Shown here piece after piece: positions 1-64,000 of a stretch of 64,000 nt of DNA (position 1 is the first letter of the stretch; every line of letters starts with the position of its first letter). This stretch comes from Bdellovibrionota bacterium (GTDB taxonomy: Bacteria; Bdellovibrionota_C; UBA2361; JBGSMV01). The notes beneath the pieces are model-generated. The model did no database searches. It saw nothing but the letters and a program-made list of their open reading frames with translations, and was not told the DNA's origin. Location of the stretch: NCBI GenBank assembly GCA_041739995.1, contig JBGSMV010000047.1:261682-325681 (forward strand), in the 5' to 3' direction. The position numbers and the translations under genes are program-made.

Positions 1-171
1 AAGTGTTCTCAAACAGCGTGACAGCTCTACCCTAATATCTGGACCTCAAAGCGACTTGCTTCAGTGGGTTTCCCACAGGCTAGCAGTGGCTGTCGAATAA
101 CCAAGCTAAACGGCTGATAATACCGAGCTATCTTGCGCATAGCATTGTGGAAAAACTGAGGAAAACATCCA

Positions 172-1428
172 CTAAGGTTGATAAAGCCCTGCTGAGGAGA
201 ATGTTACGACACAGCCGGCCTGCTTATGTACCGCTTGGTGATATCCGAATTCTTCGTAGTCGTAATGTTTGCCAAGGCGGTCAAGCACGTCGATAGCGGT
301 ATATAAGGTCGGAAAGCCGCAGATTCTGCGTTGGTCTTGGTCTTCGCAAATGTGCTCAAAAATGCGGCGCTTGTCCTGGGCTGCGATAGCGTTCAAGTAC
401 TGCCGGTCTCGCCCGGCCACCGCCTCAAGCCACTCGGCGTCAATTTCACGCGAGTCTCCAAACTGAGAGCCGATGTGAGCCATATCAACGCCGGCGATAA
501 TGCAGACTCGTCGTCCTTCGGATATCTCAGAAGCAATGGATTCGAAAAGAGCGCCGGCAAATGATTCATACTCGTCGTACTCGTTGGGCAGCCGTTGGTC
601 AGCGACATAGCGATGAAAGCTTCCCACCAGAATGGGACAAAACACAGCCTTGGACTGAACTGTGCGTTGAATAAATGGCAGCTGAAGTTCGAGCGAGTGC
701 TCTCGTCGATGCAGGAACTCATCTTCAAAACTTCTTGAGATTCCATAACGGTTTGCCAAGCGGTCTGAAAAATTCGTTGCGTTTGGCACGATGCCGAGCG
801 GCGTCAGGAAATCCTTGCGGGTGAGATGAAACACGTTCTTGCTATACTGATGCGAGGTACCAATCACTATGAACAGGTCGTGCGGAGCGCCTCGAAGGTG
901 TCGATATCCAGCGCCGTAGCAAGCCCCGCCGCGCTGATAGTCAATGTGCGGTGCGATCAGCCCCATCAAATTGTCGACCGTATGAGGACCGGGTGAGTTA
1001 GGTTCTGATTGCGATGGGGTTCCAAGATAGGAGTCGATTTCGTTTCCGAGCGCGAGCGGATCTGCGCTGTAGCTTAAGCCCGCGAGTGCCGCCGCTCGTT
1101 GTGACGAGGAGCTAAAGTCTTCTCGTATAGCTTGCTCGGCAGAGAAATATCGGGGAGAGGCTAAAAAGAGATGCTCGTCAAGAAGCTTGGCGAGTTGCTG
1201 AATAAGCTCTCTTTGTACCCCATGGCCACTAAACTTTTGAGCGATCTGATCTATTGAGAGCTGCCCTTCGAAGTGCGCCAGCAGGGGGGCGACGGCGGAT
1301 TTGAGAATGAGAGGCTGTGGAGAGATCCCGAGTGGGCACTGAATGACCAGCACTGGTTGGTCTTGGGACTGATCCATTCGAACGTCGATTGGCCAGCGAA
1401 GTTTGGGATAGTGCAGCGGGTCTGTCAT
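172..1428 (-). CDS. amrB: AmmeMemoRadiSam system protein B (MEMO1 family) with N-terminal extension
   Basis: APHIDY, GTSH, HRREHSLELQLPF, VDMAHIG and ICG motifs of the Memo family. Confidence 0.85.
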   Translation of the reverse strand: MTDPLHYPKLRWPIDVRMDQSQDQPVLVIQCPLGISPQPLILKSAVAPLLAHFEGQLSIDQIAQKFSGHGVQRELIQQLAKLLDEHLFLASPRYFSAEQAIREDFSSSSQRAAALAGLSYSADPLALGNEIDSYLGTPSQSEPNSPGPHTVDNLMGLIAPHIDYQRGGACYGAGYRHLRGAPHDLFIVIGTSHQYSKNVFHLTRKDFLTPLGIVPNATNFSDRLANRYGISRSFEDEFLHRREHSLELQLPFIQRTVQSKAVFCPILVGSFHRYVADQRLPNEYDEYESFAGALFESIASEISEGRRVCIIAGVDMAHIGSQFGDSREIDAEWLEAVAGRDRQYLNAIAAQDKRRIFEHICEDQDQRRICGFPTLYTAIDVLDRLGKHYDYEEFGYHQAVHKQAGCVVTFSSAGLYQP

Positions 1429-2885
1429 TTGCCAACGCAGAATTTTGAAAAAATGCGCCCAAGAATGTCCTCTGAATAGGTGCGTCCTACCACTTCATCC
1501 AGGGCGCGAAGTGACCGCCGCACATCCTCAGAAATAATCTCCAGCGGAGAAGAGTCCGCTAGGTGCGAAAGTGCAGCAGATACCCAGTCGAGCGATTGCT
1601 CGATGCAGTTTCTTTGCCGCTCGTTGGTGACTACGTTATTAGCATGCGAAGTGTCGGGAAGACTGGATTTGACTTCTTCAACCAAGGCAGCGGTCAGTGC
1701 CTCAAGGCCCGACGATGTCTTTACCGAGACGTAGAAATTCTGGGCGCATACGGCTGAATCGCAAAGCACCTGCCCGATCGCGGCGGAGTTGAGATCGATT
1801 TTATTTACTACCATCCACACTTTTGCTCCGCGTGAGCGAATCTCTTCGGAGAGCGCCCTCCAGTCTTGATCTTGGCTAGCTGCATCAACGACCAGCAGTA
1901 CAATGTCGGCCCAGCCAATGCGTTCTCGGGCAAGCTCTATTCCCTTCTGTTCTACCGCATCTGTGGAGTTCCGAATCCCCGCTGAGTCACAAAAGACAAA
2001 GCGATAGCCGCCAATCATCATTTGCTCCTCAATCAAGTCACGGGTGGTTCCTGGCTGGGGGGTAACGATGGCGCGGTCTGACTTGAGAAGTTTATTGAGC
2101 AGGCTCGATTTTCCGACGTTGGCCTGACCACAAAGGAGAACACGGAATCCTTCACGCACCACGTGACCATAGGAGTAAGTTCGCAGTAGCTCGCCAAGAG
2201 AATCTTGAACTACTTTGAGGTGAGAGATCAGAGTGGTACGAGTGTCAGGTGAAATTCCTTCGTCTGGAAAATCTACACTAGCTTCGAGCTCAGCCAGGGT
2301 GTTGCGAAGTGGTTCTGCAAGCTCGTCCAGAGCGCTGCTAAATCTTCCCTTAAGATGATCGCCCGCAATCTTTAGCGCTTGCTCGCTGGTGGCACCAATC
2401 AGCTCTGCAATGGCCTCAGCTTGTACTAAGTCCATTTTTCCATTCAAGAACGCACGCAAGGTGAATTCTCCTGGTTCCGCTGGGCTGATGCCGAAGGCAA
2501 AAAGAGAGCGAAGTATTTTTTGAACTAATAGAGGGCTGCCGTGAAACTGAAACTCGGCAACGTCTTCCCCGGTAAAGCTATGTGGTCCCGGCATGAAGAC
2601 GGCAAGCGCGTGATCGATGACCTGCTCAGTTTTAAAGTCGATCAGGTCGCCAAAGACTAGAGTTCGCTCTAACGAAATCGGATCTTTTTTGCTGTGAAAC
2701 AACGACTTGAGTGCGGTTTTTGTTTTTGGTCCGCTGATGCGAATGACGGCCAGGCCTGACGGGTAAGGCGCGGTGGCGAGGGCTCCGATAGTCTGAGCTT
2801 TGCTGGTCGACGCGACAGGGGCTCCTGAGGCCTCTCCCTTTGCTGTGGACGACTTAGATGATGCGGGAGATCGAGTAGCCTTCAT
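1425..2885 (-). CDS. mnmE: tRNA modification GTPase MnmE/TrmE
   Basis: TIGALAT, IRISG, SFTGED, GQANVGKSS, GTTRD, DSAG, NKID and C-terminal FSKFCVGK. Confidence 0.97.
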   Translation of the reverse strand: MKATRSPASSKSSTAKGEASGAPVASTSKAQTIGALATAPYPSGLAVIRISGPKTKTALKSLFHSKKDPISLERTLVFGDLIDFKTEQVIDHALAVFMPGPHSFTGEDVAEFQFHGSPLLVQKILRSLFAFGISPAEPGEFTLRAFLNGKMDLVQAEAIAELIGATSEQALKIAGDHLKGRFSSALDELAEPLRNTLAELEASVDFPDEGISPDTRTTLISHLKVVQDSLGELLRTYSYGHVVREGFRVLLCGQANVGKSSLLNKLLKSDRAIVTPQPGTTRDLIEEQMMIGGYRFVFCDSAGIRNSTDAVEQKGIELARERIGWADIVLLVVDAASQDQDWRALSEEIRSRGAKVWMVVNKIDLNSAAIGQVLCDSAVCAQNFYVSVKTSSGLEALTAALVEEVKSSLPDTSHANNVVTNERQRNCIEQSLDWVSAALSHLADSSPLEIISEDVRRSLRALDEVVGRTYSEDILGRIFSKFCVGK

Positions 2886-2934
2886 GAGTGCCGGGAATCC
2901 TACCCTACATTATGATTTTCGCCACAGGTCGAAC

Positions 2935-3116
2935 CTAGGAGCCTGTCACGCAGGCACAGACGACGTCCCGCCGACTTGTTCCCCGAAGCTTTCCTATCCT
3001 CCGTAGCCCTCGCGAGCGAGGAAGCAAAGGGGGAAGCCTCCTCGAATTACGCAGCAACACAGGAACATGTGGGCAAAGGCGGACCCCATAAACAGGTCTG
3101 CGTTAAAGACTCCTAG
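2935..3116. mobile_element. MITE-like element, family C, copy 1
   Basis: Ends CTAGGAGCCTGTCACGCAG and CTGCGTTAAAGACTCCTAG are a 16/19 inverted match; homologous inverted copy at 42494-42649. Confidence 0.7.
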
Positions 3117-3207
3117 GTAGACGTCTCGTAAACGAGGCACCTGCGACCACCAAGACCGCACAGTTGGGATGCTCAAAAGCCCCGACAAGAACCTAACGAA
3201 AAACTCA

Positions 3208-4986
3208 TTAAATGAGCGTGAGTACGTACGCGACCCCAAATATTGCCACGCTTGCGAACGCGGTCGCGCGCCCAGGATTCGCGTGAGTGTCGTTCCTCAA
3301 GTAGGCCTGCTGGATAAGCGAAATTGATGTGTTGGTAAGCATATAAAGCGCGAGTCCAGACGGAAACGGGAAAATTAAAAAGCTTATTGGAAAGACGGCT
3401 GACAGCCAAAGCCTCATTTTCTTCTGGGCCGGGTCAACAGAAGGCATTGGGGTTGTCCACTGCTGGAAAAACATCGCAGCACCCATAAGCAAAATCATAA
3501 CGGGAATGTTGATGCCCACGAAGGTAAGGCTTTCGGGCACAGAGAGGTCAGTTACCCAGAGCGCGAATGGCGCGTGACGAAGTTCAAGTGCATGCAGCAA
3601 GGCGCTGTAGAGTCCAAAGAACACGGGAATCTGAAGTAAGATCGGCAGACATCCGCCCAGAGGGTTCACGCCCTTGCGCTTGTAAAGCTGCATGAGTTCT
3701 TGATTGAGTTGTGTCGGATCCTTAATACGTTCGCGCAGAGCCTTCATTTCAGGTTGCAGCTCTTGCATCGACTTCATCGAGCGCAGACTGGCGCGCGTAA
3801 GCGGAAAGAACAGCCCTTTAATGAGGAGAGTCAGCCCTACAATGGCGAGACCGTAGTTTCCAAAAACCGAGTGAAAGAGTTTTATGAGAATAAGCAACGG
3901 ATAGGCAAGAAAGGAGAAGAATCCTAGGTCCACGGTTCTTTCCATCTCGCTGCCCGCGTCTTGCAGCACCTCGTAGTCCTTCGGTCCCGTAAACACGGTG
4001 AAGTCCCCGCCACTGGGACTCCCAGAAACACGGTGTAAAAACTGCGGTCCAATGCGCCCATATCGAGCGTTCAGCCCACGAGTTTCTGGAAGCAAGATTG
4101 CTGCGAAATACTTATCTGACAGAGCAAGCCACTGTGCCGCACTCGGCTGACTAAGGCCGTCGAGCGTGAGTGAATGCAGCGTAATGTTTTCTATTTTGCT
4201 GGCCTCTGAGAAGAGTGTGAAGTGCCAAGGATCAATGGGGTCCTCGGCAATAGCTTTTGGAAGAAATCGCGACCATTCAAGCCAGACCTTTGTGCCGTCT
4301 TCGGCTGGGCTATCAAGCGCGACGGTGATGTTCAGAAGGTACGTGTCAGCGTGAAATCGAATAGTCTTAGAAATTGTCGATTCGTCGGGAAGGGTGCCGC
4401 GTAGCGTAATGTTGATCTCTTTGCCGGGCTCTACATGGAGTTCGCCTCGATTGTTACTGGCGCCAGCCGGTTCAATGTTTGCGATTTGATACTCGGTCCG
4501 AAGATCGCTTCTTTGTCCTGAGTATACGCCGAGAGGGAGTACTCCACCTTCAGCGGAGCTGACGAGATCGAGCAGGTCGTCTCCCGCGAAGACTGCTTTG
4601 TGATTTTTTAGCCTTAAGCTGGTGAGTCGTCCGCCAAGATGGGTGAGTGATGCGATGTAGAGCGGAGTTTCGATGGTGGTGACCCCAGCTGCGGCAAGTT
4701 CGGCTGGAGTCGGTGGTAGCTCGGTTTTAGGAGCGGAGGTAATGCCAGCGGTGTTTCCTATGGGCGCAGGGGCGATATTCTGTGATGCGCTAAGGGTAGT
4801 GCTGGTTTTAGGCAATGTTGCGGAGTTTATAGGTTCCGACTTAGGAGCGGCCTCGCGCGATGCCGAAGTTTCAGTGCTCGAAGAAGTAGCGCCTGGGCGC
4901 ATCGACGGTGCGAGTACCGTCTCCGAGTACAGCATCACGATCATGATGATCAGGAGAATGGCGATTGCGGTGCGTTTGTCTTCCAT
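3208..4986 (-). CDS. yidC: Membrane protein insertase YidC
   Basis: N-terminal TM, periplasmic domain, GPK, VDLGFF, GNYGLAI, NPLGGCLPILLQIPVF, DLSVP; position after yidD. Confidence 0.96.
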   Translation of the reverse strand: MEDKRTAIAILLIIMIVMLYSETVLAPSMRPGATSSSTETSASREAAPKSEPINSATLPKTSTTLSASQNIAPAPIGNTAGITSAPKTELPPTPAELAAAGVTTIETPLYIASLTHLGGRLTSLRLKNHKAVFAGDDLLDLVSSAEGGVLPLGVYSGQRSDLRTEYQIANIEPAGASNNRGELHVEPGKEINITLRGTLPDESTISKTIRFHADTYLLNITVALDSPAEDGTKVWLEWSRFLPKAIAEDPIDPWHFTLFSEASKIENITLHSLTLDGLSQPSAAQWLALSDKYFAAILLPETRGLNARYGRIGPQFLHRVSGSPSGGDFTVFTGPKDYEVLQDAGSEMERTVDLGFFSFLAYPLLILIKLFHSVFGNYGLAIVGLTLLIKGLFFPLTRASLRSMKSMQELQPEMKALRERIKDPTQLNQELMQLYKRKGVNPLGGCLPILLQIPVFFGLYSALLHALELRHAPFALWVTDLSVPESLTFVGINIPVMILLMGAAMFFQQWTTPMPSVDPAQKKMRLWLSAVFPISFLIFPFPSGLALYMLTNTSISLIQQAYLRNDTHANPGRATAFASVAIFGVAYVLTLI

Positions 4987-5020
4987 GAAGTAATTTCCAA
5001 GTCGATCAGCTGAAATACGA

Positions 5021-5530
5021 TTAGTTAAATGAATGAGTAGTTGTGGCGCCTAAAGATCTCGAGTGCTGCCCGTGGTTGCCGTGAAACGCGGAATGCTCAA
5101 CATGATACTTTGTTAAACAAGCGCTGTGCTTTGCTGAGCAAGGCTCAGCGGCCGAGTTTCTTGAAGGGGGAACAGGATCTAGCCCCCACTCGCACAGCGG
5201 ATTGCAGCGAGCTATCCGTAGGGCGCTGAGCAACAGCCCGCGAGTAACGCCGTGCACCTCGCAGGCTTCTACGCAGTACTGGCTGCAGCTTGGCTCAAAG
5301 CGACAGCAGTTCCCAAAAAAAGGAGAGAGTAAAAGTTTGTATAAGCGTTGAGTGCTCTTCAAGAGAAATAGAGTTAGCTGGTGGATCGCAGACTTTTCTG
5401 GCGGCGAGGCCTGTCTGTTCAAGAGCTGTGGTGAAGAGTGACGCCTAAACACAGTGATCACTAAATAAGCAGAAAAATAATGAGCAAAAAAAAATGAGCA
5501 GAGTCGACATCTGCACCATTCAAACTTCAA
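5021..5530 (-). CDS. yidD: Membrane protein insertion efficiency factor YidD (true start probably downstream of the ORF start)
   Basis: CRFEPSCSQY...HG...RIARCNP...GLDPVP; synteny rnpA-yidD-yidC. Confidence 0.9.
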   Translation of the reverse strand: MKFEWCRCRLCSFFFAHYFSAYLVITVFRRHSSPQLLNRQASPPEKSAIHQLTLFLLKSTQRLYKLLLSPFFGNCCRFEPSCSQYCVEACEVHGVTRGLLLSALRIARCNPLCEWGLDPVPPSRNSAAEPCSAKHSACLTKYHVEHSAFHGNHGQHSRSLGATTTHSFN

Positions 5531-5899
5531 CTATTGAGACGCTGGTTTTATGATTCCTCCGCGCTCCATAGCGCTGAACAGTTCTTCTCGTATCTGATTG
5601 AACTGACAGGACAAAGCATCTTTGCGTGCGATGATAAGGATGTCAAAGCTTCCAGCGAACTGATGTCTCGTCAGTCGAAAGAAGTCTTTGAGGCGACGGC
5701 GTAGCAGGTTTCTCCGAGCGGCGCTTGGCTCCAGCTTCTTTGTTACTGCGACCGCGAGGCGCGAGGCTTCCGAGGGCGAGCGGTCGAGGACGATTAGAAA
5801 GTGAGGGGCATACAGTTTTCGACCGCGCGTCTTCAGTCGAGCAAAATCTTTCTTGTTTCTAAGGCGCGCGTCCTTACCAAAGCCGTATGTTGGAATCAC
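5531..5899 (-). CDS. rnpA: Ribonuclease P protein component
   Basis: RLRNKKDF, RLAVAVTKK, AARRNLLRRRLK (RNR motif); synteny. Confidence 0.93.
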   Translation of the reverse strand: MIPTYGFGKDARLRNKKDFARLKTRGRKLYAPHFLIVLDRSPSEASRLAVAVTKKLEPSAARRNLLRRRLKDFFRLTRHQFAGSFDILIIARKDALSCQFNQIREELFSAMERGGIIKPASQ

Positions 5900-6080
5900 T
5901 GCAGGTGCTTCCTGGCGTCGAATGTTTAGAGGCAGTCAAAACTTGGAGTCGAACCCGTTCGTGGGGTTGACCGCAGAATATACCAAGCTGCTCTGTTTTG
6001 GGCCGGGCATGTTGACCCGAACTCCGTGGCTTTAACTAAATCAATTCTGCTTGAAATTTCTTCTCAAAGTTAAGGCAGCT

Positions 6081-6248
6081 TTAATTGGTTCTGTAATGGC
6101 CCTTACGCGGAGAGGACACTGATATTGCGTGTCTGCCCTTGCGTCGACGTGCCGACAACACCTTTTGGCCGCCTTTTTTGAGCATGCGCTTTCTAAAGCC
6201 ATGAGTAGAGTGACGAGACTTCTTGCTGGGTTGGTATGTACGCTTCAT
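6081..6248 (-). CDS. rpmH: 50S ribosomal protein L34
   Basis: MKRTYQPS...HGFRKRM...[13 protein letters not shown]; start reset to ATG at 6248. Confidence 0.96.
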
Positions 6249-6665
6249 AAACTTCTCTACTGCACTCGCTTTCCACGCGTCTATCGAAGAGCAAATCAAA
6301 AAGAAGGCTGATAACTAAAAATCAACCATTCTGCGCGGGGTCTCCGCTTTTGAATGTAACAGTTCCGCCCCTTGGGCAGTTCGCTGTTCGCTGCAGTTCG
6401 CTATTATCACGGCTGATTTCGAGGGGAGTCGCAAACCTCGAATCTACTTTGTAAGCGTGGTCTTATACGCAATTGGGGGCATACAAATCAAACCTCCAGG
6501 AGCTCATTCCTCCAAATTGCTAGGTTTTGAGGGGCGTTCCACGGTGCTCTATGTTCTCAAGTAAGATGTCGAAGCTGGTCTAACACATTGAATTTGCTAA
6601 ATTTATCGTCGAAATGGAGGATTTGCCTCAAAATTCATTGTTACTGAGCCTCTTCCTCCCGCTGG

Positions 6666-7793
6666 ATGTGCATAATCTGGGGTATGCCACCACCTGAACA
6701 GACTCCAGAACGGAAGCCCTCAGACGACTGCGGGCCGCTTCAAATGCCGGAGACAGCGCGAGCTCGAACTCAATTTTTGGGAAGTGCTAATGATTCTGCC
6801 CAGCTCTCGAAGAGAATTCGCGAGGAGCTAGGGACTGACGGCTTCACTCCCAGCCTGTCTCAGATAGCCCATATTCGAGATCACCTTGTTTCCGTAGTTA
6901 CTGACGCGTTCGAACTCAAGGTAGGGCAAGAGTCTACATTAGATAGTCCCCTGCTTTGTATCGGTAACACTTACTGTCCGACCTATCTTGAGAAGGAAAA
7001 GGAGCGGGGGTTTCTTCACGACTACGGATGTGAAGTTTCTTGGGACTTGGACGTAAGTGACTTCGTCGTTCAGTTCGTAACAAAAACCAGAGAGCTGGTG
7101 ACTGAGGGGCGCGACCTTGAGGAATCGGCCCAGGTTGCGCTTATTCATATAGCAAGAGACGCCGCCGACTCTCATTTGACGTCGCTTAGTCCTACAGGAG
7201 AGGGGCGCTGGATGACATTTAAGGATGCGATCGATGAGTTAAGGGCGAGAGTTCCCATCGAAGAAAAGGATTTTTCTGGCCGCATAAGCGTCCTGAAGAA
7301 CTTCGGGAAAGTCTCATCCGATTGTCAGAATGCTCTCTGTGAGGACTCTCTATCTGAAATGCGCAGAGTGCACCTCGTTGATCACTCTGCCAGGATGCAC
7401 CAGACGATTGAGATTTTCAGTCTCGCAAGGGCTAAGTCTCTTGCAGAGAGTTCGACAACTCCTACCCGGGACCTCTACAAAATGGCGAGAGACCAAGGAG
7501 ATCTTGCAACGCCTGAGTTTACCCAGCAGCTCGCAATATCGACTGTCTATGAATCCATTGCTTCGAGACGAAATTGGGGCCTGCCAGAGGCGGAGTCGGT
7601 GACTGAACAGATCCAGCTTGCCTGCGAGCGTTCAGAAGAACTAATTAAAGAGCACACCAAGCGTTTTGAGAGTGTGAAAGACTCCGCTGCCCAGGTCCGT
7701 GCCAATCAGCGGGACTATGTCGCTTACGCCACCGCAATGCGCGACGCTGTTGTGCAGCACAAGCCGTTCCTGCTGGAGTATTTTAACTCGTAA
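6666..7793 (+). CDS. Hypothetical protein (probable start ATG 6684)
   Basis: 375-codon ORF filling the gap between rpmH and rfaD; no recognisable motif. Confidence 0.6.
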   Translation: MCIIWGMPPPEQTPERKPSDDCGPLQMPETARARTQFLGSANDSAQLSKRIREELGTDGFTPSLSQIAHIRDHLVSVVTDAFELKVGQESTLDSPLLCIGNTYCPTYLEKEKERGFLHDYGCEVSWDLDVSDFVVQFVTKTRELVTEGRDLEESAQVALIHIARDAADSHLTSLSPTGEGRWMTFKDAIDELRARVPIEEKDFSGRISVLKNFGKVSSDCQNALCEDSLSEMRRVHLVDHSARMHQTIEIFSLARAKSLAESSTTPTRDLYKMARDQGDLATPEFTQQLAISTVYESIASRRNWGLPEAESVTEQIQLACERSEELIKEHTKRFESVKDSAAQVRANQRDYVAYATAMRDAVVQHKPFLLEYFNS

Positions 7794-7837
7794 AATTCAA
7801 CCCAGATGAGGCTTAGGGACTAAACGAAGGCGTCATC

Positions 7838-8800
7838 CTAGCAACTCGAAGTTTCAAGGTGCTTGGTCACATAGTCACGTACGGAATCTTCGAGCGAACT
7901 AAACGGCTCGGCGTAACCAGCAGCGCGCAGATGATCGAGAGAGGCTTCAGTGAAGTACTGGTACTGACCCCTTAAGTGTTCAGGCATCTCAATGTATCGA
8001 ATGCGAGCAGGAAGTTTGAGGGCAGAGTACACTGAGTTAACCAGATCATTCCACGAGCGGGCTTTCCCGCTTCCTACATTAAACAATCCTGTGACCGAGT
8101 GATTCTCAAGCAGCCACCACATTAACTTGCAGCAATCCTTAACGTAGACGAAGTCGCGTTTCTGTTCGCCATCGGCAAACTCAGGGCGATACGACTTGAA
8201 GAGTTGCACTTCCCCACTGGTCTTAATTTGTTGCCATGACTTTAGAACAACACTCGACATGTCGCCCTTGAACGATTCGCCGGGACCAAAAACATTGAAA
8301 AACTTTAAGCCAACTGCTTTAGGTGAGAACGCGCGGCTTTGCATCCACTGGTCGAAGGCATGTTTGGAAAATCCGTAAGGATTGAGCGGATGGAGAGATT
8401 CGAGGTTTGCCTTATCTGAATACCCGTTCTCGCCCGCGCCATATGTGGCCGCACTACTCGCATATACAAGTCGCACATCGTGACGTTCGCAATACTCGGC
8501 GACCGCACAGGAATATCGAAAGTTATTCCGCATCAGAAAGTCCGCATCCATCTCGGTGGTTGAAGAGCAAGCGCCCATGTGCACTATCGCGCTGGGTGTT
8601 TTGGTGAGGCGGTCGCTTTGAATGAGCTCAAGGAACTCATCACGGTGCATGTAGTCACTAAAGCTCTTGCCGGTAAGGTTTTTCCAACGACCAGAGCGCT
8701 CAAGTACGTCCACCACTAGGATCTCTTTGATGCCCTTGGAATTGAGAAAGGAAACGAAGGCGCTGCCAATAAAACCCGCGCCTCCAGTAACGATGTACAT
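7838..8800 (-). CDS. rfaD: ADP-L-glycero-D-manno-heptose 6-epimerase
   Basis: MYIVTGGAGFIGS, HMGACSSTTE, YASSAATYG, PLNPYGFSK, QYQYFTEA; GGAGGA RBS before ATG 8800. Confidence 0.93.
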   Translation of the reverse strand: MYIVTGGAGFIGSAFVSFLNSKGIKEILVVDVLERSGRWKNLTGKSFSDYMHRDEFLELIQSDRLTKTPSAIVHMGACSSTTEMDADFLMRNNFRYSCAVAEYCERHDVRLVYASSAATYGAGENGYSDKANLESLHPLNPYGFSKHAFDQWMQSRAFSPKAVGLKFFNVFGPGESFKGDMSSVVLKSWQQIKTSGEVQLFKSYRPEFADGEQKRDFVYVKDCCKLMWWLLENHSVTGLFNVGSGKARSWNDLVNSVYSALKLPARIRYIEMPEHLRGQYQYFTEASLDHLRAAGYAEPFSSLEDSVRDYVTKHLETSSC

Positions 8801-8886
8801 CAATCCTCCAATAGAATTTCCAACAAGAAATACCGCCACGCGATAATAGCGAGCGAGAGACTCTCAGGAAACCTTTTCCGCCAGAC

Positions 8887-11079
8887 CTATCGTAAACGAA
8901 TATTGCGAACTGCTACACCCAAGGGGCGCGGATCTTGGCTAAGCCCTTGAAGGCGTGGAGATCTTACTATCGCGACTTTCGCCAAAAGGGTCGGGGAAGC
9001 CAGTAAATCCTTAAGGGGCACCTGCAACGTTACGGGAGTCCATTCACCACTTGGAAGTGCAGTCTGCTGCTGCCAAGCCCCGTTTGAGAAAGAAACTGAG
9101 TTTTCACTCCACGGACTCATCAGCTCCAGGCCTAAGGAAATGAACTCAGAATTTAGTGGTGCACGGAGAGCGCTCGAAAAATCAGTGAGTTCCAGATAAG
9201 AAGCGCGACCAGCAAGCCAGCAATATTCTTCTGAATGGTCGTCACCCGAAGCGGATTCGGGTGTGGCGGACCCTGTTGTTCCGGGTTCTGTTGTGGTTGC
9301 GCAGTTCTTCGAAGTCGGGTCAGCCAATTTGATTTGAAGAGAGTACCCCCCACTTGCTTTGGCATGTTGTTCGAGCGCTGCGGTTAGGGCGGCTCCCTCG
9401 GAGGGAACGAGAATACTGATTTCAGGGTTGGCAATGATTCGCTGAGTCTTTTTATCTCCTTCGAACCGTTCGGTTTCTTGAAAGAGCGCTTGCTCTGTGG
9501 AATTGATTCCTAGTGCCTGGGAAATCACAAACTTCGAAAATCCCTTTTGGTAAAGAGCCACCAGGCTTTCGTTGCCCTGATTAAATCGGGCGCGTGGGCC
9601 AATTGAGAAAGTAGAAACCGGAAGTTGAAGCTGCCCAGCGATGGCAATCTGCTCAAAGGGTGAGCTCTGTTCGATTTGTGGAAGGCGGTTCAAAAACTGT
9701 GCTCGTGACTCCACGAAGCTGACCGCTTCAGCTCGTTCGGTGAGAGAGCGCCAAAATGGGAATACCGCACATAGCAGGGCCGCGACCCCCAGCACTACTT
9801 TGCGAGGGCGTTCGCCGAGCTGCAACCACTGTATGCAGTGATGCAGTGCTACCGCCGCGCTTATGCACATGAAAGGCAGAAACACTAACATATTGCGGGT
9901 AAAGTTAGTCTTTTGACTCAGCATCAGCCCGAAAAATACAAGTGGAAATATTATGAACAAGAGGTTGGGCTGGAACGGACGGCGAAAGAAAGTCAGCATT
10001 CCCAGCAATCCAAGGGCGGTAGCCACGGGACCGAGTGCTTGGAAGCTTAGCCACTCAAGATAGAACATAAACTGAGCAGAACCCGGGGTAGTCATGTGCC
10101 CCTCGTGACCAACCACACCGTAGTGCCATATCTCGTAGGCGACCTGGTCTAAAAACTGAGGGATGTGAGCCAGGCTAAATGGCGTTGCCACAAGAAATCC
10201 GAACACAATGCTCGCGCACACGAGAGCGAGATTCTTGAGGTGTGGGCCGTATGAGAGGAGGCACCAAGCGATTGGTACTAGAACGATAGGTGCGGCGTTG
10301 TACTTAGACGAGATCGCAAGGCCGGCAACTAATCCGCACCCGAGTAGCGGTAGAAGTACATTGCGTTTCTGTGAGTCCAGTTCTTGAGAGCCGCGCCTAT
10401 GCGAACACAGCGCAATCCACACGCACCACACCGACATCAGCATCATGAGAATATCAACGCCAATGATTGCTCCTTCGGAAACGAGTGGAGGCGAGGTTGC
10501 AATTAAAAGCCCCGCCAGCAGAGTGGCTGAGAGGGAGCGAGACAGCCGCCATGTAATAGAGATACTCAGAAGCAGCGTCAGAATCCCAAGTGCGACCGTG
10601 AGAAGGCGACTGCCTTTGACGATGCCTGGATGGGAAGCGGAAAACGAGTAACCCGCGACACCAAATTTATCTCTGGTAGTCACATCCTGAATTGATCTGA
10701 TATGTCCTTCACGAACGCCCCATAAGAACGAGCCAGCAAACACCGGCATGCGAAGATAAAAATGCAGAGATGGCTTGTGGAAGTACTGAGGGTCGAGGCG
10801 ACCTTCCTTCATCATTTCCGCTAGTCGATTAAAGTGGTGGGCTTCGTCCTCTCGAGTAAAAAACGGCAAGCCTTCATTGATGCGTGGAAGCCTTAGCCAG
10901 CAGGCTAACAAAACGATTGCCACAAGCAGCAATCGTTTTGGCCAGCTGTTGAGGCTGGGCCAGACGCTGCAATGCGCAGAGCTGTCGCGGGCGGATAAGG
11001 ATGGCTGGTGGGTGAGTAGGCTTGAGGCACGCTCTGTCGAGTGCCATTCGTCGCTAGGATATTCAGCTGGCTGTGTCAT
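8887..11079 (-). CDS. GT-C fold membrane glycosyltransferase (GT39/ArnT-PMT-like)
   Basis: EDE after TM1, P-x-YF-x-KP, multiple TMs, GLAISSKY, C-terminal periplasmic domain ending DPRPLGV. Confidence 0.75.
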   Translation of the reverse strand: MTQPAEYPSDEWHSTERASSLLTHQPSLSARDSSAHCSVWPSLNSWPKRLLLVAIVLLACWLRLPRINEGLPFFTREDEAHHFNRLAEMMKEGRLDPQYFHKPSLHFYLRMPVFAGSFLWGVREGHIRSIQDVTTRDKFGVAGYSFSASHPGIVKGSRLLTVALGILTLLLSISITWRLSRSLSATLLAGLLIATSPPLVSEGAIIGVDILMMLMSVWCVWIALCSHRRGSQELDSQKRNVLLPLLGCGLVAGLAISSKYNAAPIVLVPIAWCLLSYGPHLKNLALVCASIVFGFLVATPFSLAHIPQFLDQVAYEIWHYGVVGHEGHMTTPGSAQFMFYLEWLSFQALGPVATALGLLGMLTFFRRPFQPNLLFIIFPLVFFGLMLSQKTNFTRNMLVFLPFMCISAAVALHHCIQWLQLGERPRKVVLGVAALLCAVFPFWRSLTERAEAVSFVESRAQFLNRLPQIEQSSPFEQIAIAGQLQLPVSTFSIGPRARFNQGNESLVALYQKGFSKFVISQALGINSTEQALFQETERFEGDKKTQRIIANPEISILVPSEGAALTAALEQHAKASGGYSLQIKLADPTSKNCATTTEPGTTGSATPESASGDDHSEEYCWLAGRASYLELTDFSSALRAPLNSEFISLGLELMSPWSENSVSFSNGAWQQQTALPSGEWTPVTLQVPLKDLLASPTLLAKVAIVRSPRLQGLSQDPRPLGVAVRNIRLR

Positions 11080-11353
11080 GTCAGAGTCCTGTCCTTAGAT
11101 GGCAGGGCGTTGGTAATTAGTGGGATACTGTAGGCGGCAGTATTACGCAGCCTCGATCGAATTGGGAGAGGCTATTAGAAATTGAGCAGCACCGGGGCGA
11201 CTCTGGGGCGCTTAAAGTATAGTGCTGGTCGCCGCACGTCTGTGAGTGGGCGAGGGCCGGAGTTGGTTTGACTAGCACTCTGGGCGCATTTACCGTCTGG
11301 CTGTTCCACCTTTTTGGACGAGCCCGTCGTGGCTCGAATCACGGTTCTCATAG

Positions 11354-12370
11354 ATGTCGAATCTTGCTTTTCAAACCTTTTTTCGTCCGAATTTGTTGGA
11401 CGACGACGGAGAATCCGCTTCTGGATATCGACCGTCTCCGGTATTTCGCCCTTGGCTGCGACGCCTTTCGGTTCTCCTCTTCGTTCTCTCGGCGATTAAT
11501 CTTGTGGTTGTTGCTTTTCTCGGAGCAGGGTCGGATCCGCTTTTTGGGGGCTTAGAGATCTCGAATAGAAAATCTCTGAGTGAGGGAATGTTTTCTGTGC
11601 TCTGTGCGCTGGCCGCGATACTCGTCAGGGCCGTCGTGGTGCACGGTGAAAGACGGGCTTGGCAGCGCCGAGTAGCGATGCTCGTCTCACTTAGCGGACT
11701 CTTGCTCCTAACTTCCTGTTTGCATATCTGGGCACCGGTGCACTTTGAGTGGCTCGTGTATGCAGCGCTCACGACTACTACCACGAGCCAAGTTCTCTTT
11801 GGCCTCTCTGCGATTCTTGCCCGAGGGCTCTCGCGTACGCTTGTGGAGCAGGAGGCACGAGTTCCCACAGGTGCGTCCCGAGCTTTTGCCACGGCGCTGT
11901 TGCTTTTTGTGGGTATGGTAGTGTTTCAGTCAGTAACCGGAGGGATTCTTCGGGTGACTAACGCGAGCCTTGCAATCCCAGATTTTCCTCTCATGGCGGG
12001 AGGAATATTTCCTCCCTTAAGTAGCGAAGGGATAGCTCACGTTAATCAGCTACGAGCTGACGTCGGCCTTGACCCGACCTTTCTCTCTCATGTGCTCTTG
12101 CATGTGGTGCATCGTTTGGGAGGCCTAATCCTGGCATTGGGCGCCGTCCTTCTATTGGCTCACGTCTTCTTTAGCCAGGAGTATGTGCGATCGGAGACCC
12201 GCTCCTCCGCGTGCCACCTCCTTGTATTGCTTGTTCTTGAGATAGTTGCGGGGGTAGCTCTTCTCTCGACCCTGCTTGATCCGCTAGCATTGGCCGCACA
12301 CGTAGTGCTGTCAGGATTGGTGCTGCGCCAGAGCCTGCTGCTCTGGTTGCGCGCTCGACTATGTTTGTAG
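11354..12370 (+). CDS. COX15/CtaA heme A synthase-like membrane protein with degenerate N-terminal half
   Basis: C-half GGILRVTNASLAIPDFPL, HVVHRLGG and AHV; about 8 TMs. Confidence 0.6.
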   Translation: MSNLAFQTFFRPNLLDDDGESASGYRPSPVFRPWLRRLSVLLFVLSAINLVVVAFLGAGSDPLFGGLEISNRKSLSEGMFSVLCALAAILVRAVVVHGERRAWQRRVAMLVSLSGLLLLTSCLHIWAPVHFEWLVYAALTTTTTSQVLFGLSAILARGLSRTLVEQEARVPTGASRAFATALLLFVGMVVFQSVTGGILRVTNASLAIPDFPLMAGGIFPPLSSEGIAHVNQLRADVGLDPTFLSHVLLHVVHRLGGLILALGAVLLLAHVFFSQEYVRSETRSSACHLLVLLVLEIVAGVALLSTLLDPLALAAHVVLSGLVLRQSLLLWLRARLCL

Positions 12371-12434
12371 CGCGGGGCCTACAGCTAAACTGACCTTAAC
12401 TCTTTCCTTCCGCCTCGAGCGTTGTTCAAAGCAC

Positions 12435-13595
12435 ATGATAATTCTTGCTTTAAAAATGTTGTTTGGAGACCGCGGCAAGTTTGTCGCGATGGTCGCTGGG
12501 GTGTTTTTCTCGGCGATGGTCATCACTCAGCAGTCTTCAATCTTTATCGGACTGATGACACGTACTTTCGGGTTCATTACTGACACGAATCTTCCCGATT
12601 TGTGGGTCATGGACGCCAGAGTGCAGTACGTCGATGACATTAAACCGATGCAAGATACCCAGCTTCTGCGCGTTCGAGGTGTTGAAGGAGTGGGTTGGGC
12701 GGTCCCACTCTATAAGGGGCTTCTTAAGGCGCGCCTTTCAGACGGACGATTTCAAAACTGCAATGTGATTGGCATCGATGACGCTACGTTGATCGGTGCC
12801 CCGGTGCGCATGGTCAAGGGGCGGATTGAGGACCTTCGAAAATCTGATGCAGTGATTGTCGACGCGGTAGCGGCGAGGACTCGGCTTGCTCTGCCACCGG
12901 CAGTTCCCGGTGGCGCTCGTATTCCATTAAAGCTTGGTGATGCAATTGAATTGAACGATCGACGGGCGGTGGTGGTGGGATTTGCTGAAACTACCCGTAC
13001 GTTTCAGTCTCAGCCCGTTGTGTATACCACCTATTCGCGCGCACTTCGTTACGCACCGAGCGAACGACGACTGCTATCTTTCATACTTGTGAAGGCGAAG
13101 CCTGGGGTAGATCCAAAGGTAGTTGCGCAGAACATCTCGGAAACGACAGGACTTGGCGCATTCACGAGCGACGAATTTAAGGACATCACTGTAAGTTTCT
13201 TCATGACGAGCACTGGAATTCCCATCAATTTTGGATTGGCTGTGGTTCTCGCCTTTATCGTGGGAACGGCAATTGTGGGGCAGACATTTTACACTTTTAC
13301 GAATGAGAACTTAAAATATTTTGGGACTCTGCGTGCGATGGGGGCGTCACCGTTCTCGTTGGTATTGATGATACTCGTTCAAGCGGCAGTAGTGGGAGGT
13401 ATCGGGTATGGGCTTGGCGTGGGGGCGGCTTCGCTCTTTCAATACATCGCCACTGGTTCCGAGTTAGCCTTTCGTTTGGTCTGGCAAATTCTGGCCATCA
13501 GCGGAGCTGCGGTCTTTCTGGTCTGCGCCATATCCGCGCTTTTGAGTGCGAGAAAGCTTCTCAAGCTTGAGCCGGCGATTGTGTTTAAGGGATAG
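12435..13595 (+). CDS. ABC exporter permease (FtsX/DevC-like)
   Basis: N-terminal TM, large periplasmic loop, three C-terminal TMs, FGTLRAMGA, LEPAIVFKG. Confidence 0.85.
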   Translation: MIILALKMLFGDRGKFVAMVAGVFFSAMVITQQSSIFIGLMTRTFGFITDTNLPDLWVMDARVQYVDDIKPMQDTQLLRVRGVEGVGWAVPLYKGLLKARLSDGRFQNCNVIGIDDATLIGAPVRMVKGRIEDLRKSDAVIVDAVAARTRLALPPAVPGGARIPLKLGDAIELNDRRAVVVGFAETTRTFQSQPVVYTTYSRALRYAPSERRLLSFILVKAKPGVDPKVVAQNISETTGLGAFTSDEFKDITVSFFMTSTGIPINFGLAVVLAFIVGTAIVGQTFYTFTNENLKYFGTLRAMGASPFSLVLMILVQAAVVGGIGYGLGVGAASLFQYIATGSELAFRLVWQILAISGAAVFLVCAISALLSARKLLKLEPAIVFKG

Positions 13596-13596
13596 T

Positions 13597-14373
13597 ATGG
13601 GGAGCGACATCGTAGCGGCTGAACATTCGACGGACACGGGCGCCGCGTCTTTGGCCATTCATTGCCTAGGAGTCCAAAAGAGCTACACCTCAGGTAGTGG
13701 GCCACAGCGCACAGTTACTCATGCGTTACGCGGGGTGAACTTAGATGTGCGCCGTGGCGAGCTGATGATGTTGGTGGGCCCCAGCGGTTGCGGAAAGACC
13801 ACTTTGCTATCAGTGCTGGCAGGAATCTTGAACCAAGACTCTGGAACGGTGTTAGTAGAAGGAGAGGATATTAACCACCTTCCTGAGCGACAGCGCTCTG
13901 CCTTTAGGGGGCATGCACTAGGATTCGTGTTCCAGTCGTACAATTTAATTCCTTCGCTTTCGATTTCGGAGAATGTTTCTGTCCCGCTGATTATTCGCGG
14001 ATGTGGCTGGGATGAAGCCTCGGTGCGGGCCGAGGCTATGCTAGCCAAAGTAGGGCTAGGTGACCGAGCCCAGGCATTGCCGAGACACTTATCGGGGGGG
14101 CAGCAGCAGAGAGTCGCCATTGCGAGAGCAATGGTTCATGACCCCAAGATTATCGTGTGCGATGAGCCTACCAGTGCGTTGGACCAGGATACGGGGCACC
14201 TCATGATGGAGCTTTTTAGGGAGGTCGTGCTGACCGAAGGGCGAACCTTAGTTATCGTGACCCATGATTCGCGAATTTTTTCCTTTGCAGATAGAATTGC
14301 GCGCATGAACGACGGGGAAGTGCTTGAGGTAGTGGAGGCGGCGTCCTTGAGTGAAGAGACCCATTCCCATTAG
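13597..14373 (+). CDS. ABC transporter ATP-binding protein (LolD/DevA-like)
   Basis: GPSGCGKT, GFVFQSYNL, LSGGQQQRVAIARA, DEPT, VTHD; start reset to ATG 13597. Confidence 0.92.
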   Translation: MGSDIVAAEHSTDTGAASLAIHCLGVQKSYTSGSGPQRTVTHALRGVNLDVRRGELMMLVGPSGCGKTTLLSVLAGILNQDSGTVLVEGEDINHLPERQRSAFRGHALGFVFQSYNLIPSLSISENVSVPLIIRGCGWDEASVRAEAMLAKVGLGDRAQALPRHLSGGQQQRVAIARAMVHDPKIIVCDEPTSALDQDTGHLMMELFREVVLTEGRTLVIVTHDSRIFSFADRIARMNDGEVLEVVEAASLSEETHSH

Positions 14374-14503
14374 TGTCCTGAGTTAAAAGTTCGATGAATA
14401 ATTCTCGCCGAGCTCGCTGCTCTCTTTGTGAGTATATTTAATGAATTACACAGTGAGTTCAGCGAGAAAAATACTTAAATGAACTTCTGACTCAGCACAT
14501 TAG
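14371..14503. mobile_element. MITE-like element, family A, copy 1
   Basis: Inverted ends TAGTGTCCTGAGTTAAAAGTTC / GAACTTCTGACTCAGCACATTA; closely similar copy at 42327-42468. Confidence 0.75.
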
Positions 14504-14539
14504 CAGACTTGTGAAAAACTCTTTTCACAAGTCTGTTAG
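14500..14539. repeat. Hairpin repeat, family B (minimal form)
   Basis: TAGCAGACTTGTGAAAA-ACTC-TTTTCACAAGTCTGTTA; core GTGAAAAACTCWTTTCAC shared with 56095-56142. Confidence 0.65.
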
Positions 14540-14581
14540 AAGCATTGCGGAAGTTTTAAAACGAGTGCATCGAAAGTAGTC

Positions 14582-15490
14582 ATGTTGGCCCGAGTTCGAA
14601 AATTCATACTTCCTAGTATTGCGATCATCGGGTTCATTCACGCACTGCGCGTGGTCGCGCTTGGAAATAATCCTCCTCCCATTCAAGAGCCCCTCACCTT
14701 GCCCGCAAAATCTCACTTCGAGCAGTATGTGGCAGGCTCAGGAATAGTAGAGTCCAGGAGCGAGAACGTTGCGGTCGCATCTCAGATCTCTGGGGTAGTT
14801 GAGCGAGTGCATGTGACTCTTGGCCAGATGGTTGCGCGCGAGGATCCTCTTTTCGAAATTGACGGACGCTCACTTCGCGCGCAAGAGGCGGTCCAAGAAG
14901 CAGAAGCTCAGGTTGCGGAAGCTCAGCTTGAAGATGCCCGTCGACAGCTGGAGTTGTATCGCAGCTTGGCGGACAAACGTGCCATTAGCGAAGATGAAAG
15001 AATTCGGCGCACTTCAGCATTTCAAATTGCCACTGCTCAGAATCTGGCTGCCCAGGCGCGAGTGAATGCAACCAGGGTGGAACTTGAGAGACTTGTCGTG
15101 AGGTCTCCGGTAGAGGGATCGGTATTGCAGATTAAAATTCGCCCCGGTGAGTACGCTCCTGCACAGGTTCTTGCACAGCCTTTGATGCTGGTAGGAGATA
15201 CGAAGACGTTGCATGTGCGGGTCGATATTGACGAAAATGATGCTTGGAGAATTAAGGCGGGGGCGCGTGCGGAGGCAAGCCTGCGCGGAAATCCAGAAAT
15301 TCGCATGACACTTTCGTTCGTTCGCTTCGAGCCTTATGTTGTTCCTAAAGTGTCCCTGACGGGATCTAGCTCCGAGCGAGTAGATACGCGTGTTTTGCAA
15401 TTGATTTATAAAGTTGAAAACCCACCAGAGAATCTCTTCGTTGGGCAGTTGATGGATGTGTTTGTTGACACACAAGGGGTAGCGGCATGA
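14582..15490 (+). CDS. Efflux periplasmic adaptor (membrane fusion protein, HlyD family)
   Basis: N-terminal anchor, lipoyl half-motifs (ISGVVERVHV, VRSPVEGSV), coiled-coil hairpin, ERVDTRVLQLIY. Confidence 0.88.
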   Translation: MLARVRKFILPSIAIIGFIHALRVVALGNNPPPIQEPLTLPAKSHFEQYVAGSGIVESRSENVAVASQISGVVERVHVTLGQMVAREDPLFEIDGRSLRAQEAVQEAEAQVAEAQLEDARRQLELYRSLADKRAISEDERIRRTSAFQIATAQNLAAQARVNATRVELERLVVRSPVEGSVLQIKIRPGEYAPAQVLAQPLMLVGDTKTLHVRVDIDENDAWRIKAGARAEASLRGNPEIRMTLSFVRFEPYVVPKVSLTGSSSERVDTRVLQLIYKVENPPENLFVGQLMDVFVDTQGVAA

Positions 15491-17031
15491 GACGGCGAGT
15501 AAGGTTAGTGAGTATTTTGGTTTGCGTACTGTTCGTGGGTGGTTGTGCATCGCTCCCTTCTGTTGGCCCTGATTACCAAGAGCCCGAAATAGAAATGCCT
15601 TCGCATTGGCTTACAGAGGAAAAAGCACTTTCTTCCAAGGAGGCCGAGACCGTCTCCTTGGATTGGTGGAAACTTTTTGATGACAAGGCGCTCGGGGAGC
15701 TTGTGGGTCGGGCGATTGAGAGCAGTCCCGATATTAGGATTGCGCTGGCGCGTGTTGGGGAGGCTCGAGCTGCGCTTCAAGTGGCGACTGCTGGCTTCTA
15801 TCCGCAGATAGATGCGGGAGCTAGTTTCGATCGGACTAACCCGAGTGATAGCTCCTTGCAGTCGGTCTCTCGCTCTCTTTCCCCCTTTAATCAGTATTCC
15901 ACCGGGTTTGATGCTTCATGGGAAATTGACGTTTTTGGAGGCCTCCGTAGAGAGCGCGAGGCGGCGGTCGCCACGCTCGAAGCGTCCGATGCGACCTACG
16001 CAGACGTAATGATCAGCTTGTTGGCCGAGGTGGCACGCAACTATTTCTCTATTCGGGCTTTCGACAAGCGTTTGCTGGTAAGCAAGAGAAACGTAGAAAC
16101 CCAAAGCGAGAGCTTAGAGCTTGTGACGGCGCGGTTTGATGCGGGCTTGGTCAGCGAGTTGGACGTCGCTCAGGCTACTAGTCTCCTTGAGACCACTCGC
16201 GCCGAGATTCCTAGGCTGGAGGACGAGAGAGTGAACACGCTTACCGCTCTTTCAATCCTGCTTGGTGATTTTCCTGATGCCACAGAAGAATTCTTTGCGA
16301 GTCACCCAAAGAGATCGATAAACGATCATGTAGCGAAACTTCCCGCACAGGTTTCCGTGGGGATCCCATTGGATCTGCTTCGGCGCCGACCTGATGTTCG
16401 AGTATTAGAACGTGAGCTTGCTGCTCAAACAGCGCGAGTGGGAGTAGCAGTCAGCGATCAGTATCCTCGTTTTTCTATAACTGGGCAGTTCGGATATTCA
16501 AGTTTTGAGTCCGGTTCTGTGTTCGAACGCGATAGCGAGCGTTGGGTGATTGGGCCATCGATCCAACTGCCGCTATTTAGAGGCGGCAGCATTCAGGGAA
16601 ACATTGAGGCGCAGGATCAACGCATGCTGCAAGCGCTGGCGCGCTATGAGAAAGGAGTGCTTACCGCAGTGGCTGAGACAGAATCTGCGCTCTCTTCCTT
16701 TGCGAGACAAAAGGAACGCCAAGTCTTTCTTGGTTCCGCGTCACGTGCGAGCGAGCGAGCGTTGGTGCTTTCAAGAGACCTTTATACTCAAGGAATTGCA
16801 GATTTTCAGCGAGTGCTCGATGCTGAAAGGGCTTCGTTGATTGCAGAGAATGCTCTGGTAGTTGCTGAAGAATCCACGGTACTGGCGTTGATCTCGATAT
16901 ATAAAGCGCTTGGCGGAGGGTGGGACCCAGAGCTCGGCAACTTTGAAGATGCTTGGTCGAACCCAGACCAAGTTGATCTATCGAAGGCGTCCGTAGAAGT
17001 GCAGAAGGCTCCCGCTTCGTCTCAGAATTAG
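15487..17031 (+). CDS. Outer membrane efflux lipoprotein (NodT/OprM family)
   Basis: Lipobox GGC, VGPDY, WWKLFDD, ASWEIDVFG, LLRRRPDV, YKALGGGW. Confidence 0.93.
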   Translation: MRRRVRLVSILVCVLFVGGCASLPSVGPDYQEPEIEMPSHWLTEEKALSSKEAETVSLDWWKLFDDKALGELVGRAIESSPDIRIALARVGEARAALQVATAGFYPQIDAGASFDRTNPSDSSLQSVSRSLSPFNQYSTGFDASWEIDVFGGLRREREAAVATLEASDATYADVMISLLAEVARNYFSIRAFDKRLLVSKRNVETQSESLELVTARFDAGLVSELDVAQATSLLETTRAEIPRLEDERVNTLTALSILLGDFPDATEEFFASHPKRSINDHVAKLPAQVSVGIPLDLLRRRPDVRVLERELAAQTARVGVAVSDQYPRFSITGQFGYSSFESGSVFERDSERWVIGPSIQLPLFRGGSIQGNIEAQDQRMLQALARYEKGVLTAVAETESALSSFARQKERQVFLGSASRASERALVLSRDLYTQGIADFQRVLDAERASLIAENALVVAEESTVLALISIYKALGGGWDPELGNFEDAWSNPDQVDLSKASVEVQKAPASSQN

Positions 17032-17059
17032 GATTTCCCTGAGCACCCGGGTTGCTACG

Positions 17060-17140
17060 TTCGTGGTCTTTGAGGTCTTTGTGGTTTAATCAAATTTAGG
17101 CCGATTCCTAGAGATTGTTTGCACCACTAAGACCACAAAG
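17060..17140. repeat. 9-bp-period inverted repeat (REP-like)
   Basis: TTCGTGGTC-TTTGAGGTC-TTTGTGGTT facing ACCACTAAG-ACCACAAAG. Confidence 0.55.
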
Positions 17141-17199
17141 AGTTGGTTTGTTGCTGGTGCAATACTTGGCGAGTCAGACTTCATAGGACGTAATCCCTT

Positions 17200-17592
17200 A
17201 TGACGATTCTCTTAGTTGCAGTTGGAGGCGCCGCCGGTTCTGTGGCCCGCTATCTTGTAGGACTTGGAGCGCTTCGTTTCGCCGCTGCCTCCGCGTTTCC
17301 CTTCGCGACTATTTTGGTAAATGTACTGGGCTGCTTTCTGCTGGGAGGAGTCCTTGCGCTAGTTGGTTCTGCAGGGCCGTCAACATCAGCAGTGGCATCT
17401 TTTCGATTATTGATAATCACGGGCTTCTTAGGTGGCTTCACGACCTTCTCCGCCTTCGCAGGAGAAACCGTGTTGCTTGCGCGGGAAGGGGCTCTTGGAT
17501 TTGCAGTGGGCAATGTAGTTGCACATGTGGTGCTGAGCCTGCTTGCGGTTGCGGTGGGGCACCGCTTGGCGGCGTATTTTATAGGCCCCTAA
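17200..17592 (+). CDS. crcB: Fluoride efflux channel Fluc/CrcB
   Basis: GGAAGSVARY, FPFATILVNVLG, TGFLGGFTTFSAF. Confidence 0.95.
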   Translation: MTILLVAVGGAAGSVARYLVGLGALRFAAASAFPFATILVNVLGCFLLGGVLALVGSAGPSTSAVASFRLLIITGFLGGFTTFSAFAGETVLLAREGALGFAVGNVVAHVVLSLLAVAVGHRLAAYFIGP

Positions 17593-17718
17593 GCCCTACA
17601 CCAACTCAAGCCTCGCGGTGCCTAAATAGATACTGACAATTGAGATGGATTCGGCTATCAGATGCTGCCTGGCTGTAGCACTTTTTACCTGATGAGGAAT
17701 GCCGTGAATCGAAAAACA

Positions 17719-18570
17719 ATGAATTGGAAAACAACTTTGGTCCTGACGAGTTCCACCTTGTTTTTAGGTTTAGGTAGCGCTAACGCGATTGAGACTCCCA
17801 CGGATTTAATTGAGAAGCTCAAGGCAGCGATTGCTGCGAAGAACATGCAAGCCGCATCAAAGCTTGTCGAATGGGGACACGCCCCGATTCCTGCCTACCG
17901 CATATTCAAGATGAGTCTCGCAGACTGTTTCCCTCCGGCGCAGTGTAAGATTGAAGTTGTAGAGATGAGCGCGGAGCATAAAAACCCGCAAGGAGATTAT
18001 AAATTCTCCGTGGTGCCAGAAGGAGAACTCAAACTTATCGATTCCTCAGTCGGCGGTAGTGATGGTTTCAGTATGCCCTTTGCGAAGGTCGGGACCGAAT
18101 ACAAGATTATTATCGGAGAACCTACGGAAGCCGGGTTTGCGCAGACCAAAGCTAGCGTAGACGCACGCAAAATCGCGGAGGAGTTAGCCCCCGATCTTCT
18201 TACCGGTGAAGCACTCCCGGCAGACGGAGGCGGCACAGCTGCTGCCTATCGTGACTATCTTGCCGCGATTGCACGTAACGATACGAATTTTCTTGCCCAG
18301 CATGGGACCGAAGGCGATCGGTATTTTTTTGGTACGGCGTATAAGAGCAATCCGACAAAGGCTGCGATTAACTTAGATCTCATTCGACTTGAGACCATCA
18401 AGGAACCCACCATTAAAGCCGGTTATGTGAAAGATAATCGTGCCGTGCTTTTAGTCAGTGGTGCCAATGGCCAAGGTTGGACGACGGAAGGAGCAGTGAC
18501 GTTTGTTCGTGAGTCCAATAAGTGGACAATCGAAGACAAGACTTACTTGAGTTACCCCCCGTTAAGCTGA
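17719..18570 (+). CDS. Hypothetical secreted protein
   Basis: Sec-like signal MNWKTTLVLTSSTLFLGLGSANA; start reset to 17719. Confidence 0.65.
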   Translation: MNWKTTLVLTSSTLFLGLGSANAIETPTDLIEKLKAAIAAKNMQAASKLVEWGHAPIPAYRIFKMSLADCFPPAQCKIEVVEMSAEHKNPQGDYKFSVVPEGELKLIDSSVGGSDGFSMPFAKVGTEYKIIIGEPTEAGFAQTKASVDARKIAEELAPDLLTGEALPADGGGTAAAYRDYLAAIARNDTNFLAQHGTEGDRYFFGTAYKSNPTKAAINLDLIRLETIKEPTIKAGYVKDNRAVLLVSGANGQGWTTEGAVTFVRESNKWTIEDKTYLSYPPLS

Positions 18571-18711
18571 ATTTGAGCTTCGGTTGCGGCGTCTTTTGCC
18601 TTGCTTGTCAGGGCACGAACATTCTCAGAAAACGCGGAAAGGCGAAGCCCTCGCACTACAGCCGCATAACGCTGGAGCAGGCACTGATTTACTTGCGGCA
18701 AGCGCTGAGGG

Positions 18712-19974
18712 CTAATTAGCGTCGCGAAGTTCTGCGCGAGTTAGAAGCCACAAAATAATTGCTAAGCCCACCGAAGGTGCGAACGACGTAAGGCCGAAGG
18801 CTACTGGAAATTCTCTTAAAGCAATCACTTGCATTTGGGCTACCTGAGACATGAAGAAATAGAGCGCGAGCACAATAGTGAGGTGCCGCAGTTTAGCTTG
18901 TCCGGTGATGGGAGTGTGCATGAGTAGCGCAACCAGGGGCGCGAGCGCCCAGGTGAGATGATGGAACCATACTATCGGAGAAAGCAGAATAAACGACGAT
19001 ACGAGAAAGCCATACATGCGGGCCGTACGATGTTCGCCCCATGCTCGTGTCCCGACTTTCACCCGAAATCCCCAAAGCCATGCGGCGATACTGAGCAACC
19101 CAAGCGAAAGAAGTGTCTTAATAGCCATGCGCAAAGCGAGGGAGGAGTCGTCTGAGAGCATTGAAAGTAAGGCTCTATCGAGGGCCAAGTTGAAGGTAAA
19201 TTTTCTGAAAGTTTCCCCCTGCATCAGCTGAGTCGTGGAGGTAAAGAAGTCGCTGTAAAGGGTGCCGTACGAGGAAGTAAGCCCGCTAAAAATCAGAGCA
19301 ACGACTAAGGAGACTAGGGTTGCGCCGCACAGGGCCATTGCTTTCCACGAACGTGAGAAGAGCAGGCCGAGTCCCATCAGGGCGGGACTCATCTTCAAAG
19401 CACCGGCGAAGGCCAGCCAGGTTCCGCTTATTGCAGCTCTATTCAGCGCCGAGTGAAAAAACAGCAAGACAAGCAGCAAGACGATGATGTGCGCTTGACC
19501 ATCCATCACCCCGGTGTAAACCGGCTCAAAGCAACACATGAAAAACATCGAGATAAGAAATTGTTCAAGGCGAGACAGGTTCTTAAATAGAGAGACGGCT
19601 AAGAGGGAGGAGGTGACGACAGCGCAGCCGATAAGCAATGCGTAATTCAGCAAACACCACAGAAGCTTTGCGGTCTCGTACGGTAGGCTCGTAAGTGGCG
19701 TGATGGCCAGGGCGAGAAATGGGGGGTAGAGGTAGCGAAGTTCAAAAGTGCGTCCGTCTCGTGCCAGCACGTGGTAAGGCGGCTCGTATGGAGACTCTCC
19801 ATTTGCGATGCGCAAGGAGGCTTCGAAATAAATCCTAAAATCGAGCAGGTTGCCGCGAGCGGCGTCGAAGACAAACAAATAGAATGTGATCAGGAGCAGG
19901 CAGGCCGTTGCGATCCACTGCAGCGGACGATTTCTAACAATGTGCTCAAAGTTCAACTTCGTAGCCAATCTCAA
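18712..19974 (-). CDS. GT87/DUF2029 family membrane glycosyltransferase
   Basis: DFRIY...GESPY, YLYPPFLA, GQ, ALKMSP, SPIVWFHH. Confidence 0.8.
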   Translation of the reverse strand: MRLATKLNFEHIVRNRPLQWIATACLLLITFYLFVFDAARGNLLDFRIYFEASLRIANGESPYEPPYHVLARDGRTFELRYLYPPFLALAITPLTSLPYETAKLLWCLLNYALLIGCAVVTSSLLAVSLFKNLSRLEQFLISMFFMCCFEPVYTGVMDGQAHIIVLLLVLLFFHSALNRAAISGTWLAFAGALKMSPALMGLGLLFSRSWKAMALCGATLVSLVVALIFSGLTSSYGTLYSDFFTSTTQLMQGETFRKFTFNLALDRALLSMLSDDSSLALRMAIKTLLSLGLLSIAAWLWGFRVKVGTRAWGEHRTARMYGFLVSSFILLSPIVWFHHLTWALAPLVALLMHTPITGQAKLRHLTIVLALYFFMSQVAQMQVIALREFPVAFGLTSFAPSVGLAIILWLLTRAELRDAN

Positions 19975-21910
19975 TCACCTGATCAGCTTTAATTCTAAAG
20001 AAGCGCGGCGCCTTCTGTGCGTTCTGAGCAAGGAAGGCAAAAAGCTGCTCTCTCCAAATAGCCATGCCTGGTCGTGGTGTCGCAAGTAGGCTTTCCCTTC
20101 CGAAAAAGTAAGTCGCCTGTGCGACATCGATCTCAAGGCCGTGGGCTTTGCATAGGCTCAAGCATCTCGGAATGTCAGCTTGTTCCATATATCCATAGTG
20201 TACTTTCACACGATATATCTCTTTTCCAAGAGATTCGACTTCCACTCGGCGAATTGGAGAAACATAAGCGACCTCCTCGGTGATAACCAGCGCGATGACT
20301 ACCAGCTCATGTACCACTTTGTTATGCCGGAGATTGTAAAGTAACGCCGGTGGCGTGAACTCGGACTGAGCACTCATATAGACAGCAACTCCAGGAACTC
20401 GAAGTGGGGTTAGTTCTGGAATCTCCTGAATAAAAACGTCGAAGGGTGGAAGTTTTTCTCTGAGGCGCGAGCCCAGGATTTGTCTGCCGCGTCGCCACGT
20501 GGTCATGAGCACGAATACGAACGTACCGACTCCAAGCGGCACCCATGCCCCTAAGAGCAACTTAAAGCTAGAAGCTCCTAGGAAAGCGAGGTCCATACAA
20601 ACAAAAACTAAGGTGAGTAGTAGAGACACGCTTTTTGACCAGTGCCAGGCGCTCTGTGTGACTACAAACGTAAGGACAGTCGTGGTGAGCATCGTGAGAG
20701 CAATCGCCACTCCGAACGCCCCTGCAAGTGCGCCGGAAGAACCGAATTCGAAAATGAGCCATATGCTGCAAATCAGTAGTGCCCAGTTAATTCGGGCGAC
20801 ATAGATTTGCCCAATCTCATCTCGCGATGTGTGGGTGATCTGCATACGAGGAAACAGGCCAAGCTTTATAGCCTGACTCGTAAGCGAAAAAGCTCCCCAA
20901 ATGAGAGACTGCGCAGTGATGATAGCGACGGCAGTTGCGAGGATGATCATGGGAATGAGTGCCCCGGGAGGGCATAGGTGAAAGAATGGGTTCGCTACGG
21001 CGTCGGGGTTAGTGAGAAGCAGAGCGCCTTGCCCAAAGTAGTTAAGAAGCAAACCTGGCAGGACGACAACGAGCCAGGCTATGCGAATTGGAGCGGGGCC
21101 AAAGTTGCCCATCTTTGCATAGAGCGCCTCGCTTCCTGCAACGACAAGAAATACCGCGCCGAGAGCGAAGAACCCAAGTTTTCCATTTTCCTGAAAGAAA
21201 CGGATGGCGTGACTTGGGTGAGTGGCGCCGAGTATTTCCGGATGCACCGAAATTGCTTGGGCTCCCAAGATGCCAATGGCGCAAAACCAAAGCAGTAAAA
21301 TGGGGCCGAATAAGTACCCAAAGCGTCCGGTTCCTCGGCGTTGAACCACAAAGAGTATCGCCAGGATGGAGGCCGCCAGTGGAACAATGTAAGCGGTCTG
21401 ATTCGGAGCGGCCACGGCAATGCCTTCGAGGGCAGCGAGCACCGAGATGGCAGGAACAATAATACTATCACCGAACAGAAGCCCGGCACCGACGACTCCC
21501 AGCAAAACTAAAAAACGACGAGATCCCGTGTGGATGAGGGAGTGGTGTGGCTGAGCGAGCGCCATCAAGGAGAGTATCCCGCCTTCGCCGTGATTGTGGG
21601 CGCGCGTCACATACAGAAGATATTTGCCTGACACCACTAGGATGAGAGACCAAAAGATCAGGCTCAAAATCCCGTAAACGTTCGCCTGGTTCAGAGCAAC
21701 GCCAAAGGGCCCAGAAAAGCATTCACGTAGCGCATAGAGAGGACTGGTGCCAAGGCTGCCGAAGACAATACCCAGAGCGACAAGTGTAAGGGCTGCGGTG
21801 AGCTCACGAGACCGGGCGGGTGCTACAAATGTTGAAGTCTGCGTGCGAGCATGCTCAGGTTCGTGTGAATGCTGAGAATCCGGCGGTTGATGATGGGGCG
21901 TATTAGACAT
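19946..21910 (-). CDS. kup: KUP/HAK/KT family transporter with altered ion-binding residues
   Basis: GTSPLY, GEGG, PAISVL, EALYA, NYFGQGA, GQIY, cytoplasmic HNKVVHE and YFFGRE. Confidence 0.9.
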   Translation of the reverse strand: MSNTPHHQPPDSQHSHEPEHARTQTSTFVAPARSRELTAALTLVALGIVFGSLGTSPLYALRECFSGPFGVALNQANVYGILSLIFWSLILVVSGKYLLYVTRAHNHGEGGILSLMALAQPHHSLIHTGSRRFLVLLGVVGAGLLFGDSIIVPAISVLAALEGIAVAAPNQTAYIVPLAASILAILFVVQRRGTGRFGYLFGPILLLWFCAIGILGAQAISVHPEILGATHPSHAIRFFQENGKLGFFALGAVFLVVAGSEALYAKMGNFGPAPIRIAWLVVVLPGLLLNYFGQGALLLTNPDAVANPFFHLCPPGALIPMIILATAVAIITAQSLIWGAFSLTSQAIKLGLFPRMQITHTSRDEIGQIYVARINWALLICSIWLIFEFGSSGALAGAFGVAIALTMLTTTVLTFVVTQSAWHWSKSVSLLLTLVFVCMDLAFLGASSFKLLLGAWVPLGVGTFVFVLMTTWRRGRQILGSRLREKLPPFDVFIQEIPELTPLRVPGVAVYMSAQSEFTPPALLYNLRHNKVVHELVVIALVITEEVAYVSPIRRVEVESLGKEIYRVKVHYGYMEQADIPRCLSLCKAHGLEIDVAQATYFFGRESLLATPRPGMAIWREQLFAFLAQNAQKAPRFFRIKADQVIEIGYEVEL

Positions 21911-21933
21911 TTAACTCTTTGAGGATGCGAAGC

Positions 21934-23076
21934 CTATTTAGCTTTTGGTTTCTTAATGCGACTTTTAGATTTCGGACGCTCGTTCGTAGTGCGCGCCTCA
22001 CGATTAATGCTTAGCTCCTTAAGGTTGTCGCGTTGAGTATACACTCTCAATGGCGCCATGGAACGCGGAACTAGTCCCCTCTTGATGAGCCATCGAAGAA
22101 TTCTCTCAGCCGCAATTCTATGGGCGATTTCATTCGGGTGGCTATCTTTTCCTGGAATCAGCTGAAGTCTCGAGAAAGGAATGCCCTTGAAGCTTGAAAG
22201 TAAATCTAAGAAAGCGACATTTCGGCTTCGTAACTGCTCAGAAAGGTCATCGTGGATCTCTTGAAAGGGGTAGGAGTCATCAAGCGGAAAATCAAACAGA
22301 GGAAATAGGACGACCACGAGCTTAGTACGGGGAGCGTTTTTGTTTGTGATCGAGATTATCTTCTCTAACGATGAGAGGAAGCGCGACCGTGCTTCACCTG
22401 TAGCAAATAGCTGACGGTGGTAGTCGATATAATTTCTAACAGTGGAAGAATTGTGGAGGCGGCTCAGCACCAAACGTACGAGAGCAGAGTTTCGCGAGAA
22501 CCAATTGGCATTGAGATCTAACGGGAGTCTTCCGTATTTGCGCTGAACTTCCGGGGGTTCGAGATTGAGCGGTCGAAGTTGAGGATCATTTAGGGTGATT
22601 TGAAGCACCAGAAGGTCGGGCCTAGTGGCGAGGGCTCTCTGCGTGACGGCAATTTCTTGCTGAGTATTGAGGCCCGGTGCCCCCCAATTCATCACTTCAG
22701 CGCGGGTAAATTGTCCCGGTAGCGATCCGTCGTCCGTGCTAGGATTGAGCGAGCTAAAATTAAGATTGAGGAAGCGCTCAAGTCGCTTGCTGAAAGAATC
22801 ATCAAATTGCATCTTCGGAGCGAACGAGAAGGAATCTCCCACCACTGCGATACGGAAGGTCGAAGTGGCCTTTTCAGCTGGGTAGACGAAATCTTGGGTG
22901 TTTGTTCCTGGAGTCGGTAGATAATAGCGTAGGGGGCGTTCTTTTTTTTGAGAGCGTTGCTGAGCCCGCTCTTCAAAATTGCTCGATGTGGCCCAACGAG
23001 CAGCAATCTCGCCTAAGGCGAGGGCAATCGTGAGCCCCACGAAAGCAAGCAGTATGGATTGAAAATGACGAACCAC
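21934..23076 (-). CDS. SGNH/GDSL hydrolase family membrane-anchored protein (start uncertain)
   Basis: N-terminal TM ending EIAAR, VGDSF, NWGAPG, LND, DSHPN; GTG 23076 chosen to avoid overlap with phoA. Confidence 0.8.
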   Translation of the reverse strand: MVRHFQSILLAFVGLTIALALGEIAARWATSSNFEERAQQRSQKKERPLRYYLPTPGTNTQDFVYPAEKATSTFRIAVVGDSFSFAPKMQFDDSFSKRLERFLNLNFSSLNPSTDDGSLPGQFTRAEVMNWGAPGLNTQQEIAVTQRALATRPDLLVLQITLNDPQLRPLNLEPPEVQRKYGRLPLDLNANWFSRNSALVRLVLSRLHNSSTVRNYIDYHRQLFATGEARSRFLSSLEKIISITNKNAPRTKLVVVLFPLFDFPLDDSYPFQEIHDDLSEQLRSRNVAFLDLLSSFKGIPFSRLQLIPGKDSHPNEIAHRIAAERILRWLIKRGLVPRSMAPLRVYTQRDNLKELSINREARTTNERPKSKSRIKKPKAK

Positions 23077-23199
23077 AGGAGCCGCAGTAAACCATCCCTT
23101 GCGTGTCAACTGGAAGCCCCTATGGCCAGCAGAAAGATGAAAAAGTTCTCTCGGGGACAATCGAAGGCTGAATGTGTGGTGTTGGAGCCTAAGGTCTTC

Positions 23200-24789
23200 A
23201 TGTATCACGGGTGGACTGTGAACTTTAGGCAGACTTTCGCAGCCCTTCTACTTAGCCTGGTTTTGTTTCAGGCCTCACCAGGCTGGACAGAGCCTCCACG
23301 TAACGTAATCCTCATGATTGGAGATGGAATGGGCCCCCAGCAAGTCGGACTCATCACGCTCTATGCGCACATGCTCCGAGAGCGTGGGGATCCGGTTGCG
23401 CATGCGGGTGCCTTGGAGGCCTTGCTTGACCGAGGGACTATGGGGGTGATGCAGCCGAAGCCGCATGGTGCGCTGGTGACAGATTCGGCTTGCGCTTCTA
23501 CCCAGATAGCCGCTGGCGTTGATTCGCTGCCAAACATGCTTGGGCTTGATGCTGAGGGGCAACCCATAGTGACTGTGATTGATGGGGCTAGAGCGCTCGG
23601 CAAGTCCCAAGGACTGGTATCCGATACCCGAATTACCCATGCGACCCCAGCCGGTTTCTTCGCCAAGGCACTTCAACGAGACGACGAGAACGCGATTGCG
23701 GAACAAGCCGTTTCATCTGGTGTAGATGTGATGTTTTCTGGAGGGCTTCGCCACTTTATTCCAAAAAACGCTTCATCTGATTCTCTGAAGCAGTATGGAT
23801 TGACTGACTCACAAGTACGGACGGTTAGGTCGACTCGTGAGGATGACAAGGATCTTTTGCGTGAGGCGCGTGCGCGTGGATATGAGGTGCTACTGAGCCC
23901 TGAACATCTGATCGAAACTTCTGGCGCTAAAGTTCTTGGTTTGTTTGCAAATTCAGCGATGGAGAGTGCCCTTAGCGGAAAGCAGAGAGCTAAAGGCTTT
24001 CAAGCGACAGAGCCGAATCTTCGCCAAATGTCGGTGCGAGCACTGGAGCTTCTCGATCAAAATCCTAAAGGTTTTTTTCTTATGATCGAGGGAGGGCAGA
24101 TCGATTGGGCAGGGCACGCCAATGATGCAGGTTGGTTATTGCAAGAAATGCTGCGTTTCTCTGAAGCACTCGACGGGGTATTGAAGTGGATGGAGGGACG
24201 AACGGATACGCTTCTTATAGTGACCGCAGATCACGAAACTGGATCGTTCGGATTCTCTTTTCATGCTGAGGGTATACCTACGCCTAGGGCAGTATCAAAA
24301 AAGTCCAAGCTACTTTTTGCGCCGACATTTAATTTTGTGCCGGAATCTGTTCTGGACAATCTTGCCAAGCAGGATCGACGCCTTGAAGATATTTCCTGGG
24401 AAGCAAGCAGGAAAGACGGAGTAGATCTGGACAAGAAGCAAGCGCTTCAGGCTTTAGTGAAGAAACATTTGGGGTTTGAGATCTCGCTCGATGAGGCAGG
24501 CAAGGCGCTCTTAACAGAAGATAATCAATTCTACGTTCCCGGACACGGGAACCTAGGCGAGAAAGTAGTGCCTATGATCTCGGATTTTGATGCTTTCTAT
24601 GCCCGACCGAGAGACAGAAGAAGTGCGGCGCTTGCTCGCTCGCTTGCGACCAAGTCGGGAGTAACTTGGGGCACGGGGGCTCACACCAGTACGCCGGTCT
24701 ATGTGATAGCGCTTGGTCCGAGTGAAGAGAAGTTTAAGGGCGCGCACACGGCGCCAGAGCTGGGACGACTTCTTAAGGGCTTATTCTGA
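23200..24789 (+). CDS. phoA: Alkaline phosphatase (PhoA family)
   Basis: IGDGMG, TDSA, THATPA, EGGQIDWAGHAND, TADHETG, HTS; signal peptide after ATG 23200. Confidence 0.9.
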   Translation: MYHGWTVNFRQTFAALLLSLVLFQASPGWTEPPRNVILMIGDGMGPQQVGLITLYAHMLRERGDPVAHAGALEALLDRGTMGVMQPKPHGALVTDSACASTQIAAGVDSLPNMLGLDAEGQPIVTVIDGARALGKSQGLVSDTRITHATPAGFFAKALQRDDENAIAEQAVSSGVDVMFSGGLRHFIPKNASSDSLKQYGLTDSQVRTVRSTREDDKDLLREARARGYEVLLSPEHLIETSGAKVLGLFANSAMESALSGKQRAKGFQATEPNLRQMSVRALELLDQNPKGFFLMIEGGQIDWAGHANDAGWLLQEMLRFSEALDGVLKWMEGRTDTLLIVTADHETGSFGFSFHAEGIPTPRAVSKKSKLLFAPTFNFVPESVLDNLAKQDRRLEDISWEASRKDGVDLDKKQALQALVKKHLGFEISLDEAGKALLTEDNQFYVPGHGNLGEKVVPMISDFDAFYARPRDRRSAALARSLATKSGVTWGTGAHTSTPVYVIALGPSEEKFKGAHTAPELGRLLKGLF

Positions 24790-24795
24790 TAACGG

Positions 24796-25113
24796 CTAGC
24801 GTGTGCGGCGCGACTTGCGCGACCGCACCGCGCGTTTTTTTTGCGGCTTTGCAAATGCAGTAAGCGGATAGCCCTTAGGATGATCAAGTGAATCGATGTG
24901 CAGATCTACGTCCAGAGCGGGCCAACGAAGATGCCCGTCCTGAGGTGACTCAACATCAAGTACATCCTCCACGTCCGCTTCTTTGAACCAAGGAAATCGT
25001 TTATGATCAAGAAAATACTCCGCATTGCGAACGAGAACCCAAACACCGAACGACGAGATATTGGCAAACTCACACTCCGAAGAAATCTTTCCAAGCTTTT
25101 CGGAACTTCCCAC
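24796..25113 (-). CDS. DUF2442 domain protein (putative antitoxin of a DUF4160-DUF2442 pair)
   Basis: NISSFGVWV...EYFL...FPWF...LRWPALDVDLHIDSL. Confidence 0.75.
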   Translation of the reverse strand: MGSSEKLGKISSECEFANISSFGVWVLVRNAEYFLDHKRFPWFKEADVEDVLDVESPQDGHLRWPALDVDLHIDSLDHPKGYPLTAFAKPQKKRAVRSRKSRRTR

Positions 25114-25299
25114 GCTGGCGCTCCACTATTGTCTGTATTCGTCTTAACCCAGGCCCTCTGAATTCGCCAAAGCTGCCACAGGTTCGAGCCAGAATTTCGC
25201 CTCTCCGTTTAATGATAGCACATGAATGTGCGGTCGGCTTTCCTCTCTTGAGAACAAGAAAAAACGGCAGGGACCTTCATCGTATGCCGTTGGATTCAC
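25070..25299 (-). pseudogene. Frameshifted DUF4160 family gene
   Basis: GTG 25299 gives VNPTAYDEGPCRFFLFSREESRPHIHVLSLNGEAKFWLEP...GLG, stop at 25144; the tail LRRIQTIVERQRGKFRKAWKDFFGV* continues in another frame to 25070. Confidence 0.75.
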
Positions 25300-25469
25300 A
25301 AGAGCGACGTCTCATTGCCGCCGAAGTTCGTCGAACCTCATAATGGCTTGGCTGGCCGGGAAAGCCGGCCTCTGCAGCTTGCTGCGCGTTGGTATCCCCG
25401 GACGACAAAAATTACACAGTCTCAATTGCTCACATCAGCTAATGAACCTGGCCGATCTCGCAAAGTTTT

Positions 25470-26129
25470 TCAAACCGAGAGGGAATTACCAAATCGTGCC
25501 CGGTAATCCTCAACGCTGGCGGAAATTACCGAGCGAGCCTCGTCAGCACCGTAGGTGGCGGTAAGTTCTACCTTCCGCTTGGAATCGCCTGGCATTTGCT
25601 TATATGAAAGAAAGTAATGCTGTAGTCGCTCAAGAAGATTTGGAGACATCGAGGTAACGTCAGTCCACGAGCCGTACACGGCATCTTGATGCAACACCGC
25701 AATGATTTTGTCGTCTGCTTCGTCTCGGTCGAGAATTCTTAAGCCCCCAATCGGAACTACGGTGACCAGTACCGGAGCATGCTGGATCGGTCTCTCAGAA
25801 AACACGCAAATATCAAGAGGGTCTTGGTCGCCGCGTATCCCTTTGCGATTTGTTTGAGTTTCACAAAGAGCCGCGACCCGGGAATCGCTCAATGTTTGGG
25901 GAAGAAAGCCGTAGAGGGTAGGGCACTGACTTGAAAGCTTGTTGGGTCGGTCGACTCGCAGTAGCCCGCTCTCCTTGTCGATCTCATACTTCATTACGTC
26001 AGTGGGAACGATTTCGATAAACGCGGTTACGAGATGGGGTGCATCCGGACCCACAGAAACTCCGTGCCATGGGTGGGCAGTGGCGAGACGGGCTACGTCT
26101 TCTGATGGTGATCCTGTGGGGGATTTCAT
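25470..26129 (-). CDS. ppa: Family I inorganic pyrophosphatase
   Basis: HPWHG, KYEIDKESG, RVDR, YGFLPQT, GDQDPLD, DEADDK, HYFLSYK. Confidence 0.93.
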   Translation of the reverse strand: MKSPTGSPSEDVARLATAHPWHGVSVGPDAPHLVTAFIEIVPTDVMKYEIDKESGLLRVDRPNKLSSQCPTLYGFLPQTLSDSRVAALCETQTNRKGIRGDQDPLDICVFSERPIQHAPVLVTVVPIGGLRILDRDEADDKIIAVLHQDAVYGSWTDVTSMSPNLLERLQHYFLSYKQMPGDSKRKVELTATYGADEARSVISASVEDYRARFGNSLSV

Positions 26130-26187
26130 GTGCAACTCCTTCCTGTCAAATTCTACTAAGGGTCATTTCTCTGATTTCGTAGTGCGC

Positions 26188-26877
26188 TCACTGGTGACGC
26201 GCATCAGCGGGGCCGATGACAATACTAAGAGAGGCTTGGTTGCTCAACTTAGCCTCTAACTTGTCACCGGACTCTACGGGTCCCACGCCTTTAGGGGTCC
26301 CGGTAAAAATACAATCGCCACGCCTAAGACCAAAGACTCGGCTGAGATAGCTTATCAAAGCCGGAACGCTGTGTTCCATCTCTTTTGCCAATCCATGTTG
26401 CTTTTGGGTTCCGTTGATAGAGAGAGAAATTTCGAGCGATTCCATGTCTGGGCATTCCGCAAAAGGTACGTATGGAGAGATAGGTGCTGAGCCCAAAAAA
26501 CCCTTTGCTAATGCCCAGGGGGTTCCGGCTTTCTTGGCCTGCTCTTGGATATCGCGCAGTGTGAAATCAATGCCCACTGCGAATCCAAGGATATGATCTG
26601 ATGCCTGCGCTTCAGAGATGCGAACAGCATCTTTAGAAATAAGTACGACTAGTTCCACTTCATAGTGAACAAGGGAGGAAAAAGTTGGAAGAAATACAGT
26701 CTCGCCGCTTGGCACCAAGGCGCTTGAAGGCTTTAAGAACACCAGCGGATCGGTAGTAATAGAAGCTCCCATCTCTCTCGCATGTTCGCTATAGTTGCGC
26801 CCGATACAGTAGAGGTTGCCTATCGGAAAGGATTCTCCGTTGATACTGAGTAGCTGAGGTGGGTAGAGATTCTGCAT
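26188..26877 (-). CDS. Fumarylacetoacetate hydrolase family protein (YcgM/FAHD1-like)
   Basis: CIGRNYSEH, FLKP, HYEVEL, DFTLRD, PWALAKGF, FTGTPKGVG. Confidence 0.92.
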   Translation of the reverse strand: MQNLYPPQLLSINGESFPIGNLYCIGRNYSEHAREMGASITTDPLVFLKPSSALVPSGETVFLPTFSSLVHYEVELVVLISKDAVRISEAQASDHILGFAVGIDFTLRDIQEQAKKAGTPWALAKGFLGSAPISPYVPFAECPDMESLEISLSINGTQKQHGLAKEMEHSVPALISYLSRVFGLRRGDCIFTGTPKGVGPVESGDKLEAKLSNQASLSIVIGPADARHQ

Positions 26878-27098
26878 AGAGAAACTTCGACTTGAGAGTG
26901 TGTCACTTTGGGGAGAAGTGGCGACTTGCCCCAGGGTCGCAGCGCCATGGTTTGATGAGCGCTGTGATTCCCAGCGAATTTTTACTACCTGGAGTCAGTG
27001 CTTGCCAATAGGTCCACGGCGATGCAGCCTGAGGTCCTCAGGGAGCATCGCATTTGGCTGCGCCCCACCTGGAAAGCCCTGTTCATGAGAATTCCGAA

Positions 27099-27956
27099 AT
27101 GAAAATCGTCCTTGTTTCCATAAATATAGTGCTGTTCGCCAGTGTGGTGTTTCTGCTTGTCGAGCGCGCGCGGATGCAGGGCGAAGTCTTGCGATTTGAG
27201 AATGAAGTAAGAACGCTCTCTGAATTAAATACTAGCTTAAGCGGTGGATTAAAGGATTTGCAGGAAGAAGTACTCCAGCTCAAAGAATCTAGTCCGTCCC
27301 CCGTGAAGTCGGCCTCTGAGGTGCCAGAGAGCGGGGCTCCGCAAAACCCTAAGTATTCTACGTTTGGCACCAGATCAACCGAGCCTGGGCGAGACTTTGA
27401 GCGGGTTGCGAGTTGGCGCGCCAAAGAGTTTGTCACTCACGTCTCAGACCGCATCGCGCTAAGTGCTGCAGAGCAAGAAGCGCTTGCCTCAAAATTCCAA
27501 GAGATCGCCAAGGGGGTCACCTCGCCGACTGAGCAGGAGCGCACGAAAGTAATCGAAGAAGTTCTCGGCACTGAAACCTTTGGGCGTTATGAGGAAGCAG
27601 AGCGTGAGCGGCGTGCTCAAGAGAAGGCGAAGGCGATTGACGAGGAGACCGTAGTGCTTGCGCGGAAACTTTCTCTTTCGCCTCAGCAGGAAGCGTCGTT
27701 GCGTACTACGCTCGAAGCGGTGGAGGTGGCGCTTCAACCAAAGCGAGAAAGCATGCGTGTCGTGATGCGTGAAGCCATGGCAAATCACTTTGGTGGCGAG
27801 GAGGCCAAAGGTGAGTTGAAAGCGCAGTATGATACGATTCAAATCTTGAGTGAGGAGCTTAAAGCGGAGAAGGACCGGCTGGTGTTTGAAGCACTTGACC
27901 CTGTTCTTTCAGATCAACAAAAGAATGCACTGCTTGAGTCTCAGGTGGGGCGATGA
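27099..27956 (+). CDS. Hypothetical membrane-anchored coiled-coil protein
   Basis: N-terminal TM after ATG 27099, then helical segments (LSAAEQ, LSLSPQQE, LSDQQK). Confidence 0.65.
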   Translation: MKIVLVSINIVLFASVVFLLVERARMQGEVLRFENEVRTLSELNTSLSGGLKDLQEEVLQLKESSPSPVKSASEVPESGAPQNPKYSTFGTRSTEPGRDFERVASWRAKEFVTHVSDRIALSAAEQEALASKFQEIAKGVTSPTEQERTKVIEEVLGTETFGRYEEAERERRAQEKAKAIDEETVVLARKLSLSPQQEASLRTTLEAVEVALQPKRESMRVVMREAMANHFGGEEAKGELKAQYDTIQILSEELKAEKDRLVFEALDPVLSDQQKNALLESQVGR

Positions 27957-27990
27957 TCAACTAATTAAGCATTTGCTTGATTAGGACGGC

Positions 27991-28803
27991 CTAAAGCGAA
28001 TCGAGCACGGTGCGATCGATTCCGGAGGGGTCGAACGCCGCAACAGCAACCCCTCCTAGGGCGAGGATAGAGTCGCGCACCGAGTTGGCAACAGCCGATG
28101 CGACATTGGGGTCTTCAATCCTTTTTTGCTCGCGGTTTGAAATGGCTCCAAGGTTATCAAAAGCTTGCGACGACACGTTCTTGAGCGAGTTCCGATCGCT
28201 TCGATTTTGCTTGAGTGCGACACTGACTTCTTCGCGCTCTTGTGAAATGCGGGCTCGTGCTGCGGCAATGTCTTTAGGTGACGAAAGGTCGACGCTTTGT
28301 GCTTTCTCGATCGGTTCCGCTGAACTACGTGCCACGCCCACTGTTTTATTTCCCACTTGTATCAGCAGTGGTCCACGCGAGATGCCATCTTGAGCGGCAG
28401 ATTTACTTTGTTGCGAAAGCTCGTCTTGTTCCGATTGGAGCTGTTTGAATTTCTCTTCTAGCTCGGCGCGCTTTTCTGGGTCTTGCACCTTCTCAAGGCG
28501 CTTCAGCACCTTGTCTTGCTGAGACAGGTTCTTGCGTGCTGCCTGAAGCCTGTCTTGCGCACTATTCAAGGTTTCGGCTGCAGAGTTCACTTGGCTGCGG
28601 GTGCGCTCTTCCACCTTCAACAGGGCGCTTCGGGAGAGCGTTAAGCTGTCGGTAGAGGGGCTCTGCGGCGCGGAGACTTCGCGCCTATCTCGGGCAGCGG
28701 CTAGGGCCTTGTCCTCTCGAGCGATCTCGTCGCGACCTCTCAGTTGACCACTGGTGGACAAGAAGCCTGCGGCGCTCGGTTTAATTGAACTCGTATCAAC
28801 CAT
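27991..28803 (-). CDS. Highly divergent flagellin-like protein
   Basis: Helical protein with LLIQVG, VDLSS, RIEDPNVA...ILALGG and terminal VLDSL echoing the flagellin D1/D0 C-terminus. Confidence 0.5.
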   Translation of the reverse strand: MVDTSSIKPSAAGFLSTSGQLRGRDEIAREDKALAAARDRREVSAPQSPSTDSLTLSRSALLKVEERTRSQVNSAAETLNSAQDRLQAARKNLSQQDKVLKRLEKVQDPEKRAELEEKFKQLQSEQDELSQQSKSAAQDGISRGPLLIQVGNKTVGVARSSAEPIEKAQSVDLSSPKDIAAARARISQEREEVSVALKQNRSDRNSLKNVSSQAFDNLGAISNREQKRIEDPNVASAVANSVRDSILALGGVAVAAFDPSGIDRTVLDSL

Positions 28804-28813
28804 TGCAGAGTTG

Positions 28814-28841
28814 ATATCGAGCTAAATGAGCGCCTAGTTGA
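28814..28841 (-). promoter_or_regulatory. Possible sigma28-like promoter for the flagellin-like gene
   Basis: Minus strand TCAA-N16-CTCGATAT ten nt before the ATG; imperfect versus TAAA-N15-GCCGATAA. Confidence 0.3.
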
Positions 28842-28969
28842 GCTTTGGGCACTGAAATAAGCTCGGTCAGAACAGAGGGTTAGGGATTGCGATGGGTGGG
28901 TTTAGAGGGGCGCCCTGTTGGTACCAAAATGAGCCTGTCGTTGGCAAAAACGGTTGAGAAGCCAGAGTC

Positions 28970-30034
28970 TCACATAGGAGTAAAGTCAGTCTTCTTCGTA
29001 ATGTCTTTGACAAACTGCGCGAGAAGCTTCGCTGAGCTCTCTAGGTCTTTAAGATGGCAAATTTCTGATTGGGTGTGCATATAGCGGTTAGGAATCCCAA
29101 TCGAGCCAGTAGCAACGCCTCTTTTTGATACCTGAATTGATCGCGCGTCGTTTCCAAGCAAGCGCGAAGAGGGTGCTGGTTGAAGGGAAACCTTGGCCTT
29201 TTTCCCAGCAGCGTGAAGCATTTTCTCAACGACTGGGTTGATATTTGGTCCACGAGAAATTGCTGGCCCGCCACCAAGTTTGCAGGGCGGAGACTTAGCC
29301 GCATCGTGTCCTGGGTTGTCAGAGGCAAAAGTAACGTCAATCGCTATGCCGACTTCGGGATCGATTGAGTAGGCGGCAGTTTGTGCGCCACGTAGCCCAA
29401 CTTCTTCTTGGACGGTACTGGCCGCATACAGTGCGACATCCAGCTTGGCCTTCGCGCATAAGCGAAGTGTTTCCATGGCAATGAACAACCCGACTTTGTC
29501 ATCTAGTCCAGGAGAGCAGATTAGATCTTTCCCCATTTCGAGTACGCCGAGTTTGAAGGTAACCGGGTCACCGATAGTAACTTTGCGTTCTGCTTCTTTC
29601 TGGTTCGCCACTCCGATATCAATCCACATCTTATCCAAGTCGAGCTTGGCCTTGTCACGCTCCTCGCCAGTCTGTAGGTGAATCGGTTTTCTCCCAAAAA
29701 CTCCATCGACTGGACCGGAACTACCATGAATGGTGACGCGCGCACCGAACAGGACTCCGGTGTCGATGCCCCCTAGCGGACTTACGTAAACAAAGCCCTC
29801 TTTCGTAATCTGGCGCACCATAAAGCCAATTTGATCGCAGTGCCCAGCAAGCATCACGCGGCGCGAGGCCTTGGTGTTTATTCCGCAGATAACATTTCCA
29901 TGCAGATCTGTTGTTATGGTCTGTGCAATAGACTTCATGTGAGCGCGAACAATCTTCTGCACCGGCTGTTCAAAGCCAGTCGGAGACGGCGCGTTTAGAA
30001 GATCGAAGAGGAAGCGTTTGGATTCAGAATTCAT
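28970..30034 (-). CDS. M42 family metallo-aminopeptidase
   Basis: SPTGFE, AGHCDQIG, LGGID, LDDKVG, VQEEVGLRGA, IDVT, RYMHT. Confidence 0.92.
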   Translation of the reverse strand: MNSESKRFLFDLLNAPSPTGFEQPVQKIVRAHMKSIAQTITTDLHGNVICGINTKASRRVMLAGHCDQIGFMVRQITKEGFVYVSPLGGIDTGVLFGARVTIHGSSGPVDGVFGRKPIHLQTGEERDKAKLDLDKMWIDIGVANQKEAERKVTIGDPVTFKLGVLEMGKDLICSPGLDDKVGLFIAMETLRLCAKAKLDVALYAASTVQEEVGLRGAQTAAYSIDPEVGIAIDVTFASDNPGHDAAKSPPCKLGGGPAISRGPNINPVVEKMLHAAGKKAKVSLQPAPSSRLLGNDARSIQVSKRGVATGSIGIPNRYMHTQSEICHLKDLESSAKLLAQFVKDITKKTDFTPM

Positions 30035-30810
30035 CAGTTAAATTCCTTCTTCTTAAAAAACAGTACTGCGACAACTAAAAGTACCCCAGAATAGGCGATG
30101 GCGTAGACACTTCCCCATAGCAAGCGGGTAGCGATCTGGTCGCTGTTCCCAAACACAATTTCATTGCTGATTTGGAGCTTTGAAAGTTGGGGAAGGACGT
30201 AATATGCACCACGCAATATGGATGCAAATACGCCTTGAATGGTTCCTTGTTCTATAAAGTACAGCAAATAATCAACGGAACGCCCCACTATGAAGAGCCC
30301 AAAGGTAAATAGACCACTGAGTATTGGGGTGACTACTATGCTGGAAAAGAACATGGCGGCCGCGCACACAATGCTTACTTCAAGAAAAGTAGCGTAGGCG
30401 CCAAGCCAGAGTTGCGGGTTTAGTGTTTGAGTGAAGCAGAACAGAAAAATCTGCAACGCCAACATCATTAGCGTAATTGTGAACGCGATAGTAGCGACCA
30501 TTCCGAAGTATTTTCCGAGAATGAACTGCCAGCGGGATATCGGCTTTGAGAGGATGTTATACACAGTCTTGCGAGCGAGTTCTTTTTCAAGGAGCGAGGC
30601 TCCCCCGATGACGGCAAAGGCTACACTGCATATCGAAATGCTAAAGAGCCCAAAATCTGCAATGACGAGGACTTGATCGCCGAGGGTTACTGACCCAAAG
30701 AGAGAAGCGATCAGGACCATAACAAATGCGAAGAATACTACTGAGTAGAGCGAGCGGCTTCGAAGCAGTTCAATGAGTGTGGTGCGCGCAATCGCCAGAG
30801 CTTGTTCCAT
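30034..30810 (-). CDS. Pilus-associated ABC permease (PilI-like)
   Basis: Six TMs, EKELARKTVYNILSKPISRWQFILGKY, FKKKEF end; follows the ABC ATPase in the pil cluster. Confidence 0.8.
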   Translation of the reverse strand: MEQALAIARTTLIELLRSRSLYSVVFFAFVMVLIASLFGSVTLGDQVLVIADFGLFSISICSVAFAVIGGASLLEKELARKTVYNILSKPISRWQFILGKYFGMVATIAFTITLMMLALQIFLFCFTQTLNPQLWLGAYATFLEVSIVCAAAMFFSSIVVTPILSGLFTFGLFIVGRSVDYLLYFIEQGTIQGVFASILRGAYYVLPQLSKLQISNEIVFGNSDQIATRLLWGSVYAIAYSGVLLVVAVLFFKKKEFN

Positions 30811-30818
30811 AGTATGTC

Positions 30819-31763
30819 TTATCCAGCAGAAATCGCGCCTTCGCGGCGAGTAATGTCCATGAATACGTCTTCGAGCGAGCGGTGCACGAGCTCGAACGAT
30901 TGAATCTCTAAGTCGAGAGAGAGCGCGGAACGAAGGGCGCTTTCTGCGGCCTCACGCTGGGCGAACTGCAAACGAAGAAACCTGTCTTCAGCAACAACAG
31001 AGTCGGGCGGAGTGGGGCAGCGAACCGTGAACGTAGGGTCGGCCCTTAGCACGAGTTGATAATAAGTTTTGCAGAGTTCTGGAGGAGGGGTACGCAAATC
31101 ATAGATCCCTTTGATCTCGCCTTTCACCATGATTGAAGCTCTATCGCACAAAAACTCTACGTCACTAAGAATGTGTGAGGACACGAATATAGTAGTTCCG
31201 TTGCGCTTAAGCTCTGCGAATATATCTCGAAACTCCCGTCTGCCCACTGGATCAAGGCCCGAGAACGGTTCGTCCAGAATCAGAAGTTTAGGGGAGTTGA
31301 GCATGGCCTGCGCCAGGGCGACCCTCTGCGTTAGCCCTTTCGAGAGAGTTCTCATGCGTGACTTTGTTCTTGACGTTAGCTGTACGCAGGAAAGTACGCG
31401 CGAGACCTCGTCGGAGCGCTGGCTGCGAGGGACGCCTGCGAGACAGGCGTATAGCTCTAAGAGTTCACGAACGGTGAGATGATCATAGAAGTATGGCTGC
31501 TCGGGGAGGTAGCCAACTTCTCGACGAGCATGAGGGGAGTGATGGTCATTGCCAAAGATTTCAATCGTTCCGTGTCGGACCTGGATGAGTCCAAGTATAG
31601 CCTTGATGGTTGTGGTCTTTCCGGCGCCATTGTGACCAAGAAATCCGAACGATTCTCCGCGGTGCACCGTCAGAGAAACGTTATTCAGTACCTGCACCTT
31701 CTTTCGTGCCCAGTCGGTGGTGAAGTGATATTTCACCTCGTGAAGTCGTAGCGCATCTGTCAC
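30819..31763 (-). CDS. Pilus-associated ABC ATPase (Myxococcus PilH-like)
   Basis: GHNGAGKTT, GYLPEQPYFYD, LSKGL, LDEP, SSH, SLEDVF. Confidence 0.88.
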   Translation of the reverse strand: MTDALRLHEVKYHFTTDWARKKVQVLNNVSLTVHRGESFGFLGHNGAGKTTTIKAILGLIQVRHGTIEIFGNDHHSPHARREVGYLPEQPYFYDHLTVRELLELYACLAGVPRSQRSDEVSRVLSCVQLTSRTKSRMRTLSKGLTQRVALAQAMLNSPKLLILDEPFSGLDPVGRREFRDIFAELKRNGTTIFVSSHILSDVEFLCDRASIMVKGEIKGIYDLRTPPPELCKTYYQLVLRADPTFTVRCPTPPDSVVAEDRFLRLQFAQREAAESALRSALSLDLEIQSFELVHRSLEDVFMDITRREGAISAG

Positions 31764-31767
31764 GGTG

Positions 31768-32874
31768 TTATTCGGCCTCCATTAAATTAGACGGCGAAGA
31801 ATTCAGTATAGCTGCTTCTGGCGATGCAACACCGGAGGTAGCTTCCTCCGCTGCCATTGCTTCTGCAATGCGACGTTCTCGTTCTTCCTTAGTATTCCAG
31901 GTAGGAGAGAACTGAGGCGTTCCGCTAGAGCTTGTGACTTCACCCGTGGCTTTGTCTAGTGCGTACTTGCCTCCAAGCGGATCCAAAAAGCCGCGTTCGA
32001 GCACCTGATTTGGGACGAGCTTGGTTGAACGTAGTTCCTCAAGCGAGGAAGGCACTCGTCCGTTTGACTCACGGAAGCTGCGGGCAGCCTCTTGGAGCGT
32101 GGTCAGCTCCTTATGGAACATAGTGTCGTTAAGGCGAGCCTGAAGTGCTTCGCGAGCCGCCGGCTCCTTAGTAAGTCTGAGTGCATTTCTAAGGAACTGT
32201 ATCGCCGCATCGGGGCCGTCGCGTGTGACCATAGTACGAGCGGCGAGGCTTTTGATAATTGGATGGGCGTCGGGAAGCTGGGCCGCCAATACGAGGTCCG
32301 CTTCGCCACCCGTTTGGTCATCAAGAAAATAGATTTTCGTGAATCCTCGAATGTAGAGAAAATTCCAATTTGAAGGGAACGTTTCGACGGCGCGATCGAG
32401 CAATCTGACGCTCTCTTCAGGTTGATCTCCTTCCCAGGTGAGTAGCGTGGCGCAAAACGGATAGACATGGCTCAGGCGTGGGTTGAGACGACTGACCAGG
32501 TCGCACATATGGGAGAACCAGCGATAGTTCTTCTCACCGCGGTAGTGTTTGCCGAAATAGTTAATCGTGTTGAACCACAGAAGCTGCGCCAGAACGTTGC
32601 GGTATCCGAGACTTGAGGCCACGGCAGCTTCTGCTGATGGCAAATAAAGCGCTTCGCGAGATTGATCAGTATCTGACTCGAGCGCCAGCTTTCTTGAAGC
32701 TTCAAGGCCTTCTAGTTTTTGCAGACTAGTCCAGAGTAGTGTTGATAAAAGAGCGAGAGTGGCTCCGAGTAGGGCAATCCGGGTGATGGTCGAAACCCAA
32801 ATAGAAACCGAATCTGATGAAGTCGCGCCAGACGAGGAAGCGGGGGGCTGATATGAGGGGGTGGCGGCTTGCAT
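31768..32874 (-). CDS. Pilus accessory protein (Myxococcus PilG-like, TPR-like helices)
   Basis: N-terminal TM, SLGYRNVLAQLLW...YFG, LNP, P-SLEEL...DPLGGKY; lies between pilA and the ABC genes. Confidence 0.65.
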   Translation of the reverse strand: MQAATPSYQPPASSSGATSSDSVSIWVSTITRIALLGATLALLSTLLWTSLQKLEGLEASRKLALESDTDQSREALYLPSAEAAVASSLGYRNVLAQLLWFNTINYFGKHYRGEKNYRWFSHMCDLVSRLNPRLSHVYPFCATLLTWEGDQPEESVRLLDRAVETFPSNWNFLYIRGFTKIYFLDDQTGGEADLVLAAQLPDAHPIIKSLAARTMVTRDGPDAAIQFLRNALRLTKEPAAREALQARLNDTMFHKELTTLQEAARSFRESNGRVPSSLEELRSTKLVPNQVLERGFLDPLGGKYALDKATGEVTSSSGTPQFSPTWNTKEERERRIAEAMAAEEATSGVASPEAAILNSSPSNLMEAE

Positions 32875-32950
32875 TTCGAGAAACGCTATCTGTACGAGGA
32901 TGACCGTGCGCTCGCAAGAGGAGATGGGGAACGTGGATACGAAGAGATCT

Positions 32951-33012
32951 TCACCACGGAGGACTCAGAGGTAGGAATTTTCCTCTGTGTACCTCTGAGC
33001 CCTCTGTGGTGA
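32951..33012. repeat. REP-like hairpin with 9-bp internal period
   Basis: TCACCACGGAGGACTCAGAGGTA / TACCTCTGAGCCCTCTGTGGTGA, 23-bp arms with two mismatches. Confidence 0.65.
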
Positions 33013-33157
33013 GCTCTCATACTGGCGCACTCCTCCAGCTGGTTCAGGTCCAACCATTATCATTTATTGCAGCCTCAGATTAGCACGAAGGCACCTTCAG
33101 GCACCTACCTATTAATAGCGTTCAAACGGCGAGTGAAGAGCGGTCGAGATTTTAGCC

Positions 33158-33188
33158 AAAAAAAAGAGCGGGCCGAAGCCCGCTCTTT
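33158..33188 (-). terminator. Intrinsic terminator of pilA
   Basis: Minus strand AAAGAGCGGGC-TTCG-GCCCGCTC followed by T8, 22 nt after the pilA stop. Confidence 0.9.
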
Positions 33189-33210
33189 AAGAGAACTAGA
33201 GTTCTCTAGA

Positions 33211-33648
33211 TTATGGACAAGCTGCGCCACTTCGGCCAGTCAAGCCACCAGCTGCGCTGTCCCAAAGGTAACAGTCAGCGGTACCATCAACTGATCCATC
33301 AGGATGCGCGGAGCCACCAGTGAAAGATACTGGAGGACCAGCAACTGCCACCATGTCAAGCGTTACGCCAGCGGATGGGCTGAACGCTGGAAGTAGAGCT
33401 TCGCAAGTTCCTGCTCCACCGCCGCCTGCGCCGTCTTCAGTACAATCAATGTAGTTTTCGAAATCAGCAAAGTAGGCTTCTTCGCCAGTCGCTGCATTTC
33501 TTAGATCGCTTAGAGAGCGCGAATCGAATCCTCGAGCTCGGTACTCAGCGAACTGTGGAATAGCAATTGCAGCAAGAATACCGATAATAGCCACTACGAC
33601 GAGTAGCTCAATAAGAGTAAAACCTGCATCCTTCGTCATCTTCCTCAT
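33211..33648 (-). CDS. pilA: Type IVa major pilin
   Basis: Class III signal G|FTLIELLVVVAIIGILAAIAIPQF; GAGGAG RBS before ATG 33648; own sigma54 promoter and terminator. Confidence 0.93.
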   Translation of the reverse strand: MRKMTKDAGFTLIELLVVVAIIGILAAIAIPQFAEYRARGFDSRSLSDLRNAATGEEAYFADFENYIDCTEDGAGGGGAGTCEALLPAFSPSAGVTLDMVAVAGPPVSFTGGSAHPDGSVDGTADCYLWDSAAGGLTGRSGAACP

Positions 33649-33915
33649 TTTCTTTTTCTCCTCAACCATTTTAACGTTAAAATGAACCGCTGCAGGTTCT
33701 CTTGAGCCACCTCATCAAGGCCGCCAGTCTGAAGTTACGAGAGTTCTCATCACTTCCGGCCTTCTAGGGTTTGCCTGGGCTTCTTAGTTCCCTTGCTTCC
33801 CGTCGGGCCCCGAGTTCGTCATGCACGCTCCTAAGGAGGCACACCACAAACACGCTCTCTTGGGCCTAGTTTCTCGACAGGGAGAACCCAGGCCTGCAAC
33901 GTTCCCGTTCCACTG

Positions 33916-33931
33916 AGCAAGTCGGGTGCCA
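33916..33931 (-). promoter_or_regulatory. sigma54 -24/-12 promoter of pilA
   Basis: Minus strand TGGCACCCGACTTGCT matches TGGCAC-N5-TTGC. Confidence 0.88.
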
Positions 33932-33996
33932 AGCGAGAAAGGTTTAGATAATTTTAATCATTCGTAATTTCAGAACGTTGGAGCATGAAAAGGGGT

Positions 33997-34047
33997 GCCA
34001 TTTTGTGGCTACGGCTGCAAAAAATGTCACAAGTGACAAATTTTGCG
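33997..34047. promoter_or_regulatory. Putative enhancer (activator binding sites) for pilA
   Basis: GCCA-N5-TGGC at 33997, TGCA-N5-TGTC at 34016, GACA-N5-TGCG at 34035: 19-bp spacing. Confidence 0.6.
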
Positions 34048-34350
34048 CCTTGGCGGCCGATCTTCTTGATTGGCAGGGTGCTTTTCGTTTGCGGTAGTAG
34101 CCCCTTAGGGTCGGATTCTGCAAAGGGGGTCCATCCACCTGGTCTTGCAGGGCGCCTAGATAGGGAAAGCTGATTCCCCTCCGCTCCGTCTGGGGTCTCC
34201 GCGTACAGAAAAATTAAACAGAAGGTCAGAAGGACCTGAGAACCCAATTGATGGTTACGCGATGTTTTTAGTGGATGAGCGTGCATTCTGGTTAGGATTC
34301 TTTATCGCGGAGAGGGGGAGAGAGCGGAGCGTAGGAGCGCATCCTCCTAA

Positions 34351-36417
34351 TTAAGGAGCTTCAGAGTCAGCGTCATCATGAAGTCCGAACTTCTGCAGCC
34401 GATAGCGAAGTGAGCGAAAGTTTATACCCAATAGCTTGGCAGCCTTCTTCTTCACGCCGCCACTGCGCTCAAGCGCGCTCTCTATGTAACGGCGCTCTAG
34501 TGACTCAAGGATTCTTTCGAGGTCGACAGGAAATTCTACTGACTCATCAATAATAATCGTCGTTTCGGGATTGGACGACGAGCTAGTCTGAGAAGTGGTG
34601 GAGTCAGCTCTCAGTGCTTCGGGGAGATGCTCGGGAAGTACCACTGCCCCACCGAGAACAAACGCTCTCTCAAGTATGTTCTCCAGTTCTCGGACGTTTC
34701 CCGGATAGGTGTAGTTAACCAAAAGCTGCAGTGTCTGCGGCGGCAGTGTGGCAGGGGCTGAACCAATCAGCGATGCTCCCGGTTCTGAACCAACGCGTCT
34801 TTGCGACATAAGGCGCTTCATGATGGAACTCACAAGAAGCGGAATGTCTTCCTTGCGTTCCCTCAGTGCGGGGAGATTGATGCTTATAACGTTTAGGCGA
34901 TAGTAGAGATCTTCGCGGAAATTTCCATTTTCGATCTCTTTCTTCAAGTTTCTATTTGTTGCCGCGATGATGCGTACATCTACTGTGTAATCGCGTTCGC
35001 CTCCAACTGGTCGAATCGATTTCTCCTGGAGTGCGCGAAGCAGTTTCGCTTGCATAAGAGTGGGGAGCTCGCCAATTTCATCTAGAAAAAGCGTGCCGCC
35101 AGAAGCGCGTTGAAAGAGACCAGGATGATCGGCGTGCGCGCCAGTGAACGAGCCCTTTTTGTGTCCGAAGAATTCGCTCTCTAAAAGAGTTTCAGGAATA
35201 GCGCCGCAATTAACCGCAATGAAAGGTTGGTTGAAGCGCGAGCTTTCTTGATGCACGGCACGTGCGACAAGTTCTTTTCCGGTGCCTGATTCGCCATGAA
35301 CAAGAATCGTAGCATCCGACTTGGCGACACGCGTTATTAAACTGAACACCTTTTGCATTACCACGCTCTCGCCCACAAATTCGCCTAGCTTGCGAGGGCT
35401 TGGCGCCGAAGGCTCTGAAGTGGCTGAGAGTAGTCGAGCCATGCGGTCTTGAAGTTCAAGCTGTTCCTCGACGGAGCGAAGTTCGCTGATGTCTTGGAAC
35501 ATAACCACATAGCCACCTTGCTCCGGTAGCGGGCGGGAGGCGCAACGGATGTTTCTTTCTTCGCTCTCATCGTTGAAGAGCAATGAGAGTTCGCCTGAGT
35601 ATCCAGAATCTTCTCGCAAGACCGTCGAGTGGGTGGCTATGTTCTGCAATGCAGTGAGCAGATCTGCACCGCGTAGCGTGCGATCACTCACGTGGAATAG
35701 CTCGGACAGCGCCTTGTTCCAAGTGCGGATATGACCGCTCGGATCAACCACGCACATGCTTTCGGGCAGACTCTCTATGAGGTGTGCTTGCTGCTCGGAT
35801 ACTTGGTGTAGATCTTTCTGGGACTGCGCAACCTGAGCATCTCGCTTCGAGATTGTTTGCATGAGATAGCTAGTCGCTATCGCAACTAGTACCATAGCAG
35901 AGCATAATCCAGTGAGCTGAAGCGCAAGGCCGCTCGAAGGCGTTTCTACTCCTACGCTCCCATCAAGAGGAACAAGCCACGCAACTTTAAGAGCAATGGT
36001 AAGGCCCAGATAGCAGGCGCCACTGGCCGCCGCGGTCATCAGGGCCGTGAGGCGACTCCCAAGCACTGCCGCGACCATTACTACCGGAAGATAGAGAAAC
36101 AGAAAGGGACTTATGGCACCGCCGGTTCCATACACGATGCTAGTTACCAGCAGTACATCAATGGAAAGCTGAGTCACCACAAAGCGTGGTGAATAGGCGT
36201 ATCGCTTTACCCACCACCAACTTCCAAGGCTTGCTGCCAAAAAGCCTACCAGTGGCCATAACATTCGTTTCGCAAGCAGTACCGAGCTTCCGTCAAGCAG
36301 TGCAATCGTCGCAAGCGAAGCCACCAGCGAGAACCCAATCACCGCAAACCGAATGCCGAGCAGCCAGACTAGCTGCATGGTCGGGTTTATTGGTTTTGAA
36401 TCCGTTGCGAGTGACAT
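34351..36417 (-). CDS. PilS-PilR fusion: membrane sensor + PAS + sigma54 AAA+ activator + Fis HTH, without kinase or receiver
   Basis: PilS-like TMs (VYGTGG..SPFLFLY), PAS ending FQDISELR, then [53 protein letters not shown]. Confidence 0.85.
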
Positions 36418-36433
36418 CGACGTGCTCTTTTGT

Positions 36434-37654
36434 TTAGCCCACCACGGCGCCCATCTTGAAGATTGGGAGATACATCGCGATGACGAGTCCTCCGACGATG
36501 GTTCCGAGAACTAAGATCATCAAGGGCTCGATCAGTTGCTTCATCGCACCTACAGCGTTATCGACTTCTTCTTCGTAGAAGTCGGCGATCTTTTGGAGCA
36601 TGGCATCCAGCGCCCCAGTTGATTCCCCCACTCCAATCATTTGTACCACCATGGCAGGAAACACTGCGGATTCTGCGAGTGGTTCGACCATCGATTTGCC
36701 TTCGGAGATCGCTACTCGACACCGTTGCACATCTCTTTCAACTACCTTATTGCCGGCTGTTTTGGCGCAAATATTTAGTGCGTCAAGAATCGGTACGCCC
36801 GAGCTAAGCATGGTGCCAAGCGTTCTGGTGAAGCGCGCCACAGACACTTTGCGAATGATGTCTCCGAAGATTGGGAGCTTAAGCATCACCGGATGCAGAA
36901 CTTCCTTTCCGCGCGGGGTGCCAGCGAAACGAACGAAAGAGAAGAAGGCGGCGAACAATGAACCGAAGATTAAGAAAATATTGTCCACCATGAAGTTGGA
37001 CATGTTGATAACTATTTGAGTGGGAAGCGGAAGAGCTGCGCCGAAATCACTGAAGAGCTCAGCAAAGGTGGGAATAACGAAGATCAAAAGCACGCAAGTT
37101 ACGAGGAATGCAGCTGAGATAACAACTGCCGGATAAATCATGGCAGTCTTGATTTCGCGCTTGAGTTTCATGGCCTTTTCTTGGTGGATCGCCAAGCGCT
37201 CAAGAATTACATCAAGAATACCGCCGTTCTCTCCGGCGTTAACCATGTTCACATAGAGATCGTCGAAGGCTTTGGGAAATAAAGCCATACCATCGGAGAG
37301 GGTTCCTCCGGTTTCGACAGACTCCTTAATGCCAAGGAGAACCTTTCTGAAGGCGGGGTTCTCGTGCTGACGAGCAAGAATATCGAAGGCCTGTACGAGC
37401 GGAAGTCCCGCATCGATCATTGTGGCGAACTGTCTGGTAAACAGAACTACATCCCGCCCTTTTACCTTTGGACCAAGACCTGGAATCTTGATCTCCATTT
37501 CGAGACCCTTGCCCTTCTCGCGAATGGCCTTGGCGTTCGGGGTGATGCGCTGCCCCTTCAGCATATTGAAGACAGCTTGAACGTCGCGGGCATCTACCTC
37601 TCCCGAGACCTTTTTTCCTTTGCTATTGGTGCCCTCCCAAACAAAAACCGCCAT
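36434..37654 (-). CDS. pilC: Type IV pilus platform protein PilC
   Basis: [47 protein letters not shown]. Confidence 0.95.
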
Positions 37655-37739
37655 ACTGTTCCCCTTGTCTTGTGTCCGGTCTAATTATCGTCGAATTCTC
37701 TTCTGAAGTTTCCTCAGACTCTCTTGTGAGTCGAGCTCT

Positions 37740-39431
37740 CTAGTCAGCTGCAGTGACGCGAAGAACTTCCTCCACCGTTGTTACGCCTTCTCGGAGTCTG
37801 AGCAGTCCTGAGGCTCTTAAAGTCAGCATGCCTAGTCGAATGGCTTCTCGTTTGATCTCTGTGGTTGAGGCACCATTGAGCACGAAGTCTTTTAGCTCCT
37901 CGCGCATTGGCATTACTTCATAGAGGGCAATACGACCCTTATAGCCAGTGTTGGCGCAGCGATTGCAGCCTTTACCTTGTTTGAGTTTGACGTGCCGCGC
38001 TTCCTCGGCGGCAATGCCGATGTTGACAAGGATTTCAGGGTTTACCTGAACTTCCTGCGCGCATTCAGGACATACGCGACGAGCAAGTCGTTGCGCTAAA
38101 ATAAGGTTGATGGAAGAGGCTACCAGGAAAGGCTCGACCCCCATGTTGAGCAAGCGGTTGATGGTGGAGGGTGCGTCGTTGGTGTGCAGCGTGGAGAGCA
38201 CAAGATGACCCGTAAGCGAGGCTTTGATGGCGATTTCTGCCGTTTCGTAATCTCGAACCTCACCAACCATGATGACGTCAGGATCTTGGCGGAGAAACGC
38301 TCTTAAAGCCGCGGCAAAATTGAATCCAATATCATCATGCATCTGGGCTTGGTTGATGCCGCCCAGGTTGTACTCAACAGGATCTTCAGCGGTGCTGATG
38401 TTGGTGGTGGTCTTATTGAGTTCGGCAAGCGCAGAGTAGAGCGTGGTTGTTTTCCCCGATCCAGTCGGTCCGGTTACGAGTACCATTCCATGTGGCTTGG
38501 AGATTGCTTCTTGAAAGTGAGTAATCTGACTTGGCTCGAAGCCAAGCTTAGTCATATCGAGCTGGAGATTGGACTTGTCGAGCAGACGCATTACCACTTT
38601 TTCCCCAAACAAAGTGGGGAGAACGTTGACGCGGTAGTCCATTTCGCGGTTTTGGCCGAGCTTAAGCTTGATACGACCGTCTTGCGGCAATCTACGCTCC
38701 GCAATGTCTAGATCCGCCATGATCTTGATACGAGAGGTGATGGCGTTCTTAAGCTTGGACGGCGGCTTCATGATTTCATAGAGCACACCGTCAATACGAA
38801 AGCGCACTCGGAAGGCACGCTCATATGGCTCTATGTGGATGTCTGATGCATTCTTTTTTATCGCGTCAGTGAGAATCGCATTCACCAGTTTCACCACAGG
38901 GGCGTCTTCGGTGGCGCGCTCCAGCTCGCCGACATCGATGGAGTCGCTGGTATCTACTACCTCAACATCATCCTCAACTTCGTTGATAATGTTTTCGTAA
39001 GAAACATGTGCTTCATAGGCGCGATCTTGCGCGGCCTTTACGTCACGCTCAGAGGCGATCACTACTTGAATATCAAGTCCCGTGATAAACTTAATGTCGT
39101 TGAGGGCCACGATATTGGTGGGATCGGCCATGGCGATGGTGAGTGCGCGGTCCTTTTGGACGACCGGCACAAGGTTATGCTTGGTCGCCAAGTTTTGCGG
39201 AACCATTTGCAGCACGCTTGGATCGAACTCCACAGAGTTGAGCTCTATGATCGGTACGCCGTATTGTTGACTGATGGTGGTAAGTAGATCTTCTTCGGAT
39301 AGGAAGCCAAGCTGCACAAGATGCCCACCGAGGAACCCCCCGTTGGTCTTTTGGAGCTCAGTGGCATGCTGATATTGCTCAGACGTTATGAGACCGGTCC
39401 GAACAAGAAGTTCTCCTACGCGGGACGACAT
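37740..39431 (-). CDS. pilB: Type IV pilus assembly ATPase PilB
   Basis: MshEN-like N-terminus (RVGELL...FLGGHLV), ASDIHIEP, GPTGSGKT, AEDPVE, LRQDPD, TGHLVLSTLHTN, two CxxC. Confidence 0.95.
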   Translation of the reverse strand: MSSRVGELLVRTGLITSEQYQHATELQKTNGGFLGGHLVQLGFLSEEDLLTTISQQYGVPIIELNSVEFDPSVLQMVPQNLATKHNLVPVVQKDRALTIAMADPTNIVALNDIKFITGLDIQVVIASERDVKAAQDRAYEAHVSYENIINEVEDDVEVVDTSDSIDVGELERATEDAPVVKLVNAILTDAIKKNASDIHIEPYERAFRVRFRIDGVLYEIMKPPSKLKNAITSRIKIMADLDIAERRLPQDGRIKLKLGQNREMDYRVNVLPTLFGEKVVMRLLDKSNLQLDMTKLGFEPSQITHFQEAISKPHGMVLVTGPTGSGKTTTLYSALAELNKTTTNISTAEDPVEYNLGGINQAQMHDDIGFNFAAALRAFLRQDPDVIMVGEVRDYETAEIAIKASLTGHLVLSTLHTNDAPSTINRLLNMGVEPFLVASSINLILAQRLARRVCPECAQEVQVNPEILVNIGIAAEEARHVKLKQGKGCNRCANTGYKGRIALYEVMPMREELKDFVLNGASTTEIKREAIRLGMLTLRASGLLRLREGVTTVEEVLRVTAAD

Positions 39432-39598
39432 GACGCTTCGCTACTTCCTATCTAGAGTTTTGGGCTGCCACCGTCTGGTGGCAAAAATTAGCTTCCAGTG
39501 CCAATATTCGGCGCTAATTGGTAAGAACTTGAAAAGTTTCGTGCTTTTTCTTAGGCGGCCTGGGAAGTCTTCCTAGTCCTGGTTCTGCTGCGTAGGCT

Positions 39599-40798
39599 AT
39601 GAAAAAGATTAATAAATCTAGAGAGAGTGCCCCTTCGGCCGCGAAAGCTGGCAGGAAGCCGGCGCGTGGCCTCAAGGCTTCAAATGAGCTGATCATCGAA
39701 GGTGAGGTGCTCTCGGCTGAAGATTCGGAGTCTGAAGAGGCGGTTCAGGACTCTGTTATCCAGGAACCTGAAGTCGTGGAGGGGGAGGTCCTTCCTGAGG
39801 GGCAGCTCGATCTCTCTGAGGATGAGGATTCTTCGGGTGAAGCGGGTACAGAGTCCTTGGGGGAATCTGTTGAAGAGGGTGTCGAAGTCGGTGCCGGTAA
39901 GACCAAAGACGAAACGGGGCGCCGAGCCCTCGTTCGCTTTGATGCCGTTGATGCCTATCTCAGGGAGATACGGGCTTATCCGAAATTGACTCGCGAGGAA
40001 GAGCGCGACCTAGCAGTGCGCTATCTTAGCGACAAAGATCTGCAGGCTGCCTACAAACTGGTTACCAGCAATCTCTGGCTTGTAGTGAAAATTGCTAGGG
40101 ACTATGAGCGCGCTGCGCGTGGTCTGCTGGACCTGGTTCAGGAGGGCAACATCGGACTGATGGAGGCGGTGCGCAATTACGATCCGTACCGAGGTGTACG
40201 GTTTCCTTCATATGCAGTGTGGTGGATCAAGGCCTATATTATTCGTTATCTGATTGCTAATTGGCGACTGGTAAAAATCGGAACCACCCAGGCACAGCGA
40301 AAGTTATTCTTCAATCTTCGAAAAGAGAAAGATCGGCTTGAGCAAGAAGGTTTTGCGCCTGCGCCAAAGCTGCTGGCAGAGCGCTTGAGCGTCAAAGAAA
40401 GCGAAATCATTGAGATGGAACAGCGCCTCAGCGGTTCCGATATGAGCGTCGATGCGCCTTTTGGGTCAAACGATAGTGGGGGCGGTGAGGGGGATGCGAG
40501 CCTTCTTTCGGTGCTGCCTGCCCCTCAGGCCAACGCTGAGGAAGTCCTGGAGAAGAAGCGATCGAGTGAGCTTATTCGGAATGGGCTTGCTGAGTTCGCC
40601 CTGACGCTTAAGGATAAGGAGCGGGTTATTTTTCAAGAGCGTATGCTTGGGGAAGAGAAGGCAACACTTCAAGACATATCAGAAAAGGTAGGCGTAAGCC
40701 GAGAGCGCGTGCGACAAATTGAGAATCGCTTAAAGGAAAGGCTTCGGGAGTTTCTCGTGGAGCGCTTGGGAAGCGCGCTTGAGAGCATGGAATTCTAG
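39599..40798 (+). CDS. rpoH: RNA polymerase sigma factor, RpoH/sigma32 type, with acidic N-terminal extension
   Basis: DLVQEGNIGLMEAV, SYAVWWIKAY, RpoH box TTQAQRKLFFNLR, GVSRERVRQIE. Confidence 0.85.
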   Translation: MKKINKSRESAPSAAKAGRKPARGLKASNELIIEGEVLSAEDSESEEAVQDSVIQEPEVVEGEVLPEGQLDLSEDEDSSGEAGTESLGESVEEGVEVGAGKTKDETGRRALVRFDAVDAYLREIRAYPKLTREEERDLAVRYLSDKDLQAAYKLVTSNLWLVVKIARDYERAARGLLDLVQEGNIGLMEAVRNYDPYRGVRFPSYAVWWIKAYIIRYLIANWRLVKIGTTQAQRKLFFNLRKEKDRLEQEGFAPAPKLLAERLSVKESEIIEMEQRLSGSDMSVDAPFGSNDSGGGEGDASLLSVLPAPQANAEEVLEKKRSSELIRNGLAEFALTLKDKERVIFQERMLGEEKATLQDISEKVGVSRERVRQIENRLKERLREFLVERLGSALESMEF

Positions 40799-40800
40799 CT

Positions 40801-42330
40801 ATGAACCAAAATGAGGACGTTGAGGAATTCCAGAGAGAGTCGGGCTCGGAGGCACCTCAGAAAAAACCGTCTCGAAGACGACGAAAACTCTTTGTGTCGC
40901 TTTCGATTGTCATCATTGTGGCGATGGTCTCATTGATCGCTTTTTTCGGGTGGGCAGAAATTTACACTCGCCAGTTTGAACCAAATCCCCCCGAAATTTC
41001 AGCGATTTCCGTTCCCCGAGGAATTGGCCTTGCGCCAGTGACGGTAAGTTTTGACCTGCGCGATCCGGGAGCGGGGCTGGACGAAGTAGTAGTAAGAACG
41101 AAGCAACGCGGAAAGTCGCGCGAGGTGTTGCGTCAGGCGCTTGACGGTAAGCGAGCGGCGCGTGTGTCTATCGATTTCCCCGGTGAAAAGAGTGACTTGG
41201 AAGAAGGCGTTGTTGAGCTAGAGGTTCGCGCTTTCGATCGAAGCTTTTGGAGTAATGCGGCAACTAAATCGTTGTCCTTGAAAGTAGATTTCCGCAGACC
41301 AAGAGTAGAGGTGCTCAGTAGTCAGCATAATGCTCGCCAGGGCGGTTCTCAGCTCATCATCTATAGGGCAATCGATGAAGATCTTGCGCTTTCTGGGGTG
41401 AAGATAGGAGACGAAATGTTTCCCGGCTATCCGGCGCGAGGGCTCGATAGGGATTTTTCTGAAAGCACGTTATATGCCGCGATTTTTGCAGTGGACTTGC
41501 GGCACGAATCGGTTCCGCCCATGCAGCTTTATGCAGAAGATTCGGTCGGTAACACCGGAGGCGCTTCGTTCTACTATCGAGTTGCTTCTCGATCTTTGCG
41601 CCCGACTAAGGTGAGTCTTGGGGAAGAATTCATGCGACAGACAGTCGCTTCCATCGTCGAGCAAAATCTTTCTGTGCTTGAAGCTGAGAGTAAGCGAATG
41701 GGAGAGCCCGCGCTGTTTAAGACTCAGCGGGGAAGTGAGGAGCGCCTGGTCGAGCAGTTTCAGTTGGTGAACGATCGGGTGCGCAAGCTGAATGATGAGG
41801 CGATCTCCAGCTTGCTGCAGGGACCACGCTTCGAGCGAATGTGGGAAGGTCCTTTGGGGCGACCGGTGGGAACTCTGATTTCTGCCTTTGGAGACCGCAT
41901 ATCCTATTCATTTAGATCCAAAGATATCGCCTCTACAATTGCCACGGGATTCGAGCTTGGACCTCGTGGCGGCTCAGAGGATGTGTTTGCTGTGGCCGAT
42001 GGAGTGGTCACTTTTTCTGAAGGATTCGGAGTTCCCGGCAGGGTGGTCGGGCTTGATCATGGATTAGGGCTCAGCACAATTTACGGTAGTTTAGATCAGG
42101 CCTATGTCGCTCGCGGTGAGTCGGTGCGCTCAGGTCAGCGAATCGGCCGGGTCGGAGCCAGTGGCTTAACGCGTACGCCAAGGCTTTATTTTGAGGTGCG
42201 GGTGCATGGAGTTCCGGTGGCACCGGAAGAATGGTGGGAGAGCCGCTGGTTCTATGACCACATCACCGCAAAGATAAACGAGGTCAAACAGTCGCTTGGG
42301 ATGGCCGTTCTTCGGCCAATCGACCGCTAG
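40801..42330 (+). CDS. M23/LytM family membrane-anchored protein lacking zinc ligands
   Basis: VFAVADGVV, G..V.LDHGLGLSTIYG, GQRIGRVG.SG, LYFEVRVHGVPVAP.EWW. Confidence 0.8.
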   Translation: MNQNEDVEEFQRESGSEAPQKKPSRRRRKLFVSLSIVIIVAMVSLIAFFGWAEIYTRQFEPNPPEISAISVPRGIGLAPVTVSFDLRDPGAGLDEVVVRTKQRGKSREVLRQALDGKRAARVSIDFPGEKSDLEEGVVELEVRAFDRSFWSNAATKSLSLKVDFRRPRVEVLSSQHNARQGGSQLIIYRAIDEDLALSGVKIGDEMFPGYPARGLDRDFSESTLYAAIFAVDLRHESVPPMQLYAEDSVGNTGGASFYYRVASRSLRPTKVSLGEEFMRQTVASIVEQNLSVLEAESKRMGEPALFKTQRGSEERLVEQFQLVNDRVRKLNDEAISSLLQGPRFERMWEGPLGRPVGTLISAFGDRISYSFRSKDIASTIATGFELGPRGGSEDVFAVADGVVTFSEGFGVPGRVVGLDHGLGLSTIYGSLDQAYVARGESVRSGQRIGRVGASGLTRTPRLYFEVRVHGVPVAPEEWWESRWFYDHITAKINEVKQSLGMAVLRPIDR

Positions 42331-42468
42331 TGTCCTGAGTTCAGAGTCCGATGAATAATTCTCGCCGAGCTCGCTGCTCTCTTTGTGAATATATTTAATG
42401 CATTACACAATGAGTTCAGCGGTAACAGCGAGAAGGGTACTTGAATGAACTTCTGACTCAGAACACGA
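42327..42468. mobile_element. MITE-like element, family A, copy 2
   Basis: CTAGTGTCCTGAGTTCAGAGTCC...GAACTTCTGACTCAGAACAC; shares CGATGAATAATTCTCGCCGAGCTCGCTGCTCTCTTTGTGA with copy 1. Confidence 0.75.
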
Positions 42469-42493
42469 ACAGGGTGGTAAAAAACTAACGCTG

Positions 42494-42649
42494 CTAGGTG
42501 TCGGTGACACAGCCCTGTGTATGGGGAGCCGCCTTCGCTCGCATGTGCCTGTGCTGTCATTTAATTCTAGGTGGCTTCCCCCTTCGATAAATCTACGGTG
42601 GACAAGTCGGCGGGACGTCGTCGTCTGTGCCTGTGTCGCAAATTCCTAG
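42494..42649. mobile_element. MITE-like element, family C, copy 2 (inverted relative to copy 1)
   Basis: Reverse complement shares CAGGCACAGACGAC, GTCCCGCCGACTTGT, AAGGGGGAAGCC, AAGGCGG and CCCCATA with 2935-3116; CTAG at both ends. Confidence 0.7.
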
Positions 42650-42746
42650 AGCGCTCAGCCACTCCCATGTTGTTTGTCACATTTCTATCATAGGCTATAA
42701 GCTGGTGGCCTAAAGCCCGTTCTTGTTAACTAGTCTAGGAGAGGGG

Positions 42747-43289
42747 ATGAACAAGCTCTTTGGTATTCTTGTTGGCGGCATAATAGTTTTCGCGCTTGTC
42801 CTCATGTATCGGGCTTCACAAGCGGGAACAGCGCACGTGTTTACCCCATCTCAGCTTGTCGCTCAGAGCGCACAGCCTATTCCTCGATTGAGAGTGGCCG
42901 GACGAGTGTCGGCGGAAGCAGAGGTGCGTTACGTCACCGAACCTAGAGCTGAGCTCCGTTTCTCTATCATCGATCTTCCCGAAAAAATTAAAACCTACGG
43001 TGAGAGTTTCTCTAGTGCTGGCGCTGACCAGGCAGAAATTCCTGCACAATCTTCCTCCCCTGCTCCTTCCGACTCTATTCAACCTGAGACTGCTATTGCC
43101 GAGACGTCTATTACTGGAGCCTTGGTCCCGGTAGTGTATCAGGGGCTTCGCCCAGACATGTTTGAAGCGGGGCGGGATGTCATTATTGACGGTGAGTTTA
43201 AAGACGGTGTGGTGATAGCGAGCTCTCTGCTCACGCAGTGTCCTTCGAAATATGAGGCCCCTTCACCAGAGGGAAAATACCTAAACTGA
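42747..43289 (+). CDS. ccmE: Heme chaperone CcmE, CxxxY type
   Basis: N-terminal TM, LRVAGRV, VVYQG.RPDMF.AGRDVIIDG, LLTQCPSKY. Confidence 0.9.
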   Translation: MNKLFGILVGGIIVFALVLMYRASQAGTAHVFTPSQLVAQSAQPIPRLRVAGRVSAEAEVRYVTEPRAELRFSIIDLPEKIKTYGESFSSAGADQAEIPAQSSSPAPSDSIQPETAIAETSITGALVPVVYQGLRPDMFEAGRDVIIDGEFKDGVVIASSLLTQCPSKYEAPSPEGKYLN

Positions 43290-43397
43290 GGGCGAGGCTC
43301 TTCAAGGGCCTAATGGTTTGCCAAGCGGTCAGCGGGTCGCCCTCATCTAGCGCTAGGCCTAAGGGCAGCTTATGGTCGGGCTCAGAGAAACAGTCTT

Positions 43398-45428
43398 ATG
43401 AATGATTTTGGGCACTACAATCTATTTTTGGCCTGGCTACTGTCCTTAGTTGCTGTAGGGACCGGAGCGCGGGCAGGGATTCTCATAAAGAGCGACGTTC
43501 GACGCGGCCTGCAATGGAGCGCCATTACGGCTAACGTCGCTCTGATGGCCGGGGCCTGCGGTGCTCTGTCGCTCTTCGCCCTGGGTTGGATGTTTCATTT
43601 CAACGATTACGCCAACCAGTATGTCTGGCAGTACTCCAACATCGACATGTCGCCTTTCTATAAAGTGTCTGCAATCTGGGGCGGCATGGATGGGTCCATG
43701 TTGCTTTGGGCGGTAATGCTGTCGGTATGCGGCTCGCTTGTCGCTCTTCGTGCCACGAAGTATCCGCGCGCTTTAGTCCCATGGGTGATAGCGGTCATCG
43801 CCTCTTCGGCGCTTTTCTTTCTGTCGATAGTATTCTTTCTCACCAATCCGTTTCGCTATATTCACTCGTCCTTTATTCCCCCAGACGGCAACGGGTTGAA
43901 TCCGCTTTTACAGAATCCCTTCATGGCGATTCACCCGCCGACACTCTACGTGGGGTTCACCACCCATGTGGTGCCGTTCGCGTTTTGCTTAGGCGCACTG
44001 CTCTCGGGGCAACTCACTAACGAGTGGATACGGTTGACGAGGCGCTGGGCACTTGTGGCCTGGACCTTCCTTACTGCCGGGATAGTGCTCGGTGGCTACT
44101 GGGCCTACATCGAGCTTGGTTGGGGCGGATTTTGGGCCTGGGATCCAGTCGAAAACGCATCGTTTCTTCCTTGGCTTACCTCGACAGCCTTCATTCATTC
44201 GGTGATGGTGCAAGAGCGTAAGAATATGCTGCGCATGTGGAATGTGTGGCTAATGGTTACGACGTATCTGCTCACCGTATTTGGAACATTTCTGACTCGG
44301 TCGGGCATTGTGCAAAGTGTGCATGCGTTTGCTTCGACTGATGTGGGCTGGGTATTTCTTACCTACTTAGTCGTCATGGTCGCATTCACTTTGTGGCTTA
44401 CCCTTTGGCGCAGAAAGGAGCTTCGCTCTGACAAAAAAATAGAAAGCTTCTGGTCACGTGAAGCATTTTTTCTTTTGAATAACTTGGTCCTGCTCTCGAT
44501 CGCATTTGCTACCGTGTGGGGAGTTTTATTTCCTGTTCTGTCAGAAGCTATCACTGGGCAGAAGCAGGCTGTCGGTATTCCTTATTTCAACGCGGTAAAC
44601 GTACCGTTGTTTTTATTGCTCATTCTGTTGATGGGCATGGGGCCGCTCATTGCCTGGAAGCGCGCTTCTTTGGTTAGTTTGCGTAAGACTTTTCTCGCGC
44701 CTTTTCTTACCGCGCTATTAATCTGCATCGGTCTGGCGGTTACGGGGATTGACGAGTTCTACCCGTTGCTTTCCTACGGGCTGTGTTGGTTTGTTCTCAT
44801 GACGATTCTTGGAGAGCTACATCGCGGTGCGCGAGCGCAACGGGTGACTGCGGGGGCGGCGCAAGTCGGTTACGCGCAGGGTGTGTCTAAGTTGCTTAAT
44901 CGACATCGAACTCGCTACGCAGGATATCTAGTGCACTTTGGCGTCGTGATAGTGACCATCGCCATTACCGCTTCAATGGCGCACAAAGTTGAAAAAGAAT
45001 TCACCTTAGAGAAAGGTCAGAGCACAGAGATGCGCAGGTTCTCTTTGACGCTTGATAATATTGAACCGCGTTCCACACCGAACTATCAGGCGCTACATGC
45101 AGTGGTAAGCGTGCGCGATCGCAAGTCTCAGGAACTGCTTGGAGTGCTGGAACCTGAGCTTCGCTCCTATAATCGCAACAAGGAGTCCACCACTGAGGTA
45201 ACCATTCTTAAGAGCTGGCAGGACGATTTGTATCTTGTGGTTGCTGGCTTGGATGAGACTGGGACACGAGCTTCGCTAAAGGCTTATGTGAACCCATTGC
45301 AATCTTGGCTCTGGTTTGGGGTGATGGTGATGATGGCGGGGAGTATTTTGGTCATGTTCCCGAAAACTACTAGTGCTTCGAATTTGGCAGCCGAGACCGA
45401 AGGCTATGTTCCGGAAAGGGCGAGCTAG
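43398..45428 (+). CDS. ccmF: Cytochrome c heme lyase CcmF
   Basis: GLNPLLQN, IHPP, WAYIELGWGGFWAWDPVENAS, RSG..SVHAF, HFG. Confidence 0.96.
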   Translation: MNDFGHYNLFLAWLLSLVAVGTGARAGILIKSDVRRGLQWSAITANVALMAGACGALSLFALGWMFHFNDYANQYVWQYSNIDMSPFYKVSAIWGGMDGSMLLWAVMLSVCGSLVALRATKYPRALVPWVIAVIASSALFFLSIVFFLTNPFRYIHSSFIPPDGNGLNPLLQNPFMAIHPPTLYVGFTTHVVPFAFCLGALLSGQLTNEWIRLTRRWALVAWTFLTAGIVLGGYWAYIELGWGGFWAWDPVENASFLPWLTSTAFIHSVMVQERKNMLRMWNVWLMVTTYLLTVFGTFLTRSGIVQSVHAFASTDVGWVFLTYLVVMVAFTLWLTLWRRKELRSDKKIESFWSREAFFLLNNLVLLSIAFATVWGVLFPVLSEAITGQKQAVGIPYFNAVNVPLFLLLILLMGMGPLIAWKRASLVSLRKTFLAPFLTALLICIGLAVTGIDEFYPLLSYGLCWFVLMTILGELHRGARAQRVTAGAAQVGYAQGVSKLLNRHRTRYAGYLVHFGVVIVTIAITASMAHKVEKEFTLEKGQSTEMRRFSLTLDNIEPRSTPNYQALHAVVSVRDRKSQELLGVLEPELRSYNRNKESTTEVTILKSWQDDLYLVVAGLDETGTRASLKAYVNPLQSWLWFGVMVMMAGSILVMFPKTTSASNLAAETEGYVPERAS

Positions 45429-45719
45429 GTGGAGATTTCTCTATTTGCATCAGCGGCGCTTACGTTCGTGTTGCTTTGGTTCATACTTTCACCAGTGTTA
45501 CACGTTGATCGTCGTGAGGTACTGAGTGTTCTGGGCGATGGAGAGCGGACGCTTACGGATCAGAAGGAACGCTGCATTCAAGTTCTGCGCGATTTAGATT
45601 TAGATTTTGAAACTCAAAAAATCCTTGAGTCGGACTACCAATTCATGAAATCTCAAATCTCGCATGAGCTTGCAGGTATCTTGGAACGATTGGATCTGCT
45701 TCGTAAGGACGCGAATTAA
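45429..45719 (+). CDS. Small membrane protein in the ccm operon (resembles CcmI N-terminus)
   Basis: TM followed by LRDLDLDFETQKI.ESDY helix; abuts the ccmF stop. Confidence 0.55.
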   Translation: MEISLFASAALTFVLLWFILSPVLHVDRREVLSVLGDGERTLTDQKERCIQVLRDLDLDFETQKILESDYQFMKSQISHELAGILERLDLLRKDAN

Positions 45720-45780
45720 CGAATTCGTTTGGGACGAGAAATACTAAAAAGTCTTAGCTTGTGAGACACGAGGGCTTGGG

Positions 45781-46458
45781 GTGCTAGACGTTTCGAATAT
45801 TAGTTATCAATACCCAACCGTCCCGGTATTGAGCAGCTGCTCACTCTCAATTGGTAGAGCCGAAACATGCCTTTTGCTCGGAGCAAACGGTTCGGGCAAG
45901 TCGACACTGCTCGGCCTAGTCGCGGGCCTCAAGCGCCCCTCAACGGGCTGCGTGAAAATTGACGGCAAGCTAAGCAGCCATGTTCGTTTTGGCGGGCATG
46001 AGCTGATGCTGTATGGGCAATTTACCGTCGAAGAGAATCTCAGCCTATTCGTAGCCTTGTATGGCCTTGCTCCTCAATCAGCAGTGGAGAGCCTCGAGCT
46101 GTGGGGACTTGCCGCCTATCGGCACCGACGAGTGAACGACTTGTCAAAAGGGAATCGGGCCCGAGTGAGTCTTGCCAGGGCGTTTTTGGGAAGTGGATCG
46201 GTCATCTTGCTCGATGAACCTACTGCAGCTCTGGACGATGCCGGCACCAGAATTCTTTGTGGTGCGGTGGAGCGCGAGCGATCAAATGGAAGTGCCTGTC
46301 TCATTGCGACTCACGATTTGGCTCGGCTCCTTCCGATTGCCACCAGGGTTATTGTTTTGAAAGACGGGGCCGTGTTGGCGGACTCTCGAGCGGATGAGGT
46401 TGAAGGTTCAGCCGGTATCCAGAGAGTGGTTGAACAGTATCGGGAGCTTAACCGATGA
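45781..46458 (+). CDS. ccmA: Heme ABC exporter ATPase CcmA
   Basis: GANGSGKS, H..MLY..FTVEENL, LSKG, LLDEP, ATHD; operon context. Confidence 0.85.
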   Translation: MLDVSNISYQYPTVPVLSSCSLSIGRAETCLLLGANGSGKSTLLGLVAGLKRPSTGCVKIDGKLSSHVRFGGHELMLYGQFTVEENLSLFVALYGLAPQSAVESLELWGLAAYRHRRVNDLSKGNRARVSLARAFLGSGSVILLDEPTAALDDAGTRILCGAVERERSNGSACLIATHDLARLLPIATRVIVLKDGAVLADSRADEVEGSAGIQRVVEQYRELNR

Positions 46459-47144
46459 GGCGCGCAGTGGGCCAATTCCTTTCAGTCTTCTTGAGCATGG
46501 GCGCCTTAGAATTAAGAGTTCGAGAAACCTTGGCGGTGATGCTTTCGTTAGCGATTATTATCGCTGTAGTGGTCGCATTTGGAGTGACTACGGTATTCTT
46601 GGATCCAGCTGGCAGGGAGAAGTTGTTTCCGGCGGCCATCTGGATTTGTTTTATTCTCAATGCGGCCGTGTCGCTCGGCAGAAGTTTTGAGTACGAGACG
46701 GAGCATAGACTTTTGGACGGGCTGCTTCTGGCCGGAGTGGCGCCCGCGTCCATATTCATTTCTAAGGCTTTGGTTAACTTTGTAGTGCTTTCCGTGGCGC
46801 ATCTGACCGGCGTGGTAGCACTGGGAATGTTATTAGGCGTTTCGATTGCGGCCCAATCGACAGATTTCATAATTATCTCGGTGCTCGTGGTGCTTGCCTA
46901 TAGTGCGCTTGCGACGCTTGTCGCGGCACTTACCACCGGCTCCAGGCTGCGCAACGCGCTGCTTCCGATTATTCTACTGCCACTCGTGCTGCCACTTTTC
47001 TTTTGTGGGGTAGAACTCACTACCCAGCTTGCCCTTGGGGAGAGCTTCTCGCTTGGCGGAGCGTGGGGGCAGATGCTGATCGGGCTCGCGGTGCTGTATG
47101 TGGGGCTTGGAGCTTTGTTATTTGAGAGCGTGGTACGTGAGTAG
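46455..47144 (+). CDS. ccmB: Heme exporter permease CcmB
   Basis: RSFEYE...LDGLLL, IFISK, LLPIILLPLVLP; six TMs. Confidence 0.85.
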   Translation: MRRAVGQFLSVFLSMGALELRVRETLAVMLSLAIIIAVVVAFGVTTVFLDPAGREKLFPAAIWICFILNAAVSLGRSFEYETEHRLLDGLLLAGVAPASIFISKALVNFVVLSVAHLTGVVALGMLLGVSIAAQSTDFIIISVLVVLAYSALATLVAALTTGSRLRNALLPIILLPLVLPLFFCGVELTTQLALGESFSLGGAWGQMLIGLAVLYVGLGALLFESVVRE

Positions 47145-47195
47145 CGCCCCATGGCAATATGGCCGATTGCTTTATAGAGTGATGACATTGGGATC

Positions 47196-47900
47196 ATGAA
47201 TCAAATTGAGAAAACCAAGACTCGCCTGATGGGCCTTGAATATGCGGCGCTCGCCGTGGTGGCGTTGCTTATGGCGTACGCGCTGTGGTGGGTGTTCATA
47301 GGCGTGCCGAATGAGCGTGTGATGGGCCCAGTGCAGAGGATTTTCTATTTTCATGTCGGTAGCGCGATTGCCTGTTATTGCTCTGTGGCTACGGTGCTTG
47401 CGGGTAGCCTCGCGTTTCTTGCAACCCGAAAGAGAATTTTTGATGTGGCTAGTGAGGCCGCTGCTGAGGTCGGGCTTGTATTTGCAACAGTCGTAATGCT
47501 CTCCGGTATGATCTGGGCTCGTCCCATTTGGAACACTTGGTTTCATTGGGAGCCGCGACTACTTAGCTTTCTATGTCTCTGGCTTGTGTTTCTTTCTCTT
47601 ATTCTTTTGAGGCGCTTTGGAGATCAGGAGCGCACGCCCGCGCACTGCGCGGTCTTAGGCGTGGTGGCGGCCATTACAGTTCCAATCGTAGTGTATTCAA
47701 TTCAGCTTCTTCCGCAGTTTGCTCAGTTACATCCACAAGTGGTGGGTCGACGAGGCTTACGTGAAGACTCTTTCCGTTGGGCTTTTGGTATTACAACGTT
47801 TGCGCTTATCTGTTTTCAGTTTTTTTTGGTCTATGTGCGCGCTCGTATCGGATGGGTGAGCATCCGGGTTAAGATGGCGAGTAACGACGCGATGGTGTAG
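47196..47900 (+). CDS. ccmC: Heme exporter CcmC
   Basis: RIFYFHV, SGMIWARPIWNTWFHWEPRL (WWD-like), LHP. Confidence 0.92.
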   Translation: MNQIEKTKTRLMGLEYAALAVVALLMAYALWWVFIGVPNERVMGPVQRIFYFHVGSAIACYCSVATVLAGSLAFLATRKRIFDVASEAAAEVGLVFATVVMLSGMIWARPIWNTWFHWEPRLLSFLCLWLVFLSLILLRRFGDQERTPAHCAVLGVVAAITVPIVVYSIQLLPQFAQLHPQVVGRRGLREDSFRWAFGITTFALICFQFFLVYVRARIGWVSIRVKMASNDAMV

Positions 47901-47924
47901 CTCTTAAGAATTGAGGGAGTTAGT

Positions 47925-48098
47925 ATGGAACACGTGCCCGATACATTTCCTTGGATGTTCTATGGATATCTCGCTATTTGGGGAGTATTCGTGTTCTTTC
48001 TCTTTTCCATGCTGCGTAGACTCCGCGCGATTGAGCGCACGCTTCCAAGACACTACCCTTCTTCGGAACAATCCCCGGAACAACACGTGAATAAGTAG
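47925..48098 (+). CDS. ccmD: CcmD (57 aa; absent from the ORF track)
   Basis: GAGGGAG RBS; MEHVPDTFPWMFYGYLAIWGVFVFFLFSMLRRLRAIERTL..., aromatic TM plus charged helix directly after ccmC. Confidence 0.8.
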   Translation: MEHVPDTFPWMFYGYLAIWGVFVFFLFSMLRRLRAIERTLPRHYPSSEQSPEQHVNK

Positions 48099-48302
48099 TG
48101 CCAGCTTCGCAACAATCGATTTAACCGACCGGACCCTATGTTTCCGATTCCACCTCAGCTCCGAAGGCGTGGTGACTCAAAGCCTAGGCGCTCGCCCAGT
48201 GAGAATAATGATAAGTAAAGTCAGCTTGTTAAGTGTGCCGCAGCATTTTTGGAGTGCGCGGACTTTTCGAGCGACCCTTACGAGTTTCTAACCAGCATCT
48301 TC

Positions 48303-48331
48303 GTGACAACAAAATGAGATGTTGTTATAAG
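48303..48331 (+). promoter_or_regulatory. sigma70-like promoter overlapped by an inverted repeat
   Basis: GTGACA-N17-TATAAG with TG extension, ten nt before ATG 48342; ACAACA-N8-TGTTGT spans the spacer. Confidence 0.5.
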
Positions 48332-48341
48332 CCAGAGCATT

Positions 48342-49796
48342 ATGGCCCAGACCAATTTTGCTCCTGCAACCAGATTCGATGAATCTGAACTTAGCTCTCC
48401 CTCTCAACCGCCTCGATCTTCCCGCGGCCTGCCTCCTGAGGTACCGGGGAACGAGCTAATGGCTCAGCTAGATAGGAAGCTGGCGCAAGATGGTGGGCGG
48501 GGTGTTGGCGCGGAACTGCGAGAAAGCCGAAGAGAGGTCGCGAATCAGTACCTTAGTTACTTGTGGCGTAATCATGCAGCAGATCGTGCAGGGGGCAGCC
48601 CAGAGGATCGCCTTCGCACTATGGTGCAAAGACCTGAAACGAGACGATTGGTTGGATTTATTAGGAGCGGGGAGCGGGAGAATTCGGACGTTGGTCGTGC
48701 GGTGACTTGGTATTTTTTAGCTTCTGGGCTTTTCGATTCAGTGGCGTCGCCGAGCCAGCTACTCGACACATGGCGACTTCTCGTCACGACTTCCCCTTCG
48801 GTATCTCCAGAACAGTACGCCAGCGCGGCTGACTTGAGGTCGCGAGAGGCAGGTCTTAGAGCCAAGGGCGTAGATGTGTATGCTCAGGCGGTGGTGGAGC
48901 AACTTGCACTTTCTCGGGACGACAGCGAGAATTTCTTAAAGTTCTCGGGACTCAACGCATCGGTAGTTCAGAGGGGGCGAACTCGCCAAGTCCAAGCGTC
49001 CTTGATGCAATCTGACCACCCCGCACCGCTCCCTCCCGAGGGACCTCCGGTCCTTGTCTCTGAGTGTTCAAGTCCGTCAGGTAGCAGCGCGACTCGCAGT
49101 GGGACTCAGAGTGGAACTCACAGTGTCGCTGGCGGTGGGGTCGGCGGTGGGGTCGGCAGTGGGGTCGGCAGTGCGGTTCAAAGCGAGGGGATCGCTTCAA
49201 ACTCAGGTGAAGAATCGGCTCCGGCTCTTAAGGCCAGGAGAACGATTCCTTCCGGCGCGGCACGGCTCTATGCAGAAAGCTCGTTGCTCGCAACGCCGAA
49301 GGTTCAACGTGCGCAGCAAATGCCTTGGAGAGGGCCAGCACCCGCAGCAGCACCCGCAGAAGAACCATTGGACGATGGCTTCCCCATTGGTCGAGCGACC
49401 TCTGGTTCGGATAAGCGAAAATCTGACAGGACGCTTCAAGCGCAGGGTGCAGCCCTTTCAGCTGTTGACCTGATTAAATCTACGGGGCGATCGCTGATGA
49501 AGGAGCTCGGGATAGAAGCTGACCAGCTTTCGTCGATAACCAAGGGGGATGTCAATCTGGAGTCGGGTACCCTGACGCTGCGGTCAAGCAGAGGAGAGGA
49601 GGAAATCTCACTTTCTACAGAAGCGCGGAGAACTTTCCGAAGCTATTATCAGGAAATGTTGGGGAATGCCTCTTTTACCGGGACGTGGCTGAAGCGAGTA
49701 CTCGACGACCAAATTTTCTTTATTCCCGACGGCACTCGAAAAGGCAGAGATCTTACCATCGAGGAAGGTGAGGAGATGTTCGGAGCCAAAAGTTAG
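48342..49796 (+). CDS. Hypothetical protein with C-terminal truncated, inactive tyrosine-recombinase-like segment
   Basis: LGIEADQLSSITKGDVNLESGTLTLRSSRGEEEISLSTEARRTFRSY resembles box I and the following beta region; low-complexity linker. Confidence 0.55.
   Translation: MAQTNFAPATRFDESELSSPSQPPRSSRGLPPEVPGNELMAQLDRKLAQDGGRGVGAELRESRREVANQYLSYLWRNHAADRAGGSPEDRLRTMVQRPETRRLVGFIRSGERENSDVGRAVTWYFLASGLFDSVASPSQLLDTWRLLVTTSPSVSPEQYASAADLRSREAGLRAKGVDVYAQAVVEQLALSRDDSENFLKFSGLNASVVQRGRTRQVQASLMQSDHPAPLPPEGPPVLVSECSSPSGSSATRSGTQSGTHSVAGGGVGGGVGSGVGSAVQSEGIASNSGEESAPALKARRTIPSGAARLYAESSLLATPKVQRAQQMPWRGPAPAAAPAEEPLDDGFPIGRATSGSDKRKSDRTLQAQGAALSAVDLIKSTGRSLMKELGIEADQLSSITKGDVNLESGTLTLRSSRGEEEISLSTEARRTFRSYYQEMLGNASFTGTWLKRVLDDQIFFIPDGTRKGRDLTIEEGEEMFGAKS
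49091..49174 (+). repeat. In-frame degenerate 12-bp tandem repeat (7 units)
   Basis: GACTCGCAGTGG GACTCAGAGTGG AACTCACAGTGT CGCTGGCGGTGG GGTCGGCGGTGG GGTCGGCAGTGG GGTCGGCAGTGC. Confidence 0.75.
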
Positions 49797-50045
49797 CGAA
49801 TTGACTTCGTGTCTGCGTAAGAAAGCTTCAGCATGCAGTCAATCTTAATAGTCTCAAACAAACTTTCTATGTTCCATCTTCGGTGGCTATAAGCTAATTC
49901 TGCAAGTTCGAAAATTCACATAGATCTCGCTTGACTGAGAGTTTGCAGTAAATTCAATTGCTTTTTTCAGGTCAAAGGTTATGGGGGCAACAGGGAGGGC
50001 CTTGTCGCCGCTGTCTTCTCAAGGCAGGTTCTACTCAAGGGGCGC

Positions 50046-51719
50046 GTGCGAAAGGTTCTCTATCGAAATTGGCAAAACGAAGCTTTTGCTGGATATCTTG
50101 CCAATCTCAAGGCCGGAAAATGCAGTGAGTTGTGGGAAGCCACCCCTGGTGCCGGTAAGACGGCGGCAGCCCTGCGATTAATTGCACATCAATTAAGGAC
50201 TCGTAGGGCAACCTCCGCTCTGATTGTGGTGCCTACTTCACATCTGCGAATTCAATGGTCGCGCGCCGCCGCGGAGCTTGGACTTCACCTCGACAGCAAT
50301 TTTTCAGGAGGGCGTACTAAGCTTACGGAGGACTTTCACGGTGCCGTTATTACTTATCAACAGATTGGAAATCGTTCCGCTACTTTTCGTGCTTTAGCGA
50401 AGCGCTCCGTCGTCATTCTTGACGAGATTCATCATGCAGGTGATGGCATGACCTGGGGCAACGCAGTTCGCAACACGCTAGAAGGTGCCCCTTACGTCTT
50501 GGCTCTCTCAGGAACTGCGTTCCGAAGTGATAATAACCCCATTCCTTTTGTTACGTATGACAAAGACGGACTTAGCGCACCGGACTTTACCTACCCGTAT
50601 GCGCGAGCTGTAGAGGAGCGCGTGTGTCGGCCGACCGCTGTGTTCACCTATGGTGGACACGTGGCGTGGATGGAAGGAGAGCGAGAGGTCTCAGCTGATT
50701 TCTCAGATTCTCTCGACGGTATTGCTTCCGGGCGAAGGCTTCGAGCTGCGCTTGATCCTGATGTAGGCTGGGTTCGGCCTATGCTTGTCGACGCGCACCG
50801 CACGTTGCTTTCCACGCGAGCTGAGCACCCGGAGGCGGGAGCGTTAATGGTGTGTGCCGATCGTCAGCACGCCAGGCGGCTCGCGAAGCTTCTCAAGATT
50901 GTGACCGGAGATGAGCCCACTGTAGTTCTCTCCGACGATGCCTCTGCCTCTCGAAAGATAAAAGAGTTTGCTGATAATACGAGAACCTGGTTGGTGGCCT
51001 GTAATATGGTGAGTGAGGGCGTAGATATCCCACGCCTGCGCGTTGGAGTTTACGGAACTACCATTCGCACTAAGATGTATTTCAGGCAGTTTCTTGGGCG
51101 AATCGTAAGAGTTCAATCTCACGTGCCTGGTTTGCAGGTTTCGTACCTGTACCTCCCTTCAGATCCAACATTGCATCAGCTTGCCGAGGAGATAGAGATT
51201 GAATCCGGTCATATCATCAGTCGTCTTCGCGAACAGGATGAAGATGACATTCGCCTCGATCGGCATAGAGAGCTTCGTGAGGAGCCCAGCTGGGCTCCTC
51301 TGGCTGCAACAAACAGCGGAGTAAATTCTGTCATTGTTCATGGGAATCAACTGGCCTTGTTCGGTGAAACGATGGTGCAAGGCGTTGCTATGCATGAGGC
51401 AGTGCAGCGTGAAGTGCGCACCACGCTCGATGCGCGGCTCACGAGAAGTGAGTTTAAGGCGAGAATAGCGACGCAGATTAAGTATTTGGTGGGGAGTTAT
51501 CACCGCAAGAGCGGCAAGCCACACTCGGCAATTCACACATTGCTCAATAAGGCTCAAGGGGTGAAGAGTCAGACTCACTGCACTGAAGTGCAGCTTCACG
51601 AAAGACTTCGCCTCCTGGAGCAATTATGTTCGGATGGTTTCATGAAACCGCCGCGGGCAGAAGAGTCGCGAGGTGTTGGATCCATTGCAAGTGCCCCTTC
51701 CGCAGCAAAGGCAAACTAG
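50046..51719 (+). CDS. Superfamily 2 DExH helicase (ResIII-like)
   Basis: LRNWQ-like Q motif, ATPGAGKT, VVPT, DEIHH, LSGT, EGVDIPRL, QFLGRIVR. Confidence 0.9.
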   Translation: MRKVLYRNWQNEAFAGYLANLKAGKCSELWEATPGAGKTAAALRLIAHQLRTRRATSALIVVPTSHLRIQWSRAAAELGLHLDSNFSGGRTKLTEDFHGAVITYQQIGNRSATFRALAKRSVVILDEIHHAGDGMTWGNAVRNTLEGAPYVLALSGTAFRSDNNPIPFVTYDKDGLSAPDFTYPYARAVEERVCRPTAVFTYGGHVAWMEGEREVSADFSDSLDGIASGRRLRAALDPDVGWVRPMLVDAHRTLLSTRAEHPEAGALMVCADRQHARRLAKLLKIVTGDEPTVVLSDDASASRKIKEFADNTRTWLVACNMVSEGVDIPRLRVGVYGTTIRTKMYFRQFLGRIVRVQSHVPGLQVSYLYLPSDPTLHQLAEEIEIESGHIISRLREQDEDDIRLDRHRELREEPSWAPLAATNSGVNSVIVHGNQLALFGETMVQGVAMHEAVQREVRTTLDARLTRSEFKARIATQIKYLVGSYHRKSGKPHSAIHTLLNKAQGVKSQTHCTEVQLHERLRLLEQLCSDGFMKPPRAEESRGVGSIASAPSAAKAN

Positions 51720-51878
51720 GTGGCGCTCTTCGCGTGAGCTCATCGACTATTAGAAAAACACAGCCCTTCGGCGAACGCCGACTCGCGATCCTTCGCAGGG
51801 TCTTCTCTCGTGATCTGCCTAGCTGAGCTAGTAGAATCTTTCACGAGTAACCTGTTTGGCAGTATTCGGACCCCGTTT

Positions 51879-51894
51879 TGGAATAGAAATTGCT
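51879..51894 (+). promoter_or_regulatory. sigma54 -24/-12 promoter
   Basis: TGGAATAGAAATTGCT: GG-N10-GC with TTGC. Confidence 0.55.
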
Positions 51895-51970
51895 CTGATC
51901 TCGGATGAGGCATTGGCGCTATGCCTTGGTGACCAATGCCTCTTGTAACTGTCTGAAATCATTACTGAAG

Positions 51971-54406
51971 ATGGGCTACTACTTGCCTCGAATATTGCAC
52001 TGCGTAGCGACCCTGTGGGTAGCGCTATTCTTGTTTGCTCCGACCACTGGTGTGGCCGAGGTTTTTAGGCCAGCGATGCGTTCTCGGTATGTCTGTGTGC
52101 AGAAAGCCTCCTCCTCAGTGAATCTTGTAGGTGCAATAAAGCTTCGCCATAAGAACAAGAAGACCAAGATCGTCGGGAGAAAAACGTGGACCTATGGAGC
52201 GATGGTCTCTCGAATTGCCAAGCTCGAGCGCAGTAGCTCGAAGAAAAAACGCAAGGAGGCGAGACGGATCGCCAAGGCCCTTGAGGTGCTTCTGTCTTGC
52301 TATGATGCCCGAGACCTTCCCCGTCCTGGTGAGCCTGCTCCAACTGAACCAACACCTAGCCCCGAAGCTTCGTTTGCTGATGTTCAGCCCATAATTCAAG
52401 CGAACTGCATGGGGTGCCATACTGCTCGGGGCTGGACTAATTCTCAGGAGTATTTTCTACAGAGTCGTCTTGTTTCTGCCGGGAATCCTGACTCGTCGGA
52501 TCTCTACAAGAGCCTAAGAGGGAATCCTCAAGGGCTAACTCCTGCTTCAATGCCAGCGACAGGTGAGACCCTCGCACAGGCAGACATAGCTTTAATTCAT
52601 AATTGGATTGCTAATCTTTCGCCTGAGGTAACTCCTCCTGATCCTGTGGGGCAGTTTGGCTGTGTGCCGACTGTTCAAGTTGGTACTTCGAGGATGAAGC
52701 GGTTGAGCAAGGTGCAGCTTAGAAACTCACTGCGCGACCTAGCGATGGTTGGCCTTGCTGGCAGTCAGTCCCTTGCCGAGTACTACACATGGAACTCGGC
52801 GTCGCGTGCGACGAAATTTATTCCGGATGATTACAGCAAGTCAGGGCACCATCGCCTCGATGACCGGCTCGATCAGACCTATCTCGAAGGCGTACTTCGC
52901 GTGGTAGAAAACTTTGCTGATAGACTCGAGCTGGATGGGAGATTGCGTGCCTTCGTGCAGAGCTATGTTCCCACTTGCAGTCAGAGTAATTATTTGACGA
53001 CGGTCTGTCGCGATGAATTCCTAAGGCGTTTTGGACGACGGGCGCTCAAGGGTGCGCTCTCACAATCGGACTTTGACTTCTATCGTAAGCCCGACTCCGG
53101 CGGGCAGAGCCAGGCCAGTTATCGTGATATTTTTGTGTCCCTGCTTAGTTCGCCGCGATTCCTCTACCACCTCGAAGCGTATGGGAGCCCAGCAGATAGT
53201 TCCGAATTGTTACTTTGGATTTCCCCTTCTGAGTATGTCGCGAGACTTTCGTATGCGATGTGGAATACGACACCAGATGATCAGCTTTTGCAGTATGCAG
53301 AAAACGGAACTGTTGATTCTGATCCCGAGACAGTCGTGGCCTATGTGCTCGATCAACAAAGCGAGAAATCGCGGGCAGGGTTGCGAGAACTTTTCGATGG
53401 GTGGTTTGATACTGCGCGGTTAATGGAAGAGATATCGCAGTATTTCGAAGTCGACTTATACGGAACTGGCGGGCTCACCAATTATTTGGCACATGATTAT
53501 GGTCTTAATGAACTTCCGCTTGTCGAGAGCGGTCTAACTCCAAATGAGACTCGAAGTCGTCTGCTTGGCTTCCGAAGTGGCGTGAGAAGCGAGTTGGCCG
53601 ATATCGGAACGATTTTGACCTTTGTGCAACCGTCTCCGGTTAGCGATCTCTTTACGACCCGCATAGCACCTGTGCAAGATGTAACGCTAAGTCGAAATTA
53701 TAATCTAAGCACACCCTGGGATGGGAATCTTGAGTCGATTCCCCTGGCGCCAGAATCTCGTGGCGGCGTGTTGACCCGCACTGCGTTTCACCTGACCCGA
53801 GGAGCGCGCAAGCGCTCCATTCTGATTGGCTCACTTCTTCGCGAGCATCTTCTCTGTGACCCGACCGGCCTGCCTGCTGATAACTCCCCGCCGATTGGTT
53901 TGAATCTTGGCTCCGCTGAGTACCGCACTGGCTCGACTCACCATCAAGTACAGACACTTACAGAACAACCGGATACGACCTGTATTGGCTGTCATCAACG
54001 ATGGTTGAATCCACTTGGTATCGCGATGGGAGACTTCGACACGCTTGGTCGACGGCGAAACGGCGTGGAGTGGGTTTATGAGGGATATAGCAACATCCCA
54101 GCCCAGGTTTACTTGCGACCCTATCAAACCACCTCTGTTCCAAGGCTTAATCGCGACGATTTATCAGAGGTTAGCGGAACTGTTCAGCTCGGCCAGAAAT
54201 TTGCCGAAAGTGAAGAGATGCACGCCTGTTTTACGAGAAACCTCGTGCGGTTTGTATTGGCACGCGCAGAGAACAGCGGAGACGGATGCTTCATGAATGA
54301 GATGTTCGATGATGTGCGCTCTCTCCCCATGAAAGAGGTCCTGCGACGCTACTTCGTAAGCGCGGCATTTAGATCGCGCCGCTTGAATGAAACCTTCCCT
54401 AATTAG
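51971..54406 (+). CDS. Secreted c-type cytochrome with DUF1587/1595/1592/1588/1585-type domains
   Basis: Signal peptide after ATG 51971; CMGCH...SMP cytochrome domain; KRLSK.Q.RNSLRDL, LSSPRFLY, RLSY.MW...PD..L, RGGVLT, CIGCH..LNPLG...FD.LGR.R. Confidence 0.82.
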   Translation: MGYYLPRILHCVATLWVALFLFAPTTGVAEVFRPAMRSRYVCVQKASSSVNLVGAIKLRHKNKKTKIVGRKTWTYGAMVSRIAKLERSSSKKKRKEARRIAKALEVLLSCYDARDLPRPGEPAPTEPTPSPEASFADVQPIIQANCMGCHTARGWTNSQEYFLQSRLVSAGNPDSSDLYKSLRGNPQGLTPASMPATGETLAQADIALIHNWIANLSPEVTPPDPVGQFGCVPTVQVGTSRMKRLSKVQLRNSLRDLAMVGLAGSQSLAEYYTWNSASRATKFIPDDYSKSGHHRLDDRLDQTYLEGVLRVVENFADRLELDGRLRAFVQSYVPTCSQSNYLTTVCRDEFLRRFGRRALKGALSQSDFDFYRKPDSGGQSQASYRDIFVSLLSSPRFLYHLEAYGSPADSSELLLWISPSEYVARLSYAMWNTTPDDQLLQYAENGTVDSDPETVVAYVLDQQSEKSRAGLRELFDGWFDTARLMEEISQYFEVDLYGTGGLTNYLAHDYGLNELPLVESGLTPNETRSRLLGFRSGVRSELADIGTILTFVQPSPVSDLFTTRIAPVQDVTLSRNYNLSTPWDGNLESIPLAPESRGGVLTRTAFHLTRGARKRSILIGSLLREHLLCDPTGLPADNSPPIGLNLGSAEYRTGSTHHQVQTLTEQPDTTCIGCHQRWLNPLGIAMGDFDTLGRRRNGVEWVYEGYSNIPAQVYLRPYQTTSVPRLNRDDLSEVSGTVQLGQKFAESEEMHACFTRNLVRFVLARAENSGDGCFMNEMFDDVRSLPMKEVLRRYFVSAAFRSRRLNETFPN

Positions 54407-54414
54407 GAGAAGCT

Positions 54415-56094
54415 GTGAAGTATTGTAAGGTATCGAGACGACACTTTCTGCAGGGGGCCGGAGGTTTTGCCATAACTCTGCCGTTTCTACCATCCTTAGT
54501 AAGCAGTAATGCCCTGGCTGAGATCCCACAGAATGCAAAGTTCTTTATTCACCTCTCTACCGAACATGGGGCGCTCAATCCACTAAGCTGGGGGCCCGAT
54601 CTTTCCTCATATCAATGGAGTCCCTCCGAACAACAACTCCTCTATCCTGGTTCGGTGATGGCTGGTACCGAGCATTGGATGAGACGCAAACCGCTGACAC
54701 AATTGCTCACGAACGGTCGGTTATCGCCCGTCTTCGACGAGATGTTCACTCCCTTGCTACCCAAGCTCAATCTGATTGACGGGCTTGGACTCATGTTTGG
54801 AGGCTCTCATCATAGTGGTGGATATCTGGGAAATTTCCACGGGAACATGAATCGTGACTTCAGGACAGGAAGAGACGCAAATCTCAACTCAGACCCGGTT
54901 CCGACGATCGATCAAATAATGGCGCAATCATCAAGCTTCTATTCGAGCTCGGACCCGCGAACCATGCCTGTGCTGAACATGGGGGATGGCCAGCCGCAGT
55001 CCTTTAGGCCGCGTAATGGAACGATTCAGCCTGTTAACTATTCATGGAGTTTAAACGACATCTACGACTATGTATTCGGTGGCGGGGGCGCTCAAGGCAA
55101 TCCTCAGCGAATCGCTGCGGTGAATCGAGTGTATGAGGACTATCAGCGTCTCGTAAGTCCCGCAGGCACTGGTGCACGTCTTAGCAGTGAGGACGCGAAC
55201 GCTGTCGAGCAGCATTTGGATAGTCTTAGTGAGATTGAACGAAGAATCAATTCGATTGGGCAAGTGGCAAGCTGTAATACCCTGGGGTCTGGTGGACATA
55301 GATATGGTCCGACCGATCCGCAGAGTGAGCAGAATGTATTCCATCAGCCGAATCGGGCTTCGTATGCCCAATATTGGAGTACCTACGTCGACTTGATGGT
55401 GACTGCGATTAATTGTGGGCTATGCCGAGCTTTTACTATCTCACTCGGAGTGCCAACGGATCTCTCAGGGGATCGATATCACTCAGACGTCGCACATCAG
55501 TACGATCAGCCTGGAAATCAAGGCATTATCCAGGACGCACATCAGTATACAGCGAGAAACTTCATCTTGCCGCTGCTTCTGCGCCTCAATGATGTGCAAA
55601 CAATCAATGGGGGCCGTCTGCTCGATAACGGCCTGGTGGTGTGGCAGCACGAGAGCTGGTGGGTGCCGCATGAGGGCAAAGTAATTCCCACCATGATGGC
55701 AGGTGGCGCGGCTGGATCACTCCGAACAGGATATTTGATAGATTACCGAAACCTCAATAACAGAGGCCTGCAGCGCAATGCCTATAATGGTAGCACTCAG
55801 CAGTTCGATCCGAATAACCCATACTCGATTTTCTATCCAGGCTTACCAATGAATCGTTGGTTGCACACTGTGCTTGCGACTATGGGGGTGGGACGCTCCG
55901 AGTACCTAGCTCTTTCTGGGATTCCTTCGGGAAGTTCGATGAATGGGTATGGTGATACTACAGTTCAGCCAGGTTACACGGGCCTTACCTTCCACAATAC
56001 TGTTGGCAATGTTACCGAACGCGTGACTCATGAGGCTTTTCCCCAACGAATCATTGATGACTGTAGCTCTCCGCTGCCATTTCTTTATATCTAG
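54415..56094 (+). CDS. DUF1552 family protein, Tat-exported
   Basis: SRRHFLQGAGG..ITLPFLPSL, TIDQIMA, LSSED...VEQHLDSLSEIERRI, YHSDVAH, LLDNGLV, AGGAAG.LRTG. Confidence 0.82.
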   Translation: MKYCKVSRRHFLQGAGGFAITLPFLPSLVSSNALAEIPQNAKFFIHLSTEHGALNPLSWGPDLSSYQWSPSEQQLLYPGSVMAGTEHWMRRKPLTQLLTNGRLSPVFDEMFTPLLPKLNLIDGLGLMFGGSHHSGGYLGNFHGNMNRDFRTGRDANLNSDPVPTIDQIMAQSSSFYSSSDPRTMPVLNMGDGQPQSFRPRNGTIQPVNYSWSLNDIYDYVFGGGGAQGNPQRIAAVNRVYEDYQRLVSPAGTGARLSSEDANAVEQHLDSLSEIERRINSIGQVASCNTLGSGGHRYGPTDPQSEQNVFHQPNRASYAQYWSTYVDLMVTAINCGLCRAFTISLGVPTDLSGDRYHSDVAHQYDQPGNQGIIQDAHQYTARNFILPLLLRLNDVQTINGGRLLDNGLVVWQHESWWVPHEGKVIPTMMAGGAAGSLRTGYLIDYRNLNNRGLQRNAYNGSTQQFDPNNPYSIFYPGLPMNRWLHTVLATMGVGRSEYLALSGIPSGSSMNGYGDTTVQPGYTGLTFHNTVGNVTERVTHEAFPQRIIDDCSSPLPFLYI

Positions 56095-56277
56095 CTCCCT
56101 CACAAGGTCGTGAAAAACTCATTTCACGACCTTGTGAGGGAGGGCAGGATGTCCGACCGCGGACTGGAGCAAAGCGTAAGTGGGCGAAGCGACGCGGATT
56201 TTGCGCCGCTTGTCGCGCGAAAGGAGCTTGGAGCGAGTGAAAAATGCCAAGGAGGGCATTTTTCACCAGCCTGCTAG
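56095..56277. mobile_element. MITE-like element, family B (long form); its first hairpin may terminate the upstream operon
   Basis: Perfect 21-bp stem at 56095-56142 right after the TAG stop; second hairpin GTGAAAAATGCC/GGCATTTTTCAC; end TTTTTCACCAGCCTGCTAG. Confidence 0.6.
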
Positions 56278-56333
56278 TGTCCCGAGTGAGAAGTGAATTG
56301 CATAATAGAAAACTTGGTGGCTCGGGCCACTAG
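56274..56333. mobile_element. 60-bp miniature element related to family A
   Basis: CTAGTGTCCCGAG / CTCGGGCCACTAG inverted ends (12/13). Confidence 0.55.
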
Positions 56334-56463
56334 GCATAGTTGTTTTGACTCCGGACTCCTGTCCTTCGTCAAACTCGCTCCAAGCAGAGCACCCCAAGCA
56401 GAGCAGCATTGGTCACCGAACTTCTGCTCGATTGGAAGTATGTTGTAGCCATGGTGATTGACG

Positions 56464-57111
56464 CTATTTCTTAAACCCTTGGTCCAAAAGCGGAGGGAGT
56501 GAGGACGTCATTACGCGAGAGAGGATTCCAATACAATCTTCAATAGATTGAGGAGTGAGCTTGAGTCTAGAATTGACTCGTTGAAGAAATGAAAGGTCAG
56601 GTCCTCCAGCCATCATCAACGCCCATTTTGGATCAACTGGTCCTAAAATCGCCTCGACTCCTTTAAGAGTGAAGCCATCCCGCGAAGCAATCGATAGTTC
56701 GAAACTTGGCAAATCCGTTCTCACTATGTTGGTTAGGCCCACTTGGAGCACCAGTGCGGTGTCGTCGTCAACCCGCACCTTCATGCACAAGATCGGTCGC
56801 CCATTAGGAATTGCTGTTAGAGCTATCTGATCGTTCAACCCACCCATCATGCTTTCAATGAGAGATGGAGCAGAGGGTTTTCCTTTAGCGTGAGTGGTTG
56901 GCAAGAGAGAAGCTCCGTCTGGTAGCATGGCCCCGCCGGGCATCGAGCTGGCTTGTTGTTCGCCGAAGGTTGCTGCCACAAATTGACACTTGGTCGCTGC
57001 GCTTATCTTCTCGATCAGGTCGACGAGCCGAGGGTCTGCGCCATCGGGATAGGTATTCGCGAAAGAGCGATCATCGGGAGATTGAGTAGGTCGAGGCGCT
57101 AGTTCTGACAT
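56464..57111 (-). CDS. Hypothetical protein
   Basis: Long ORF filling the gap; start reset to ATG 57111; no recognisable motif. Confidence 0.55.
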   Translation of the reverse strand: MSELAPRPTQSPDDRSFANTYPDGADPRLVDLIEKISAATKCQFVAATFGEQQASSMPGGAMLPDGASLLPTTHAKGKPSAPSLIESMMGGLNDQIALTAIPNGRPILCMKVRVDDDTALVLQVGLTNIVRTDLPSFELSIASRDGFTLKGVEAILGPVDPKWALMMAGGPDLSFLQRVNSRLKLTPQSIEDCIGILSRVMTSSLPPLLDQGFKK

Positions 57112-57338
57112 AGATCGATTCCACCAAATCGAGACTTTAAACACGTGCTGAGGTTATGGGGGGAATGTTAGATCGAGAAACCTTTGATTTGGCCTAATCT
57201 CAAAGGGTCGAGCGCAGCCTAGCGGCATAATTTCTGTCTTAAATTCAGTGAGTTGCATATTCGAAGGCAGGGCTTTCACCAAGCCCCAAGGGATTCACCC
57301 GATTAGAATCTCTTGGCCCTGCGTTGTAAGGTCAAGCC

Positions 57339-58019
57339 ATGAATTCTCTACCCTCCAATTCTTTGTCGGATCCTTCTTCGCCGCAGTTCTCCGCGCGAAA
57401 CGCAGAATTTTGGAAAAGTGCTCCATCAACGGAAGTTGCTTCGACCGAAGGAATGTTTGAGATCGCCATAGTGGGACGGTCTAATGTCGGCAAGTCTAGT
57501 TTGATCAACCGGCTGTGCCAGAAGAGAAAGCTGGCTCGAACCAGTGGGACCCCGGGAAGTACGCAGTCGCTCGTTTTGTATCGAGCGGAGCTAGTGTCGG
57601 ACGGTGAAGCCCAAGAGGTGTTGCCTATTTGCATTGTGGATCTTCCAGGATTTGGATTCGCGAAGCGCTCAAAGAAAGTACAGCGGGGTTTGAGCAGAAT
57701 GATTTCAGAGTATGTGCAGTGTCAAGAATCGCTGCAGGTGCTGTGTCTCTTGAATGACATTCGGCGTGATGCAGAAGAGGAAGAGCTTCAGTTGCTTGAA
57801 ATATTGCGCACGCGAGAGATTGCTTCACTCTTAGTTCTTACCAAGTGTGACAAATTGTCTCATTCAGAGAAGGGTAAGCGGGTGAAAGCGCTTGCCGAGC
57901 AATACCGACTCTCGCCTTCCGATCTAATTGTAACAGGGGAGGGCGAGCCTCCAGCGAAATTTTGGGGGAGAGTGGCACTACTCTATCATGCGCTCTCGAT
58001 GCCTGAACCTGCGCTGTAG
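57339..58019 (+). CDS. engB: Ribosome biogenesis GTPase YihA/YsxC
   Basis: EIAIVGRSNVGKSSLIN, ARTSGTPGSTQ, VDLPGFGFAK, DIRR, TKCDK. Confidence 0.93.
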   Translation: MNSLPSNSLSDPSSPQFSARNAEFWKSAPSTEVASTEGMFEIAIVGRSNVGKSSLINRLCQKRKLARTSGTPGSTQSLVLYRAELVSDGEAQEVLPICIVDLPGFGFAKRSKKVQRGLSRMISEYVQCQESLQVLCLLNDIRRDAEEEELQLLEILRTREIASLLVLTKCDKLSHSEKGKRVKALAEQYRLSPSDLIVTGEGEPPAKFWGRVALLYHALSMPEPAL

Positions 58020-58065
58020 GTCGGCCGTTCCCGCACTGAAAGGGAGAAGGTTTCTATATGATCCG

Positions 58066-59331
58066 CTACCGGAATAGTCCGAGCGGAGAAAACGAAATAG
58101 TATTGGGGAAAATAAGATCTGCATTGAACCCCATACGAGTAACTGCTTCCCGATAGATTTGCCTGAAATCTACGTCATAGCCCGATAAAAAGCTTCCCGC
58201 GGCGCGAATTTCAGCGTCCGATGGAGCGGGGTTAACGACTCGTCCAGCCACGTCGCCGCCCATCAGCATCAGTGGTGCTTTGGCGCCATGATCCGTTCCG
58301 CCATTACCGTTCTCTACGGTACGACAGAACTCTGACATGGTTGCGATGCTCACATCGTTCCATCGACCAAGTGCCTTTGCGGTTTGAATAAGCGAGCGTA
58401 GCCCGCCATGCAGTTGCCCAAAAAGGTTGTTGTGACTGTTAATCTCATTTGAATGTGTGTCGTAACCGCCTTGCTGAAGAAAGATGAAGCGTACACCAAG
58501 TGCGGGAGCGGCAATAAGCTTTGCGGCATCTTGGCACGCTCGAGCAAATCCAGTATTCGGAAATGCGTCAGGTATCCCAGGTAGAGGGCGACTTGTCTCG
58601 GCCTTTATTATCTCCAGGCTACGTTGGATGTTTTCCATCGAGCTCTTCACGAACTGCATGCCATCGGTTTGTTGGGTGCTCGATTGAGCCATGACAGAGT
58701 CTCTTGTGTCGCGGAAGAAGCCAGTCCACTCGTCGTTCCAGTAAAGTCGATCTTCACCGAAGTTAGCTAGGTCGCTTAAGGCCCGCGGCGGGTTCGTGCC
58801 ACCGCGAATCAGATCGTTTGTACCTGCTAGTGAGATGCCAGAAAAGAGCGAGCCCGCGGCCTGAGAGGTAAGCCTCGCTGCCCAGCCACCGTCAGCATTT
58901 CCGCCTTGACCGTTCGCGCGAAACCACTGCGTGGTGGCTTCGTCATGCGATCGGCTTTGTGAAGGTAAGCCCACACCATTGATTAGCGCTAGGTTGCCCT
59001 CATCATAGATTTGTTTAAGGTAGGTGAAAGCAGGGTGAAGTCCTTGTTCGCCATTTAAGGCGAGGGAATTTTCGGGGCCGCGGCTGATGGTGGGGTTCCG
59101 ATCGCGCCAGGCTGCATGGTAAATCGGCGTAATATTGTATGAGCAGCCCCCCGCAAGATTTACGAGAATGAATACAGATCCCGGTGCGCTCATGGCGCCC
59201 ATGACCGGAGGTGCGCCGTAGGCAAACATGCCGCTGCCGCCATAGCTCGCTTGGTGAATTGCAGCTCCGCATGTGCCTGCACACACCGTGCTTAAGAATC
59301 CTCGTCGGTTCATTCGACTTGCTTTCTTCAT
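58066..59331 (-). CDS. DUF1501 family protein, Tat-exported
   Basis: MNRRGFL, NLAGG, GLHP, SRSH, GGYDTH, SEFCRT.ENGNGGTDHG, MGG.V.G, VDFRQIY. Confidence 0.88.
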   Translation of the reverse strand: MKKASRMNRRGFLSTVCAGTCGAAIHQASYGGSGMFAYGAPPVMGAMSAPGSVFILVNLAGGCSYNITPIYHAAWRDRNPTISRGPENSLALNGEQGLHPAFTYLKQIYDEGNLALINGVGLPSQSRSHDEATTQWFRANGQGGNADGGWAARLTSQAAGSLFSGISLAGTNDLIRGGTNPPRALSDLANFGEDRLYWNDEWTGFFRDTRDSVMAQSSTQQTDGMQFVKSSMENIQRSLEIIKAETSRPLPGIPDAFPNTGFARACQDAAKLIAAPALGVRFIFLQQGGYDTHSNEINSHNNLFGQLHGGLRSLIQTAKALGRWNDVSIATMSEFCRTVENGNGGTDHGAKAPLMLMGGDVAGRVVNPAPSDAEIRAAGSFLSGYDVDFRQIYREAVTRMGFNADLIFPNTISFSPLGLFR

Positions 59332-59350
59332 AACGCCAACTCCTAGGAAA

Positions 59351-61306
59351 TTACTTCATGCGATATTCTGGCAGCATCGCGAGTAGCCCAATTAAAGGTC
59401 GCAGCTTATCGTCCCAGTTCCCTTGTGGGTACGAGTCAAACTGTCGACGCTCCAGGAACAGTTCCCCCTCTGTGCAGCCATAGCTTTGCACATGCCAGCT
59501 CCTACAAGTAGTTCGATGAAAGTTCATATATTGCTCTAAGGCTTGGCGCTGGGCCTCGTTCAGAGGAATGTTCAGGCCGGAGGCCACACGGTCAATCGCT
59601 ACCAAAGCGCTTGGATTATCCGACAGATACCGCGCATGCATATCATAGCCTCTATTCTCGAGGAGAGACTCAGGGCTTAGGCCATTTACAATATCGAGCA
59701 CCACATTGCGCCACGCCAATACATAACTTTCGCCCGCAAGGGCAGTTTCGTTCCATCCAAATACGGAGTTGGGGTTCAGTGGGCGTTGGTCGAGTTCATT
59801 CAACCACCAGTCAAGCTCGTCAACCGTAAGGTTAATGCCGGTTTGACGAACGAACCCAATCAGAAGTTCCACTGGGTGTTTGATGAGGCTCTCGCGGTTA
59901 TCATTCGCATAAACGGCATTCGACATCATGACGCGACGGAATGCAGGAAGGAGATTGTAGTTTTCGGTCCTGATGGTCTTTGCTAGGTCACGTACTAGAA
60001 TCGCAGGGCAGTCAGGGCGAATGAACTGGTGGCACATGTCGAGAGCAAGGCTTTCCGCCGTACTTGGATGACGGAATGTCGCTTCAAGCACATCATCAGC
60101 ATCATACACGACCGCCTGATGCGGCGTTCCGCCAAAAATTGTCGTTGGACCCTGATAATGAAATCCCGGTGTAAATGAAGCGTACCTAAATCTTCTCTCG
60201 TCATCTTCTCCAGGAATAGTTCTATCCTCGGTCACAAATGTCCATCCGCTATGGGCCAAGGCAGCTTGAGCGATGTCAAAGTTTGAATAGACCGGGTTCC
60301 CATTCAAGTCGGAAGGGCCAGTGGTGCCTAGTTCCCAGAACTCACGAGCCCAGTTCTCGTTAGGATTGAATCCGCGGTTTACCGCGCCATCAAGCCAATC
60401 GAGTGCCATCAAATGATCAGTATTTAATGATCGCATGTACTGTTTGTAGTCGCCCGTTCGAGCCGCGCGGTCTACAATGCCGACATAGGTGGCGAGGGCG
60501 TGCCGTTCGTCACTGCCGACAACCGAGAGGTTTACAGACAGGCGCTCATCGTGTAGCCAGAAAAAGAGGCGGTCAAAGAAGGGTTGATTGCTATAGGTCA
60601 TGCGCCAACTGAGCGCCTTTCGAAGACCGTCCGTCCTGAAGTCATTCGCATAATAGGGATTGCAAGATTCATTGCGGTTGTCGGGCTCGCCATTCCATGG
60701 GTTCGTGGCAAGGTAGGTATCGCAGGTGATGTCGGCGACTTGAGCGTCTATTCGAGCGTCAGGCTGATAGGTAGTGAGCTCGGTGACGGTTGCCGCAAGT
60801 CCAATCCGTACGGCTCTGTCGATCTGTTGCGGTGAGCCGCCAAATGCGAAACGCTCGAATAGGATTTTAGCCTCCTTTTCTCCGAAGTTTCCTTTGTATC
60901 TTGTTAGGGCAAGAAATTTTGGATTGGCGCAGTCCTTTTTTGAAGCCTTTAGTAGTCGAGCGGTGAGTTTATACTTTTTCGACTTTTGTTTTCCGGCCTG
61001 ACGCATCTTTTTAAGCTGGTCATCAAGCGAATTGAAGGCCAGCCCTTTCCGAGTCTCTGAGATACGACCTGGCTTTTTCTTATAACAAGCTAGTTCTTGG
61101 TTAATGACTTTTCTCCCCGATCGGAGTGAGACATCAATAGTGAATATGTCGCTCAGTTTAACTCGGACAACTTTCTTCTTTCGTTTTTTAGCGAAGGCGT
61201 CCGTGGGCACCAGGACGAGTCCGATGCAAAGCGCCACGATCGCAAGAAGATGAATGCCACGGGCCAATGGGCGCGGTGCTGATATATTGTCAAAAACAGT
61301 TCGCAT
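59351..61306 (-). CDS. DUF1800 family secreted protein
   Basis: Signal peptide ending AFA; RFAFG, LFFWLH, WLDG..N...PNENWAREFWELGT.G, SGW, KHPVE, PNSVFGW, PEY. Confidence 0.85.
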   Translation of the reverse strand: MRTVFDNISAPRPLARGIHLLAIVALCIGLVLVPTDAFAKKRKKKVVRVKLSDIFTIDVSLRSGRKVINQELACYKKKPGRISETRKGLAFNSLDDQLKKMRQAGKQKSKKYKLTARLLKASKKDCANPKFLALTRYKGNFGEKEAKILFERFAFGGSPQQIDRAVRIGLAATVTELTTYQPDARIDAQVADITCDTYLATNPWNGEPDNRNESCNPYYANDFRTDGLRKALSWRMTYSNQPFFDRLFFWLHDERLSVNLSVVGSDERHALATYVGIVDRAARTGDYKQYMRSLNTDHLMALDWLDGAVNRGFNPNENWAREFWELGTTGPSDLNGNPVYSNFDIAQAALAHSGWTFVTEDRTIPGEDDERRFRYASFTPGFHYQGPTTIFGGTPHQAVVYDADDVLEATFRHPSTAESLALDMCHQFIRPDCPAILVRDLAKTIRTENYNLLPAFRRVMMSNAVYANDNRESLIKHPVELLIGFVRQTGINLTVDELDWWLNELDQRPLNPNSVFGWNETALAGESYVLAWRNVVLDIVNGLSPESLLENRGYDMHARYLSDNPSALVAIDRVASGLNIPLNEAQRQALEQYMNFHRTTCRSWHVQSYGCTEGELFLERRQFDSYPQGNWDDKLRPLIGLLAMLPEYRMK

Positions 61307-61356
61307 ACCACTAGACTCCCGTTGAATGCGGCCAGATGAGTTCGTGCTTAGTGGGA

Positions 61357-61372
61357 AGCAAGATGCGTACCA
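61357..61372 (-). promoter_or_regulatory. sigma54 -24/-12 promoter of the DUF1800-DUF1501 operon
   Basis: Minus strand TGGTACGCATCTTGCT, 50 nt before the ATG. Confidence 0.75.
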
Positions 61373-61489
61373 ATAACCACAAGTCTAGGCGGGCGTGTGA
61401 GAGCGGGTGGTTACCAATTCAGAGTGTATAAAATTCGTAAGTGCCTGGAAGGACTTCCTAGGAACTCGGATGCCCATTTACTTGTTGGG

Positions 61490-61506
61490 CCGACAAAATT
61501 TGTCGG
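61490..61506. promoter_or_regulatory. Palindromic putative enhancer site
   Basis: CCGACAAA-A-TTTGTCGG, about 120 bp upstream of the sigma54 promoter. Confidence 0.5.
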
Positions 61507-61570
61507 AAGTTCAGGGTAAGGCAGTGAAACATCGCAGGACGTGAGTGGGTAGAAAGGGTGCCCCGTAGGG

Positions 61571-62956
61571 TCACTCAGCGGAGGGAACCGAAGCCTGATT
61601 TGTTGTATCACATGAAGGCCGCTCAAGCGCATAATCACGCACCTTGTTCAGCAAGGTCTTATAGCTCACGCCTAGAATTTCCGACGCTTTGGATTTGTTC
61701 CACCCAGTTTTGCCCAGAGTTCTGGTAATTAGTTCTATCTCGGCTTTGCGGGCGGCACGTTGGGCGACTTCAGTGAGCGAAAGGGTCGCGTCACCGAGCG
61801 CCTGTAAATCCAAGGGCGCAGGCCCTAAGCCAAGGTGCTCAGGTCGAATTTCGCCTTCGGAGAGAATCGTCGCACGCTCGATGATGTTTTCAAGTTCCCG
61901 GGCATTTCCTGGCCAAGAATGAGACTTAACTACTGCCAAGGCGCCCTCGGAGAGAGTGAAGTGCCGGTTAGTGCTGACAGAGAAGTAATCAACAAACGAA
62001 TTCGCGAGAAGTTCAATGTCTTCCTTGCGTTCCTTGAGTGGTGGAAGGGTGAGAGTGATGACCGCTAAGCGATAGTAGAAGTCTTCTCTCAGCTCGCCTT
62101 GAGCAAGTGCTTGCTCAATATCTTTGTTAGTTGCTGCGATAATTCTCGGATTTACGGCAATCGACTTGTTGCCACCCACTCGCTTGATTTCACGCTCTTG
62201 TAAAGCTCGAAGAAGCTTTACTTGAAGGTTCAAAGGCATGTCCCCAACTTCATCGAGAAATATGGTGCCCTCGGATGCGTACTCAAAAAGTCCCTGTCGC
62301 GCCTGGGTCGCGCCGGTAAACGCACCAGCTTCGTGACCGAAGAACTCGCTTTCTAGTAGGCTCTCGGGCATCGCAGCGCAGTTTATGGCGACAAATGGCT
62401 TGTCCGCGCGCGGAGAGTGCTCATGAACGAATCGAGCAAGCAACTCTTTCCCAGTACCGGACTCGCCAAGAATGAGGGCGGTCGAGTCAACGCACGCCAC
62501 TTTGCGTGCTTGATTCAAGACGGCGTGTACTTTGGGGCTTTGCGAGAGGAAGCGACGAGGACGTCGCATACCAGCGCCCTCGCGATCTATAATTCTATGG
62601 TGTTCGATAACTTGGCGTAGCAGGGAGCAGAGGTTCTCAGGCTCAAATGGCTTGGTGATAAAGTCAGTGGCACCATATTTCATCGCCTCAACTGCGATTT
62701 CGATTGACCCATATGCGGTCATGAGAACGAAAGGTACTTTTGTGTCAAGTGCGCGTAGCTCTTTGAGTACCTCGATGCCGCTTTGTCCGGGCAGTCGAAA
62801 GTCTGAAAGAACGCAGTCGAAGTGGCGTGATTGTAAATAGGCGTGAGCGACCTCACCTGTCGGAGCTGTTTCAACATGGAATCCTTCCGTTTCCAGGACG
62901 GATTTAAGAACGTCACGAAGTGAAGAGATATCCTCGATGATAAGAATCTTCTGCAT
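61571..62956 (-). CDS. sigma54-dependent response regulator (NtrC/AtoC family)
   Basis: Receiver (IIED, LSDFRLP, MTAY, ITKPF), [28 protein letters not shown], Fis HTH; start reset to 62956. Confidence 0.93.
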   Translation of the reverse strand: MQKILIIEDISSLRDVLKSVLETEGFHVETAPTGEVAHAYLQSRHFDCVLSDFRLPGQSGIEVLKELRALDTKVPFVLMTAYGSIEIAVEAMKYGATDFITKPFEPENLCSLLRQVIEHHRIIDREGAGMRRPRRFLSQSPKVHAVLNQARKVACVDSTALILGESGTGKELLARFVHEHSPRADKPFVAINCAAMPESLLESEFFGHEAGAFTGATQARQGLFEYASEGTIFLDEVGDMPLNLQVKLLRALQEREIKRVGGNKSIAVNPRIIAATNKDIEQALAQGELREDFYYRLAVITLTLPPLKERKEDIELLANSFVDYFSVSTNRHFTLSEGALAVVKSHSWPGNARELENIIERATILSEGEIRPEHLGLGPAPLDLQALGDATLSLTEVAQRAARKAEIELITRTLGKTGWNKSKASEILGVSYKTLLNKVRDYALERPSCDTTNQASVPSAE

Positions 62957-63074
62957 GACCCGGAACGACTCCAAACTACAAGTAGACCCAGAGGCATCGG
63001 CTCGTAAGCCAATATTAGAAGGACTAAGAAGTCTATCGGAGTGTGCCTAAGGCTGCTTTATGAGCCGCGCCGAA

Positions 63075-63749
63075 TCAAACTTTAGGAACTTCGAGATCGA
63101 ATACATTCCCAAGGGTTGTGTACGAGATTCCACCAAGTCGGCCGATGGGTCGCAGCGCTGCCGCGTCAATTCGGCCGTTTTTTAGGACTCCATCTGCTCC
63201 GTGAAACATAAGAATTTTTCCGATGACCAGAGTGGTTGAGCCCGGAGAGCCATCCCCAATTTCAACCATCTGGTGCAGTGAGCATTCCATCTGAAGGGCA
63301 CACTCTTGTACTCGAGCGGGGCGCACTACGGTCGAAGCCAGAGGAGTAAGTCCGACTTTCTCCATCTCGTCTACGCCCTGCGGGTATGCCGCAGCGCAGT
63401 GGACTAGCGCTTCGGAGATCCATTCACTGGCACTGTTGACCACAAATTGGCCTGTTTCCTCGATATTGCTCAGAGTGTCCTTCTTTGATCCGTCTGGTTT
63501 ACGCGATATCGAGATGACTACGCATGGAGGATTGCTGGAGACGCCATTGAAGAAGCTAAAGGGGGCAAGATTGCCTATTCCCTTGGAGCTGACTGTTGAG
63601 ACGAAGGCGATTGGGCGTGGAATAATGCCACCAATTATTAATCGATAAGCCTCTTGTGGGGGGATCGTACGTACGTCGATGCTAATGAATGAGTTGTGGG
63701 GGGAGGTGATCTTGTCACCGGGCTTCCATGAACCAAGTTTGGGAGTCAT
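63075..63749 (-). CDS. Flavin reductase-like FMN-binding protein
   Basis: IPRPIAFVST, NLAPFSFFN, KDTLSNI, FVVN, IGRLGG; start reset to 63749. Confidence 0.88.
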   Translation of the reverse strand: MTPKLGSWKPGDKITSPHNSFISIDVRTIPPQEAYRLIIGGIIPRPIAFVSTVSSKGIGNLAPFSFFNGVSSNPPCVVISISRKPDGSKKDTLSNIEETGQFVVNSASEWISEALVHCAAAYPQGVDEMEKVGLTPLASTVVRPARVQECALQMECSLHQMVEIGDGSPGSTTLVIGKILMFHGADGVLKNGRIDAAALRPIGRLGGISYTTLGNVFDLEVPKV

Positions 63750-63809
63750 AAGGGTCTTATAGCCTTGAATGGGGGTGAGGGGCAGGGGGGTCGCGGTGTT
63801 GTATTGACG

Positions 63810-63884
63810 GCCCTCCTTCGCACTTATCGCAATGCGATAAGTGCTTCGGCGGGGAGAGGGCCGAAGCTCGTAAGAGCGAAGGCG
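63810..63884. repeat. Pair of REP-like palindromes (CCGAAGC...GCGAAGG type)
   Basis: CCTTC-GCACTTATCGCA-A-TGCGATAAGTGC-TTCGG then GCCGAAGCTCGTAAGAGCGAAGGC in opposite orientation. Confidence 0.6.
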
Positions 63885-64000
63885 AGTCGCCACATCGAAC
63901 AACTCACAATCAAAACAACCAAACAAAGCAGAGGCAGAAACTCTTTCCTATTTTACTGGAATGGTTTCTCGGAAGATTCGATTCCAGACACGAATTGATG

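Follow-up and report, generated by a model that had tools for sequence, protein, structure and literature searches.

PilS-PilR is the textbook case of a structural protein, the pilin, that regulates its own gene via a membrane kinase, and enhancer-binding proteins (bEBPs) are, in current descriptions, soluble ATPases that form rings and contact the promoter through a DNA loop. According to the accessible text of two reports, PilS of Pseudomonas aeruginosa binds PilA via its six transmembrane (TM) segments, and PilR is turned off when PilA is in excess (PMC6058289, PMC13170266). In Bdellovibrio bacteriovorus, according to the accessible part of one report, pilC is followed by two distinct genes, pilS and pilR (PMC4237445). 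In the present study, we analyzed a window of 64,000 nucleotides (the whole stretch of DNA under analysis), in which a PilS-type membrane and PAS sensor was joined to a PilR-type sigma-54 activator in one polypeptide. We propose that this protein is a membrane-integrated one-component sigma-54 activator of pilA that is derived from pilS-pilR and senses pilin. Taken as a whole, this statement is reasonably probable in our estimation. The architecture, origin and pilA as the target, considered jointly, are very probable, and pilin sensing together with action at the membrane, which is argued by analogy, has somewhat less than an even chance of being correct.

The fused regulator gene (P0001; 34351..36417, minus strand) was defined by its uninterrupted open reading frame (ORF), its Pfam architecture and its conservation in relatives. 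The initial annotation had described a single uninterrupted 688-aa ORF in the pilS-pilR slot between pilC and pilA. The frame was indeed intact, reading on the minus strand from 36417 to 34351 without an internal stop. The order of the Pfam domains was 6TM_PilS, PAS, Sigma54_activat, AAA lid and HTH_8. HisKA, HATPase_c and Response_reg gave no Pfam match in the 688-aa regulator, even at E-values up to 0.1, which agreed with the earlier claim that the protein carries no phosphotransfer domains. Since Response_reg was not matched, the protein is not a response regulator. The motifs quoted in that annotation were all found, namely a 23-residue stretch of the PilS pattern (residues 307-329), a 10-residue AAA+ motif (418-427) and FRSLRYRL (667-674). 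The AlphaFold2 (AF2) model had a pLDDT of 87.1 and comprised six TM helices, the PAS domain, a helix, a low-confidence linker, the AAA+ domain and the HTH; its pTM was 0.54, and the arrangement of the domains was not fixed by the model. The best NCBIfam alignment was with the PAS-containing PrdR (residues 197-677), at 381.8 bits against a cut-off of 795, and no PilR model of NCBIfam scored on the regulator.

The six-helix transmembrane domain (35845..36384, minus strand; residues ~12-191) was indicated by Pfam, AF2 and hydropathy. In this protein the 6TM_PilS match covered residues 17-191 and barely exceeded the cut-off (28.5 bits vs 27), and the scores of fused relatives were far higher (62.2, 56.9, 54.7 and 40.6 bits). 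The AF2 helices of the N-terminal part spanned residues 12-40, 44-72, 77-97, 104-119, 122-144 and 161-216, with pLDDT values of about 85-97. The PAS domain (35467..35790, minus strand; residues 210-317) was matched by Pfam PAS_7, PAS_4 and PAS, with AF2 strands at residues 220-309. The PilS-like TM segments and PAS domain that had been read from the letters were thereby recovered. A subtype of the fused family, of about 555-575 aa, had no PAS domain but still contained the TM domain and the post-PAS helix. This suggested that PAS is not the indispensable sensor.

Within the TM domain, S103 and P104 were invariant in 78 of 78 sequences, and the polar intramembrane residues and the SPFLFLYLP motif were strongly conserved among relatives. 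Such conservation exceeds what a passive anchor needs and bears on the possibility that the PilS-type domain mainly brings the activator, and with it pilA transcription, to the site of pilin insertion at the membrane or cell pole, the activator being constitutive or regulated elsewhere. Going by the title of Ethier and Boyd 2000, the PilS TM domain reportedly has a role in polar targeting, which would fit such a localizing function. Membrane-localized expression via membrane-bound regulators is also reported, in the accessible text, for the Vibrio T3SS (PMC9977878). However, the accessible part of a bEBP review states that N-terminal domains control assembly in most bEBPs (PMC7175178), and we regard a purely localizing role as very unlikely.

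The post-PAS helix (35422..35487, minus strand; residues 311-332) was an AF2 helix corresponding to the one that runs up to the H-box in PilS. It was followed by a Ser/Pro-rich junction linker (35377..35421, minus strand; residues 333-347), which stands in place of the DHp/H-box, HATPase_c and receiver, and which matched the short Ser/Pro linker proposed at 35380-35425. The pLDDT of the linker was below 50 at residues 335-341. Its sequence was variable among relatives, and the spacing from RMARLL to FVGES was 16 residues in 44 of the 58 fused sequences (out of 78) in which it could be scored, with a range of 14-19. An exposed, low-confidence, Ser/Pro-rich segment could be the place, in it or near it, where regulated proteolysis frees a soluble AAA+-HTH fragment that activates pilA in the cytoplasm. 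As far as the accessible texts go, the membrane regulator CadC is reported to need cleavage for activation (PMC11484849), and membrane sequestration keeps the bEBP RedR2 inactive (PMC10084136). Yet the linker is conserved in length and not in sequence, which argues against a specific cleavage site. In addition, the locus contains no conserved protease gene, and irreversible release would be ill-suited to a stock-keeping loop that needs fast shut-off. Release by proteolysis is therefore quite unlikely in our judgment. For the preferred reading, in which the activator stays in the membrane, the linker sets a different constraint: since the element that would carry the signal is variable and predicted with low confidence, a rigid conformational relay is doubtful, and control through the oligomeric state may be only one option for the relay.

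The C-terminal half comprised a sigma-54 interaction AAA+ domain with its lid (34579..35376, minus strand; residues 348-613), which Pfam matched as Sigma54_activat (348-513, 245.5 bits) and AAA_lid_14 (519-613, 63.8 bits), and a Fis-type HTH (34387..34509, minus strand; residues 637-677; Pfam HTH_8, 58.1 bits). The AAA+ motifs were intact, including Walker A (GESGTGKE), Walker B and the L1 loop (GSFTGA), and their columns were invariant or nearly so in the 78 relatives. The matches in the PDB (ZraR, NifA, FleQ, NtrC1 and PspF) covered the regulator only from residue 316 onward. A sigma-54 AAA+ domain and a Fis-type HTH in the protein, rpoN in the source genome (contig C32) and a -24/-12 promoter before pilA together identified the regulator as a bEBP.

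The possibility that the fusion is an artefact, that is, a misassembly, a sequencing error or the decaying remnant of pilS-pilR in one genome, was considered in the light of its distribution. The source genome is a metagenome-assembled genome (MAG) in 81 contigs, and among the relatives a few copies are broken (fragmented in G042, split over two frames in G021). The frame was nevertheless intact, with all ATPase and HTH motifs present, and the same junction occurred in dozens of genomes at 44-61% identity. Near-full-length copies were found in 29 of 61 genomes of the same order, and the N-half lay inside an open frame of at least 600 aa in 53 of 124 genomes of the phylum. All 20 sampled loci of the same class held an ORF of 659-737 aa with GAFTGA or GSFTGA and without an H-box; 19 of them had the PilR-like HTH motif, and in 19 the gene came directly after pilC. 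The adjacency of pilC and the regulator was kept in 11 of the 12 order-level loci that include upstream DNA. Pfam detected no phosphotransfer domain in the six same-class relatives scanned. Three MAGs labelled as other phyla carried pilB-pilT-pilC followed by the fusion; two of them showed a sigma-54 promoter and pilA after it, and the third locus ended at the regulator. The best 120 matches of the C-half belonged to the same clade, mostly as full-length fused forms with about 11 shorter or partial ones, and none of these 120 had a receiver domain (REC). An N-half profile search of protein representatives was dominated by multi-PAS proteins and was unfit for a family count; among its best 150 matches, 21 were single-stretch matches in proteins of 632-717 aa. 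Every carrier of the fused regulator was an uncultured MAG.

At the level of the DNA, assembly contigs from runs X1 (34895-35517) and X2 (35307-35518) spanned the junction with 0 differences, although both runs come from one study and may include the source sample. Two of the refutations that had been named beforehand, a junction spanned by no reads and a one-off deletion beside intact pilS and pilR in relatives, were contradicted: contigs of separate runs bridged the junction, and the relatives carried the fusion rather than the two genes. Conservation across the order, the phylum, the class and other phyla refuted an artefact in practice, and we consider its probability negligible. In our literature searches, neither a PilS-PilR fusion nor a membrane-integrated bEBP was found described, although earlier papers on PilS or sigma-54 activators might mention membrane-spanning ones. 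The statement that no described example is known agreed with these searches, but public databases already contain many members of this large family, annotated generically or with the misleading name "response regulator PilR".

The surrounding genes constituted a pil locus on the minus strand. PilB, the extension ATPase (37740..39431; Pfam T2SSE, 487.6 bits, and MshEN), and PilC, the platform protein (36434..37654; Pfam T2SSF, 231.8 bits), were encoded upstream, and the pilC stop lay 16 nt before the regulator start. The major type IVa pilin gene pilA (33211..33669; Pfam N_methyl) encoded a prepilin with the cleavage site G|FTLIELL and a likely true start at M8 or M11. Residues 1-32 of mature PilA (F17-F48 of the ORF) were invariant save for one position in 6 of 6 relatives. 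The 5' leader of pilA, about 250 nt long, matched no Rfam family, and pilA was followed by an intrinsic terminator (33163..33188, minus strand) with an 11-bp stem, 7 G-C pairs and a T tract. Weak Rfam matches at 33140-33250 were merely this terminator hairpin and were set aside.

A sigma-54 (-24/-12) promoter, TGGCACCCGACTTGCT, was recognized by sequence before pilA (33916..33931, minus strand) and recurred in relatives: 22 loci (16 distinct ones) had the form TGGCAYC[C/A]GANTTGCT on the 3' side of the fused gene. About 100 bp upstream lay a perfect palindrome, TGTCACTTGTGACA (34025..34038, minus strand), which by its sequence is a candidate enhancer (UAS). The hexamer TGTCAC/GTGACA was present in 14 of 16 distinct orthologous upstream regions, at -44 to -147, compared with a mean of 1.3 and a maximum of 6 regions in 500 shuffles. 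We infer that the HTH of the fused regulator probably binds these TGTCAC repeats as its UAS. Two other sites were considered as targets and not assigned to the regulator. One, a sigma-54 promoter that has the CCGAC spacer as well but no TGTCAC repeats, precedes an ORF that we take, from its N-terminal sequence, to be a flagellar cap (FliD) gene; the other is a second genomic copy of TGTCACTTGTGACA, which sits inside a peptidase-like ORF. In one genome of the comparison (G005), pilC was directly followed by three pilin genes; the locus had the same sigma-54 promoter among these genes but lacked the fused regulator, so that a promoter of this kind can evidently be served by a different activator.

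The origin of the N-half was examined by BLASTP, which aligned residues 83-327 with the kinase-type PilS P0029 (E = 2e-19). The alignment ended at ...LELQDRMA in the regulator, which is opposite LRLKDRMA of the PilS stretch LRLKDRMA-AVGELSAGIAHEIRNPL, some 10 residues short of the H-box AHEIRNPL, in accordance with the observation that the PilS pattern stops just short of the H-box. With this divergence, and with no HisKA or HATPase_c, the regulator falls outside the PilS kinase family. The nearest non-fused relatives of the N-half were PilS kinases encoded directly after pilB-pilT-pilC, as would be expected if the N-half groups with PilS, which had been put forward as a test. The source genome encoded no kinase-type PilS, and the sole other 6TM_PilS match in it was a RegB-like kinase. 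Other kinases with a similar TM motif, encoded beside ABC permeases (L055-L058), were uninformative for the PilS comparison.

Because the closest PilS kinases (the P0029 group, e.g., L072) have no adjacent pilR, the PilR references for the C-half were drawn from loci L142, L146, L147 and L151. In the C-half tree, 36 fused sequences formed one group (SH-aLRT 92), which was sister to four PilRs from a pilS-pilR(-pilin) context (SH-aLRT 88-91, from quick tree searches); these four references were defined by context with their domains checked, represent only two lineages and include no named PilR. Both sets fell apart from eight other bEBPs of the source genome. The HTH motif [FYM]RS[FL]R[YH] was shared by the fused regulator and all four context-defined PilRs, and none of the eight other bEBPs of the genome had it. 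GSFTGA, which had been taken as typical of PilR, was undiagnostic, because context-defined PilRs and fused relatives carry either GAFTGA or GSFTGA. Collectively, these comparisons suggested that the fused gene probably derives from a pilS-pilR pair in which the whole segment from the end of the PilS pre-H-box helix to the beginning of the PilR AAA+ domain was lost.

The same comparisons bear on the signal. The residues R23, D87 and Q167 were considered as a pilin-sensing signature and dropped: R23 and D87 are conserved within the membrane but are also present in the alignment of the RegB-like kinase (12 of 12 rows), and they therefore mark the fold and not pilin recognition. A regulator with the same architecture and target could accordingly respond to membrane energization, redox, lipid state or a PAS ligand and tune pilA to the environment. 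The 6TM_PilS fold shared with a redox-type kinase and the PAS domain found in most fused members are consistent with such a signal, which we consider fairly unlikely. Throughout the phylum and outside it, the gene keeps its place beside pilA and pilC, the kinases most closely related to it are PilS proteins that occupy this same slot, the PAS-less subtype retains the TM domain and helix, and the pilin N-terminus is nearly invariant among relatives, all of which argue against an environmental input.

The initial annotation had suggested that the pilin level may be relayed conformationally and that the pilA locus would be held at the membrane. For the pilin-sensing reading, the following mechanism can be proposed. 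The fused regulator would be a dimeric inner-membrane protein, its subunits held together through the post-PAS helix and its HTH bound to the repeats upstream of pilA. A full membrane pilin pool, by analogy with P. aeruginosa PilS, would be sensed by the six-helix bundle, and assembly of the AAA+ domains would be blocked. On pilin depletion, the AAA+ domains would assemble into a ring that, without leaving its membrane tether, would remodel the sigma-54 holoenzyme at the pilA promoter. Direct coupling of sensor and activator would replace the kinase/phosphatase switch. One point that weighs against this mechanism is that it would require an AAA+ ring with 36 TM helices to form and to reach looped DNA at the membrane. 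Only tentatively do we extend the proposal to a widespread class of membrane-integrated bEBPs, in which the ring would assemble at the inner membrane face and open the pilA promoter there, its assembly being gated by the pilin pool through the helix bundle and without phosphorylation.

If the proposal is correct, control of the pilin stock would be a single-protein circuit, and pilA transcription would be physically coupled to the site of pilin insertion. A conserved sensor wired straight to a sigma-54 ATPase would mean that phosphotransfer is dispensable for the pilin circuit. The fused regulator would also offer a simpler system for studying how the PilS helix bundle converts pilin occupancy to output. 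For sigma-54 activation in general, it raises the question of a ring formed from membrane-anchored subunits, to which the promoter would come at the membrane.

Compared with the PilS-PilR systems of P. aeruginosa, Myxococcus, Geobacter and B. bacteriovorus, the N-half of the fused regulator shares the six-TM domain, the PAS domain and the pre-H-box helix, and the C-half shares the sigma-54 AAA+ domain and the Fis-type HTH with its PilR-like FRSxRY stretch. The slot after pilC and before a sigma-54-dependent pilA is also shared. However, PilS-PilR consists of two proteins, whereas here the activator itself is integrated into the membrane as part of one polypeptide. Unlike PilS-PilR, the fused regulator has no H-box/DHp, HATPase_c or receiver, which makes phosphotransfer and a kinase/phosphatase switch impossible. 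Activators of the NtrC1/DctD type, in which a receiver precedes the AAA+ domain, have a coiled-coil linker. In the fused regulator, a dimerizing helix upstream of the AAA+ domain could likewise hold an assembly-incompetent dimer until the signal arrives, but this helix comes after PAS and not after a receiver, and between it and the AAA+ domain lie about 16 residues of low prediction confidence.

One-component bEBPs of the PAS, GAF and V4R types (PrdR, TyrR, NifA and DmpR) likewise combine a sensor, an AAA+ domain and an HTH in one chain without a receiver. These proteins are soluble, whereas the fused regulator has a six-helix membrane domain before PAS; the word "transmembrane" does not occur in a 2020 review of bEBPs (PMC7175178). 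According to the accessible parts of the reports on ToxR, CadC and TcpP, these regulators also unite a sensor, a membrane span and a DNA-binding effector in one protein, and the target DNA must come to the membrane because the effector is fixed there (PMC6320335, PMC7888679). They have a single TM helix, a periplasmic sensor and an OmpR-type winged-helix domain, and act at sigma-70 promoters without ATP. In contrast, the fused regulator has six TM helices with short loops, no periplasmic domain and a Fis-type HTH, and is predicted from its domains to need oligomerization of the AAA+ ATPase and to act on sigma-54; its working resembles theirs only in that a DNA-binding protein is anchored in the membrane. 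Finally, in RedR2-BtdS and PspF-PspA, as described in the accessible texts, the activity of a sigma-54 activator is likewise linked to the membrane (PMC10084136, PMC6003685). In those systems the bEBP is soluble and is sequestered or inhibited by a partner protein, whereas the membrane domain of the fused regulator is covalently part of the activator.

The fused regulator gene (36417..34351, minus strand) encodes 688 aa without an internal stop. Pfam searches detected 6TM_PilS at residues 17-191 (28.5 bits, cut-off 27), PAS at 210-317, Sigma54_activat at 348-513 (245.5 bits), AAA_lid_14 at 519-613 and HTH_8 at 637-677. With E values as high as 0.1 admitted, HisKA, HATPase_c and Response_reg were still absent. 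The initial annotation had described a membrane-bound activator lacking these phosphotransfer domains; the Pfam results bore this out, and every protein motif it quoted was found where it had been placed. NCBIfam gave only sub-threshold matches, all to soluble sigma-54 enhancer-binding proteins (bEBPs), with PrdR as the top one (residues 197-677). On the same minus strand, pilB (37740..39431) and pilC (36434..37654) precede the gene, and pilC ends 16 nt ahead of its start. After a 681-nt spacer, the gene is followed by the pilin gene pilA (33211..33669, minus), with the cleavage site G|FTLIELL, and by a strong terminator (33188..33163, minus). A second sigma-54 activator in the window (61571..62974, minus, 467 aa; positions 1021..2424 of fetched locus L008) is of the ordinary receiver-AAA+-HTH type.

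A fusion of this kind could be an assembly artefact or a one-off deletion. The stretch was present in four DNA runs, all from one study, and the junction between the halves was crossed without differences by contigs of two of the sequencing runs, X1 (34895-35517) and X2 (35307-35518). This support was counted as weak because the runs of that study may include the source sample. We consider the comparative evidence, which comes from related sequences, to be decisive against both possibilities. In 29 of the 61 same-order genomes (source genome included), a match at 44-61% identity extended from residue 83 or earlier to residue 677 or later; four of these 29 rows had one stop inside the matched stretch, and the ORF of G041, read from its locus, was intact (676 aa). 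When a profile of 12 N-halves (A1) was searched against the full GTDB phylum (124 genomes), a hand count of the listed rows placed the N-half within an open frame of at least 600 aa in 53 genomes. Shorter frames were observed in 12 further genomes (contig ends, split frames in G021 and G042, and forms of about 570-590 aa), and in family f8 the profile search found the N-half absent from 35 of 36 genomes. Twenty same-class loci were fetched from rows with an N-half; all of them contained a 659-737-aa ORF with GAFTGA or GSFTGA and without the H-box, the kinase phospho-acceptor motif. A PilR-like HTH motif was present in 19 of these ORFs, and 19 of the 20 lay directly 3' of pilC, the exception being L171, where the upstream gene failed the pilC pattern. 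The six relatives scanned by Pfam all had Sigma54_activat, HTH_8 and a PAS-family match, and none had a phosphotransfer domain. These results indicated that relatives carry the same fusion.

The best 120 database matches to the C-half (60-77% identity) all belonged to the fused clade, most being full-length fused proteins and about 11 shorter or partial records. No receiver domain was found among these 120, and the 6TM_PilS label was missing from the precomputed Pfam list in about one fifth. In a PAS-less subtype of 555-581 aa (P0040, P0028, P0047 and others), the six-helix domain is joined directly to an EEQLxxQxRMARLL helix, followed by AAA+; the member in genome G009 (L186 2581..4248) has a TM part too diverged for Pfam or A1. 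Two copies were broken: one in pieces with in-frame TGA stops (G042:C1:799794-801720) and one in two frames, split near residue 276-296 (G021:C25:13479-15448). Both represent either decay or assembly errors, and loss or breakage of the fused gene in some lineages limits our main reading.

The matching public records were MAGs labelled Bdellovibrionota, Bdellovibrionales, Oligoflexia or Deltaproteobacteria. In three MAGs reached via loci labelled Thermodesulfobacteriota and 'Deltaproteobacteria' (G124, G126 and G127), a fused ORF of 676-678 aa (6TM_PilS 39.7-56.9 bits) followed pilB-pilT-pilC; a sigma-54 promoter and a pilin gene lay 3' of it in G124 and G127, and the G126 locus stops at the regulator. 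In the Binatia-labelled G125, the N-half match was cut by a contig end. A second ESM Atlas cluster had the fused architecture, with Binatota as its commonest known phylum, which we treat as a lead only.

With respect to the N-half, the top matches outside the fused family were the kinase-type PilS proteins P0029 and P0030. The P0029 alignment covered fused residues 83-327 (E 2e-19) and ended with LELQDRMA in the fused protein and LRLKDRMA in PilS. PilS then continues with AVGELSAGIAHEIRNPL, and the fused protein with 18 other residues and FVGES, the usual start of the bEBP central domain. The N-half is thus PilS-like up to just before the H-box, as had been proposed. P0029 relatives are encoded directly after pilB-pilT-pilC, in the same slot as the fused gene. 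In metagenome loci such as L072 and L133, the closest PilS kinases follow pilB-pilT-pilC without an adjoining pilR; the L133 locus has a bEBP-like match on the opposite strand, at a distance of about 4.7 kb.

For the C-half, a tree of the AAA+ to HTH regions (48 rows, IQ-TREE quick, LG+G4) placed 36 fused sequences, including three with other phylum labels, on one side of one branch (SH-aLRT 92). They were sister (SH-aLRT 91) to four PilRs from two lineages, which are defined by gene context and none of which is a named PilR, and stood apart from the source genome's 8 other bEBPs (seven receiver-type and one short). All four PilR references have a 6TM_PilS-PAS-HisKA-HATPase_c kinase as the gene immediately before them, and in one case two pilin genes come next. 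A smaller tree gave support of 100 for the fused group and 88 for the PilR sister grouping. In the HTH, a 13-residue fused stretch resembled PilR MSFRSFRYYAKKY and MNYRSFRHYAKKY, unlike all 8 paralogues. We regard these results as moderate evidence for a PilS and PilR origin of the halves, including the PilR-type C-half of the initial annotation. The simplest history would be a single deletion, before the fused family spread, that joined pilS and pilR with loss of the H-box/DHp, HATPase_c and receiver.

The AlphaFold2 model (78-row alignment; mean pLDDT 87.1, pTM 0.54) predicted six membrane helices (12-40, 44-72, 77-97, 104-119, 122-144 and 161-216), the last extending into the cytoplasm. A PAS fold occupies residues 220-309 and a further helix 311-332; residues 333-351 were modelled with low confidence and lead into the AAA+ domain and the HTH. 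With an even number of helices, the N- and C-termini lie on the same side of the membrane, here necessarily the cytoplasmic one, as the ATPase and HTH require. No PDB chain covers the N-half. Its best-conserved part after SPFLFLYLP was the helix motif EEQLxxQ(E/D)RMARLL; the spacing from this helix to FVGES was 16 residues in 44 of 58 scorable sequences (of 78; range 14-19), with variable sequence.

The source genome contains no kinase-type PilS, and its sole other 6TM_PilS match belongs to a RegB/RegA-like pair (G000:C35:28609-30596; L001 1153..3140), a 460-aa RegB-like histidine kinase (29.6 bits) followed by a 202-aa RegA/ActR-like response regulator. The kinase has equivalents of R23, D87, G99 and Y109, which are common to PilS and the fused family. 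By this comparison, R23 and D87 also occur outside pilin sensors, which limits our main reading; a rival reading is that the fused regulator responds to a signal other than the pilin pool.

Upstream of pilA, we found a near-consensus -24/-12 sigma-54 promoter, TGGCACCCGACTTGCT (33931..33916, minus), and rpoN is present in the source genome. The loose -24/-12 pattern was not enriched in the window (9 matches vs 10.6 expected). Unlike it, the conserved version is informative: 22 loci (16 distinct) have TGGCAYC[C/A]GANTTGCT 3' of the fused gene. Twenty of these loci have a pilin gene further on, and there the promoter precedes the cleavage motif by 118-291 nt. When the 180 nt preceding the promoters were compared, the most frequent hexamer was TGTCAC/GTGACA; 14 of the 16 regions contain it, for the most part between -90 and -130 (500 mononucleotide shuffles: mean 1.3, maximum 6 regions). 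In the window it forms a perfect palindrome, TGTCACTTGTGACA (34038..34025, minus), a candidate enhancer. A 110-aa ORF (33954..34286, minus) that overlaps it, just upstream of the promoter, had no Pfam family match and is probably not a gene. The pilA leader (33670..33915, minus) is unusually long at about 250 nt, vs roughly 80-210 in relatives, and matches no Rfam family. In a single case with canonical pilS-pilR-pilA (L151), TGACA and GTGACA lay about 100 bp before a sigma-54-like promoter. The same-order genome G005 (L184, G005:C56:5500-12000) has three tandem pilin genes directly after pilC, without the fused regulator, and a promoter of the same sigma-54 type, TGGCATCCGATTTGCT, between the first and second; this also limits our main reading. 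Elsewhere in the source genome (G000:C6:57672-57687; L182 3173..3188, minus), the sigma-54 promoter TGGCATCCGACTTGCT has the CCGAC spacer of the lineage's pilA promoters and no TGTCAC repeats upstream. The ORF that begins 65 nt downstream of it (493 aa) is, to judge by its N-terminal sequence, probably a flagellar cap (FliD) gene.

A bEBP binds upstream repeats through its HTH, as a dimer, and can open the sigma-54 promoter complex only when its AAA+ domains have joined into an ATP-consuming ring. Beyond what was observed (the conserved architecture, gene order, promoter and repeats), we infer as the most likely mechanism that the helix bundle would sense the pilin pool. The signal, passing through TM6, PAS and the dimeric helix, would set whether the tethered AAA+ domains can assemble, and plentiful pilin would turn the regulator off. 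The final connection in the model is a flexible linker, which is why control of assembly or proximity is favoured over a rigid push-pull relay. Rival explanations are that proteolysis releases the activator part, or that the membrane domain is a mere anchor.

The initial annotation knew of no described example, and our full-text literature search likewise found neither a PilS-PilR fusion nor a membrane-integrated sigma-54 activator described. The word 'transmembrane' is absent from a 2020 bEBP review (PMC7175178). Public databases contain many of the fused proteins, named for example 'sigma 54-interacting transcriptional regulator', 'PAS domain-containing protein' or 'response regulator PilR'; therefore, the gap is one of recognition, not of data. 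We class the fused regulator as a PilS-PilR system condensed into a single membrane protein. In P. aeruginosa, PilS is reported to contact PilA through its TM segments; PilR becomes hyperactive when PilA is lost and is dephosphorylated by PilS when PilA is in excess (PMC6058289; PMC13170266). In the cultured B. bacteriovorus, pilS and pilR are reported as separate genes after pilC (PMC4237445).
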